Below are positions 1 through 64,000 of a stretch of 64,000 bases of DNA, in pieces. The translations under genes were made by a program, and so were the position numbers. This DNA is from Yuukianura sp. NJ FZ-2021 (taxonomy: Eukaryota). Under the pieces are notes generated by a model. The model made no database searches. It was not told the DNA's origin and worked only from the letters and a program-made list of their open reading frames with translations. Each line of letters starts with the position of its first letter. The stretch's first letter is position 1. Where the stretch lies: the NCBI GenBank assembly GCA_046563655.1, contig CM102288.1:6014001-6078000 (forward strand), written 5' to 3'.

Positions 1-1891
1 AAAACAAATTCAAATTCGTCTCCGCTGACAGTAACGCTGTTTTTGAACAACCTAAAAACAGTTCTGAAAGTCTTGCAAGTGAGGCGTTCAGGTCGGGAAT
101 TATCTTGAAGTTCACAGAACTGAGAACACGAACCATAAAGTTCTTAGGAAATTTTGATTTTAGGTTCAGATAATGGAGAGAGCTCCTCTCTTTCATTTCT
201 GCCTCCCCGGAGGAGTAGTATTCAAAGGCGTTCGTACAAGTGCTCCAGCGTTTATCGTACTCCGCACAATCCAGAAGAGGAAGACCTTGAGAACTAAGTA
301 ATTTGGTTAAACTGGCTATTCGTTTCAAAGTGGCAAGGAGTCCTGCCGACACAGAATCAAGGAAATGTCTACAGCGAGGGATTAGTTCGCTAGAACAAAG
401 TGACGTGAGCTCAGCCTTGCCAAACCTATGAAATTTATAGCCATGGGCATAAGTCATTGCATATATGTAATAACTTGGAAAATCGTCGCTTATTACCAGA
501 AAGTCCTCCAATTGATCGAACCTGTGGTACATTTGTCCCATTGGTTTTGCAGCAGTCAACTGCGACACAACTACTCCCTTGTATGCATTTGTCAAAACAA
601 CAGTAATCATGAACCACAAACTAATCATAAAAATTCTACGATTTCGAGCTGCTTTTTGCTGCGGATCGGAAGAAATTTCAAAAAGACTTCCGAAATATAC
701 CAGAAAAAAGTCTAGACAAATCGGAACAAAATTTTTAAATTGAAAGGTTGTGCGTGTCTGGGCATGGATTACCCAAGTAGCACAGAGTGGTAGTAAAACT
801 CCTGTTACAAATACTGCACCCCAAGAGTACATATCATATGGTTTTGTGTAAATTTCAAAACTGAGCATCTCAAATATACCTTCAGAAGTCAAAAAACTTA
901 ACATTTCCATTTTCACTGGAACAAAAAGTGGCGACAAGCTAAATGGGGGACGCAACTCTAATGTATTCAACGGATTCAACGCCCACACTAAAGATTGAAC
1001 ATCCACTGTTTTGAAGCTGTCTAAGTCCTCCGGTGTCCATCGCGTACTAGTAACCTTGTATCGTAAAAGTAATTGAATGTAGTGATCCAGAGTTAGCCCG
1101 TTTGCAAATGGTAGTATATGAGTTTTGAAAGGATTTAAAGCCTTGACAACATAGAGTTCTGCCTTCGGAGGTAAATTTTCTCTCGGATAGCACTGCCTTG
1201 CCAATCCCGCTGCGAAAGTTGGGATCATCACCGGAATCCGCTCCTGAGACATTGCCCCCGTAATGTTGTGTAAATAATTGGAACATTGCAAATGAATTTC
1301 GGAAATTACAAATTGAGTGTTGTCGGTAGTATCTTCAGTGTGTGCATAATGTGGAGTAAGTTTGTGCAGAAATAGGAGTCCATATGCCCAATACCGAACT
1401 ATCTGTTGTAGGTAATCATTACTTTCGAAACCACTCGAATTGCTAATTATATGAATTGAAAAGCCATACTTTCTCCATTCATGCACGTATTTTGATTTGA
1501 ATCCATATTTTGAACTAAAACAAGACTTGAGCTTCCATTGGCCACGATATTGCTGCGAGCCAATAATGCTTTTTGGAAATACGACAAAAATTTCCAAGTA
1601 GTTTAGCTTTTGACCACTAATGTGCACGTTGTCTATACGGGTCCATGTGCCGAAAACACCTTCGCAATTTCCATCTGGGAACTGCATGTAGTACAACTTG
1701 ACGGGAACGGCAAAACCGGAAGTGATTTCAGGTTGGTGAATGTTCTCGGCAATTATAAAGTTATCACTGTGTTCGAACTGGTTTACCAGTTCATTTAGGT
1801 TCACAATGTGAAATGTAGGCTGTTGCGCAATTCCTGAAGTAAGTAAAACAAAACTTAAAGTTGCAAACAAATTTAACACAAACTTGGACAT
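1..1891 (-). CDS. Divergent intronless ionotropic receptor (IR/iGluR-like chemoreceptor); 3' end lies outside the window
   Basis: Manual translation from the ATG at 1891 gives ~630 stop-free codons to the window edge; absent from the ORF track because no stop is reached. Signal-peptide-like start MSKFVLNLFATLSFVLLTSGIAQ; pre-M1/M1 FEIYTKPYDMYSWGAVFVTGVLL; pore-like LVYFGSLFEIS; M3-like IFMISLWFMITVVLTNAYKGVVVSQLTA (compare iGluR WWFFTLI..SSYTANLAAFLT). Confidence 0.8.
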   Translation of the reverse strand, partial: MSKFVLNLFATLSFVLLTSGIAQQPTFHIVNLNELVNQFEHSDNFIIAENIHQPEITSGFAVPVKLYYMQFPDGNCEGVFGTWTRIDNVHISGQKLNYLEIFVVFPKSIIGSQQYRGQWKLKSCFSSKYGFKSKYVHEWRKYGFSIHIISNSSGFESNDYLQQIVRYWAYGLLFLHKLTPHYAHTEDTTDNTQFVISEIHLQCSNYLHNITGAMSQERIPVMIPTFAAGLARQCYPRENLPPKAELYVVKALNPFKTHILPFANGLTLDHYIQLLLRYKVTSTRWTPEDLDSFKTVDVQSLVWALNPLNTLELRPPFSLSPLFVPVKMEMLSFLTSEGIFEMLSFEIYTKPYDMYSWGAVFVTGVLLPLCATWVIHAQTRTTFQFKNFVPICLDFFLVYFGSLFEISSDPQQKAARNRRIFMISLWFMITVVLTNAYKGVVVSQLTAAKPMGQMYHRFDQLEDFLVISDDFPSYYIYAMTYAHGYKFHRFGKAELTSLCSSELIPRCRHFLDSVSAGLLATLKRIASLTKLLSSQGLPLLDCAEYDKRWSTCTNAFEYYSSGEAEMKERSSLHYLNLKSKFPKNFMVRVLSSVNFKIIPDLNASLARLSELFLGCSKTALLSAETNLNLF

Positions 1892-2438
1892 GGTTGAAGG
1901 AATTGAAGTTCAATGTTTTGTAATTGTTGATTATTTCCCAATCCTGATACCACAGTGCCAACCAACCTCAAGACGAAAATGAGATAAATTTAAAAAAAAA
2001 AACTACCAATTATTCGAAAAATTTAATTTTGTTAATGAATTTACATTGCATGGAATATATAACAAAGTTTTTGGCCACGAAGCCCCAGGGTGTTATGTGC
2101 CCAAAGAAATTTTTAGACACCATTTATACAATCATCTCTCAAAATTTATTCTGCATGCGATGAGAACTCCATTTATTATTCAAATATGTCAGTGGGCGGG
2201 GCTAAGCTTTTTAAGCAAAAACAAATAGAAATTTTGTGCAAAAACGATATACGTCATCTTCCATGTCAACATAAATTTTTACCACATCCTCCTCTTTGAC
2301 CCGATTGGACTTCCTAGAAGTCGGATAAGTTTTAATGATATGCTGATTTTTTTCTTATTAAGTTAACTTAAGTTATATCCGCAAAACGGCTGAAATACTG
2401 TACAAAAATTTTATCGTTGTTTTGAGTTTTTTTGAAAT

Positions 2439-4462
2439 CTAGCGTTCGTAAAAAATCAGCTCATGTGGCTTAGGACCCAGAAGCATCGTGGGAGCAGGTT
2501 TCAAACTGGGTTTCGGACGGTTCGGATTCGTCGTCACGCGGAAATTTTGAAATACACTGAAACATTTTTGAATAAAAATTTTACAGAAATAAACCAACAA
2601 TTTTGATTTCAAAAGCATTGTAATACCTGGTGGTAAACAGAAACAATTCGTCCTTGGCTAGTCGCTCCCCTGAAATTTGAACCTCCAAAGTTTCAGAATT
2701 TTTTTTTCAAACAATTGTTTTTTAAACAGTTTTTTAGAAAATTGCTTTCACTTGCCAATACAAACTCTTTTTCCAAAAGAGAATGGGATGAAAGCTTCAT
2801 GTGACTTGTTGGTTGTTCCGTTCGGAAGTAAGAAACGTTCTGGCCAAAATTCCTCCGGTTTTTCCCAAAGTTGAGGATCGTGCAAAATTTTCCACAAATT
2901 TGGAAAAACAATTGTGTCTTTCGGAATTCGAAATCCCGCAATTGCCACATCTTCAGTTGCAGAGTGCATAATTGACAGTGGGAAAATGGCCACAATGCGC
3001 AGGACTTCCATGATAACACAGTCAGTGTATGGAATTTTAGGCCGGTCACTCAGCTCAACCATTTTGGCGGGACCAACAACTTTTGAAATTTCTTCAAACA
3101 TTTTCTCCTGTATTTCTGGATATAACGCCATGTATAAACAGATCCACGTCAAAGTAGTGCTGGTCTGCAAGGTCAAAGGTCAACTTTTTCAACTTTGTCA
3201 TTTTTTGGTAAAGTATGTAAGACTTACGGTTTCGGATCCTCCGAGGAATAAATCTTCCAGAGATTTAATGACAGACAATTCTGAAAATTTGAAAACAGAT
3301 TCGAAAACGAAATTTGACCTTTGACCTTTGAACTTTACCGCCTTCTTGTTTGTAGAATGAAGACTCCGCATCAGTAGTAGCAGCCACTTCTTCAATCATG
3401 ACGTCCATGAGATCACGTAGTTGTCCAGAAATGAACGTAGCCTTGTGATTGTTGTACTCTTCAGTGATGAATTTGTTCAGTGCATGATGGCCACGCAGAA
3501 GACTGCTGTAACCGCTCATCCTCGGAAACATTTCGGCCAACTTCGGAAAAAAGACGCAAATTGGAGAAGTAGCAGAAATTGCCCTTCAGAAAGTCAAAAA
3601 CAAAATTTCAAAAATTTTTCAAAATTTTATATATTTTTACGTTATTAGTAAATTGTACTACTCAATCAGTCCTTCGTAGATTTTTGTAAGCTTGGGATCG
3701 TCCTGCGGCGTTCGACTGCTCGAACAAATTTTCCACAATGAGTTGACCACCGCTGTAGAAAATCAAAACAAAAATACTTTTCCAACAAATTTTTTTTTCC
3801 AAAATTTCGAGCTTTTGTTCAACCCCAAGTAATTTTTTGAAATCACCTGCATTGAAAAGTCCACTCGTTGCGATCGGAATGCCACTGCGTTTGCGTAGTC
3901 CCTCCAGAAATTCTTGAATTTCATCTTGGATGATTCCCTCCATGGAACTTTTGCCAAATCCAAAATCACGTAGGTTTTTTAGCACAAATCGCCTTTGTTC
4001 CGTCCAGTGCTGCAACTCACTCGAGATGATTCCACGGCAATAAGTTGCTCCCACTTCACTTCGTTCAAGAAATATTTTAAATTTTGGTCTTCCCGCCAAA
4101 GCGGGGTCATTCAAACACTGTTTGAGCAGTTTGAGGTCAGTGATGACAATGGAGCGGAAGGAACCAAAGTCAACGCTAAAAATACCACCGTACTTGTTCC
4201 CCATGGCAACAAAACTCTTCCACGGCTCTAACCCAATTTGATGCAGGTTTCCAATAATCGGAAGGCTCCAGGGACCTGAAATCATAAATTTTCAAAATTT
4301 CAAAAAAGTCAAATTTTGGTTAACTTTTGAACTTTCATGTTTCTGAAATTTCAAATTTTTACCCGGGGGCATTCCTTTTGGTCGCTGATTTTTCGCAATA
4401 GCGAGCCAAGTGAGGCCAAGAATAATTGCAGTCACGCTAATTACAATTAGTGTAACTGACAT
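2439..4462 (-). CDS. Cytochrome P450, CYP2 clan, multi-exon
   Basis: N-terminal anchor MSVTLIVISVTAIILGLTWL and PPG|PWSLPIIGNL; C-helix WTEQRRF; I-helix LFLGGSET|TSTTL; K-helix EVLR; PERF; heme motif PFSFGKRVCIG|ERLA; stop TAG at 2441-2439. Confidence 0.95.
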
Positions 4463-5839
4463 TTTGAAAACAAATCAAAACTGAACTTCAAAAACTCAAA
4501 AACTTTACACTTTCGAAAACTAAATTTTTGAAATTTGATGAATCAAACTCCACTTTTGTTTTCTGTGTTACGTGCCACTCTTTTCCAGAAGAGTTATGGA
4601 CTCACGATGAACGTTTTGTATGCATCATGCAGTTTGCAAAACAAATTAATCTTATGTCCATAAGTGGTTTTTTGGCCTCGTTTTTTTCCAAGGTTAATTT
4701 ACAGCGTGGTTGCAATTTGAAGTTAAACCTCAACAGAAAACTTTTAGGCGCCTCAAAATCTTGTTTTTTAGTTGAACACAAGCTACTGCAGTGGCCTGGC
4801 TTGTCAGTCAAAGTTAGCAAAAAATTAAACTACAAAAACATTTGCATGTTGTCTAGTTTTTTGCAAATTTTTCCTTGTTCAAAATCAAAACAGAAAAGAA
4901 ATTTCTGGAACATATGTATTTAGCGTCACTCGCCGCACAACGACTGGCACTTGCAATTTGATTTGTTGAGCAGTAAAAGTGATGACTCCTCAACAATAAA
5001 TTTTGAAATTTACGATATCTCATGTTTTTATGGGGATCAAACAAGCAAAACACCAAATTTTGAAAGAAAAAAAAACAACATAGGTATTTTGCAAAAACGA
5101 GGTTCCAAAAAACAAAAAAACAAATGACTAGGACAAAGACAAAGAGAGCTATGCGTCATGACTATTTCGTTGTTATGAATTTATGCTCCACCTAAACTTA
5201 AAGTCAAATTAAGTAAAAGGCGGAAGATTAAATATTTCAAACTCCAATTTTTTGAAATTGTATGTTTTTATTTGGTAATTTTTTGAAAAAAAAAACATTA
5301 CCTTCGGGCTACAAAGTTGCAAAAAATTTATAATTTCCCTTCTATCGTGCTGAAACGCTCGGAAGCGTAAAGGGGCCACACACATTTCTGGATTTCAAAA
5401 TTCCATACCTGAAAAATTCTAAATTCTTCATGACCTTATGATACTCGTTTATTGTGTTTAACTTTGAAGTCAACGAGGTTTAAGTTGACGTATGACGGAA
5501 CTTTCCATTACGAAGCAGTGACAAAATTTAACACATTTCATCCCTACTAATTTGGTATGGATTTGGATACATCTGGATCCTGCCTTTGCGGTGAAGCATT
5601 TAAAATTTATGCAGAGGGAGTAAATACTTTCATGTTACAGAAAATAGCATCCAACGCATGATTTGTAGCCAATAATATGCTTTGACATGTTCTCCTTTCT
5701 ATTGTAATTTTACTCAATTATTATAATTTATTTGGCTAATTTAATGACGTCACATTTTATTATAAATTAAACCTTATACTCCCATTTCCAATTTAAATTG
5801 AAGTTTAGTTAGACACGCAATTCCCAAATTGCAGTGGCA

Positions 5840-7217
5840 ATGGCAATGGCCCACTCACTCTTCCAGGTCACCACACTACTGTGTCTCGTAGCATGGACCA
5901 ACTCACAAGGTCAATTGAATTATGCTAAGTTTAAAAAAAAAATTTGCATTTTTTTGAAATTTTTCCAAATTTTTTGAAAAATTGAATGTTTTCTGAATTT
6001 ATCTCATTGTCAGTGATTCCTGGTTTGGGTGTTTTGTCCAACGTGTCTTATGGGTCTGACCCAAGACAAGTGATGGACGTGTTTCTTCCTGGGGGTCGTG
6101 ACGCCACGGTGTCAAAGGTCGTGGTGTTAATCCACGGTGGAGGATGGACACAGGGGAAGAAAGAAGATATGATGCCATTTGCTTACTGGTTTTATGCTAC
6201 TTTCCCACGCCATGCCATCATCACTATGAACTACAGATTAGCGTCAGTGGAGAGTCCAGCGTATCCAAAGCAAACTGACGACATCGCTCTGGCCCTCAAG
6301 TATGTAACGGAGAAACAGGCAGAGTGGCAGATCAAGCCGGAGTTCGGTTTGGTCGGAGTTAGCGCCGGAGGGCATTTGGCAATGCTCTACAGCTATGGAA
6401 CTGACAAGGGACGTCAGGTATGTACAGGGTGTGGCACGTAAAAGTAGACGCTCGAAAAATAATATGTCTTTGTTTATTTAAGGAATTATGGGGGGTAAAC
6501 TATAGTAAATAAACACTTTAGGAAATATATGAGCCTAATCCTAACTTTTTCCAAAAGTGCTTCTGTAGAAAGTTAGAAGGTGTGATGGTGTTTTCAAAAA
6601 ATAATATTTTGGAATTTTTTAAGTCTCCATAAAAAAGAAAAATGCACTGTAGTGAATTTGTTAGCCTAATCCTGATTTTTTCCAAAAGTCCTTCTGTAGA
6701 AAGTTAGTTGTGATGGTGTTTTAAAAAAACGTAATGAAATTGATGGAATAATGTAATGAAATGTATTTGATGTAAATGATGTAATTCATTGGAATTGATG
6801 CAATGAAATGGAATTAATGTAATGATGTAATTAAATGTAACCTAGGTGAATGTCGTGTGTAACGTGGTTGGTCCCACTGACATCGCTGACCCTGGTTACA
6901 CCAACAACTCCGTTTTAATGGAAGTGCTCAAAGGGCTTGTAGGAAATGAGACACTGGAGAGCAACCCAGGAATTTTTGGCACTGTGAGTCCAGTGTCCCA
7001 CGTGACTCGTCAGTCACCCAAAACCATTGCATTTTTCGGCGGGAAGGATCCACTCATTCCTTCTACGCAAGCGTCAAGGCTAGAAGACAAGCTGGACTCT
7101 TCTGGCGTAGTCAACAAAGTGATCATGTACCCCAACCAAGGACATGTATTCTCTGATCCAACCACGCTCCCGGATGTGCTTAAGAGAATGAAATCGTTTT
7201 TTAAAAATTACTTTTAA
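5840..7217 (+). CDS. Secreted alpha/beta-hydrolase (HSL/BD-FAE-like carboxylesterase); 3 exons, ~281 aa
   Basis: Exons 5840-5909, 6014-6417, 6846-7217 splice in frame with GT-AG ends. Hydrophobic leader, oxyanion HGGGW, NYRL, nucleophile GVSAGG, acid residue in GGKDPLIP, His in QGHVF. Confidence 0.9.
6534..6730 (+). repeat. Dispersed intronic repeat (two adjacent copies here; a third at ~43428-43543)
   Basis: CCTAATCCT.A.TTTTTCCAAAAGT.CTTCTG.AGAAAGTTAG..GTG.GAT..TGTTT occurs at ~6534, ~6664 and ~43428, with further similarity through ATATTTT.GAATTTTTT...CATAAAAAAG.AAAAT.CACT. Confidence 0.85.
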
Positions 7218-7595
7218 AAACTTTCAAAGACTATGACTTTTAAAATAAATATTTAGTAACAAAAAACCAAACAAATTTCCCTGTTCATTACGGGAATGGT
7301 GACAAAATGTTTTTGGCACGCCTGGCAATGATACACAAGCCAATACAGAGTCACTATGACACAGCACAGTAAAACAAAGAAATTCGAATTCCGTTAGCAT
7401 ACGCATACTTTAGTTATCATTGTCAAAAAACAGACTATCTTTCGCTACTTCTGAAAAAAGTGCTATCGCCGTTTAGTGAAATATTGAAATAAATTTAGTT
7501 TACATGCTTTTGCAATTGTTCAATAAATATTTTTAGAATTTTCTTTACCCCGTTAACTAATTCCTAATTAACTAATTGCTAATTAACTAATTAAT

Positions 7596-9604
7596 TTAAT
7601 GCTCTCCTTCTGCATAGTACTCTTCGAGTTCGTCAAACTCCGGTTTTTGTCGGGGCATCTTCAAATGCGGTAGAGCATTGGCTGCTGGATGGTGGTGCAT
7701 AGAAGAAAAGGCTTGAACTGCTGAATTCATGTGTGCATGTGCTTGGTTCAAATATGGCGGTCCTTCAAAAAATAAAATTTACATTATGTTACAGAAAGTT
7801 AGCATTATATTACAAGTTACATGAAACGAAAGGTTAAAAACTCACTGTTTCCTGCATTTGGCGGGAGTGGAGCCATGCCGAGCGTGGTGGTCGGAGGTGG
7901 TCGGACGTAAAAAGTTGTTACGATGCTGGGCGGTGGTTCATGTGTAGCTTTCCAGTAAGATTCTAAATACTCTGCTAAATGTTCGCTGGCCTCTTCCAGT
8001 TGATTCTCTTCCAAAATGACATCGAACATTTCCGGGGCACATTGAGCCAATTTCTCGGCGGCAACCATTTGAACATTCAAATTCTTACTCTGCGACTTCC
8101 CACGTGATTTGATCAGCCGTTGAAGCACTTTGGGTGAAGAGATTTTGAGGTAGACGATGATGGGAGCTAAGGAAGTTTTGGCTAGTTGAGAGGGGTGGTT
8201 GACCGTGTCACAGTCCAGGACGACCAGTTGAAGAGTGCGGGACAATTCAAAAATTCGCTCAATTTCGGCTTGAACTTCGGCTAAATTTGAAGATCTTGCA
8301 TTATTACTGCGGTCCATCATCAGTCCGACTGTTCGCTTCGGAGGATTGTTGAGCAGCGACCGCTTGGCAAGTGAAATGTCGGAAGAAACACGAGTGATGA
8401 TGATTTTACCTGAAAAAACAATATTACATCATTACATAAGTAAAACAATATTACATCATTACATAAGTCTTACTTACATAAGTGGTAGGTAATTAGGCTA
8501 TAACCTATACTGATACAAGTTTTAACTATTCTAATATATTTGATAAAATAAAGTCCGTTGTCAATGGCAACTGCCTTTATGTCAACAAAAATATGAATAC
8601 TAAATATTTACTAACTACTACTTAATAAAATAAGAAAAACTAAATTTTTCCGTTCGCATTTACTGGGGAAAAAATTGAAAAAGGCACGCAAAAGCGTACG
8701 CAAAACATGACAACGCAGAATGTGACCAGAGATTGAACGTCGACATAGAAATTATTCAATTTTTTGAAATTTTGTATATAAACCAAATGGAGGGAGTTTC
8801 ATGTAATTTCATGTATTTTTAGGTTATGCAAGTACATACTTACATGATCGACTGTTATGTAATGATGTATTGATTTCATGTAAAAGTATTACCTTCGAAT
8901 CGATGTTTGAGATAATCAAAAATTGCTTTCTGCATCATATCCGTAACTTCATAGCCTTTAAGTGACGGACCGACCAGAACGACCGGACGCATGGACGGCA
9001 CGACGTCATAAGGCGGGGCATGTTCCGTCTTTTTCACAAAGAACGGCGTCTTTTTCTTCTCTTTTGGCGTTCCAGGCTTGACTCCGCCCAGTTTCATGTT
9101 CGTCAGCGAATCAGCGTCGTCTGAAGGCGTTCCAGCTTCACTGTACAGGTCAATCTCTGCCGTGACCTTGCTGGGAGACGTCGGACTCACCGAAATGGAC
9201 GAATTCTGAAGTTGGCGCAAATTTTCGAGTTTGAGTGGCGACGGAATGAAACCGACTTCGGCATCTTCCTGAACCAGTCGCCCGATCCACCAATTGTTGT
9301 CATATTTCTCCTTAATATGCAGGTATTCCTTGATACCGAAAGAAATTGCCGAACCGTGAACCGGTGAGTCGTCGTCTACCGTTCCGTCGTAACTGACGTT
9401 CGTCCGGATCGCGAAGGCTACCGGTTTGAGTTTGGCTTTTTCCAATTGGCTGATGGCTTGTCGTTCGGTTTCGCGCCGAAACACTTCACGCTCTTCGTCC
9501 AGCGATAAATCGCTGCCGGAGAGATGATGAGCAGAATAAGTAGAGTCCTCGGAGCCCCTTCTATCGTGACCTCTGTTGTACATGTGAACTCTACGGTGAT
9601 TCAT
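7596..9604 (-). CDS. CACNB: Voltage-gated calcium channel beta subunit (SH3-HOOK-GK); apparently only 3 coding exons
   Basis: [15 protein letters not shown]3 [47 protein letters not shown] domain [38 protein letters not shown]; last exon ends EYYAEGEH* at 7596. Confidence 0.95.
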
Positions 9605-11108
9605 GGTCACGTGACGTCACGAATATTGAATAATATGTGTTATGATATATAAATATGTAACTATTTTGTATGTTAATATTTAAATATTACATGTTTCGAA
9701 AAAAGATGAAACACTTTTGGTGAAGGTAAATGAGCAGTGAGAGGTCTGAGGAATTCGGGTGATGTAGAATTCTATTTTTAGGTTTCTTCATCTTCCCTGT
9801 TTTTGGCTTCAGTTCCGTTTCAGACTCTTTTTCGAAAAAAAAGTCTATGCCAAACAGATTTTCAAAAATATTTTCAAGCATGACTTTGCACGCTTGCGCA
9901 AAGTTAAGCGCTATGGGAAGAGTAAACGAGAAAAGCCTAACCGGTTTCAAAACTGGCAAAAAAGCGGGAAAGAGATCCAAACATATTTTCAAAATTAAAA
10001 CAAAAATTTCAATTTTTCTGAAAACTGTTAATTTAAAAAAAATTGTATACATGATGGAGATAAAGTTTACAAAATTAATTGTTATTAGAGTTACAATTGA
10101 AACTGAAAAAAAATACGAGAAGCCTTGTAAACAGTACTAACATTTTTAAATAAAATTCAAAAAGTTGAGCTACTTATTGGTTTGACCTTCCCTGTCTGTC
10201 TGTCTGTTATTAGTTATTAATTATTTTAATTAATTAAATTAATCATATTTCATTATAATAAAAATGTATTCTTAACTCAATAATGGCAGTGCTAGTCCAC
10301 TTTGAGCAAGGTTGAGTGAAACTCAGGGTCATCCACTATTACATAATAATTGCACAAAAAAAAACTTTTTCTCCAGAAGTGTCATTAAATCCGCATTTCC
10401 ATAAGTGGACGACGTGTTTCAATTCTGCCTAAAGGTCTCAAGTTCTAACTTTTTTTTCTTACGTTTGTTTATGTATTTGACTAATCTTTTCTGCGAATTC
10501 TCTCCTGTCTGGTCTCTGATTGGTCTACACAGCAATAACTACGTTTGGTTTCCTGAGTATTCTCAACCTGCCTCAAGCATTACTCACGAACAACTTTAAT
10601 TCTCACTAAATAATCGAAGATGCATCGATATGTCTACCGTCACGCTTACACTTATGAAAAAAGTTTGCAAAAAATTTGCATAAAAAAAGAAGTTTTTGCA
10701 TTGGAAGTTGTTGATGGCACAAGTACAGAACTTGTTTGTGGTAAACTGACCTCGTCAGAGTGACGTCCACGTCCATTTCTAAAAAGTTCCGCCGAAGTTG
10801 TAACCACTGACGGAAACTATCGTTCATTTTCAGCGGAATTAAACTTTCATTCACTTTTTAACACTTCAACTTTAAACACTCAAGCACACAGTTCCAGTCT
10901 AATCTTTTTCTTACTAAAGTTTACAAACAGTCAAAGAATTTGTAGGATTTTGGCACATAAAAGACAGTTGCAACACACATTTCGCTCATTTTGAATTTTC
11001 AATTCAACATATTTTTCGAGTTTTCAGTCTTTCTTCAGTAGATTGTTAGATTTTCAAAAAATAAGCAAAAGGTGAATTTTTTTTATTTTTAACAAACTTT
11101 GACACAAA

Positions 11109-14100
11109 ATGACGCTGAACATGAATCCGCTCCAGAAACAAAGCAACGGGGTAAGTGAAATAAAGATTTTCTTTTGAAAACTAAAAAACACGGAACTTTC
11201 TTAGTGTTTTTAGTTTTCGAAAATTCCATGGGAAAGTTTCATTCAAAAAATTATGACTTTTTCCCAGGTTCCAGGAAATTCTGGTGAAGCAAATCCGGCA
11301 TTCCTGGACACGGAATTAAGCGGAAGCGAACCGCAGCAACCGCGACAAGGACGTCTCGCCTCAATTGTAAACCAACTTCCATTTCCCACATACATTGAAT
11401 AACAATTACATATTACATAACAATTACATCAAATTACATAACAATAACTTGTAACATAACAATGTTGGCTAGGTTGTGGAAGGAGAGATTGAGGAAGAAG
11501 AGCCGGTTGGAGAGCAGTGGAAGAATCCCATTGAATTTTTGCTATCATGCATAGCAATGAGCGTTGGCCTGGGCAACGTGTGGCGTTTTCCGTTCGTGGC
11601 GTATGAAAATGGCGGAGGTACGTTCATCATTCCGTACCTTTTTGTTCTGTTTTTCATTGGGAAGCCACTCTACTATCTCGAAATGGCACTCGGACAGTTC
11701 TCGTCTTATGGACAAGTCAAAGTCTGGAAATTGTCGCCACTCTTCAAAGGTCGGCCAAAGTCTAAAAAAATGGAAATTTCCAATTTGAGCGGTAAAAATA
11801 AATTTTGAAATTTAAATTTGAAATTTTGAACTTAGGAATTGGGTATGGGTCGATGGTGGGCACTTGGTGCGTGTTGAGTTACTACTGCAGCTTGATGGCT
11901 CTAACGATCTACTACTTCATTGCGTCCTTCAGTTCGCCGCTACCTTGGTCTGTCTGTGACCCCAAGTGGGAGGGAGTCCAATGCAACGGAACCTCAGCTA
12001 TCGGCGAAAACAAAACACTGCCAGAACTCTACTATGAGTGAGTGTCTATTGTCTAATCCTATGATTTAGCAGATAAGATCGTTAAACAAAAACGGAGGGA
12101 GTAACTAACTTGAATTTAAGCTGTATTAAAAGCGTGTCTGCAATAGTTACTCCCTCCAGTTGACAAAAAATCGGCTGGAGTCGGAAGTAGACATGCAGGC
12201 AGGCGGACAGACAGACAGACAATTCCGATGCATCAAGCAGCTCTCGCTAGTTTAATAAGCTCGGTTGGATACTTATTAGTTTTTTTTGGAGGGAGTAACT
12301 ATTTTTATTTAATATTCAGGAAAACCGTGTTTCCTCAACTGGGTTCCATTGACGATGGGATTGGAGCTCCGGAAATACTGCTGACGACGTGTCTCTTTGT
12401 GTCCTGGACGGTCATTTGTCTGTCACTGGTCAAAGGGGTCAAGTCTTCTGGAAAAGTAGCCTATTTCACTGCGCTCTTTCCTTACGTGGTCCTCCTAATC
12501 CTCTTAATTCGCGGATTGACACTGGAAGGAGCTTGGGCGGGAGTTCAATTCCTCTTTCATTTTGATCCTGCCGCACTTCTCTCTCCCAAAGTAACCATTT
12601 GTATTCATGTGAAATTTGGCGGCAATTTAAATTTGGCGGTGACACTATTTTTCGTTTTTTAGATTTGGTTTGCTGCAATTTCGCAATGTTTCTTCTCGCT
12701 CTCCATTGGATTTGGACCAATCATCATGTTCTCTTCTTACAACCCGTTTACACACAACGTACACAGGTACGTATTTATTCAAAATCTGGTTGAAGTAAGG
12801 CATCCATTTGTACCCATTCGTTTTATATTGCGTTTTTGGCTGCTTGTAGAGATGCTTGGATCATATCTATCATGGATACTATGACGAGTCTCCTCGCCTC
12901 TGTCACGATCTTCTCCATTTTGGGCAGTTTGGCACACGAAAGCGGACTGCCAATCAAAGATGTCGTCAAAAGTGGCCCTGGCCTGGCATTCATCAGTTAC
13001 CCGGGTAAGTTCTAACCACAAATATGATATAGACAACGTCAGACAAAACGAGTATAAAACGTTTGTGATTTTACAGATGCAATTGCGAAGTTCGACCAAC
13101 CCGTGATTCCTCAGCTGTTTTCAGTTCTCTTCTTCTTGATGTTATTCACACTCGGAGTTGGATCTGCAACTGCATTGACGAGCGGTGTCATCCGAATCAT
13201 CCACGACCAGTTTCCGACATTCAACAAACTTTACATTACGATTGTGGTGTGCTTCGCAGGATTCCTGTCTGGTTTGATCTACGTAACTCCGGGAGGTCAG
13301 TTCATGCTGACATTAGTGGATCACTACGGAGCTGCCTTTATCATCTACGTCATGGTCATTCTGGAGGTGGTTGCAGTCAGCTGGGTATATGGACTGAGTA
13401 ACGTGTGTCGTGACATTGAGTTTATGATCAAACGACGTGTGTCCTGGTACTGGCGTGTATGCTGGGGACTGATCATACCGATTGGTCTCTCTACAGTACT
13501 CATCTACACGCTCAGTCAGCTCAAACCACTCACACACAACGGAATCGACTTTCCAGATATCGCATTGAGTAAGTACTTCTACTTTTATATAGCAACCTAT
13601 TCTAAAAAATACCTTGGAGTTTTTCTGCTGAGCGATCAGCGAAAAAAAAACGACCGTTTTCCCAGAAATCTCAAACTGCCCCAGCGCCATTCGAAATTCT
13701 TTGAACAATACGAGAAGGTATATAACTTAAAAAAGTTAAAAATATTATGAATTTAAAGATGAATTATAAAAAAGGAGAAAACGTTCATAATTGACTTTTC
13801 TGCTTTTTTTAAAATGTCATTTCTTAAATTGTATTGAAACATTTTAAACTTTATTTATTGTATTGTTCAAAGATTCTCGAATGTAGTTGGGGCGAGTTGA
13901 GATTTCGGCAAAAACGTTCAGAGACATTTAAATCCTGGCGGGTATTGATTACATTGGGTGTAAATTTGTACACTTTGCTGTTGTATTGTTTGTAAAATGT
14001 TAAAGTAGATTCGTATTTTTTTTGTACAGTTGCAGGTTGGCTGCTGTTTGGCGGAATGATCAGTTTGATTCCGATCGCTGCAGCACACACAATCTACACA

Positions 14101-14389
14101 AGGAAAGCCAAAACACTCTGGGAAGTGAGTCATAATCTAATCCTAAATAGAATAATCATTAATTAATTAATTTATGTATTAAATCTGTAATTAATTCTTA
14201 GTACAAACTAAATTGATTTTTTGAATCTAGAAATTTGAGGAGTCCGTTCGTCCTGCGCATGACTGGGGTCCAAAAAGTGCTAAACTGCGGGAAGAATGGA
14301 GATCAGTTCCCCCAACTGAGAAGACAAAAGTCCAATTACAAAGGATATTCAATCGCATACGGACAGTCTGTCAGTCATGGACGTCTTAA
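11109..14389 (+). CDS. SLC6 sodium-dependent nutrient amino acid transporter (NAAT-like), multi-exon
   Basis: [74 protein letters not shown]-terminal DWGPK; stop at 14387-14389. Confidence 0.95.
12094..12303. mobile_element. Short non-autonomous element with GGAGGGAGTAACT inverted repeats and a GACA microsatellite
   Basis: GGAGGGAGTAACTA (12094), its reverse complement TAGTTACTCCCTCC (12144), GGACAGACAGACAGAC (~12205), and GGAGGGAGTAACTATT again (12288), all within a NAAT intron. Confidence 0.55.
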
Positions 14390-15298
14390 CATCACTTTAG
14401 TAGTCACATGACCTCGGGTCATGTCAGTGATATGACACTGAAAACGTGTCCAGACTTTGGGTGTGACATGATATCACCCCTACCCTGTTTTGTACCACAA
14501 ATTATTTATTACAAACAATTAGTTGTAATTTTATAGAATTAAACTTAATTCGTTGCTTTGCGGTGAGAATTTGATGTTAACGTGGTAAAATCACCAGGAA
14601 AGTCGTGTAAAATTTCAAATCAAGAGTTTAATAAAAATTTGAAAAATGGTGACGCCACTGCGTAAAAAGTTGAAGTAAACCATAGCATCACTTTCAAATC
14701 CAAAAATGCAAAACTTGAATCCGAGTCACTGTTCATCTGTTGTTACAAAGTTGGCTATTGCGTCAGAAGTTTTAGGCTATGACCCATAACTCATTGGATA
14801 CTTCCCAAATACTTGACAAGTATCCAAGTACTACTTGAAGAAGACTCAAAAGAGGAACTTGAGAGGGAAATGACCTCGGACACAAGTCCAACTCAGTTGT
14901 CAGTTGAATTTGGATGTTACAAAGTACAAAGTATACCAAGAGACAGGGGGATGTCAACATGTTAATACAAAAGCAAATGGGATATGAAACTGCCTCAATC
15001 TCCTAACTAATCAACTGTGAGAGTTTCCCAGCACTTCCTCTGGGCCACTGGCTCAATCTTCCCCCTTCTACACGATTTCTCTCGTTAACATTTTCTAACT
15101 TTCACGATTTGTTCACACACCTCCCCTGTCTTCCCTACCAGCAACACTCTACTCTCTAAAACACTAGAAAACACCAAAACACTCACTATAACACTAAAAC
15201 ACTCAAGAAAACACCCACTGAAACACTCAAGTGAAAGTGAGCGCTGGTCTCCATGACAGTTGGTAGACTATTGGTTTGTTGTTCCTAAACGTCCGAAC

Positions 15299-18200
15299 AT
15301 GGGATCCAACAGGGCGTTTCTGTTGTTGTTGACGTTTCTGTTTCTGTTGGACAATGCGCATGCGCAGAGTGACCACACTGTGACGACATGGACTCCGCGT
15401 GACCTCCGGATGGTCCTGCCGACATGCTGTAACTACCAACGACAGTTTTCGGACAAACACACCAACTGCTCCGCCAAACCACCGAACAACCCGTTGACAT
15501 TTGACGACAAAATCAATGTCCCACCACACCTCATCTCAGAAGTGTACAGAAACAGAACACATCTTCAAAATGTCAAATTCAGGTAAATTTAGTTTCAAAT
15601 TTTCAAAAATTTGGAGAAAAAAAAGCAAAATTTTGAACTTGGTTGAATGAAATCTTTCGAATTTTGGGGCAACGTGAGAAATAATGGCGTAATTTTGGAA
15701 ATTATGGTGGAAATCTTTGAAATTTCGGTGTAGTGGTAATAAAATTTGGGTATTTTTTGAACTTTAGTTTGAAGAAGCAACTTCCTGTTTGTCCAGACGG
15801 AGTTTTTGTGGTTGCCTTGGACACGAATCCAAAAAGTGACAAGACAGTAGCACCTTATGGAATTTTTCTGTCACCAAACAGTCATCTCCAAGTAGGACCC
15901 GACATCTACTCTCCCAAGGAATACTGCATTGACGCGTGAGTAAAAAAATTAAAAGTTCATGAAACTGGAGGGAGTAACTCTTCCTCTTTCAAAAAAAAGG
16001 TTAAGTTGCAATTGCTTTCAGAATCTAAGAATGTTCGGTAGCAGCAAATAGTTACTCCCACCATTTCCTAGAACTTTGTATTTTTTGGGAAAAAAATCTA
16101 CTACCAAATTTTTGTTTTCAACCCCCTTTTCTATCCAAGTCACTGTTTATCGTTGTGATAAATTAAATTTTATCTCGAAATTGATTGGTTTTTAGTCTTT
16201 TTTTATCTTTCGGTCTATCTTCATCCGGTCTTCACCATATCGAAGTCACTTGTACTAGTTCCGTAAACACGTTTTAAAAATTTCTATTTTTGAAGTAAAA
16301 TTTTGAAAAAATGTTGATTTTGCGTGAAGGCTTGAGGGAACTCGGATAACTTTTGCAATTTGCAAACCGACCTGTGACGCCAGACGACCTTGCATTCCGA
16401 AGTGCTGTGACCATGGCCAGGCCTGGGACTTTTCTGATCCGCAGAGTCCGCAGTGTGGCGACATTCCGGTGGACCGCACCTGGGAACCACCCTTCTATGC
16501 TGACAGGTACATAGGGTTATTGGTTTTTATTGAAAAAATACACCTTGTTTAAATCATGGTTTTAATCAATTGGTTTAAATCACCTTGCAGGTACACGAAG
16601 GTGTCACGAGAAGTGCAAGCTCAAATGACTCCGCACTATGTACTCCACCACCCTGCTTCTGGATTCTGCAACTACGGACATCCCATTTTCATTCCAGTCA
16701 ACGCACTGCAAGACGGATCTACTGGACTTCTGTAACTAACATTATAAAACATATCATATTATATATTTATATTACATAAATCAAGTTAGTTTAATTATAT
16801 AATTCCAGGGTGAGGGTGCTGGAGGACGGATCCATCATCACCCGAGCACGCAGGCGTCACTGGATTATATTGCCCCTGGGAGACTACTGCCTCGACACCA
16901 TTCGAAATCCGTTCCAGGGTAATTCGGTGCCAATTCCGCAGGAACTCGAAACACTCATCCTCTACTGTCACAAAGAACCACAAGTATCTGAGGTAAAACC
17001 TAATTATTCTGTCAAGTTTTATCTAAAACACTCAGTGTTTCAATTCAACACTTTAACACTTTCTTGAGTTTTAACACGGTGTTTTTTGAGTTGTAACTTT
17101 CAAATTGTTTTTTAAGTTTTAACACTCAAAGTGTTTTTCAGTTTTAATACTTGGTGTTTTTTAACACTTGGCGTTTTTCAATTTAGACGCTAGGTGTTTT
17201 TCAGTTTTAACAGTTGGTGTTTTTGAGTTTTCACACGGTGTTTTTTTTTAGTTTTAACATTGGGGTTTGTTTGAGTTTTAACGGTACTACGTGTTTTTTT
17301 GAGTTTTAACACTCATATTGTTTTAACAGGGAATCACTTCCAGACTGTACGGAGTGTCGATGATACTGTCGTCCATTTTCTTAATTCTGACGCTGGTTGT
17401 GTTTGCCTTGTTGTGGGAGAATCACAAAGGAAACATTCAGCGATGGACAGTATTTTGCTACGTCGCAGCACTGCTACTCATGTACACCTTCTTCGTTTTG
17501 TCTTATTTTTCGCCTGACTTTGACTCTGAAATGGCAACGAACATGTCAATGTGTCGCTTCATTGCTGTCGGAATGCACTTTACGTTTCTCATGAACTTCT
17601 GCTTCCTCTCCTGCATCAACTTCGAAATTTGGTTCACAGTGAGGTAATCAATTTTTGGAATTCTGTTTCAATTTTTGAAGTTTGCGTTCTTACAAGTTTC
17701 AATTTTTGAATTTTTCATATTTTTTTTCACAGGACTTTTACGAAACAGTCTTCGTTTTTTCGCGGTTTTCGACGTCTGTATTCCTATATCGGATTTTCTG
17801 TCGGACTTCCTTTGAGCATCGTTTCAATTGCGCTGCTTCTAGACGTAATTTACGGGTAATGTAACAGAATGATGTAATTTATGTAATCCTGTAATGTAGC
17901 CGGATGATGTAACGATATTATGTAATGTAAACGTTTTGACTTGCGCAGATCCGACTTGGATTCGGAGGTGATAATTCCGGATTACGGGAGATTTGGTTGC
18001 AGTATCGGAAGCCGCGAAGCTTTCTGGGTGTATATGTACGGTCCAGTTGGAGTTCTGCTTATCGCAAACATCGCATTCTTCGTCACCACTGTAGTAACTA
18101 TGTGCACCATTCTCAATGCGGCAAAATCAAATTCAAACGTTACCATTCACAAGAAAGAATCGTAAGACAATCGTTTTTTTAGTACTTCACACATTCCTTC

Positions 18201-18894
18201 AACAAAACGTTTTACCTTTAGCGACTTACGTTTTTTAGTCTGACAGTTCCCACGAAAAAACGTTTTCCTTTTTAGCGACTTACGTTTTCTAGTCTGATCG
18301 TTCGATCAAAAACGATTTGGTGTTTACCGACTTACGTTTTTTTCTCTGCACATACGTTGAAGAAACGTTTTTGATTTTTAGTGAAATTTTGTTTCGGTTT
18401 GGGAAGTTGTACATCATACAAGGGGTTCCATGGATATTTGAACTCATTTCCTTTGCAGCACACGAGGAAGAAAAGTGGTACTGGGTGAGTTAAATCTTAA
18501 ACTAATTACACTAATTAATTAACTAAAGTAATTAAAAGTCATTAACTAATTATTTGTCACTTTGACACCTAGATTCTGCTGGACTTGATCAACATCTTCC
18601 AGTCTGTGGCAATATTCATCATTTTTGTGTGCAACCGGGAAACCATCTTCGAGTTGTGCGAAAAGTATTCCTTCTGTGAAAGTAAGTTTTTGAAAAACAG
18701 TTGAAAAAGTCAAATGTTTTTGTCAAAATTTTAAAACTTTTGAAATATTTCAAATTTTAGAACTATTGTTACCACTGACTGGCTTGGATTCTGGCGGGAG
18801 AAAAGCTCTTGGGCGGGAAGAAGACTCGAAGAATTCGACGGTCGTTGACCTTGGACAAACCCATACAAACAAAGAAAATCTAGAACTGAATTGA
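15299..18894 (+). CDS. Methuselah-like (Mth) class B3 GPCR, multi-exon
   Basis: Signal peptide MGSNRAFLLLLTFLFLLDNAHA; Cys-rich ectodomain (LPTCC..YCIDA, IPKCC..YCLDT); TM segments SMILSSIFLILTLVVFALL, HFTFLMNFCFLSCINFEIW, YMYGPVGVLLIANIAFF, KLYIIQGVPWIFELISF, DLINIFQSVAIFIIFVC. Confidence 0.88.
17045..17320 (+). repeat. Degenerate intronic minisatellite (GTGTTTTTT.AGTTTTAACAC-like units)
   Basis: About 10 imperfect AGTTTTAACAC..GTGTTTTT units within an Mth intron. Confidence 0.8.
18200..18375 (+). repeat. Degenerate intronic tandem repeat (AAAACGTTTT...GCGACTTACGTTTT..AGTCTGA)
   Basis: About three imperfect ~50-bp units containing CGACTTACGTTTT. Confidence 0.7.
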
Positions 18895-19594
18895 CAGTTT
18901 TCGAAGTACTGGGCGCTGAAATCGCTGATTTAGTTAACCTTGAAGTGTTGGGCGCTGAAATCGCTGGTTTAATTAAAAGAAATTTCGACATTCCTTGACA
19001 CATCGAGATGAATATAAATATAAAAAGTTATTTTTCGAAATTCTAAACTTCGTTTGTCCTAGAAAAAGAAATAAAATTGTTGAGAGTTCATGTTTTTATT
19101 AGTCTGTTTATTATCCTAACTTAAGAGTGTTATTAATCGATTAATATTAATCAATGAATCGATTAATCTTTAAGCGCTGGCCATTCCAATACTGTTAGAA
19201 GATTGCATTCTTGTGATGTAGAGTACGCAGGAATCGAGTTAACATGAATGCTAAATTAAAATAAAGTTAAATAAACAATTAAAATTAAAGTTAAAGTTAA
19301 AAGTTAAGTTCCTTCCAATCTAAATTAGTCAAGTTAAGGCTACTAATTTGTGATGAAATCTTCAGTTTCTTCCACTAGGGCACTTCCGTGAGACTCGTGT
19401 TTCCCCTTATCATCAATCGATTTTTTTATCTCTTATCTTCTATCGATTGTTTTTATCTTTATCGATTGTTTTACTTTTTATGTTCTATCGATCCGTTTAT
19501 CTTCTATGTTCTATTGATTTGTCTTCCCTTTAACCTGCCGAGTTTTTACCTGTTATCTTCTATCGAATTGTTTTATCTCTTATCGCTGTATCTT

Positions 19595-21932
19595 TTAGGA
19601 TAACTCTGCTTGCCATGTATCTTCTGTATCTTCCAAAACAAAGTCCTTTGACTTGGCGCACATTTCGCAAATGTTGAGGGTGGAGGTATTGACGTAGGTG
19701 CAGTGCGGACATTGCCATTTGACCAGACTGCCTGCTAGTTCCGGTGAGGATACACTCGTTCTGTGACTACTGGATCCAGAAATTCCAAGATTCTGAGGAT
19801 TAGGTAATACTGGCGAACTTCTGTCCTCTGTCTGATGAATCCGCTCGTCCGATGAAGAGCTACCCAGCTGATTCTTGTCATTTTTATCCACAATTCCGGA
19901 TTTATCCTGGATATATATCCGGGATCTATCCTGATATCCGAGTTTATCCTGGTCAAAGTCAATAGGAACTTTGGATCTCGTCAATGCTGCGAACTTGGGC
20001 TGCTCTTTTTCGGGATCACTTTTTTCTTGTTTCACACTTTTCCCACCCAAAGAAACTTTGATTTTCCCCAGAATTCCGCCATTACTGGTACAGTTTGGCG
20101 GTAAATTTGAATTTGGTGCCAAATTTGAATTTGACACAGCTGATTTGGGCAAATCTTGGTGGTGCTTGAGACTCTTGAATCCAGAAGTGGAGGAAGTACT
20201 TGCTCGACTTGACCTGGAAGAAACCCCTCTCCGGCCGTCAACGACGTCATACAAAGCATCGCTTTGAATCGCTGAAAAATCGCTGCTGGCAGGAGCTACA
20301 CGAGTACTCTGCGTTCCCAGTTCCGACCGACGTCCACGCTGTTTCGGCTGCGAACTTGAACTTTGGGACGTTCGCTGCTGCCGGATCGAATCAACCTGGC
20401 TGACATGATGTTGATGCCGGTCAAGTAGGTCGCTGACTTCTGAGCTGTTACTGTCGGACTGCCGCGGTGTTTGACCTGACTGCCGCGGTGCTTGACCTTT
20501 AGATTCCAAGTAGGATTGAATAAAAACGTCTTCAAGTTCTTTCAAACTGTTGCAACTATTCGGTGACCGCGGTGAGGAGGAGGAGCGCGAAGTGCTGTTG
20601 CTGCTGACTCGATTGGATCCAGAAGTGGACGCTTCAGATTGCTGCAAATGAATTTGATTTGAGGTATTGATGCTGCCAATACTTGCCAGTTGCTTGCTGC
20701 TACTGCTGCTCTTTGACCCGTTGACCTTGACATTTGAATAAAGTTTAGGAAGTTGTTGACCGTCTGGAGTATCGATGAAGTGATCCAGAGCTGGAAAAGT
20801 GTGGTGATTGTGATTCATAGCTTGGGAGTAGTCATGGTAAGGCTGAGATTCTGATCGTCTGCTGCGGTGATGTGAACGTTCTTGTGACGTTCCTGGATTG
20901 GCCGGATTTTCCCGCGTTTCGGTTCCGCCGATTCGAATTCGGATTTGATGGATCAAATGCTTCACGATGGTGGTAGTATCGCCGATCAAAAGTTTCCGTG
21001 CAGCGTAGACTTCCTGAATAGTTAGCGGGTATTCCGGCATTTCGGTTCGTACACGGTCTAATATTTGACTTAAAATCTGTCACAAAAGGGAACATAAAAT
21101 AGAAATTTTGAAATATTGAAATTAAAAAAAAATGAAATTTTGAAAAATCGAAGTTTAGTTTTTACCAGGCACTCTTGACTAGCGATGTAGCAATCACGTG
21201 ACACAGCAACTAAACAGGTTGGATCTGGCTTAAATGCAAGTTCCATTGTGTAGTCATCTGTTGCCACATAGCCCAGCAGTATCAGAATCTCCTGTGGGTT
21301 GCTCAACTTTGCCCGAATGCTGTGCATGAAGAACCCAGAAGTAGTCTATACAAAAACTTGTTTTTAGTAATTGATCATCTGAGTAATAGATTGACGAAAC
21401 GGTGACTAATTGATGGTGAAAACTAACCTTAAGTCGATGGAATTCTTTACGCCAGGGCTGCTGGAGTAGATTGTTGGCATATTTAGCCAGATCCTCAAAG
21501 GCCACACTGGTCTCTCTCGGGTCAACTCCTGGAACCAATCCAATACTCTGAGAAAGTACTGCCTCCGTAGCTGCCACCTTGAACTTGTGAGGATGAGATA
21601 CTTGCGAAAGAAACTCAGCTGCATATGCTGAAATACAAACAAATATTAAAATAACCTGAAGATAAGTGGGGTAAAGATAAAGACAGAGATAAAGCATATC
21701 GGTGTGAAATTTATCTTGTATGTAGTGGCCCACCTTTCAACAGTCTCAAAGATTCCAGCTTGCGATTTCCTTCGAGTGACAGGAACTCCAAATGATATCG
21801 CTCCATGCATCCGTAGAGGTCCTTTATCTGTTCTGGTCCAGAGGAACCCCTTAAGGCCGCATGGTTCATGTCACTCCCCGCTCGGCCTCTGTCCAGCTTC
21901 TCGCTGATCCTTCCACGAACGACGTTGGTCAT
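19595..21932 (-). CDS. tamo: Tamozhennic / SPATA2-like protein (PUB-like domain plus C-terminal RanBP2-type zinc finger)
   Basis: AFEDLAKYANNLLQQPWRKEFHRLK|TTSGFF resembles the SPATA2/Tamo PUB domain; long Ser-rich region; WQCPHCTYVNTSTLNICEMC RanBP2 ZnF. Start codon uncertain. Confidence 0.82.
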
Positions 21933-22947
21933 CTCCTTCTGTATCAAATCAGCTGCTTATAAATCATGTTTTTAATCTTATGGAATTTAGTAAAAGGACT
22001 ATTTTTATGTAGTTACCTGCTGCTTGATTTGTGTGTTGCTGCTAAATAAAGACGGAAGTTGACATTGGTCCAAGAAGTGTCCTCAGTGGTCCATTTGAGC
22101 AGCTAAATTAAAACCGACGGTGACGACACACAGATGAATGAACTCCCACTGTCCCACTGACAAATGACTTTTTTCTCTCACTTGTTCTAAAAATAGTCTA
22201 GCTACCTTCTTTCGCTCTAAGTAATTAATTGATGACGATTAATTGACCAAACTTTGACAGCATAACCAATCATGTGTGTCTGTAAACAACACGTAATAAA
22301 CTTAAATGACTAATAATCAGCTGCATTAGCAGATATGGGCACTGTTAAGTGTCTAAATTAATAAATAATACTGGTTGAAGTAAGGAAAACCATAATGTAT
22401 TTGTAACATTGGACGACGGCATCTAACTTGTTTCCACTAACAATAAGTGGTTATTGCAATAGGCGGTATGTCATAATGCAATTGGCACGATTGGTTACGG
22501 TTATGTAACGTTTTATATCTACGTAATTGTAGACACCATGGTCAGAAAAATACTAAGTTTCAGTGGTTAGACTTTGCAGTTACAATTGGTGTAATTCTCA
22601 TTACGTCAACCATACCACTAGTGCTAAAAAGTGGATTTTGCGAGTGCGACTAATTCTCTGATTTCTACTAAATTTAGCGATCACGTCCAGAGGTAATACT
22701 TACTAATCCTCAGAATCAGTGGAAATTGCAGGAAATTCGCAGCTAGAAGGAGGAATTCTGCAAATTCCGCGGGATGTCTTTTGGTCAACCCCAATTTGAC
22801 ATTAGAACGTCATTTTCATTTCATTTGTTTGTTTACTAATTTGCAGTTCTTTGATTTAGTAAGGCAAGTTATAATTCGTTTGTCCGATTACCAATTGCTT
22901 ATCTAAAATATCCAGCAATTTCGGTTCCAGTTCATTCTTCCATGTAA

Positions 22948-24291
22948 ATGACGATTGTTTGTATGGACGAGAACGCGGCCGAAAAGTCGAGTGGAGACAA
23001 AGCAGTCGATTCTTGTGATTCAGGTATTATTTTTCTAATTTTTATGATTTTCACACGAATGACGATTTGACAACTAAACCCGTGTCGTTTTTAATCGTTT
23101 CGTATAGTTGCATCTGAATTTTACAAGTCCCTCCAAGAGGCTGGAATTGACAACCTCTTGCAGTTCCTGTCCACGAAATCCGATATCGAACTTCGTCTTA
23201 GTATCAACCAACAACGAGGCGACCCTGAGCTTGATGTCAACCAAAAACTGACTCTACTCAGAACCAAACTGGAAAGGTCTCCAGGATCCTTCCTGTTCCA
23301 ATACGGAAAGTACTTGAACGCGTCACACTTGGAGTGTTTCAAAAGCATAGCCCCACAACACGACGACGTCCAGTACTATCTCACTCAAATCCAAACATCA
23401 ACTCCAGGTATTAGCTACCAGCAGTACACTTACTTTCCTAAGCATTTTAACGGAAGTTGCTTTATATCTTGATTTTCCCTCTCAGGATCAAGGTCAATGG
23501 AAGTTAAAAATCGGCGTTACGAAGCATTGAAGAAATTGGTAGAAACGACTGACTATTTCAGTGAAGAAGAGATGCAACGCAGAAATCCCATTCTTTTTAA
23601 CCAGTTAATCGGTCGGTATCATTCCAATGAAGAGCGTGAAGCGTTTCTCTACCAATCCAGTCAATCGACGTCATCCAAACGTTCCGGTGACTCTTGTCCT
23701 GCAACTCCTCTAACGGATATGCTAATTGCTCACATGAATAGAGGAGAAGGTGTTTGTAGTAATCGCAGAATCGATCAAGAAATGCAGTTGCAGGAGGAAA
23801 AGCAAGCGGACCAGCAGTACTCAAAAACGATTTCTGCACGTTGGGATATAAGCGGTGAAGCTTCAGGAAAAATTGAAGAAGAGGAGGAAGAAGAAGACGA
23901 GGAAATGGAAGATGATGAAGAGGAAGTTCCAGAAATCGACGAGGCAGAAAAAGATTTACTGAAGGAAGAATTCTTTACTACGATGTACCGACATTTTCTG
24001 GAGGGAAAAGATGAGGACTTCCCATACGACACTGTAGATGACAACACGGAGTACGACGTTGGTGAAACGTTAGATCAGGACCAAGAGGACAAGTACTTCG
24101 ATGATGACCAAGATGAAGAAGCAGATTTAGAAATTAATCAACTTCAATCAATTAATGGAAAATGTTTAGAACATTCATCGCATGTGGAGCTGCAGAACGG
24201 CGTGGAATCGGAAGAAGATGAACTGGACATTTACATGAAGGAAATCGAGGCTCAAGTTAAACAACAAAAGGATTTCGGATTTGGCTCGTGA
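22948..24291 (+). CDS. CCDC97: Coiled-coil domain-containing protein 97 (DUF2052)
   Basis: SPGSFLFQYGKYL, VKNRRYEAL, YFSEEEMQRRNPILFNQLIGRY, EEFFTTMYRHFLEGKDEDFPYDTVDDN, DQEDKYFD; 3 exons. Confidence 0.9.
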
Positions 24292-24677
24292 CCTGACCTT
24301 TGACCTTGAGAAACTGGAGATACAGTGATGCTATGCTATAGGTTAGACTTTTTATGTACTTCTTATTCAAGCACCATGCAATGACGTAGCTTAAGCACAC
24401 AAAACTAATTAATCATAATTTCTAAATTGATTATGATTAATAATCTAATTTAGTGAAATTACTTTTATTTCCAGACAATTTATTCTCACGTTGCCCCACA
24501 AATCCGCAGTGTCTGAGGAATAGACGGTCACTTTTGGAAAGTTTTGGTTTCTGTATTTCATCTTGTGTTTTTGTTCTGTCGTGACCTCTAATCTAGTGTT
24601 GCGTAGTGTCGTGACCTTTGCTCTTCAGATATCACGTTCGTCATGTTGGATTAATGTGATGTGAATATCGTCCAGAC

Positions 24678-27600
24678 ATGGCAGCCTCTGCAGTTGAATC
24701 CATTTGTGACCCGAATGACCTAGACAGTTTCTCCCGTAAAAACAGTTTAATCGGAGATCTGGACCACCTTCGCTACACCACTCCTAATGCCAAACTCCAT
24801 GCCTTTGATAAAGGAGGATTCAATCTTCTGGATTACGACGAAACTGTTAAGCAGTTGGACATTTACTACGGCATAGGTGACTTATTTCTTATTAAGAGTA
24901 ATTAGAAACGATTAATCTAACTAATTGATTTGATTTTAGTCAAGCGTCAATTACTCCGATACCAGAGTCCCGTCAATGGACTCTTTCCGGTTCTGTCATC
25001 TGACAAAGAGGTTGGAAGTGTGAGGGACAGTATCTACTGTGCCGCTGCCGTCTGGAGTCTCCATCAAGCATATCGGTAAGAAAATCTCACGGTTAATTGA
25101 ATCCTGACAATCAATTTGTTACAAATGTGTAGGCAAAGGAAATTTTTATTGTGGTTACAGGAGGATTGATGACGATCGGGGGAAGTCGCACGAACTTGGG
25201 CAAAGTACTGTAAAAACTATGCGAGGGATTCTGGATTGCTGGATTCGACAGGCTCCACGAGTGGAGAGTTTCAAGCAATTCTATAAAGTTGACTCCGCCC
25301 TCCACTGCAAATTTCATCTCGTCACTGGAGACCCTGTTCTGGACGATGAAGAATACTCACATCTTCAGGTAAATTTTGATAGCTCAGCTCAAATGGTTAG
25401 AGCGCTTCCCAGATTGAAGAGATGTGGGTACGAGTCCCACTCGGTTCAATTTTTATCTTGCATGTATTAATGTATTATTTTTGTTTTTAGCTGGACGTGG
25501 TCTCCCTCTACCTCATTTATCTTGTCCAAATGATTTCTTCCGGCCTCTACATCATTTTTACGCATGATGAAGTCACTTTTGTCCAGAACTTGGTCTACTA
25601 CGTCGAAAGAGCATATCGAACACCAGACTTCGGAATGTGGGAGCGTGGAAGCAAGTACAACGATGGCTCTCCGGAAATTCACGCCAGTTCGATCGGGATG
25701 GCCAAAGCAGCACTTGAAGCCATCAACGGTTGTAATTTGTTTGGTGACCAAGGTTCATCATCTTCCGTCATTTACGTTGACATCGACGCTCATAACAGAA
25801 ATCGCAGCATTTTTGAAACTCTTCTTCCGCGCGAGTCCAGTTCCAAGGTGATCAGCTGATTAAAAAAAAAGTTTTCAAAGTTTTTGTTTTAATCTTCGTC
25901 TTTTTTTCAAAACAGAACACCGATGTGTCTTTGCTGCCGACGATTTCGTTTCCGGCCTTTGCAACACATGAAGAAGTACTGTACAACACAGCAAAGTCCA
26001 AAGTTATACGGAGACTCAAAGGTTCTTACGGATTTAAACGGTTCCACAGAGATGGGTATAAAAACGTTTTAGAAAATCCCACAAAACGTTTTTACGAAAA
26101 TGGCGAAACAAAGGTTAGACATTTGAAATTCCAGAAACTAAAGTTTTTTGAGGAAATAGTTTTCTGTACTAATTTGGAATTTTGAAATGAAACAGAATTT
26201 TGAGAATATTGAATGCGAGTGGCCCATATTCTACTTGTACCTTATTATCGACGGAGTGTTCAAGGGAATTCCCAAGCAAGTTGAGGAGTACTGCCACCTT
26301 GCAAAGCAGCGCCTCACTCGTGATACTTTTGGAGATCCTATTCTGCCTATGTACTTTTATGTACCGAAGGACCTTGTTGACGATGAGAAAGCGGAGCCGG
26401 GGTCACAGGTCAGACGAAGTGGAGTCGAAGGGTCCCCTGGACATATCTTCTTGTGGGGCCAATCTATGTACATCATCGCTCAACTCTTGACAGCTGGACT
26501 TGTCAGTGTTAACGAAATCGATATTGTAAGAAGATACCTGCCTTCCTTCACAAGACCAAAACGAATCGGTGGAAGATACTCTGCGTTTCAGGTGAGTTTA
26601 TCGTATCGTATACCTCAGTAAAACATAAACCTACATTACATTAAGCCATAACATTAACATAATGCATTACATAATTTACATAAATTTTCCAGGGTACAGC
26701 GATAGACTTGGTTGTTCAAGTTGTGTTGATTGCGGAGTCGATGCGACTGCAAGCCATGATGGCCACTTATGGAATTCAAACGCAGACGCCGCATGAGGTG
26801 GAGCCAGTTCAAATATGGCCGCCAAATCAACTAGTCAAAGTCTACGAACAGCTCGGAGTCAACAATAAACTGAATCTCAGAGGACGGCCAGCCAGACCCA
26901 TCGGAACTCTGGCCACTAGCAAGGTCAATTGATTCTTAATTAACTTAATTGTTAATTAATTAACCGTAGAATTTTAACTAAGAATTCAAATACTTAAACT
27001 TTTTGTTTAGATTTACCGAGTCTGTGGGCAGACGGTACTTTGTTACCCGCTAATTTTTGAAGTTTCTGATTTTTACCTGTCCCACGACATGGCTCTCCTG
27101 ATTGACGATATCAAAACAGAACTGCAATTTGTTGGAAAATACTGGCGATTAAGCGGAAGACCCACCGTTTGTTTACTCATTAGAGAAGAACACATGAGGT
27201 AAGCTTTATTAGTGTAGAAAAAATAAAGCCCTTAGTGGGACTCGAACCCACATCGGGAAGACACGCTCTAAGTACCATTGAGCTATCAGGCTCTAATTAC
27301 AAAAACGATGATTTCAGGGATCGGCAATTCAAGGAGATGCTTGATCTGTTCGCTATGTTGAAGAAAGGGCACTGCGACGGGGTCAAAGTTCGTCTCGGCA
27401 GACTCCAGAACTTGCTCTCCTCTTCTTGCATAGGTGCATCACTTTAATTCAATTAACGCACTAAAATTGCATGCTGTGCTGATGCTTGAAACGCTTCCAA
27501 ATCAAAATGTTAGAAAACTTAAACACTAACAATTTAAACAAGCAGTGCCTTAATTTAAATTAAATTTCCTGACTTTTCACTTTTTAGAACATTTGGATTT

Positions 27601-29685
27601 TATGAACTTGGTGGAATGTGAGCTGGACGTTTCGCCTTTTAAGCAAGTCGTTCATGAGTACAGCGGTTACCAAAGTCTAACGGATGTTCCCAAGGCGTTG
27701 TCATATCACGAACCTCAAGATGGATTTGTAGTAAGATTTTAAGAAATATCATAATTTTCAAAATTTTGAAGATACCTCTATTGTTATTTTGGATTTAACT
27801 TTTTATTTTTTATTTTGACAGATCAAACCAGAGATGCCAACTTGGGAATTGACACAAACTTTTCGTGCTGTTGATGGTCTCCGATTGAAAAGTGAGTTGT
27901 TGGGGAAATCATGCGACGCGAAGGACCCACATACGTGATTGACGATGTCACTGTGCACGACCACTTGAACAGAATCAGCCGACTGGCGGGCGAACTTCGG
28001 CTTTGGGCGACAGTTCGCTACTGCAGTTCTCTCCTCCACCAATTGGTCAACAGCATCAGTCCATACATCACTACAGGTCAGTTGGAAATTATAAAAAATT
28101 CAAAATTTATTCAAAATTTTTAAGTTAGAGATAAAATTTTGATTATTTTTTATTTTTGTTGCAGTTCTGGTAAACGGGAAACAAGTGAGTAACTGGAAAA
28201 AGTGATTTAGTGAATTAATCCTGTTAATTTGGTAGTGTAACGGGGTAGCTCAATGGTGAGAGCGATTACCCTGGAATGGTATGAAGTGTTTCGAATCCCA
28301 CTCCAGCCATGTTTTTCTTTTCTTTCTCCATTTTTTTCTTTTCTTTTTCTTGGAATATATAGTCGGTGGTTACATACTGTGCATCGTTTATCAAAGCTTT
28401 GTTTTTTCTAGTTGACGGTTGGTGTGATTGGTCACGAGGAAGTTGTGTTTGACAAGCCCATGAGTCCATCTGAGATTCAGGAGGTCATGTACACCAAGGT
28501 CCAGCCGTATGACATCATCCAAGCAGTTTTGCAGCAGGAAATTGCACTCTACTGCGGCAAACTCATCGGCACCAATCCGGAACTCTTTCAAGGAATTTTA
28601 AAAATTCGGATAGGGTGGATTCTGCGTGCTATTCACCTGTACATGACCATAACTTCTACGCATGCTCCACTCGAAGATAACTCTCCGAGCGAAGTGCGTC
28701 GACTCCTGCAACGCGTTCTCACAGTCAACAACGCACCAGAGGCAGAATCCGACTCAGAAATCAAGTAAGGCTTGTCCAAAAAAATTTTTTAAAGTTTCAT
28801 GAAACTTTGGAAATGAAAAAATGTGGTAGTTTTTTAACTCGTTGGGACTGTTTGTTTGTTTTTTTCAAAAAACAGGCTACGTGTTTTCGAGCGCCGTCAA
28901 ATCGAAGGTTGTGTGTGTCGCGTTCCGGCAAAATTTTATGAACGCGTGTGGCATATACTCAAGAAAACTCCGGGAGGCATCATTGTTGGTAAGTGGTGGA
29001 AAATTTTGGAAGTTTTGTAATCTGGAAACGGAAAATTTTAGAATTTTGGAGTTTGTTTTTTGAACATGCAAGATTTGGTTTTTCTGTTGAAGGTGGGACC
29101 ACTCTACCGCAAGAACCGTCGCTGACGAACCTAACACTTTCTGAACTGAACTTTGCCCTTCAAGTGGAAAAAATGCTTCACCAACTTGAGCAGCCAGAAA
29201 ACATCCAAATTGTTATCGAAGTGGGTTTAAAATTTTGAAAACAAAAATTCAATATTCATTCTCTTAACTCTTTTTTTTAGTTGTTGTGTGTCGTGTCAAC
29301 AATTCTGCAACGAAATCCAGAGTTATCATTCAAGGGCTCTCTCGATGTAGACAAGCTTGTGGTTCATGCTTTCGAAATGTTTGCCAAAGTGAGTCAACGG
29401 CTTCAAAATTTCATAATATCCCAAAATACTTCATTTCATAAAAATTCAGAACACTGTGATGAACTTTTATTGTTTTCTGAATGTTTGAAATAGGACATGA
29501 TCTGTGACAAGGTCAAAGGTTATGACGCTGACCTCGGCATGTCCGCATTCTACAATGCTCCAATGGCCACAACTACTGGGTACTTGGCCAGAGCTGTTGT
29601 GAACAACATCCTACAAGGTGACATGGGTCTAGTAGGGGACAACTACGAAGATTTCGCACGAGACGAAATGTGCCAAATCTGTTAA
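24678..29685 (+). CDS. PHKB: Phosphorylase b kinase regulatory subunit beta, multi-exon
   Basis: [82 protein letters not shown]; ends CQIC* (CaaX-like). Includes a 20-nt micro-exon at 28165-28184. Confidence 0.95.
25377..25448 (+). mobile_element. tRNA-derived SINE-like copy 1 (PHKB intron)
   Basis: TGATAGCTCAGCTCAAATGGTTAGAGCGCTTCCC...TGGGTACGAGTCCCACTCGG: A-box and degenerate B-box, no intact cloverleaf. Confidence 0.7.
27210..27293 (-). mobile_element. tRNA-derived SINE-like copy 2 (PHKB intron)
   Basis: Reverse complement reads GAGCCTGATAGCTCAATGG..TTAGAGCG..TTCCCGATGTGGGTTCGAGTCCCACT...TTATTTTT.TACACT. Confidence 0.75.
28241..28310 (+). mobile_element. tRNA-derived SINE-like copy 3 (PHKB intron, more diverged)
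   Basis: GGGGTAGCTCAATGGTGAGAGCG...GTTTCGAATCCCACTCC: A-box and B-box. Confidence 0.6.
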
Positions 29686-29898
29686 CTTCTACTGTCTTCA
29701 TAGTTACCATTATTAGTCAAACAAACCTAGATTTCGAACCTTAACTCAGAGTGATTTTCTTCGTTGTTTTATTTTATTGTTTCATAAATCTAAATCCTGA
29801 CTTAACTGATTAATCAGTCTTTTTCGGTAAGCCTGCACTTTCTGGATGTTTGTAACTAAAGAATGGAATGACTTCGATTCATCTTTGTTGAATTGAAG

Positions 29899-32252
29899 TC
29901 AATTCAAAAAGCCTTGGCTGAAGATCTCTTCCGGATCAATACAGCTGTTTTTGCTGTAATGCAGTACTTTGTCTGCAATTGTCAAGTTTTTGAACGAGTT
30001 TTTCCATGTCACTGGACGTTTATGATCCCACCAATCATGGAAACTAGTAATTTGTTGCGTAGAGTTCTGTGGTGCGTTCCAGACTTTGACGCAAAGAGAG
30101 CACAGTTCACTTACCAGTGAATTGTAAGGTACTAGCTTTAGTTCGTAATGTTGTCTCCACCGGAAGTACTCAAGATACTTGTCATCATTTTGATCCAAGT
30201 ACTTCAAGTAGTCCGTAAGGGCAGATACATTTGGAAAATCAAGAGCATTGATGTAAGATCCAGGAGGAGCCACTTCCGAGTAATCACCGAGTCCATAAGT
30301 TACAGGAACAATTCCAACGGAGAAGGCTTCAAAAAACTTTTCAGTGATGTAGTCTTGGCACAACGAATTTTCAAAAGCCAAAATAAACTTGTATTTTCCC
30401 GCCAAAAAAGTACGACAATCCCTGGTTGGACATTGTTGGCCACATCTACCGTACTCATCAATTCGGATGTGGCGTTTCATCGCTGCGATCACTTGGTCTC
30501 GCTCACTTTGAGCTCTACAGTTTGAGATTAGTGATGCAACAAGGCTCTTGGACCTGCAAAAGAAGTAAACCCACACGTTAGGGTCATATAAGTTACTGTA
30601 ACTGTAACTTACTGTAAAACCTGTTTGCTGGGTAAGACAATGTCATTCATGGACCTTGGAATGTCCAATTTGTAGAAATAGCCGTACGGAAAGTAAATGT
30701 CCGAATCCAGGCGATAAGTGAATGTCCAATTGAAGTAATGTCCCAGTTCATGTAGCCAGGTTGCATCGTACATAGTTGGTGGTTCTAGCGTAAATGCAAC
30801 CAGGGATGGCAAGGTGTAACTTAAATTGTAAATTACAACGTAAATTACGTGTAAATTACAAGCCCGAAAATTACACATGTAATTTTCGTAATTTTCAATT
30901 ACCGTTGTGACAGAAAAAATACTGTCCGGCGCGTTAGTTTCTAATTTTTTTCGTTATCAAAACCTCAAATATCGGTCAAATATCAAATAACCAAAAAAAA
31001 TTGTTTCCGCAAGAATTGAAAATTACGTTTTTTACATAACGTAATTTAAGTAATTTACGTAACTTTGCCATCTCTGAATGAAAAATGCAACCCAAATTTG
31101 GTCGCGTCTTCGTTTTTTAGGGTATTCACCATCACAAGGACTAAAAACCAAAAGGAAATGTCACTTGCACAAACGAAAACCTCCAGCGCTTAAAGTTTTA
31201 AACCAACTCACTAAGCTTTGTGCAAAGAATTGACAATGTTGAACATGACGGCATGAGCATCTTCTGTCAACGTTCTGTTGATACTGTACTTGCACTTTTG
31301 AGGACAAACAGCCGTTGAGCTACTGTAGAAAAAGTCGCCATATCTCATCCAGTCTGGGCCTTCTTCCAAAAAGTATCTTCCAAAATTTCTTGTTTGAAAT
31401 ACAATCGTTTTGTGTCCGTTGGAATCTGGAGATGGAATGGAGGTCAAGGGCGTGTCAAGGTCAAATCGAACCACAGTTTTGTCCTTGGTCGTTGACGTAA
31501 TCTAAACACAAAGAAAAGCAGCAACAAAAAGTGGTAGCAGGGAATGTCGTCAAAAAAATTTGGTCAAAAGTGAAGTGATCAAACATGAAATCGTCAAAAA
31601 TGGAATCGTCAAAAAGTGAATTCGTCAAAAGTGAAATCGTCTAAAGTGAAAGTGAAATGGCCAAAGTATGAAAAGGTCACAAAGTAAAAAGGTCAAAAAA
31701 TGAAGAGGTCAAATTGTCAAATTGACGGAATTCTAATCGAGTTTAAAATTTAAATTGCTTCCATATCTTCTTCTATCTTCTTTTTACCTTTTCACTTTGT
31801 GATCTTTTTATACTTCGACCATTTCACTTTTTGACGATTTCCCTTTTGACGAATTCACTTTTTGACGTTTTAATGTTTGATAAATTCACTTTTGACCAAA
31901 AACCGTTTTATTTGTGGAATCTTACATAGTTGAGAGGTTTAGGAATTGTCAAGAATTGTGAAAGGTTATTGATCTCTGGCAGTTTGAGGTATTTGACGTC
32001 TCGTTCTGGCCAAAACAAAGGAGCCTTACAAGATGGCCACCAAGGCACTCCAACCATGGCCATGGCCCGCTCCCATTCTACATCCAAAAAAAAAAACTTT
32101 CATCCAAAATTTTGTGTTTTTTTTAACTACTGTCTGCAATATTTTGTAAATTTAAAATGTGTTTTACCTGGAACAAAGTAGACATTAATTGAAATTGTAA
32201 CAATTCCAAACCCAATACAACAAAGATATAAAAGTTGGCGATTGCATTTCAT
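29899..32252 (-). CDS. Alpha-(1,3)-fucosyltransferase (GT10, FucT-C-like), multi-exon
   Basis: Type II anchor MKCNRQLLYLCCIGFGIVTISINVYFV; YFNWTFTYRLDSDIYFPYG; GT10 motif YKFILAFENSLCQDYITEKFF; APPGSYINALDF. Confidence 0.92.
31559..31900. mobile_element. Foldback/MITE-like element with long, internally repetitive inverted arms (FucT intron)
   Basis: TTTGGTCAAAAGTGAA (31559-31574) is the exact reverse complement of TTCACTTTTGACCAAA (31885-31900); repeated CGTCAAAAA.TGAA units on the left are mirrored by TTCACTTTTTGACG units on the right. Confidence 0.85.
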
Positions 32253-33050
32253 AATGCCTCACAAAATGACAAAATGTTAATCAAAAATTAAAAAATTAAA
32301 AATCACTTGGCTTAAATATTTTTAACTGAAAAATTAACCTGGATGGGATAAAAAACAGTAAAAACAACTGCTAAAGTTCTAAAACAGTTTTTCTTGAACA
32401 AAATGTTTCGGTTGTTAACTTAACTTCGGCTACCCTGATAATTTGCTCAGTTCTGTTATCTTTTGCGTGAAGATAACATTGGCAAATAGACATTAGCTTG
32501 AACCTTCTCTAAAGCGGTAAATAACAAAACCCAAGAGTGTCGGCGATGACTCACATTTTAGTGAGAATTTAACACCGGAATCTTGCGGCAAATGTTTGTC
32601 GTGATTATACCTATTTGGTAAAATTTTTTAATCATTTGGTCGATACGTTTAGTCAATTAATTTAGACGTCAAATTGGATTCGGATTGGCTTAAGACGGAA
32701 ATTACGTCAATACAATGCATCAATCAGGACTGACGTTTTTAATTTTCATTTCGAAAAATTTCGAAATGGAGTTTACAGTTATGATATAAAAATTTATTTG
32801 TTTGCATCCACCCTCCGTAGTAGTCTCCTCCGTGTCGATTTTTTTGCTCATGTGACCTTGGACAGAAACATCGATCCGGTGCATTCACACTAGGCTTTTT
32901 TTAGACTAACATGTGACTATCTGGACATATAGCAAACGATTGGAGACTGACAGGGTGACAGGGGAGACGTCATGTCAATCAAAAGTACAAAAGCACAACT
33001 TTTTGAATTAGTTGTTCAGTCTATCTCGTCAATTTTTGGGTGGAAGTCGA

Positions 33051-33246
33051 TCGTCAATTTGAAAAGTCGACAACTTGCATTTCGGAATTTGAAATTGGTC
33101 AATCGTCAATTTGAAAAGTCGACAACTTGCATTTCGGAATTTGAAATTGGTCAATCGTCAATTTGAAAAGTCGACAACTTGCATTTCGGAATTTGAAATT
33201 GGTCAATCGTCAATTTGAAAAGTCGACAACTTGCGTTTCGGAATTC
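33051..33246 (+). repeat. Near-perfect 52-bp tandem repeat (~3.8 copies) directly upstream of a start codon
   Basis: Unit TCGTCAATTTGAAAAGTCGACAACTTGCATTTCGGAATTTGAAATTGGTCAA starts at 33051, 33103, 33155 and 33207. Confidence 0.95.
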
Positions 33247-33254
33247 CGGGAGAT

Positions 33255-34427
33255 ATGTCCGACCACAGTCACTGTCATGACAACGATCATCATCACCATG
33301 ACCGTAACCATGGACACGGTCATGACCATGGACATGGACACGGCCAAGGAGGGCTCCACTTTTTACATGAGGTGATTGTTAACAACGAATTGCCACTTCT
33401 GGAAGGTGGGTTGACATGGAAACAGAGCGGACTGTGGCTGGACTACGGATGTGCCAATGGTGACATGGCCAAAAACGTTTTTCTGCCACATGCCAAGGCA
33501 TGTGGTGCGAAGATCATTGGGGTGGATAGGAACCAAACGGCAATCGACCAGGCTAAGGCAGCAGGAATGCCGGAAGAATTCATCACATTCGTCAAGGGAA
33601 ACATTCTAGGTAAGACTTTCAAAAAAAATTAAAATTTTATTTTAAAAAAATGTTTTAAAAAAAGTGGTTTTATGATATTTATTTCTATCTTTCGTTTGAA
33701 TTTTGTAGGTGACTGGCCATTAGATCCGGATACGAAATTTGACAAAGTGATTGGAATTCATGTGCTCCAGTATTTTCAGAATTACGAAGAATTCCTGGTC
33801 AAAGTTTTCGAAATTTTGAAACCAGGTGGAGAACTTGGACTGACTTTGCCCGTTGAGAAAATCGTCTACCTGTTTACGGAACTCGAAAAAAATGCGGTCT
33901 TGGGGAAAGTTGATTTGGCAAGCTCAGATTTTCAAAAAAAAAACAGAATTTGAAAAAAAAAAAGCATTAGTTTTACTTTTTGAAATTTTGATTTGATTAG
34001 GACCCGCATGCGTCAGAGCAAGGACTGTGGTCAGCCAATACCAAATTTCTTCCGCATTTGAAAGAATTTTTGGTCCGCACGGGATTCGAACTCAAAACTT
34101 TTGAATATGTCCCTTTTGAACACAAATTCGACAACCTTGATAACTTTACCGGTGAGTCATGTTACCATGCAACAGCAAATAGTTTTTTGAAACTTCAAAT
34201 TTTTTTTTTCAAAATTTGAATTTTTTTTAATAAACTTATTGTTTTTTTTAGAACTAGTTGCCTACCACTGGATTGACGGCAAAGGACTAAGCGCGGATAA
34301 GAAGTTGGAGGTTACAAATGTGGTCAAAGACTGCATTAAACGCGTGTATGACGACGTGTCGCCAGAGGCCAAGCCATGGCCAGTTGACATCTCGTCACTT
34401 GTTATCGTTGCTAAGAAACCAATCTAA
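33255..34427 (+). CDS. Class I SAM-dependent methyltransferase (JHAMT-like) with His-rich N-terminus; 4 exons
   Basis: MSDHSHCHDNDHHHHDRNHGHGHDHGHGHG; motif I WLDYGCANG; IIGVD; FDKVIGIHVLQY; ILKPGG. Confidence 0.85.
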
Positions 34428-35186
34428 CATCAAAATAAAATTAGCTTCAACATTTTTTTTTAAAAACCTCCTTTTTTAGAATTAGGTTTTTCATCCAATG
34501 GACTTCATAATTTGTGCAAATATGTCGATCTGTTTGTTTTTCCTTGTTCGTAGGTGTCTCTGTCGATTCGAACTTTGACCTTGAACTTTTATTTGTCACT
34601 TTGCACCGACGTTTGACTAAAATGAAGCGAATATCACGAGTGAAATTTGTCGCTTCTAACGGGGGAACGAGAGTATGAGTTTGAAATTTACGAAACTTCA
34701 ATGTACAGCTTTGTTCACAAAAGTTGAAAACCCCGAAAGTAATTGCTATATTTTTTTTGGGAAATTAGGAATTCATTCTTTGCGGAGATTGAGACCAAAT
34801 AACTTTATCTACACAATTTACATTGTGGGGATTGTTTTCTTTGAATTTTGTACTCAGGACTTTCAAAATTTCAAAAATTTACAAACGTTTGAGTTTGTTG
34901 GAGTCTACTTTTCATGAGCATCACTGTACTTCTATTGTTCAGGAGCGATTAAGTGGAGGTTAAGTGCATCATCTGACCTGTAATAAGAGGTACACATGAT
35001 TAGAGATACCTTATCTTGTAGTCACACATGTGAGCAACATAACAACTTCAATTCAATTTATAACATCCAAACTATAAGTAACTCAACTAAAAATTACAAA
35101 AACTGCTAAAATTTAAGGAATTCAAAAGTTAAAAGTTAAAAAAGTTAAGTTCTTTTAGTAATTTTGAAGTTTCAGTTTGTGAGACA

Positions 35187-38100
35187 ATGGTGTACACAGA
35201 GCGGGACGAATTGTTGCGACCCGGTAGAGTTCAAACATCGAGAACAAAATGGATTGCTCTGATTGGCTCCGTAGCTGTGGCCTCTGTCGTGTGTTTTCTC
35301 CTTGTGATTAACCTAACTAACCAATCAGCATCTTCCAGTGACGCTCAAGTGCTCAAAGCCTCTGCTCCTACTCAAGAAAAAAACTTGATAGCATCCAACG
35401 ACGGAAAAACTTTTAAAAATTTTCTCGGTAGGGGAGAAAATTGGAGGAATTTCCCTGGAAGAGGAAATGAGAGAAATTTCCCCGATAGTGAAGAAAACTG
35501 GAAAAATTTCCCCGGTATAGCGGAAAATAAGAGAAATTTTCCCACTGAGGAAGAAAATGGTGGAAATCGGAGAGACTTTCCTATTGGCGGAAATGGAAGA
35601 AATTTCCCCGGTTGGGAAAATGGGGAAATTTTTCACGCTGAAGACAACTGGATGGATGCCTTCGCTGGAGGAAAGTGGAGAAATGTGCTCAATCGTGAAA
35701 ACAGAACCTCCCGACCCCCCACTGTGACCACCCCTCTGGGGAAGGTCAAAGGGGTCAACTTGAGGTCACGCGCAGGGAGAGACTACAAGGGCTTCTACAA
35801 CTTGCCCTACGCCCAGCCCCCGGTTGGACAACTCCGTTTCAAGGTCAGTGACTTTCTTACGTAAGTTGTGTTACATCATCGCTCCAAACTTTTTAATTCC
35901 GGTTACCATACCAACCGCCATTGAAACTAGGTGAATTCAGTTTTGAAATTTTTTTGCAAAAACATTTAAAACCCCTAGCTATTGCCTAACTTGTTAAAGA
36001 AAAAGTTATTTGTTTGCTTATCCACCTTGAATAGGGCGGCGCTCTTTGGTTGAGAACCTCACTGTTAAGTATTACATATTGTTTAAGTTTCTTTTCCTAA
36101 TGTTACATCAAATTACATTAAACATTACATAAAATTACATTGTGATTTAATGTAAATTGCTCTTCCTAGCCCCCGGTGCCTGCAACGCCTTGGACAGGAA
36201 CGCGTGACTGCACCGTCCAGGGCTCGATGTGTGTCCAGAAAAGTCGCTACAATCCAGACGTGGCTGTGGAAGGAACCGAGGACTGTTTGCATGTCAATCT
36301 GTTCACTCCAAAACTCCCGCGTCGGGGTCAAAGGTCAAGGTCAAATCCACGCATGCCTGTTATTGTCTACTTCTTCGGTGGAGCATTCATGCATGGAACT
36401 GCAAATGACTTCAACTGTGACTACTTCATGGATGAAGACGTCGTCATGGTCATCGTCGAGTCTCGCGTCGGTGTGCTAGGTCAGTTCAAATCCAAAAATA
36501 TAATTATCAATTTTTTTTTTAAAAACAATTGAAATTTTTTGAAATTTTTTATTTTTTTAGGCTTTTTGAACACGGGAGATGAGCATGTACGAGGAAACAT
36601 GGGACTTAAGGACCAAAACATGGCTTTGCGGTGGGTACAGGAAAATATTGAGTCGTTTGGGGGTGACCCCACCCGAGTCGTTGCATTCGGAACAAGTTCT
36701 GGAGCAATGTGTGCCCATGGACATCTACTATCACCTATGAGCAAGGGTAAGGCATATGGAAGTGAATTAATCGATTAATTGATTTCTGTCGATTTTTAGC
36801 ACTTGTGGTTTTTGATTAATTGCAGGATTATTTTCTGGAGTGATGTCTTTTAGTGGAACGACGCTTAGCCCTGGACAATTTACTGTTGATCCTACTGCCA
36901 GTGCCCTGGAATTTGCGGCCGCAATGAACTGTACCGATCCTAATTCGGATGTTGTGATGGAGTGCCTGAGAAATGCGAGCTACTGGGACATAGCTCTGCA
37001 CCAACCGGAAGTTGGGCCGACACTGGAGTTGATACCGGAAGACGGCGATACTTCTCAAGTATTCTTCCCAGCTACACCAGTCGACTTAATGCTTTCGGGA
37101 CAAGCTAATCCAGTTCCCTGGTTAACCGGAGTCAATTCGGCCGAAACAATTCTGGATTCATATAGTACGTCAACCACGATCCTAACTTTACCGTAGATTT
37201 CCAAATAGTACTCAGAATACAGTAGATTTCCGAATAGCACCACGATCCCAACAAAAATACCGTAAATTTTCAAACAGGACCCCTGCTCTAAAGCTTAGCA
37301 AAAAATTAAGTTCCTCGGGTATACTTATTTGGAAAGCCGGAACTATTAGCATACACTATGTATTTTAATATAGCACTGTTGCTGGATGAGAACATGACTA
37401 AATTGCTGAACGAGCAATGGGAAATGGTGCTGCCAATTATGCTGTTGCTAAGCGACTCAAACCAAACTTTAGTCGACGAAACGACGCGCCAAATCCACGA
37501 CTTTTATTTTCAAAACAAAACAATTTCGCGCTACGACGACACAAGATACAATTTAACCAACATGATTTCGGATCGGTGACAAACACAAGACATATAAATA
37601 TATAAATTATTTAAATATTTAATTAAAACAAGTTTACTTAAATATAATATTTAAAATATTTTTAGTTATCACTACCATTCCACGCGGACTGCAGGATTGA
37701 ATCACGCCAAAAAGAATCCAGTTTATTGGTATTATTTAACAAAGGAAGCAAATGTCAGTTTCGCAGATTCGGTTACGCAGTACTTTGAGCCACCTTACGG
37801 TAATTCAACACTTTTCGAAAAAAAAATTATATTTTCAAAAAAAAAAAAATCAATTTAAAAAAAATAACAAGATTTTGATTCTTTAGGAGTTTCACATGCT
37901 GATGAGGTGCAGTACTTTTTTTTCCGTCCAAGATACCCCTACATTCCCCTGGATTCTCCGTGGGCAGACTTTTCAATTTTGCTAGTCAAACTCTGGGTGT
38001 CTTTTGCTGCAACTGGGTAACTTTATTTCAAAAAATTTCTAAAATCGTTTCAAAATTTTGAAAAGTAAATTCGAAAATTGTTTTATTTTTAGAGCTCCGG

Positions 38101-38276
38101 TGAACCCTGACCCGAACGGCGTACAGTGGCCTCCAGTGGATGGAAATGGCACTGGTATGGTATGGTACAACCTGGACGACGTACCAAAACTGGTAGAACC
38201 ATTTACAGACAGAATGCTGCTGTGGGATTCATTCGACTTCGACATGCTCTACAACAACTATGATCAAAATTTTTGA
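35187..38276 (+). CDS. Type-B carboxylesterase with N-terminal membrane anchor, multi-exon
   Basis: [77 protein letters not shown]; nucleophile [20 protein letters not shown]. Confidence 0.93.
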
Positions 38277-40967
38277 AACTTTTAAATTTTGAAATTTGAG
38301 AAAAATTTTAACAAAAAAAAAATTAAGTTTATGAATTGCGTGTTATTTGCTGTTTTACAAACAATTTTAAGACTACAATTTCAAAACTTTGATTTTTGTT
38401 TTTCAGGTTTTTGTTTTTCAAATTGTGATTTCAGGGTTAGAGAAATCTGGGAGATACTTTTTTAGGTTTAAATTTTGTTTCTGCTTTTCCTTTTTACTAA
38501 TTTTGTGGATCATTCTGGATCTTTCGTTAGTTTTGATGCAGTTGTGTGTCGTGTATGTTGTAAAATCATATCGAACTCTGTGATAAGTCTTAGATTCACT
38601 AGAGTATACAAGAGTTTTAGTGAAGTTGACCTTTGACCTGAGTGAACCTGCTTCAACTGAATAGAAATCTCATCGAAACCGGAACAGTGGAACTGTACTA
38701 AAAGCCAGGTACTTTTCCATTTCAAACTTATTTCAACCACTTCACATCCTGAACAAAAGAAAAAACACAAATCCAGTCGTTCACCCCTCACCAATTGTTT
38801 TCAAAAAATCAAGTTTTGTTTCAGCAAATTTTCAAAAAACAAAAACATTTTGGAAATCTTTTACTAAAAACTTCAAATCCTCCACACACAGCATTTCCTG
38901 GGAGTTACGCTTTACCTACTAGGTGAGCATTAAATTACCTTTGTTTTGAAAAACTTTCATAACCTTTTAGAAAAAATTTGCATCACATTAACATCACGAA
39001 CGGAGTTACAAAATTTGTGAAATTTTGGAAACACCATACTAAAAGCAGATCAAGGTCCATGGGCGTTCGGTTTTATCATTTTTGCATTTTTTTTTGCAAT
39101 TTGTCAGCTTTTGCTCAAAACTCTCAGATTTCTGGAAAAGAAGGGCAAGAGATCAATTTACAATCTCATATGTCGGTTAGTTTGTAAATTTTGTTTTGAG
39201 CAATTTCACATTTAAAACTACCATTTTTTTTTTTTTAAAAATTGCAACAACCTTCATACAAGGTCAAAAGTCCGACTCAACATTGGCGTCACTTTGACAT
39301 CTTTCAGTGTGGAAGGTAAAGGACGCTCAAATCTGGAAAAAACAAAATTTCTTGCAATTCAATAAAAATTCAATTTAGATTTTTTTGCGTTGAATACAAT
39401 GATGTGCTGAATCAATAAATTTGAAGAGCCTGACTCTGACTCATGTTGAACAATGTTTGTTCGCAGTATCTTTTGAATGGTGTTGCTAAATCATCCATTT
39501 GTGTATTACGATTCCAAAATCCTATCTTTGCCCTTTGTCATCCAAACATTCTGATCTTGTTTTCCAAAACTTTGAAGTAAGCAACTTCCAATGTTTATTT
39601 TTCTCAGACCGGTGCACATTTCTTACATTTTTGCAAATTTTGTAATTTACGTCATCATCCGCATCATTTCATATCACAATTTAAGACTAATGACCGTTTA
39701 TCAAAAGATGATTGGCGTCATCACATAATGTTCAATTACAAAGAGGCTACACTTAATTTACTAACAAAATCCCTTCTAATTTCTTCCACTATTATGCGGA
39801 AAATTATGGTATTTCACTTAAGTATGCTTATGCAACGCTTATAACACAAAATTGCACCTGAGTTTTTTTGGCGTCTGGGAAAGAGATGAGACTGCAAAAA
39901 AATCGAAGCGGGTCGGCTTTGCATGTGAACACAAAATTTATTGCTGAAATTGCATGCAGTCAAGGTCGTTTCCAAATCCTTGATTCCAGAACGTGTAACT
40001 GGAGTGATTTTCCACAATTAAGAGGATTCCAGTTGTTAAGTGAGGCTCAAATGCATCAGGTCAGGTCATTACACTTAAGAAAAAACAATCCGGATTAACC
40101 TAAGATTCTTCACACTCACAATTTCAACTTGAAACTTTGAAGTTTCAAGTGTATCCTTATCAGGCAAGCTCTTTACTACATTTGTGTCCAGCTAACTAAC
40201 TTTGTCCCGCAAAAGTTATCTCTGGAACTACTCAAACTGTCCAGAAATTGATAAGCCAGGAGACGGAGCTATCGGCGTGTCAGAGTCTATGCTAAGTGTA
40301 TCAGTACTTCAATTACTCCGTTGTCATCTAATTGTGTTCTTAAGTTCGCACAAACATCATTGTCTAACTGTCGTCACTCTTTTCAGGTAAACTCCGCAGC
40401 GTGGATAGACGATACGAGTTCTGGACGGGGTAGTGTCAAGGACAGGCACACTAATCACACAAATCAAGAGTCAAGAGAAGAGTCTGTGTCCGTGTCCAGT
40501 GTCAGTTCAGTTGTGACGAAGACGAAGTGGAGTCCGTGTCTGTATCCAGTGTCACTTCAGTTGCGAAGCAGCACGTGAACCAGGCGTATCCAAGTCTAAG
40601 CTCCTCCGTTGTGTTTCAGATATCACCGTTGTTATCGAAGAACCAGGAGGACACTCGACTAATTTGCTCCTCTTGAATCAGCAGACCCTGGATTGGGTGA
40701 ATCGAGCTCGATGGTTGATCAAAATATTTTCATTTGCGAGAAACCCACTGCCAACTACTGTTCCAAGTTACCGGTGACTGGATCCCACTCCAGTAAACTC
40801 CAAAGTACTACCAATATCTTCAAAATTACTGCCGGCAGCTTCAAAGTCAGGCCGCTCGGAGTCAAAAGTTCATCAGAGATCCAGTTCCGGTGTTATTGTG
40901 TCACAAAATCAATACTAAAGTTAAGAACAGTAGAGCCTTAAAGGTAAAGTTCTGAGAATCTAGTGAC

Positions 40968-43900
40968 ATGAGTACTAATCGCGGAATCAAGGGGACGAAG
41001 ACACGGTCCTACCGGGGGTATGGATCTACTTCGTCCAGTGCTCACTCGTCAATAGAACGGGACAGAGACAGAGTTGCTCACAATCGAGCTCTACTGGAAA
41101 ACATGCATGTAAGTTCCGGTGTCAAGGTTAAATCCAGTGATTTTCATACAACACTTTTCTAAAAAGTTAATTTTCCAAAAAATGTGTTCAATTTTTCTGT
41201 TTTTCAGGAACCTTTGCTGAATCAAATTCGACAGCACACGGCCGCCGAGACGCATGGCCCGTTTCCATCCAAGTTCAAAGAAATCTCAAGGATACGGAGA
41301 AGGTTCCACAGAAAAACGAAAATTTCGACAGTAATTAAGTGATTCGTTACTGAATTACTTTTGATTGATGTGTTTTTTAGACCGATGCTGCGGACCAAAT
41401 CCGAATCGGACTTTCCCGGACACGTGAGTGAGGAGCAAGTGGAGGAAATTCGTGCCAAATTGATCCATGACCACAACATTCCATCGTATCACTTAAAAAA
41501 AGTGCCGAAGTTTACGCACCGGCAGAAACTCGTTCTTGCGTCGCTTGCAATCGTGGATTTCTCTGCGTTTTGCTCCATGAGTATTCTGGCTCCGTTTTTT
41601 CCGCAAAAAGCAGAGGAAAAGGGAGTCTCGACGACAATGTCGGGATTCATCTTCTCCTTCTACGCGCTCATTGTGTTTCTAGGTATGACCAATTTTTTCA
41701 AAATTTTGAAACTTTGAATTTAGAAATACAAAATTTTATAAACTTTGATTTTTATGTTAGCGTCTCCAATGATGGGCGTGATGGCGGGAAAAGTGGGGCC
41801 GAGGTTTCTGCTGCTCGTGGGTGTGTTCATGTGTGGTGTTGCCAATATCATGTTTGGGTAAGATTCAAGGAGTTGTGCTTTTTCAAAAAGTTTTTGAAAA
41901 AACTATCTTCATTTTTTGACTTTTTTTTTCGAAAATGTGTTTTGTAATTTTTTTTGTTTGCTTTGTGTGCAGATTGCTGGACATGATTGAGTCCGGCCTT
42001 GTTTTCACTGTTTACTGTTTTATTGTTCGTTTCTTTGAAGCCATTGGAGCAGCAGCTTTTTCTACGGCCAGCTACACTTATGTCGCCAAGCTTTTTCCAG
42101 ATAATATCGGAGCTGTGCTCGTAAGTAACCAAAAAACGTCAACGCAAGCACCAAAAACGTTTTTTTTTTAAAATAATCTTTGAATTTTTGACCAGGGAAT
42201 TTTGGAAACTTTTGTTGGACTCGGGTGAGTTGTAATTAAAAAAAATGAAAGTGAATCAAGCCTGTCAGGAGTTTTTAGAAATCAGAAATTTTGACCTTTC
42301 AATTTCTTCTTTTCAGGCTAAGCGTTGGGCCAGCTATTGGTGGCGTTCTGTACGACGTGAGTTAACTTCCAGCCACAACTATTTCATCAAAATTCAAATT
42401 ATTTTTTGGAAACAAGTTTCCCGCCTTTTTGATTTGACTTTTATTTGAATTGCAGTGGGGTGGGTACGGCCTTCCATTTTGGGTGTTGGGTGGATTTATA
42501 CTGCTGACGATTCCGATCAACATGCTGCTGCTGCCCGGCAGTGAGTGCAATGCTGACGAGGAACAGCAAGAGAGCATGTGGAAACTGTTCAGAATTAAAC
42601 CAATCATCATCATCGCCCTTATCGTCGTCATCGTGTCCAATGCATGGGGGTTCCTTGACCCCACACTGGCCACGCATCTCGCTGAGGTAACATTTCAAAA
42701 TTTTGAAAAAAAAAATTGAAATTTTATTTTATGAAATGTGTCGAACTAATCTTTTTAGTTCAACTTGTCTGCTAAGCAACTGGGTCTGTTTTTTTTGCTG
42801 TGCTCCGCTCTCTACGGCTTATCGTCTCCATTGTGGGGCTACATCGCTGATCAAATGACACGGACGTGGATTCTGATGGTGGTGGGACTTGTGCTGTCAG
42901 CATTCGGACTCATGCTGCTCGGACCTTCACCGTTTCTACCATTCAAAAAGTAACATTTCAAAAAAAAAGTTTCAAAAAATACAACTTGACAAAAAATTTA
43001 CAGCAATTTTAAATTTTGGAAACAGCTCCATTCCATTGAACATCTTAGCACTCGTAATCCTTGGACTGGCCATCTCCATGGCGCTGCTGCCAACGTTCGA
43101 ATCCATGCTGGACTTTGCGATGTAAAAAGTCCATTACAAAAAAAAATACAATGAGTTTTACTTCAACATTTTAACTTTGAACTTTTTTTCATGTTTTAAC
43201 ATCGTGTTTTAACTTTTCAGCGATGGAGGTTATCCAGACGATGTGAGGCTGTATGGACTCATCGCTGGTCTCTGGTCTTCCATGTACTCTCTTGGGTAAG
43301 CTAAAACTAAAGTTGAAGTCGCAATTTCACTGAATTTTTCCGCAATTCCCCTCACTGTTACTGCAATTCTTAACTTTTCTGCAATTCCACTCAAGTTTGT
43401 TTTTGCAATTCCATCCTGATCTGACTTTCCTAATCCTGACGTTTTCCAAAAGTCCTTCTGCAGAAAGTTAGATGGTGCGATGATGTTTTAAAAACACAAT
43501 ATTTTAGAATTTTTTGAATTTTCATAAAAAAGGAAAATCCACTTTTACTAAACTTTATTTACTAAAAATTTTCTATTGCAGAGAAGTGATAGGTCCTGCG
43601 CTGGGAGCTTCCTTGACTGACCATTTCGGTTTCGAAATTGCTGCGACAGTACAATGTGGCCTGTGTTTAGTGTTGGTGAGTTTACAAATCTTGTTTTTTT
43701 TAATTTAAGTATTTAAGTTTGTTCAACTAAAACAATCGGAGTGTTAGAATTAGAAATCTATGTTTGATTGATTGATTAATTGATTACCAGGGGATCATCG
43801 TTTTGATTTACTTTGTCGGATTCTACCGGATACCTCCGCATTCAGCGAGTCGTGGCGAGCGTGACCGAGAACGGGACAAATTGATTCCGGAAATATCCGA

Positions 43901-44333
43901 CAGTGGAATCAGCGAAAACGACGAAAATGCTATTTCCAGCGCCTCTTCGTTGCAGTCACTTCCGTCTTTGGCAGCATCCATCAAACCTTATCATCACTCG
44001 GGAATAGTCATTGACATGCGTGAAGAAAACGAAAAAACCCCACTCCTCACGCCACCTCCGCGTCGTCGTGGTTACAGTTTCGATGATTGTCAAGTTTCTG
44101 TAAGAAATCGGAAGCAGTCGGATGTGCTCAACCAATATGCGTCCATGGTTCCGCCATCTCCGTCCCATGTAATCAGTATACCACAAAGTGATCGTCGTCA
44201 TGGCAGCCAAGAGATTACTCACCGGCAGCATCCAGCATACAGTAGCCAGCATCCAGCACTGGAATGCAGTGTCAGCTATCCAGAAGTCCTGAAGACCATT
44301 AGCATCACGGCCTTTGGAGCAGTCGAAGTCTAA
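40968..44333 (+). CDS. MFS transporter, SLC18B1-like, multi-exon
   Basis: DFSAFCSMSILAPFFP..A..KG, RFFEAIGAAAFSTASY, GILETFVGLG|LSVGPAIGGVLY, WGFLDPTL, GLWSSMYSLG|EVIGP. Confidence 0.9.
43428..43543 (+). repeat. Copy of the dispersed intronic repeat also found at 6534-6730
   Basis: TCCTAATCCTGACGTTTTCCAAAAGTCCTTCTGCAGAAAGTTAGATGGTGCGATGATGTTTT aligns by eye with 6534 onward. Confidence 0.85.
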
Positions 44334-44520
44334 ACGTTTTAAAAACGTTTTCCGACAGAACGTTTCGTTTTTAGAAAGTTGGAAAGGAAAAACCGTTTTG
44401 AAAACGTTTTTTGACAAGACGTTAACGTTTTGTTTTTGGTTTTTAGAAAGGTGGAAACGAACCAACGTTTTGAAAACGTTTTTTGACAAAACGTTAACGT
44501 TTCGTTTTTCGCTTTTTAGA
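44331..44520 (+). repeat. AACGTT-rich tandem repeat right after the SLC18B1-like stop codon
   Basis: Three imperfect units containing (A)ACGTTTT.AAAACGTTTTT.GACA..ACGTT. Confidence 0.8.
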
Positions 44521-44940
44521 ATGTTGGAAAATTTCAGGTCCACTTTTACCGTTCACCAGTGTTCATCATTAGTCATATGCTCAATTGCTTAACTAATTAG
44601 TTACACAATTAATTATAAGTTGTATATAATTTTAAATCGGTACTCGTGTTAACTAACTATTACGCTCAACAAGGTATTACAAAAAATACACAAGTCAGCA
44701 ATAATTGTTTTATTTTTACTTAAGTACAAAGTCCCTGTTCCAAAACATGTTGCTCATATTGTACTTTACTATAGTACCAAAGACATCACAGTAATCCGCA
44801 TATCTTTGATGGTGCGAATAAAAATCCATGACCTGGCATAACTTTGCCTAAAAATTCTTCACCTTACAATTTACCTACACTAACGCCAATTCTAATAATA
44901 AGTTAGATTATTATAATATATACTATGATCTTACATACTA

Positions 44941-45163
44941 CAGTAAAAACCTCTCATTTGGAAACTCACTCTGATTCGTTTAACCTTTTCCGTGTTTACC
45001 GTTTCTCAGTACCTTACTACAACTACAGTGCATTGAACAAATTTGACCATCTAACTTATAAAAAGTGTAAAAAGTAGACTCGCCTTAGAATGTTACCTTT
45101 TAAGGTATTTCTAAAAAGTAACGCGAAAAAAAATACAAAGTTTCCAAATGAGAGGTTTCACTG
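44941..45163. mobile_element. Tc1/mariner(pogo)-type MITE, 223 bp, flanked by TA
   Basis: TA|CAGTAAAAACCTCTCATTTGGAAACT ... AGTTTCCAAATGAGAGGTTTCACTG|TA: ~25-bp TIRs starting CAGT, TA on both sides, no coding capacity. Confidence 0.85.
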
Positions 45164-45322
45164 TAAGGCATAATTTCGTTTCAGAGTATAGCCGTTGAGA
45201 GGCAAGATTCGGGTGCAGTGAGAATGAAAATTTTCGGAGTTCCCGCGTTTTAGTTAACCAAAATTCAAAATGCGTAGTAGAAAACCACTTTTTGATCATC
45301 AATTGATTGTTGATTGTAGATT

Positions 45323-49263
<3,941 letters not shown>

Positions 49264-50671
49264 TGTCACTTGGAGACGTGACCTTTACGTTGATCCGAGG
49301 TCGAGTAATTGACTTGTCATTAATCTACAAAATCCAGAAAATTCAATGAATTAGTTGTTCAGGTAATCTGTCAAATGACGTTCTGGTTCTATGCGGTTAA
49401 GTTTTATGGCTAAACCTTACTGTTGAATTCCAGTTGTGACTAGAACTGCCTCTTGTTCAGCAAGTGCTAAGTGGATAATTGAGTAAAATTGGAGAATAAT
49501 TGAGTAATTAAGTTATGAATACAAATTAATCAATTGACAAAGTCCAAGGTCAAGCTACGACAGCTGACCAGCTGCTTTTATTGGGTGTTTTTACAACTTG
49601 TTGTCAACATTAAGGGGGTACAATAATCCTCTGACATCGGATTCCTCCCATTCTCGGGTTGAAGTAGGCGGAGCTCTACTGGTTGTAAACAGCCAATGTT
49701 CAATTTAGTGCCGAATTCGTCAGCACCGAGTGTAACCACCCCCCGCCATATCTGCAACCACCGAGTGGTTACATACACTCAGACGGTTACGTGGAATTCC
49801 AGTCTTTTTAGTCATCTGGAGACGTATGTATAGTATACGACAAGCTGAAGAAGACTATTCATACGACTTTGTCTGGCCGTCCATCCGTTTTTAGGATCCC
49901 TTCGACTGAAACCTAAGCCCAATTCAGTTTGGCATTTCAAATCGTCCAACACTCGTTTCTTCTTCTTTTTTTAAATTTATATTTTAAAAGAAATATGGTT
50001 ATGTATCCTGCCAAGGTTATTCTATTATAAAATTGGTATTAGAGAAATCCATTCCTAGCTGCGAACTAATTTTTTTTACAAGTAAGTTACGATTTACGGC
50101 CCAAATTCGGTTTTGGCTTTATTTAAGGCTACTTCACACTTACAATGAACGTGGCAACAATATTCCTGGCATTGCATTTGAATTTTACTCAAGCAATTTC
50201 AAAGTCACTCAAATTGCGTGATCGCTCACACTAGTAACATATTTTTTGAAAAGTGTTAGGCTGTGGTCCCTCCTAAGGTCATCATCATCAGTTAAAACTA
50301 ACTTGTCGACCTCATCTGAGGTTATCATATCCACTTTTCCACAAAGCTGAATTGGACTATATGCAGTGTTAGTGGATGTTTAAACGTCCATCGGCTTGAT
50401 TGTCACATCCAGCTGCACTGGATATCCAGCCGTGGATGAAACTTCGAAAAAGTGGATATTTACAATCTACCAACACTGGTAGATTGCCTACGCCATTCCA
50501 GTAGGGTTAAACCAAACCGCAAGAAATCATAATAAGATCAGTCTCTAATTGCACTTCAGACTTAACAAGCCCTTTCGTGCTCCGTTAAAAAATTGTAACG
50601 TTTAGTTTTTGACGTCTCTAAACTAAAGTTTCTCAACAGTCTCATTTTCTAGAACAATCTTGAGGTTGGAA

Positions 50672-52017
50672 ATGCAAGACCCCGCTAGGTACGACAATTA
50701 TAATTCAATAGCTGGGCAGAGTATTTCCCAATTCCTACCAGAAATAATTCGGCGCATGCGATGGAAGACTGGCGAAATTATTTTGGATTTTGGTTGTGGA
50801 GCGGGAACGACAGCTTCAAAGCATCTGCTACCGATGGCCAAATTGCACAATTCTAGAATCGAAGGAGTCGACATTTCAAAAGTAATGGTGGAGTATGCGC
50901 AGAAGAAATATTCGCATCCCCTACTCCAATTTTACCAGTCAGACGTTTTGCATTCCAACTCTTCCCTTACCGACAAAACTTTTGACAAAATTTTCTCAAC
51001 TCATGTTTTTCATCTAATCAAGAAGCCCGGGTAAGTCGGACTCAAAATGGATACTCCATCGCTCAATTGAGGGTTTACTGCATGGAGACTGATAGCTCAA
51101 GGGTTAGAGTGCTTCCGGGATAGATGCGAATACTTATAGTAGGTCATAACCGACAATCCAATAATCGGCAATGCAAATACCGACAATCAAATATCGACAA
51201 TTTCTAAAATCGACAATCCTTTCACCGACAATCCTAATCGATAATCGATAATTTCAAAAATCGACAATCACATAGCTTATATGTAGTAATGCGAAGTTCA
51301 GGGGTCACATAATATGAGCCCTGAACTTCACATTACTACAGTAGAAATACTGGGCAAAAAATTCTAACTTGTTTTTTTTTTCTACATGCAGAGCCATTTT
51401 TGACGCACTTTTCAAAATTTTGCAACCTGGCGGAGAAATTGGAATAACAGCACCAACGAACACTCTTGCCGTTGACTTTTTGGAGGACATTGTTCGGAAT
51501 TATAAGTGGAGCTCCTATGCTAGAGTTAGATCTTAGATATACCCAAACATTTAATTCAATTGTGCTTTTATGTAACTTTTGAAACTAATTTTTCATTTTG
51601 TCAACAAGAGCACCGAATCGCCTTACGCTCCTTGGTTTGGCACACGGAGCGAACAGTCTGGTGAGGAGAGTTTGCGCAATGGCCTCGAACAGGCTGGGTT
51701 TGTCATCTCCGAAATCCGAACCGAAACCGGAACGTACGCCGATGACTTGGAAATATTGGCAGGTAAGAACACTTTCCTTCAATTCCTCGTAAAGGTAAAG
51801 GAAGAAAAAGCTAAACTTATTTCTAGAGCTGCTTATGTCGGTGGCGTCATGCTCGCTTCAAGTTCCTGCGGAGTTAACGGATCAACTCAAGAATGACATT
51901 CGCACTCTATTTCGCAAGTGCGATGTTGGGAATCCAGCAGATGTAGGAAGTGCCTCCACTATTCATGTCCAGGGCAGTACAGTCATATGCGTAGCTTCTA
52001 AACCCTTGTTGGAATAA
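50672..52017 (+). CDS. Juvenile hormone acid O-methyltransferase-like SAM methyltransferase; ~4 exons
   Basis: MQDPARYDNYNS, WKTGEIILDFGCGAG, GVDISKVMVEYA, FDKIFSTHVFH, ILQPGG, SPY. Confidence 0.85.
51083..51125 (+). mobile_element. tRNA-derived SINE-like copy 4 (truncated, A-box half)
   Basis: TGGAGACTGATAGCTCAAGGGTTAGAGTGCTTCCGGGATAGA is nearly identical to 63017 onward. Confidence 0.7.
51148..51271 (+). repeat. CGACAATC-type short tandem repeat in intron
   Basis: About 9 imperfect (A/C)CGACAATC units. Confidence 0.8.
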
Positions 52018-53969
52018 TAAATGAATTGTCAATTTTCGTGGTAAATTTTCCAATGGCTGAGGCCGATTTCCCCTTGTTGTAGATAACGGTGCGAGTTAGG
52101 AAAATTTCATACATGTGTTAATTTTTCACATGGAGTAATCGTAAATTGAGGCATTACTCGTTCATTGACCATAAGCCACAAACCTCCACTTTTTGCCAAT
52201 TAACAGAAACGAAACTTTTTATCTCATCGCTTGTAATGTGACTTTTAAAATCTTGGAGTCGAGTTCTTAAATCTCACATTCCTACAATTTACATAAATTA
52301 CATAATATGAAAAATTACGTTATGTAGATGAAATAAGTCTAGACCTCATTTCTTCAATTTTTATGGAAATATAGAGTTACTGTATGTAAATAACACACTT
52401 TTATTTACTGTTTCACTTTTTCTAAAACAAGTTTTAATTTCTTTTTTGTAATTTCCTTTGTTCTTTGAAATTTTGGTTACTGTTAACTGTGTTTGCACCC
52501 ATTCTACGCACATTCCACACTATTTTGTTCCTGACCTAGTGAGAACTTTGTGTTATCAGAGAAATCTTAACGGTTGGGTGCGGGACGTTTTGAAGCGTTG
52601 AGGAACTTGAGTTTTTAACACGGTTCGATGGATTGGGATGGATTCTAGGTCAACTCAGATTCCAATTGGCACTAAATTTTTAACACCTTTAACTTAAGTA
52701 ACAACAATGTTCTAAAACAATGCAAAACAGCAGGGCAGGAATGAAATTTGGCACGCTTCAATGAACATTGCGCAGCTACAGGGTTAGAAACCAACCGTTA
52801 GTTTGTCACGAGCAACATTTTTATTCCATTTCACAAAAAAAACGCAAAAAGTTGCTTCGCTTTCACATTTGAGTGGAAAAAATTCTCTTTTCGATGACTT
52901 TTGAAATGTGTTGCAAATTTCAAAGTTGGGTTTTGGATGTAAGGTTGAGTAAAATTTAAAGTTGCAAACCTTTTATGAGTGTTGTGTTAGTCTTTTTGTG
53001 AGTAGAATGTAAGTTAGGCTAGGATGTGTTTTTGTGTTTAGTACTTTTCATCCCCCTCACGTACGAGGTAAGGAAGTGAAAGGTAAGAGAGAAATGTGAA
53101 TTTGTTACATAATGGGAAACAAATGAGAAATTTACCCTGTTCACTCACCCCCGCATGCCAAAGTGAGTCCTCGTTTAGTCTTACGTGAAATTTCAACAAA
53201 CATTTTGTACTTGCTTATCCTCTTTTGCACACACTACGAGTACAGGAGACTCATGTACGGACTCTAGTGTACTGTCGTTCTCACATTCAAGCAGTTTAAG
53301 TAGGACATACACTCCAGCATAGTACTTCCGTATTTCAGCAACTGGTTGGTATAAATAATTCCAAGTCAAATTTTGTCACATGATCATATTTCGTATGCAA
53401 ATATTACAACCGGCAATGTTAAATATCAAATACTAAATACTAAACATTAAATAGTAAATACTTATTAAATAGTTAATAGTAAATAGTACTAAATATTATA
53501 TAAAATCTCTTGTCGTTCTTGAAGTGCCGTACTTGAAAATCCGTCCAGAAGCGTCCGAGTAGCGTGGAATTGTTCCACTTAACTTGAGAGTTGAGTTTCA
53601 TCCCTTGAGAGTGTATCCTACCAACGGAGTTCTCACAACAAAAGGAAGTAGAGTTCCTATGTCACCCCTCCCTCCACCAGAATGTAGGTTAAGTTCTCCT
53701 GTCATTGTCCTCACTTCCCCCCGGGGGAAACTGTTGCAAGTACTGCCAAGTATTTTCATTATACTGCTCTGTTTCTTCTCAAGTGTTGTGCTCTGGACAG
53801 TCTCTCGTGTCATTGTGCAAAAGTGTGCAGAATTTTGACAATTGTACAGTATTTGATGTAGACTGGTAGAAAAGTACCCCCATTTGGGGAAAACAGGTCA
53901 TCTGAGGTCAAGGTTAGAGTACAGTTTGGTAGATTACAGTTTTGTAGATTACAGTTTAGTAGAGTGAAG

Positions 53970-56750
53970 ATGCGAGTGCTCAAGTTGTCAAGACGACGTG
54001 TCATACTGGCAGTGAGTGCTGGGCTGGGAGTGGGACTACTGTTGTCATGGAATCTCGTCACGACCTCTGACATCATCGGTTCTCCGCAGCACATCATCAG
54101 TACTCCGCAGCATCTCAGCAATAAGTTGGAGTCGGTTGTCAATGGTTTCGGAGCAGCACAAAATTTTGAATCGGTGGATCCTTCTGGGCCAAACGTAGTT
54201 TCTGTAGTTCGACTGGATCAGACTTACAGACAAAATGAGGTAATTTTTTTTTTTGAAAAAATGTCTTTTGAATATTAAATTTTGAAATTTCTCAAAATTT
54301 ATTGAAATTTTGAAATTTCCTGCAGTCTAGCAAGGCCCTTCCAATGGTAGAAACGCTCTTCCGTGGCGATATTCCACTACGACCAGACTATCCTGGATTT
54401 CCAGAACAAAACAGAGTAAGGATATTAAAAGAGTGCAAAAATTGGCGCCAATTTTAAAAAATTGTGATTTAAAAAAACATATAGTTCACAAAAATAGTCA
54501 TTTCCAAAATTTTGATTGATTTTAAAGTTGTTGCTTGCAACAAACTCTGTAAAGTTTGTTTGAAAAAAGAGAATTAGTTTTTTATTTCTAAATTTTCTAA
54601 AAGGTTAAATTTTTTCAGCTCGGTGAAAGTTCAGGAATTTTGATGGACGGCGTAGACGGGGCGGCGTTTCGAATCCCACAGCCGTTAAAAATTCCTTACA
54701 AATTGGTGCACATTGATCTCAAGGGAGCTCCACCCAAACTGTCTTACTTGAAATCGCTGTTCAGCGTTTTCAGCGATGCAGGGGCAAATGGAATTCTTCT
54801 AGAATACGAAGACATGTTCCCCTTCACCCAAGCACTTACTGGCGTCTCTCACAAATTCCACTACTCCAAGGCAAGAAATTTAAAAATTCATACAAAAATT
54901 TTTCAAAAAATTTAAAATTTTGAATTTTTTTTTGAAGGAGGAAATCCAAGACCTGATCTCAAGCGCCCTTGACCACAATTTAGAAGTGATTCCGCTCGTC
55001 CAGACTTACGGGCATCTCGAATTCATTTTGAAATTGGAGGGATTTCGAAATTTGCGAGAAGTGGATGCGTACCCACAAGAAATTTGTCCGTCCAATGAAA
55101 AGGCTTGGAAAATAGTTACCACAATGATAGACCAAGTTCTGTCTTTGAATTACTCAAAAGAGGGGGGAGGGGGTGGGTCTCGGGTCCCACCAAGCCCCAC
55201 CCCTCGCAGACCCACCTATATCCATATAGGGTGTGATGAAGTGTACCACATAGCGGAGTGTGACAAGTGCAAAGATAAGCCGCCAAAAGACTTGTTTCTG
55301 AGTCACGTGCGACGTGTAGCGACGTACGTCAAGGAAACGTACGGCGTAACGCCTATTATCTGGGACGATATGCTGCGGCGGTACCACGTCGACGAGCTAC
55401 TCAAGTCAGATATCGGTAAAACTTTCCAACAAATTTCGTTTAGGTACTCATCATCACTAGAAACATTTCTACGGTACCTCACATTTCACGGTACCGCAAA
55501 AAGTCATGTGGTACCTCACATTTCGCGGTCCCAGAAAAAGTCATGCCGTACCTTACATATTCGAGTACCAAAAAATTCTGCGGTACAAAAATTTCCTGTC
55601 GATTTTTCGCTTAGAAACCTTGACTATAGTCGATAACTTTTAAGCCGAAGTTCATGTGGTACCCAAAATTCCCTAATTTTGAATATCCCGAGCATGCTGT
55701 ACCTAGAAATGTACAGGAATTCGAAAACTGAAGTTTTTAAGTTTTCGAAAAAGTGAAATTTTGAAAACGCAGGCTCTGACGTAGAGGTGATGATGTGGGA
55801 CTACACGGAGGACGTAGACAGACTGCTGAGTCCTTACCTGTGGCCCATGTACACACAAGTCTTTCCAAATATTTGGGTAGCTTCTGCTTTTAAGGGTGCT
55901 TTTGGAGAGGCCCTGCACAAAGTGGACGTCCAGCGACATGCACTCAACCAACTCAGTTGGGTAAGTCACTTAAGGGCATAACATTTTAAGGGCAAGTTGT
56001 ACAAAGACGTAAGAAAAATGTTTACTTGCAGCTACGCGTTCTCTCTAGAGAGTCACCAAAAATTCGAAATCTTCGCGGCGTGGCTCTGACAGGATGGTCG
56101 CGCTACGACCACTTCTCGGTGCTGTGCGAACTCCTTCCTGTAGCCATTCCGTCCCTCATCCTCAGTCTCCAGCTCTGGACACTCCAGGACTACGAAAAAG
56201 CTACGCAAGGGCTCTTCAAATTTCTCAAATGTGACGAACATTCGCTCGCAAAACTCCAGAGATGTCGCTGGGATGGAGTGGATTTGTCCAACTCACTCAG
56301 CACTCTCGACTTCTACCAGGTATATTAATATATTTATATAATTTATATATATTTGTATAAAATATTAATATATTTATGTTAATGTTATATATTATTTCAA
56401 AATAGATGCAGGTCAAGTCACTGATCGAGACTCAGCGGAGTGAGAAGGGGTGGTTGGGCAGCTACAACCTTGCACACAACTACAGCTCGCCTTGGCGTCT
56501 GTCCGATGCTATTTCACAGAGTAGCCAGTACCTGAGCAGTCTCAAAAGCTACGAAAAGAGTGTTCGCCACACTCTACGCAAGTACTTTGATGACTACGTT
56601 GTAGAAGAGTGGATAGAACAGAAGATTCAGGGGATAAGGGACTCCCTACAAAGTCTTCTCACGGATGCGCAGAGTCTGGAAGCTCGCAGAGTATGGGAAA
56701 GGAGACCAATAGGAATGCTTCCCACGAGGTCAACAACAGACAAGGCATGA
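53970..56750 (+). CDS. Hexosaminidase D-like (GH20), type II membrane protein, multi-exon
   Basis: [59 protein letters not shown]; catalytic [43 protein letters not shown]. Confidence 0.92.
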
Positions 56751-57238
56751 ACAATTTTCAATAAAGGTGAACAAAAATAAATAAAAGTGAATAAAAATAA
56801 GTAAAAGTAAAAACTAATTAAATATCATCGCAATTAACTTGTTAGGAGACCCAACCAAGTTTTTCGCTCACTCACTCTCACTCAAACTAGGTTGGGACGG
56901 GTTCCCCCCTCATTTTACCTTAACACAGAGGAGATAGGAATCCGGCGGATTCCGCCAGGTTTGAGCAGGGGCTTCTGTTGCAAAACGCGAATTATGAATA
57001 TAGTATATTCACGGATGTACTAATACCTCATCGTCGTGACAAAAGCTTAAGAACGACTATTAATTAATAAAAAATGTTTCAATTACGTATTAGTTATAAT
57101 AATTTTTTTTAAAAATAGAAACAAAAACGCAAGTAAGTGAACATGTTCTTTAATGTTGTAATTTCTCATCGAGTGGCACAAACTTTACAGCGATTATTAA
57201 TTAGTTGCACCAACCCGTACCACCCCACTTTCTCAAAG

Positions 57239-57702
57239 ATTTTCTAACTCCAGAAAGTTTTCAAACTACAAAGTTGATGCTTTTAGACAACCTTTAAAAT
57301 GACCTCTACAAAAGTTGTTAAGCTCGATTGGAGGATTATTTTTTGTAATGTGACCTATGAACCTGTGACCGTTATTAGGGGTCATAGGTCAATTTGAAGG
57401 TCAAACCCAAAAAGAAACTTTTCATATTTTTTAACGAATTCACCAATAATACGTCTAAACGAACAAGTTGTATGCTAGAAGAATGATTTTCTGACATTTT
57501 CTTGTCACGGAGATCATCGGGATTATGAAAACGATCGTTTAAGCAACAAGTATGAAAAAAAATTCTTTTTCGTTTTACCTTCAAAGTCACAGAACAAAAA
57601 ATAATGTTGTCATCGAGCTGAAGAACTTTCGTAGAGGTCATTTTAAAGGTTGTCTGATTGCATAAACTCTATACTTTGAAAAATTTTCGGACGTTGGAAA
57701 AT
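57239..57702. mobile_element. Intergenic MITE-like element with ~90-bp imperfect terminal inverted repeats
   Basis: AGACAACCTTTAAAATGACCTCTAC (57285-57309) is the exact reverse complement of 57631-57655; imperfect pairing extends to both ends. Confidence 0.8.
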
Positions 57703-58646
57703 TAGTGCACAAATTTTATTTGCGCAAAGAGTAGAGGGTAGGATAGTATAGTCGGCCTATATATTGTTAGCCCTTCGAAAAACGGTACGTCAGTTTTTGT
57801 CGTTTTATTGATGTTTTTACTGTTGAAATTTTGTCGGTAGTTTGTTATCTGACATTCTCTACGTTTGCCATATCTGAAGGACTCTTTTTTCGGAGGCCTA
57901 AAACTAAATTGGCCACAAACTACGATCCTACCCTCTACTCCAAAAATCACTGCGAGAAAGTCGTGAGTTGCGATGGTTTATGTGGGGTTGAGATGGGAGG
58001 AAAAGTGAAGGGAAGTCGGACGGAGTAGCAATTAACTCAAAGTTTTGGTGTTTGGGAGATGAATTAGTTGTCTGTGGCATTCCCAAATTCCGAGGTTTAG
58101 TATAGCCCCGTACGAGCTAGTTGAAAAAAATCCGTTGAAAAACATGGTTGACGTTAAGTTTAACGAGAGTTCCTCAATTAGCTATCTCGGTGGTCGGCCA
58201 TTTTTGTGACTACCACTGACGGCTACACCTTGATGGCAACACTAATAGCCGCTGAACTTAAAAAATTTGAGCTAAAGTGGCAACGTATTAAAGAGGGAGA
58301 TAGCGCAGCCACCCGTTGTAGCAGCGAATACAAACGACGCTGGTCAAACCTTACGCCAACCGAAAATAGGAAATAGCAGACATTTTTAAATCAAGACATC
58401 AATTACTACGCAGTTCCAATTAAAATACAGTGAAAACCGAAGTTATTGCCTTTTAGTTTAAGTTGTAATCTTTTAAACAGTCGTGCTTAACTAATTACTT
58501 TCCCTCCCTGGCCTGCTGTACACCTTTTCTTCTGTCCAGGTAGTCTCCTTTATTTCCCGATCCAACCAAGTATTTAGTTATATTCGTTACTCTTGTACAT
58601 AGTTTTTCATCCTTATGTTTTTGTTACATTTAATTAGTATGTGATA

Positions 58647-59680
58647 ATGACCCCTACCAAAGCAGCAGTCAATCAAGCATTGATGAATGAAATAGCTCAA
58701 CTATCCAGTAAGTTAACTTTTTGCTTCGTTAAGAATCATCTAAGTATCATCGCTTCGTCATCTTTTGTCCTCCAGAGGTAATCCGTACGCGAGAAGCTGC
58801 TTTGACGAGCCTTCGTCAACGACCGAGAACCACAATTCAACACCGAATTCCAAATCCAAGGTACAGTTTAGGAAGTGGATGACTCATTCAGGATGAGACT
58901 GGACCACGTCGGCTAGTTTGCGTTCGGGGTCACTTACGTGTCATTTTTAACACAAAGTTACACGATATAACTTTGTGAGAATGATTAAATCCTTGTTTGA
59001 GTTACAGGAAAAGGAGCCGAGCTACAGGACCGAAGCCTCCGTGTGTCTACTACTTACGCAAATGCTGTGCTACGATCAACTGTCCGTTTCCACATGTCGA
59101 TCCGCCCGAGGAACCCGGAGAAAAGAAAAACCCGGTAATTCACAACCATGAAAGTCCCGTCCATACGACCTAGTACATTCATTTGTTAACTTTAACGAAT
59201 TTAACTCTCACGCTTTTTTTTTCATTAAGTTCAAGGAGAAAAAAGCGGGAGCGTTATTAAATTCGTAAAAGTTAGCAAATGGGAAATGAGTGTACAGTAG
59301 TAGTGGACCCGAATAGCTCATATCCAACCACCGATTTGTTATTTTTGTTTATTTATTCGCCGGAGACCAAGACGGTGGAGGATTCGAAGCCGAAACGTTA
59401 CTACGAACAGAAGACGTCCCCTGGTGAGTGCATTCCCGTCGCTGTACCGAGGAATATAAGACCAAAGAAGAGTGAAATGCTGTTCGAAGGAACTTGTGAT
59501 ATGGTAAGTACTGTTAACCCCACGAACGAAGTGGGATTGAGTGTAGTTGATATGGAACGTCGTGAACGACTCCTTAAAAAAGTGGCACTACTCAAAAGTC
59601 GTTATGCTAGTGTCAAAAACTCCTCAGCAAGTGCTATTTCCGCTCCAGAGTTTATTCCTTTTAGAAAAAATACGTCGTGA
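58647..59680 (+). CDS. Small single-CCCH zinc-finger protein (ZC3H3/CPSF30-type finger); last exon uncertain
   Basis: Exons 58647-58707, 58776-58860, 59008-59134 splice in frame (GT-AG) and encode CVYYLRKCCATINCPFPH (C-x7-C-x4-C-x3-H); probably joins ORF 59279-59680 via an acceptor near 59275. Confidence 0.55.
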
Positions 59681-60902
59681 CTGTTATAATATTATAACTA
59701 TTATATTGCTATATTTTAATATAACTATTTCAGTCATGTGACCGCATTTTAAATGAAATTAATAAAACAGATGGGTGTAAAAAAAATTGTAGTAGATCAA
59801 TCTTTCTTTCTAGTAATAAAAACCCTTAATTTAATTGTGAAGATTCAATACACCGAAGAACTTACCAGATTAATTAGAAAATGTAGTTAAATTTTTAACG
59901 ATTGAATGGGACATCTTTTGGTCAGTTTTCAACTTCAACTGCTTTTGAACTGGTTTGAGCCACTTCCTTGGAACGGAACAACAGTCGCATGAGCAACGGA
60001 CCCTAGAAACAGAAAATTGTAGACAGCACATTATATGACTGTGCAGAAAACGAAGCTAAATAGAGTGGAAGGAGTAACTATTTCAGAAAATGAAGCTGGA
60101 TATGGTGGAGGGAGTAACTATCCCAGAAAACAGACATACCATGACCAGTCGTTTGAGAGTGTGGAATTTGAATGCGGTCTTCTTGCGTTGCCGGGCCAAC
60201 TTCTCCAATTTAGATCCTGACGACGCTCCGAGGAATCCATGGCTCCTTTTCTTTCGTTTGCCAGATGCTTGGACACTACTGCGACGACGCTGACCCATGT
60301 TCCAGGATATCCACAGATCTAAGGTAAGTTTTAGTTTAGTAAGGTTACGTGGGTTCATGTTTTGAGATTATCAATTCAATTTGAAATTGAACAATTACCG
60401 ATCAGTAACACTGGAGCTGGAATGTCCTGCAGTACACGTAAAGGTTGCTCTGATGATAAATTTAAGTTAACTTCGTCAATTACCGTCGTGTTTGTTGACG
60501 TTAACGGTTTGTTTACCTTCTTTAAATTTCAAGTGAAGTATGTGGCGGCAAATGCAGTTCTTCTAGAGTATACCAGCATCACTCCATGTCACCCTCTTTG
60601 CGGAGGAATCCGACGAATCGCAAGATTAGTGTACCCAGAGCACCGTTGCCGCATTCGTGGCTGAAAGTATACTTAAAAGACAACATAATTTATAATTTGC
60701 TAAATAATTAAATAAATTATTTTATTCATGGCATAGGTTTGGCTAGATTAGTCAAAAAATCTTAGACCAACTCCACAACTAGTCACTTTTATACATTTAC
60801 TACTCATTTTCCATTTCTAATCCAAAAATAAAATAAAAGTATTTCCATCTTATGCTAAAAACTACATAATTCGATTTGTTCTGGTGAAAAGTCAATCCAG
60901 TT

Positions 60903-63900
60903 TCAAATTTCAGTGCCGTCATCCTGAGTCCTAGGTTTAGTCAAACTGGAATCAACGGGGTCTTCCGGGGTTGGGGTTCTCTTTTTCGTTGGTTTTGGGG
61001 GTGGTTTGGGAGGAACCTTCTTCTCACTGTGTGGGGCTTCTTGGTAGGGGACCACTTCTGTAGAGGCGTCAATTGGTGGGGACGCTTCTCCCTGTTCTTG
61101 AATGGGGTCGAAGCTGAACTGGGGTTGTACAGCGGGGTTTGGGGTACGACCCCGCGGGTACGCTGGCAACGTCCTTGAGGGATAGTTACTCCCTCCATCT
61201 AGATTATTCAGAGAATGACGGGAACTTCCGTCAGCTGTTGTTCTCATGCCTAGATTGTCGTACTTTACAAGGGGTGGGCCAGGGGTAGGCAAACCACCCG
61301 TCCGTGGGGTCCAAGTGTTGAGACGAGGTCTTCTGGGGAGTGTGACATATCCTGGTCTATGTGGGGGTGGGACGATAGCTCTTTGTTGGGGAGGTTCTGA
61401 AGCAAATGAGGCCACACTTCCGGAGAAGGGGGAATGGGGTCTTCTGAAGGGGAAGTTGATGGGGTTCAGAGTGGGGTTCAGTTCCAGGGGGCGACGGTAG
61501 TAACTGTCAAGAGTTTGTGGTACGAATTGTCCAGGGGACCGTGACCTTGTGCTGCCTATAGGTGAAGTGGCACCACGGCGGCGTGGAAGGTCAAGTAAAT
61601 CGGGGTAGTCGGAATCCCCTTCTATTTGTTCGTAGTTTTGTGACGGGGTCATCAGCGGAGTTGTGCTTTCGAGGAATCCGTTTTCTTGGGTGACCTTTGA
61701 CCTCTTCATGGTAGTCATCTCCACTTCCTGAAAAAAAAAACACGTTTTTAGTTCGTTTTCTAATTGTAAATTTTGTGTGAATAAATATTTTGTACCTTCC
61801 CACCAAAATCCGTAGCAGCAAAAGCGACAGCAAAATTAATCAAGAAAAAGCGAAATTTTTACTTCCATTTTTAATCGTAATTTCATGTAATTCCTTTTAA
61901 TGTAAAGCAACTTATGTAATCAACCTTATGTAATGCGACTTATGTAACGCAAATGTAATCAACGTTATGTACTGACATTATAGAAAGCTGACATGATTAG
62001 CTCAAAATTAGACATGTAACCCGTTTGTCCAGCGCCGTCCCTCCCGCAGTATCTCTGAGTTGACCAAGGACGGTGTTTGGGTATGCGGAGAGGGCGGAGC
62101 CAGCATCGTAGGGGGAGGAGCCAGCATTGAGTTGATGAGGTCATAGGTTCCTCCAAGCGTTAGAGGCACAAAGTGATGTGAGTTCAACTCCCGCTCTTGG
62201 AGATACTCGGGTTCAAATGTCGGTGGAGTATTGTTGTAAGTGGAATTCAAATTTTGAAAGTTGGCGCCATTTCGAGCAATGGGCGGAATCCACTCTGGAA
62301 CGTCATAATTAAACGGAGACTCCGCCTGTCGCACCATCATCAAAGGAGGAGGTTCTGGATCGCTCTGAAATGTTTCAAAATGGCACCCATTTCGAAATTT
62401 CTCAAAATCAATTTTGAGTTCAAAGGTTTCGAAATTTTAAAAACTCAAAAAAATAGAAAACAAAAAGAAATAGGAAAGTCAAGAGGAAAACACACAGCAG
62501 GGGGAATTAAACCACAAATTGATTCTCGGAATTCAAAAAAAAAACCCAGGAAAACATCAAAGCATTTCCAATTTGAAACCAAAAAAAAAAAGCTAAGCGA
62601 TGCTTGAAGTAGTTTTTTGCAACGATTTTTTTTTCAAAAACTGACCTTAAATTCGGTTCGCGTTTCCTTCGGAGGTTTTCGGATTCTACGAAAGCAGAGA
62701 CATAGGAGTATGATGAGTAAAATAGTAAGCGTAAGCAAGGCTCCAAGACAAATGATCAAAATCCAGAGCCAGGATTGGCTGGGTACCAAAACTCCGCCTC
62801 CAGCTCCGCTTCCTGCTCCAGCTCCACCAATAAGCGCTCCAAAATTCAAAGTTATGTTCCGCTCCACACTTCCAGCTGAAATTTACAAACAAAAAACACG
62901 TTTTAGCGACAGAAATTTGAAATTCGAACGGCAAAGAATTTCCAGGAAATTTTTTCGCGTTTTTTTGAGCCTCAATATAATGTGAGCTGAGATAGCGCCC
63001 TCCATCCTTTGTAGAATGGAGCCTGATAGCCTAAGGGTTAGAGTGCTACCCGGATAGAAGAGCTATGGGTTCGAATCCCATTCGGTCCGTTATTTCTTTT
63101 TACACTCTAGTTCTTTGTCTGTCAAGTCATGTGACCCCTGAACGTAGCAGTAACAAGCTCACCTTTGTTTTCTCCAACACAAGTGTAGTCTCCGGCATCA
63201 CCAAAACTAGTTTTCGTAAAGGTCAAGTTGACCCAGCGGTCGCCCTCTCCGCTGACTTGCACAAAATACGGCTTCCCATTGGCTGTCGCCGTGCTGTTCG
63301 TCATTCCAATGGAATCCTTGATCCAGCGAACTTCCGCTGGAGGATTTGCTCTAACGAGACATTCCAGTCTCACTGCTGGTCCAATGTCGCCGGCGACATA
63401 CGTTCCTGATGTCGCCTGATGCCCACTGACCGTCACTGCCACGATTTCTGGAGGACAAGCAAAGTGTGAGGTAAGAAGTTGCGTCCACTCAAAATTTGCC
63501 AATCGGTCTGGTTGTGAGCACTTCGGAGGCTGGATTCCGAGGAGCTTGTTTCTTAGGGCCCAGTCCCTTAATCCCTGCAACTTACAGTCGCAGTGCCAAG
63601 GGTTGTCATGGAGACTAACAGCTTTTAGCTTAGACAAGTTTTCAAATAGGAGATCGCTCAGAGTGTGGAACTGGTTCCCACTGAGGTCAAGTTGCTCCAA
63701 AGAGGTCAACTGCTCAAAAGTTTTTGGCGGAATACTGCTTAAGTTACACCCACGAAGCGATAGTTTTTGAAAATGCTGAAGCGGCGGGAAACCGGCTCCG
63801 AGAAGGCGCGAAATCGGGTTTCCCGAAATTTGAAATTCCCGCAATCGGTCGTTTGTGTCGAACGAATCCATGCTCCACTCTTTAATGTTGTTGTCACCTG

Positions 63901-64000
63901 CAATTAAAAATAATTCCAATACATTGCATTGGTCCAATTACATAAGTCTTACGTAGTTATCAACAGAGATCCCAGAAATATTTAGTCCCCATCCTGTAAT
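60903..64000 (-). CDS. Kekkon-family LRR-Ig transmembrane protein (kek5-like tail); 5' part outside the window
   Basis: LRRs (LEQLDLSGNQF), LRRCT LHDNPWHCDCKL, Ig domain (LECLVRANP..W..DAGDYTC), TM WLWILIICLGALLTLTILLIILLCLCF, cytoplasmic YPDLL and YVTLPRRP, PDZ-type end DGTEI*. Confidence 0.88.
63018..63107 (+). mobile_element. tRNA-derived SINE-like copy 5, the most complete (kekkon intron)
   Basis: GGAGCCTGATAGCCTAAGGGTTAGAGTGCTACCCGGATAGAAGAGCTATGGGTTCGAATCCCATTCGG followed by TTATTTCTTTTTACACT; perfect B-box GGTTCGAATCC. Confidence 0.75.

Follow-up and report, generated by a model that had tools for sequence, protein, structure and literature searches.

The window, i.e. the whole 64-kb stretch of DNA analysed here, holds a putative esterase gene of three exons between the exons of a cytochrome P450 and those of a voltage-gated calcium-channel beta subunit (Table 1). 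The P450 exons lie within 1.6 kb and the calcium-channel exons within 0.6 kb of the esterase, while exons of SLC6, fucosyltransferase, carboxylesterase and GH31 genes are found farther along the window. The location among ordinary animal genes that a sequence-only reading had described was thus recovered. The best named relatives of the calcium-channel beta subunit were arthropods, among them the springtails Allacma fusca and Folsomia candida (68%); the host is a pancrustacean arthropod, possibly a springtail or a near relative, as judged from such sequence matches. In a tblastn search of the 64-kb window a single copy of the esterase gene was found.

Joining the three exons provided an 846-nt frame of 281 amino acids plus stop with 0 internal stops. 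All motifs listed for the ~281-aa hydrolase in the sequence-only reading (NVSYGSDPRQVMDVFLP, VLIHGGGW, NYRLA, GVSAGGHL, VVGPTD, GGKDPLIP and GH) were present in this spliced frame, and so were the two GT-AG introns and the separate leader exon. The transcript would presumably be spliced in vivo via these two introns.

Table 1. Features of the esterase gene and its neighbours (positions in the window)
Feature	Positions	Strand	Description
Cytochrome P450 exons, upstream neighbour	2751-4291	-	Divergent from the esterase; Pfam p450 1.6e-52 and 1.5e-18
TATAAAT, TATA-like box	5761-5767	+	73-79 nt 5' of the ATG; candidate, from the sequence alone
Exon 1	5840-5909	+	70 nt; ATG at 5840; hydrophobic leader MAMAHSLFQVTTLLCLVAWTNSQ and the opening base of a Val codon that intron 1 splits
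Intron 1	5910-6013	+	104 nt, GT..AG, phase 1, 20% GC; contains an alternative in-frame ATG at 5986
Exon 2	6014-6417	+	N-terminal half of the hydrolase; Pfam BD-FAE 8.4e-24
HGGGW oxyanion motif (exon 2)	6133-6147	+
Ser140 codon (exon 2)	6361-6363	+	In nucleophile elbow GVSAGG
Intron 2	6418-6845	+	428 nt, GTATGT..AG, phase 0, 29% GC
Short interspersed repeat (intron 2)	6507-6729		Present twice, with a period of about 131 nt and 83-84% likeness
Exon 3	6846-7217	+	C-terminal half of the hydrolase; Pfam BD-FAE 8.8e-10; stop TAA 7215-7217
Asp226 codon (exon 3)	7047-7049	+	In GGKDPLIP
His258 codon (exon 3)	7143-7145	+	In QGHV
AATAAA, poly(A)-signal-like hexamer	7244-7249	+	27 nt past the stop; candidate, as for the TATA-like box
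Calcium-channel beta subunit exons, downstream neighbour	7820-9616	-	Convergent with the esterase; Pfam VGCC_beta4Aa_N and Guanylate_kin

The continuity of the locus was seen in sequencing runs. Run-level contigs span the upstream DNA, exon 1, intron 1 and exon 2 (5225-6149 in run X3 and 5625-6274 in run X2), where runs X1-X3 represent one sample that may be the source of the assembly itself and are not independent of it. A contig of a second organism, obtained in another study, spans 3610-5877 and leads from the P450 into the start of exon 1. The esterase gene is thus physically linked to native host genes, by the flanking P450 and calcium-channel genes as well as by the bridging contigs. In run X5, from the second organism, some bins of exon 2 were uncovered at 80% likeness, which we do not take as absence.

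Family, catalytic residues and predicted fold

Pfam BD-FAE (PF20434) was the top family for both hydrolase exons, with 84.7 bits for exon 2 and 38.9 bits for exon 3 at a gathering cut-off of 26.8. Since each exon exceeds this cut-off, the reading frame is not a product of chance. Together the two exons cover positions 1-111 and 133-215 of the 215 profile positions. The best solved structure was BD-FAE itself (PDB 6TKX), with exon-level E values of 1e-11 for exon 2 and 2e-3 for exon 3.

BD-FAE (PDB 6TKX and 6XYC) is encoded in a Bacteroidetes polysaccharide utilisation locus and is bifunctional, acting as feruloyl and acetyl-xylan esterase; Ser128, Asp237 and His269 are its catalytic residues and Gly53 is the oxyanion residue (PMC8165983). 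Residues 8-123 of exon 2 align to residues 20-135 of 6TKX with no net gaps (offset 12). This places Ser116 of exon 2 on Ser128 and Gly41 on Gly53, which are Ser140 and the oxyanion Gly65 of the full protein. Exon 3 aligned to residues 176-270 of 6TKX, with GGKD on GDAD (Asp237) and QGH on GGH (His269). The Ser-Asp-His triad that had been read as intact therefore aligns at all three positions with that of BD-FAE. Overall, the window protein resembles BD-FAE in its Pfam family, in the aligned triad and oxyanion Gly and in its size (about 280-300 aa), whereas the sequence identity is only about 25%.

Metazoan kynurenine formamidase and AADAC-type esterases also belong to the alpha/beta hydrolases and have the HGG oxyanion and GxSxG nucleophile motifs. 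Neither of them was among the best sequence or structure matches listed for the esterase. Among the best 60 PDB matches no chain carried either name, and the animal-type entries were cholinesterases only, with E values of 0.03-0.05 compared to 1e-11 for BD-FAE.

For L003, an uninterrupted eukaryotic relative that is 51% identical to the window protein (see below), the fold was predicted with a pLDDT of 96.3, and the best fold matches of the model were 6XYC and 6TKX with TM scores of 0.81 and 0.80. A BD-FAE-like alpha/beta-hydrolase fold was thus obtained for this relative, and the window protein would be expected to adopt it as well. Look-alikes in the ESM Atlas were bacterial BD-FAE clusters from mixed phyla; they are uninformative on transfer and were not counted as evidence.

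The gene most likely encodes a serine carboxylesterase that is secreted and has ~258 residues once the leader is removed, and the window protein is predicted to be active as an esterase. Secretion is suggested by the hydrophobicity of the leader, by its -3/-1 pattern as read by eye and by the conservation of the leader exon. Ser140, Asp226 and His258 together with the HGGG oxyanion hole would take off acyl groups (acetyl, feruloyl or other short esters), and the enzyme may act on an extracellular or gut-lumen substrate.

With respect to the substrate, the work on BD-FAE states that function is not predictable from family membership and that the 33 closest homologues of BD-FAE lie in xylan loci (PMC8165983). 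Unlike these homologues, the bacterial relatives of the window gene at 10 loci examined adjoin Sua5/YrdC, UvrD or NlpC/P60 genes. Six of the 10 bacterial loci carried Sua5/YrdC upstream and UvrD downstream, and two carried NlpC/P60 upstream and, as does L042, a second BD-FAE copy nearby. Among the 28 neighbour proteins of the 10 loci no glycoside hydrolase or SusC/SusD-type family was found at E<=1e-5. With housekeeping rather than polysaccharide utilisation genes next to the bacterial relatives examined, the proposal of a plant or fungal cell-wall ester as substrate found no support.

Bacterial relatives and eukaryotic copies

In two protein searches all matches that carried an organism name were Bacteroidota (8 of 8 in the first and 9 of 9 in the second, each with 120 matches listed), where only about a quarter of the database proteins are named and the second search scored the 8000 candidates sharing most words. 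These named relatives were 37-49% identical to the esterase. No named eukaryote was found among the 120 + 120 best matches listed, and no Folsomia, Orchesella or Allacma protein was among the best matches listed, whereas the same database gives many named arthropods for the neighbouring calcium-channel beta gene. Among the best genome loci, 77 of 80 belonged to Bacteroidota. The BD-FAE-type, Bacteroidota-like assignment of the sequence-only reading is in agreement with these matches as well as with the top Pfam family and the best structure. Best matches in a metazoan clade, such as kynurenine formamidase, had been named there as the outcome that would speak against a transfer; none was named among the 120 + 120 matches listed.

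Bacterial relatives amounted to 11,365 cluster representatives at E<=0.001, and no bacterial protein was more than about 56% identical to the esterase. A best bacterial identity of ~50-55% over exon 2 indicates that either the donor lineage is unsampled or the transfer is old. Closest in kind were uncharacterised lipoproteins of Flavobacteriales annotated as "alpha/beta hydrolase" or "acetyl esterase/lipase" (Flavobacterium, Fluviicola, Taishania, Dokdonia, Aequorivita). They have the same length, are 43-56% identical over exon 2 and 38-49% identical over the whole profile, and remain collinear with the esterase between the NVSYG strand and the F-x-x-x-[FL] motif at the C terminus. The Flavobacteriales proteins carry a lipoprotein leader ending in Cys and have no introns and a median GC3 of 0.34, whereas in the animal gene the leader is encoded on an exon of its own, two introns are present and GC3 is 0.54. 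This GC3 lies within the range of the host exons (0.39-0.54). The relative synonymous codon usage (RSCU) of the esterase correlated with that of host exons (0.31) and not with that of the bacterial homologues (-0.01). The gene thus has eukaryotic features in its two GT-AG introns as well as in its host-like GC3 and codon usage.

Further eukaryotic copies were found on contigs of one metagenome. Unnamed matches were called eukaryotic either from intron-like read-through at their ends (e.g. P0394, P0395 and P0406) or from their contig (P0004 on L001, P0124 on L002, P0146 on L031 and P0393 on L003). L001, L002 and L003 possess a leader exon followed by a phase-1 intron, and L031, which is cut at its 5' end, shows a phase-1 acceptor there. 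The three leader exons are Met-initiated and hydrophobic and end in [S/T/C]-Q (Q-D in L003), while the three copies sharing this leader exon are only 51-63% identical; over all eukaryotic copies protein identity is 40-63%, a divergence at which saturation of synonymous sites would be expected. The catalytic and oxyanion residues are all retained in the window gene, L001, L003 and L031. The contig of L002 also bears an RNA polymerase III RPC4 gene. L002 itself carries two frameshifts in its 3' half, such that not every family member need be functional.

In a maximum-likelihood tree of 69 rows the eight eukaryote-like rows formed one clade (ultrafast bootstrap 95, SH-aLRT 86), in which the window gene, L001, L002 and L031 grouped at 98/100. 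The clade falls among Flavobacteriaceae- and Crocinitomicaceae-type sequences, i.e. among Flavobacteriales. Its sister group within Bacteroidota was weakly resolved (69/87) and deep nodes were weak. The esterase is thus placed inside the presumed donor clade and away from host-lineage homologues, in a tree whose root was assumed and from which the eukaryotic outgroup (metazoan kynurenine formamidase, AADAC and plant ICME) was left out. A quick tree of 109 rows provided the same picture.

Origin of the gene

Taken together, there is good support for a horizontal transfer with subsequent domestication. With a probability of roughly 0.8 we consider that a Flavobacteriales-like BD-FAE gene was transferred to and domesticated in an arthropod, where it probably encodes a secreted serine carboxylesterase. 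The transfer suspected from the sequence alone thus agrees with the named Bacteroidota relatives, the 77 Bacteroidota loci and the position of the tree clade. The ancestor would have been a lipoprotein-type BD-FAE alpha/beta-hydrolase gene of a Flavobacteriales-like bacterium (Bacteroidota) that entered the germ line of an ancestor of the present pancrustacean arthropod. There, the lipoprotein leader would have been swapped for a eukaryotic signal peptide on a separate first exon joined via a phase-1 intron. The transferred gene may then have duplicated or diverged into a small family and taken on host-like codon usage, with the window lineage gaining a second intron.

An acquired and intact gene need not encode a secreted protein. 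Translation could start at ATG 5986, whose frame continues into exon 2 without meeting a stop and would permit a two-exon model, such that exon 1 would be unused and the enzyme (MFSEFISLSV...) intracellular. This start is unlikely to be the one used: in L002 and L003 the stretch that follows the last stop upstream of the conserved NxSYG strand contains no in-frame ATG before this strand, so that both need the leader exon; leader exon and phase-1 intron are kept in three copies as diverged as noted above, which argues for selection; and the bacterial ancestors are exported lipoproteins. Slightly less probable still is that the gene is a silent or decaying relic, intact but unexpressed. The related copy L002 already carries frameshifts, and 3 of the 6 differences between run and window in the listed part of exon 3 (7136-7178) alter the amino acid. 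The 281-codon frame is nevertheless open, the active-site residues persist in this gene as they do in L001, L003 and L031, and splice sites, TATA-like box and AATAAA are all present. Moreover, codon use has moved to that of the host, which takes long residence under translation.

The wider superfamily includes eukaryotic members such as kynurenine formamidase and ICME, which, together with the missing eukaryotic outgroup and weak deep nodes of the tree, would be compatible with an old vertical BD-FAE or Abhydrolase_3 gene that was lost or is unannotated in most animals; no result supports this directly. In that case slow evolution or a reverse transfer would account for the likeness of the gene to Bacteroidota. 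We regard such a descent as quite improbable, since the named entries among the 120 + 120 matches listed include only Bacteroidota and no eukaryote, the eukaryote-like rows form one tight clade amid many diverse bacterial lineages, the bacterial relatives count in thousands and the animal-type esterases in the PDB reach only E 0.03 or worse. Least credible of all is an assembly artefact in which a bacterial contaminant was misjoined into an arthropod scaffold. It could draw on the shared origin of runs X1-X3 and, possibly, of the assembly. However, two AT-rich GT-AG introns break the frame, intron 2 contains a high-copy host repeat that recurs elsewhere in the window, codon use is host-like, contigs run from intergenic DNA into exon 2 and, in the second organism, from the P450 into exon 1, and no bacterial protein comes closer than the about 56% identity given above. 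The same leader exon and intron recur in three other eukaryotic copies, which adds weight to the earlier argument that the introns speak against contamination.

Transfer and domestication would add the BD-FAE esterase family to the bacterial genes adopted by small arthropods. Bacterial hydrolase genes taken up by such animals are thought to broaden digestion or detoxification. Like the carbohydrate-active enzymes that springtails and other small arthropods have acquired horizontally, the window gene is a hydrolase gene of bacterial type that is linked to native genes in the genome of a soil or litter arthropod. What makes the case unusually clean is that there are several diverged copies, three of which share leader exon and intron while later introns are lineage-specific; with this combination it could illustrate in what order the steps of domestication follow one another (leader replacement, intron gain and codon adaptation to the host). 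In the accessible literature on esterases and horizontal gene transfer in arthropods or springtails we found no report of a BD-FAE-family transfer into animals. For Folsomia candida 809 foreign genes are reported in the genome, enriched in carbohydrate-active enzymes including carbohydrate esterases (PMC5490193). In the accessible content of three supplements to that work, PF07859, "Abhydrolase", "acetyl esterase" and "hydrolase fold" had 0 occurrences, while "Flavobacter" occurred 27 times, as tree labels of other genes among those shown (PMC5490193). Because hundreds of such transfers have already been described in springtails (PMC5490193), the general picture is unchanged, and the esterase provides a fairly clear example, though not an unusual one, of a small arthropod taking over a gene from bacteria.

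Intron 2 and its repeat

A more specific history is possible, though we hold it only tentatively: a single old transfer from Flavobacteriales to an arthropod, with the signal-peptide exon recruited once, followed by radiation into a multi-copy family of secreted esterases confined to a hexapod or crustacean lineage that has no annotated representative in the searched databases. The second intron would have been gained later at an AG|GT site and would now carry a very high-copy short repeat. If true, this single-transfer history would be a datable natural record of a bacterial exported enzyme gaining introns and a eukaryotic leader, with repeat insertion as a possible route.

Intron 2 is missing from the eukaryotic copies L001, L002 and L003. 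AG/GT at both of its borders says nothing special, because any intron at a proto-splice site shows AG|GT. Intron 2 as a whole was also considered as a transposon ("introner"), which found no support: the repeat fills about 6507-6729 of 6418-6845, and inverted repeats were looked for and none were found. A third copy of the repeat lies at 43429-43543 in the window. In run X1, the summed contig depth over 6456-6863 was 250,000-486,000, compared to roughly 110-2,350 in the remaining bins.

Gene structure and family of the esterase

We read the esterase, with a probability of roughly 0.8, as a Bacteroidota-type BD-FAE enzyme that was acquired horizontally and domesticated, now with introns and a leader exon, as the sequence-only reading had suggested. 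Joining the exons by their coordinates gave a spliced frame of 846 nt (281 codons plus stop) with no internal stops; exon GC is 47–53% versus 20% and 29% for introns 1 and 2. Both GT-AG introns and the separate leader exon were seen as previously described, and every motif quoted then was found in the spliced frame.

Features in and around the esterase gene
Feature	Position	Strand	Remarks
Open frame	2-1909	-	636 codons, continuing beyond the start of the window; unmatched in Pfam at E<=0.001; on inspection may resemble an arthropod ionotropic (glutamate-like) chemoreceptor
Cytochrome P450	2751-4291	-	flanking frames, Pfam
TATAAAT	5761-5767	+	sequence reading only
Exon 1	5840-5909	+	ATG at 5840; 70 nt; encodes MAMAHSLFQVTTLLCLVAWTNSQ plus one base
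Intron 1	5910-6013	+	GT at 5910, AG ending 6013; 104 nt
Exon 2	6014-6417	+	read from sequence
Intron 2	6418-6845	+	GTATGT at 6418, AG ending 6845; 428 nt
Interspersed repeat (~90-115 nt)	6507-6601, 6638-6729 (intron 2), 43429-43543		short; sequence comparison
Tandem array, degenerate	6730-6845		3' part of intron 2; 4 copies, 72-84% alike; unit about 19-28 nt, GTAATGA/AATG-rich
Exon 3	6846-7217	+	TAA at end
AATAAA	7244-7249	+	sequence reading only
Calcium-channel beta subunit, voltage-gated	7820-9616	-	flanking frames, Pfam
Carboxylesterase (Pfam COesterase)	35133-37196	+	ordinary animal type, 28 kb downstream, unrelated to the BD-FAE gene; first long frame with repetitive NFPG-rich N-terminal stretch

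The proposed family assignment held. Exons 2 and 3 matched Pfam BD-FAE (PF20434) at 8.4e-24 and 8.8e-10, covering profile positions 1–111 and 133–215 of 215, while Abhydrolase_3 and related families scored lower and, in NCBIfam, models for acetyl esterases and for the hormone-sensitive-lipase type stayed below threshold. Among solved structures, 6XYC and 6TKX ranked first, with E-values near 1e-11 (exon 2) and 2e-3 (exon 3), and a Bacteroides GH43-CE protein came next. According to the available text of the BD-FAE paper, 6TKX is BD-FAE, a bifunctional feruloyl and acetyl-xylan esterase with the triad Ser128-Asp237-His269 and with Gly53 as part of the oxyanion hole (PMC8165983). Ser140 (codon 6361–6363), Asp226 (7047–7049) and His258 (7143–7145) of the window protein align to this triad, and Gly65 of its HGGGW motif aligns to Gly53. 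A fold predicted for L003, an uninterrupted eukaryotic relative 51% identical to the window protein, from a 55-row alignment (pLDDT 96.3, pTM 0.93) was closest to 6XYC (TM 0.81) and 6TKX (TM 0.80), then to the GH43-CE protein and a rumen lipase. As judged from sequence, the serine carboxylesterase catalytic machinery is complete in the window gene and in the eukaryotic metagenome copies L001, L003 and L031.

Eukaryotic copies and host genome

A metagenome scan returned at least 80 loci, of which we looked at 14, namely L001, L002, L003, L031 and 10 bacterial loci. The best three (L001, L002, L003) and L031 have eukaryotic gene structure and belong to one metagenome. Hydrophobic, Met-initiated first exons (MANFLEIAFLLASVASPGNTQ in L001, MGQFFQLASLFLSLATCVKSQ in L002, MQTTSVKVVFYASATLLILSIGQCQD in L003) are followed by a phase-1 GT...AG intron just before the conserved NxSYG strand, the same arrangement as in the window gene; in L031, which is truncated on its 5' side, a phase-1 acceptor stands at the cut. 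Within intron 1 of the window gene, the ATG at 5986 is in frame and would also permit a leaderless two-exon model. In L002 and L003 an in-frame ATG is absent from the last upstream stop to the NxSYG strand, such that these copies need a leader exon. The leaders of the window gene and the three copies end in S-Q, T-Q, S-Q and C-Q(-D), which by eye would suit cleavage by signal peptidase ahead of an N-terminal Gln, and the window esterase is likely secreted. Bacterial relatives, in contrast, carry lipoprotein leaders ending in Cys instead of a leader exon.

Intron 2 of the window gene is absent from L001, L002 and L003, and L001 is interrupted once more, near residue 243, by an intron in phase 1 (about 73 nt). 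The L002 contig is marked as eukaryotic by a gene for RPC4 of RNA polymerase III, some 0.8 kb upstream of the esterase copy. Reading the 3' half of the L002 copy (5466–5780) takes two frame changes, and the frame expected there contains one stop; this copy is either a paralogue in decay or affected by assembly indels. Three exon-like database fragments (P0128, P0127, P0168) run into AT-rich read-through, the break lying directly after SAG of the nucleophile elbow in P0127 and P0168 (sisters in the 109-row tree below) and no more than one codon from the position of the window's intron 2 in P0128. These breaks may reflect further introns, lineage-specific or shared.

The claimed ordinary animal surroundings were found: P450 and calcium-channel genes flank the esterase, and more distant exons encode an SLC6 transporter, a fucosyltransferase, a carboxylesterase and GH31. 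Base composition is uniform along the window, and the 64 kb hold no second esterase copy. The calcium-channel exon matched arthropod proteins only: at 68%, two springtails (Allacma fusca and Folsomia candida) are the top named matches, and insects and crustaceans reach 57–67%. This makes the host a pancrustacean arthropod; it may be a springtail, or a close relative lacking an annotated genome.

In public sequencing runs, contigs of X3 (5225–6149) and X2 (5625–6274) begin in intergenic DNA, cross exon 1 and intron 1 and reach exon 2. Since X1–X3 come from one sample, maybe the assembly's source, independent support is provided only by a second organism from another study, with one contig over 3610–5877, from the P450 into exon 1 (about 85–90% alike), and another over 7083–7474. 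Within 7136–7178, close to the end of exon 3 (its last 80 nt), the X1–X3 contigs all depart from the window at six listed sites; three of the changes are synonymous and three replace an amino acid (Q to E, V to A, T to A). The runs thus represent a different haplotype or strain from the one assembled.

Coding GC3 is 0.54, compared to 0.39–0.54 for 14 host exons in the window and a median of 0.34 for 79 bacterial homologues. The RSCU correlation of the gene is 0.31 with pooled host exons (individual exons 0.16–0.64) versus -0.01 with the bacterial homologues. The two repeat copies in intron 2 are about 131 nt apart and 83–84% alike, and no inverted repeats were found there. Summed contig depth in the public runs reached 250,000–486,000 over 6456–6863 versus roughly 110–2,350 in other X1 bins, i.e. 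roughly a hundred to a thousand-plus times more, such that this repeat, a candidate SINE, MITE or satellite, is very high-copy in the genome.

Bacterial affinity and age of the probable transfer

The Bacteroidota-like affinity suggested earlier was borne out. With exon 2 as query, 1045 longer proteins were found at E<=0.001. The top match (64% identity) is a metagenome protein without organism name, and the 8 organism-named proteins among the best 120 were all Bacteroidota at 43–49% identity (Flavobacteriaceae, Flavobacterium, Winogradskyella, Aestuariivivens, Flavivirga, Bacteroidia). A near-length search with a profile of the eukaryote-like sequences gave 9 organism-named proteins among 120 matches listed, again all Bacteroidota and no named eukaryote; named arthropod proteins are abundant in the same database, as seen with the calcium-channel query. 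In bacterial and archaeal genomes searched with one peptide pattern, the best 80 loci had 40–51% identity, and the titles of 77 name Bacteroidota, for the most part Flavobacteriaceae and Crocinitomicaceae; a Glaciecola, a Spirochaetota bin and an unclassified bacterium make up the remaining three. At E<=0.001 an exhaustive HMMER search yielded 11,365 cluster representatives; among the top matches are short proteins that open with the internal Met of MDVYLP and run out into AT-rich read-through, as expected for eukaryotic exons rendered by a bacterial gene caller. Among the best 60 solved-structure matches no chain was named kynurenine formamidase, and the animal-type entries were cholinesterases only (E 0.03–0.05).

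Two trees, in which the eukaryote-like sequences were the only eukaryotic members of the superfamily, placed these among Flavobacteriales-type rows. Of the 109 rows in a quick tree, 11 were eukaryote-like, 79 came from the named genome loci (80 less one that lacked a clean frame), 9 were top matches and 10 were distant representatives. All 11 eukaryote-like rows formed one clade (SH-aLRT 89), with the window gene, L001, L002 and L031 grouped at 99; the clade adjoined a Crocinitomicaceae-type clade (90) within a Flavobacteriales-dominated part. A careful tree of 69 rows, its root assumed on five distant rows, left out three short fragments, five further distant rows with long branches and 34 of the named genome loci, most of which were near-duplicates. 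Here all 8 eukaryote-like rows were united at 95/86 (ultrafast bootstrap/SH-aLRT), 7 of them without the database protein P0406 at 97/94, and the window gene with L001, L002 and L031 at 98/100. The sister link to the Crocinitomicaceae-type clade was weak (69/87), and the deeper Flavobacteriales order lacked resolution.

The 40–63% divergence among the eukaryotic copies, the common leader intron and the host-like codon use indicate an old transfer. Horizontally acquired microbial hydrolases are already well documented in springtails and other small arthropods, so that the window esterase adds a member to a known class of event. For Folsomia candida, the available text of the genome paper gives 809 foreign genes, among which carbohydrate-active enzymes, carbohydrate esterases included, are enriched (PMC5490193). 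On the BD-FAE family as a horizontal acquisition in such animals, the literature searched for it contained nothing relevant.

Substrate and bacterial gene neighbourhoods

The suggested plant or fungal cell-wall ester substrate is still a guess, since by the BD-FAE paper's own account family membership does not give the substrate and only the closest homologues of BD-FAE lie in xylan loci (available text of PMC8165983), and since none of the 28 neighbouring proteins in the 5-kb flanks of 10 bacterial metagenome loci belonged to a glycoside hydrolase or SusC/SusD-type family. Sua5/YrdC upstream together with UvrD downstream occurred at 6 of these loci, NlpC/P60 upstream at 2 and a second BD-FAE copy beside the first at 2. 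In the Bacteroidota loci L006, L013 and L042 two BD-FAE-family genes lie less than 1 kb apart, with a gene for an NlpC/P60 peptidoglycan hydrolase immediately upstream of the first copy in L006 and L013.
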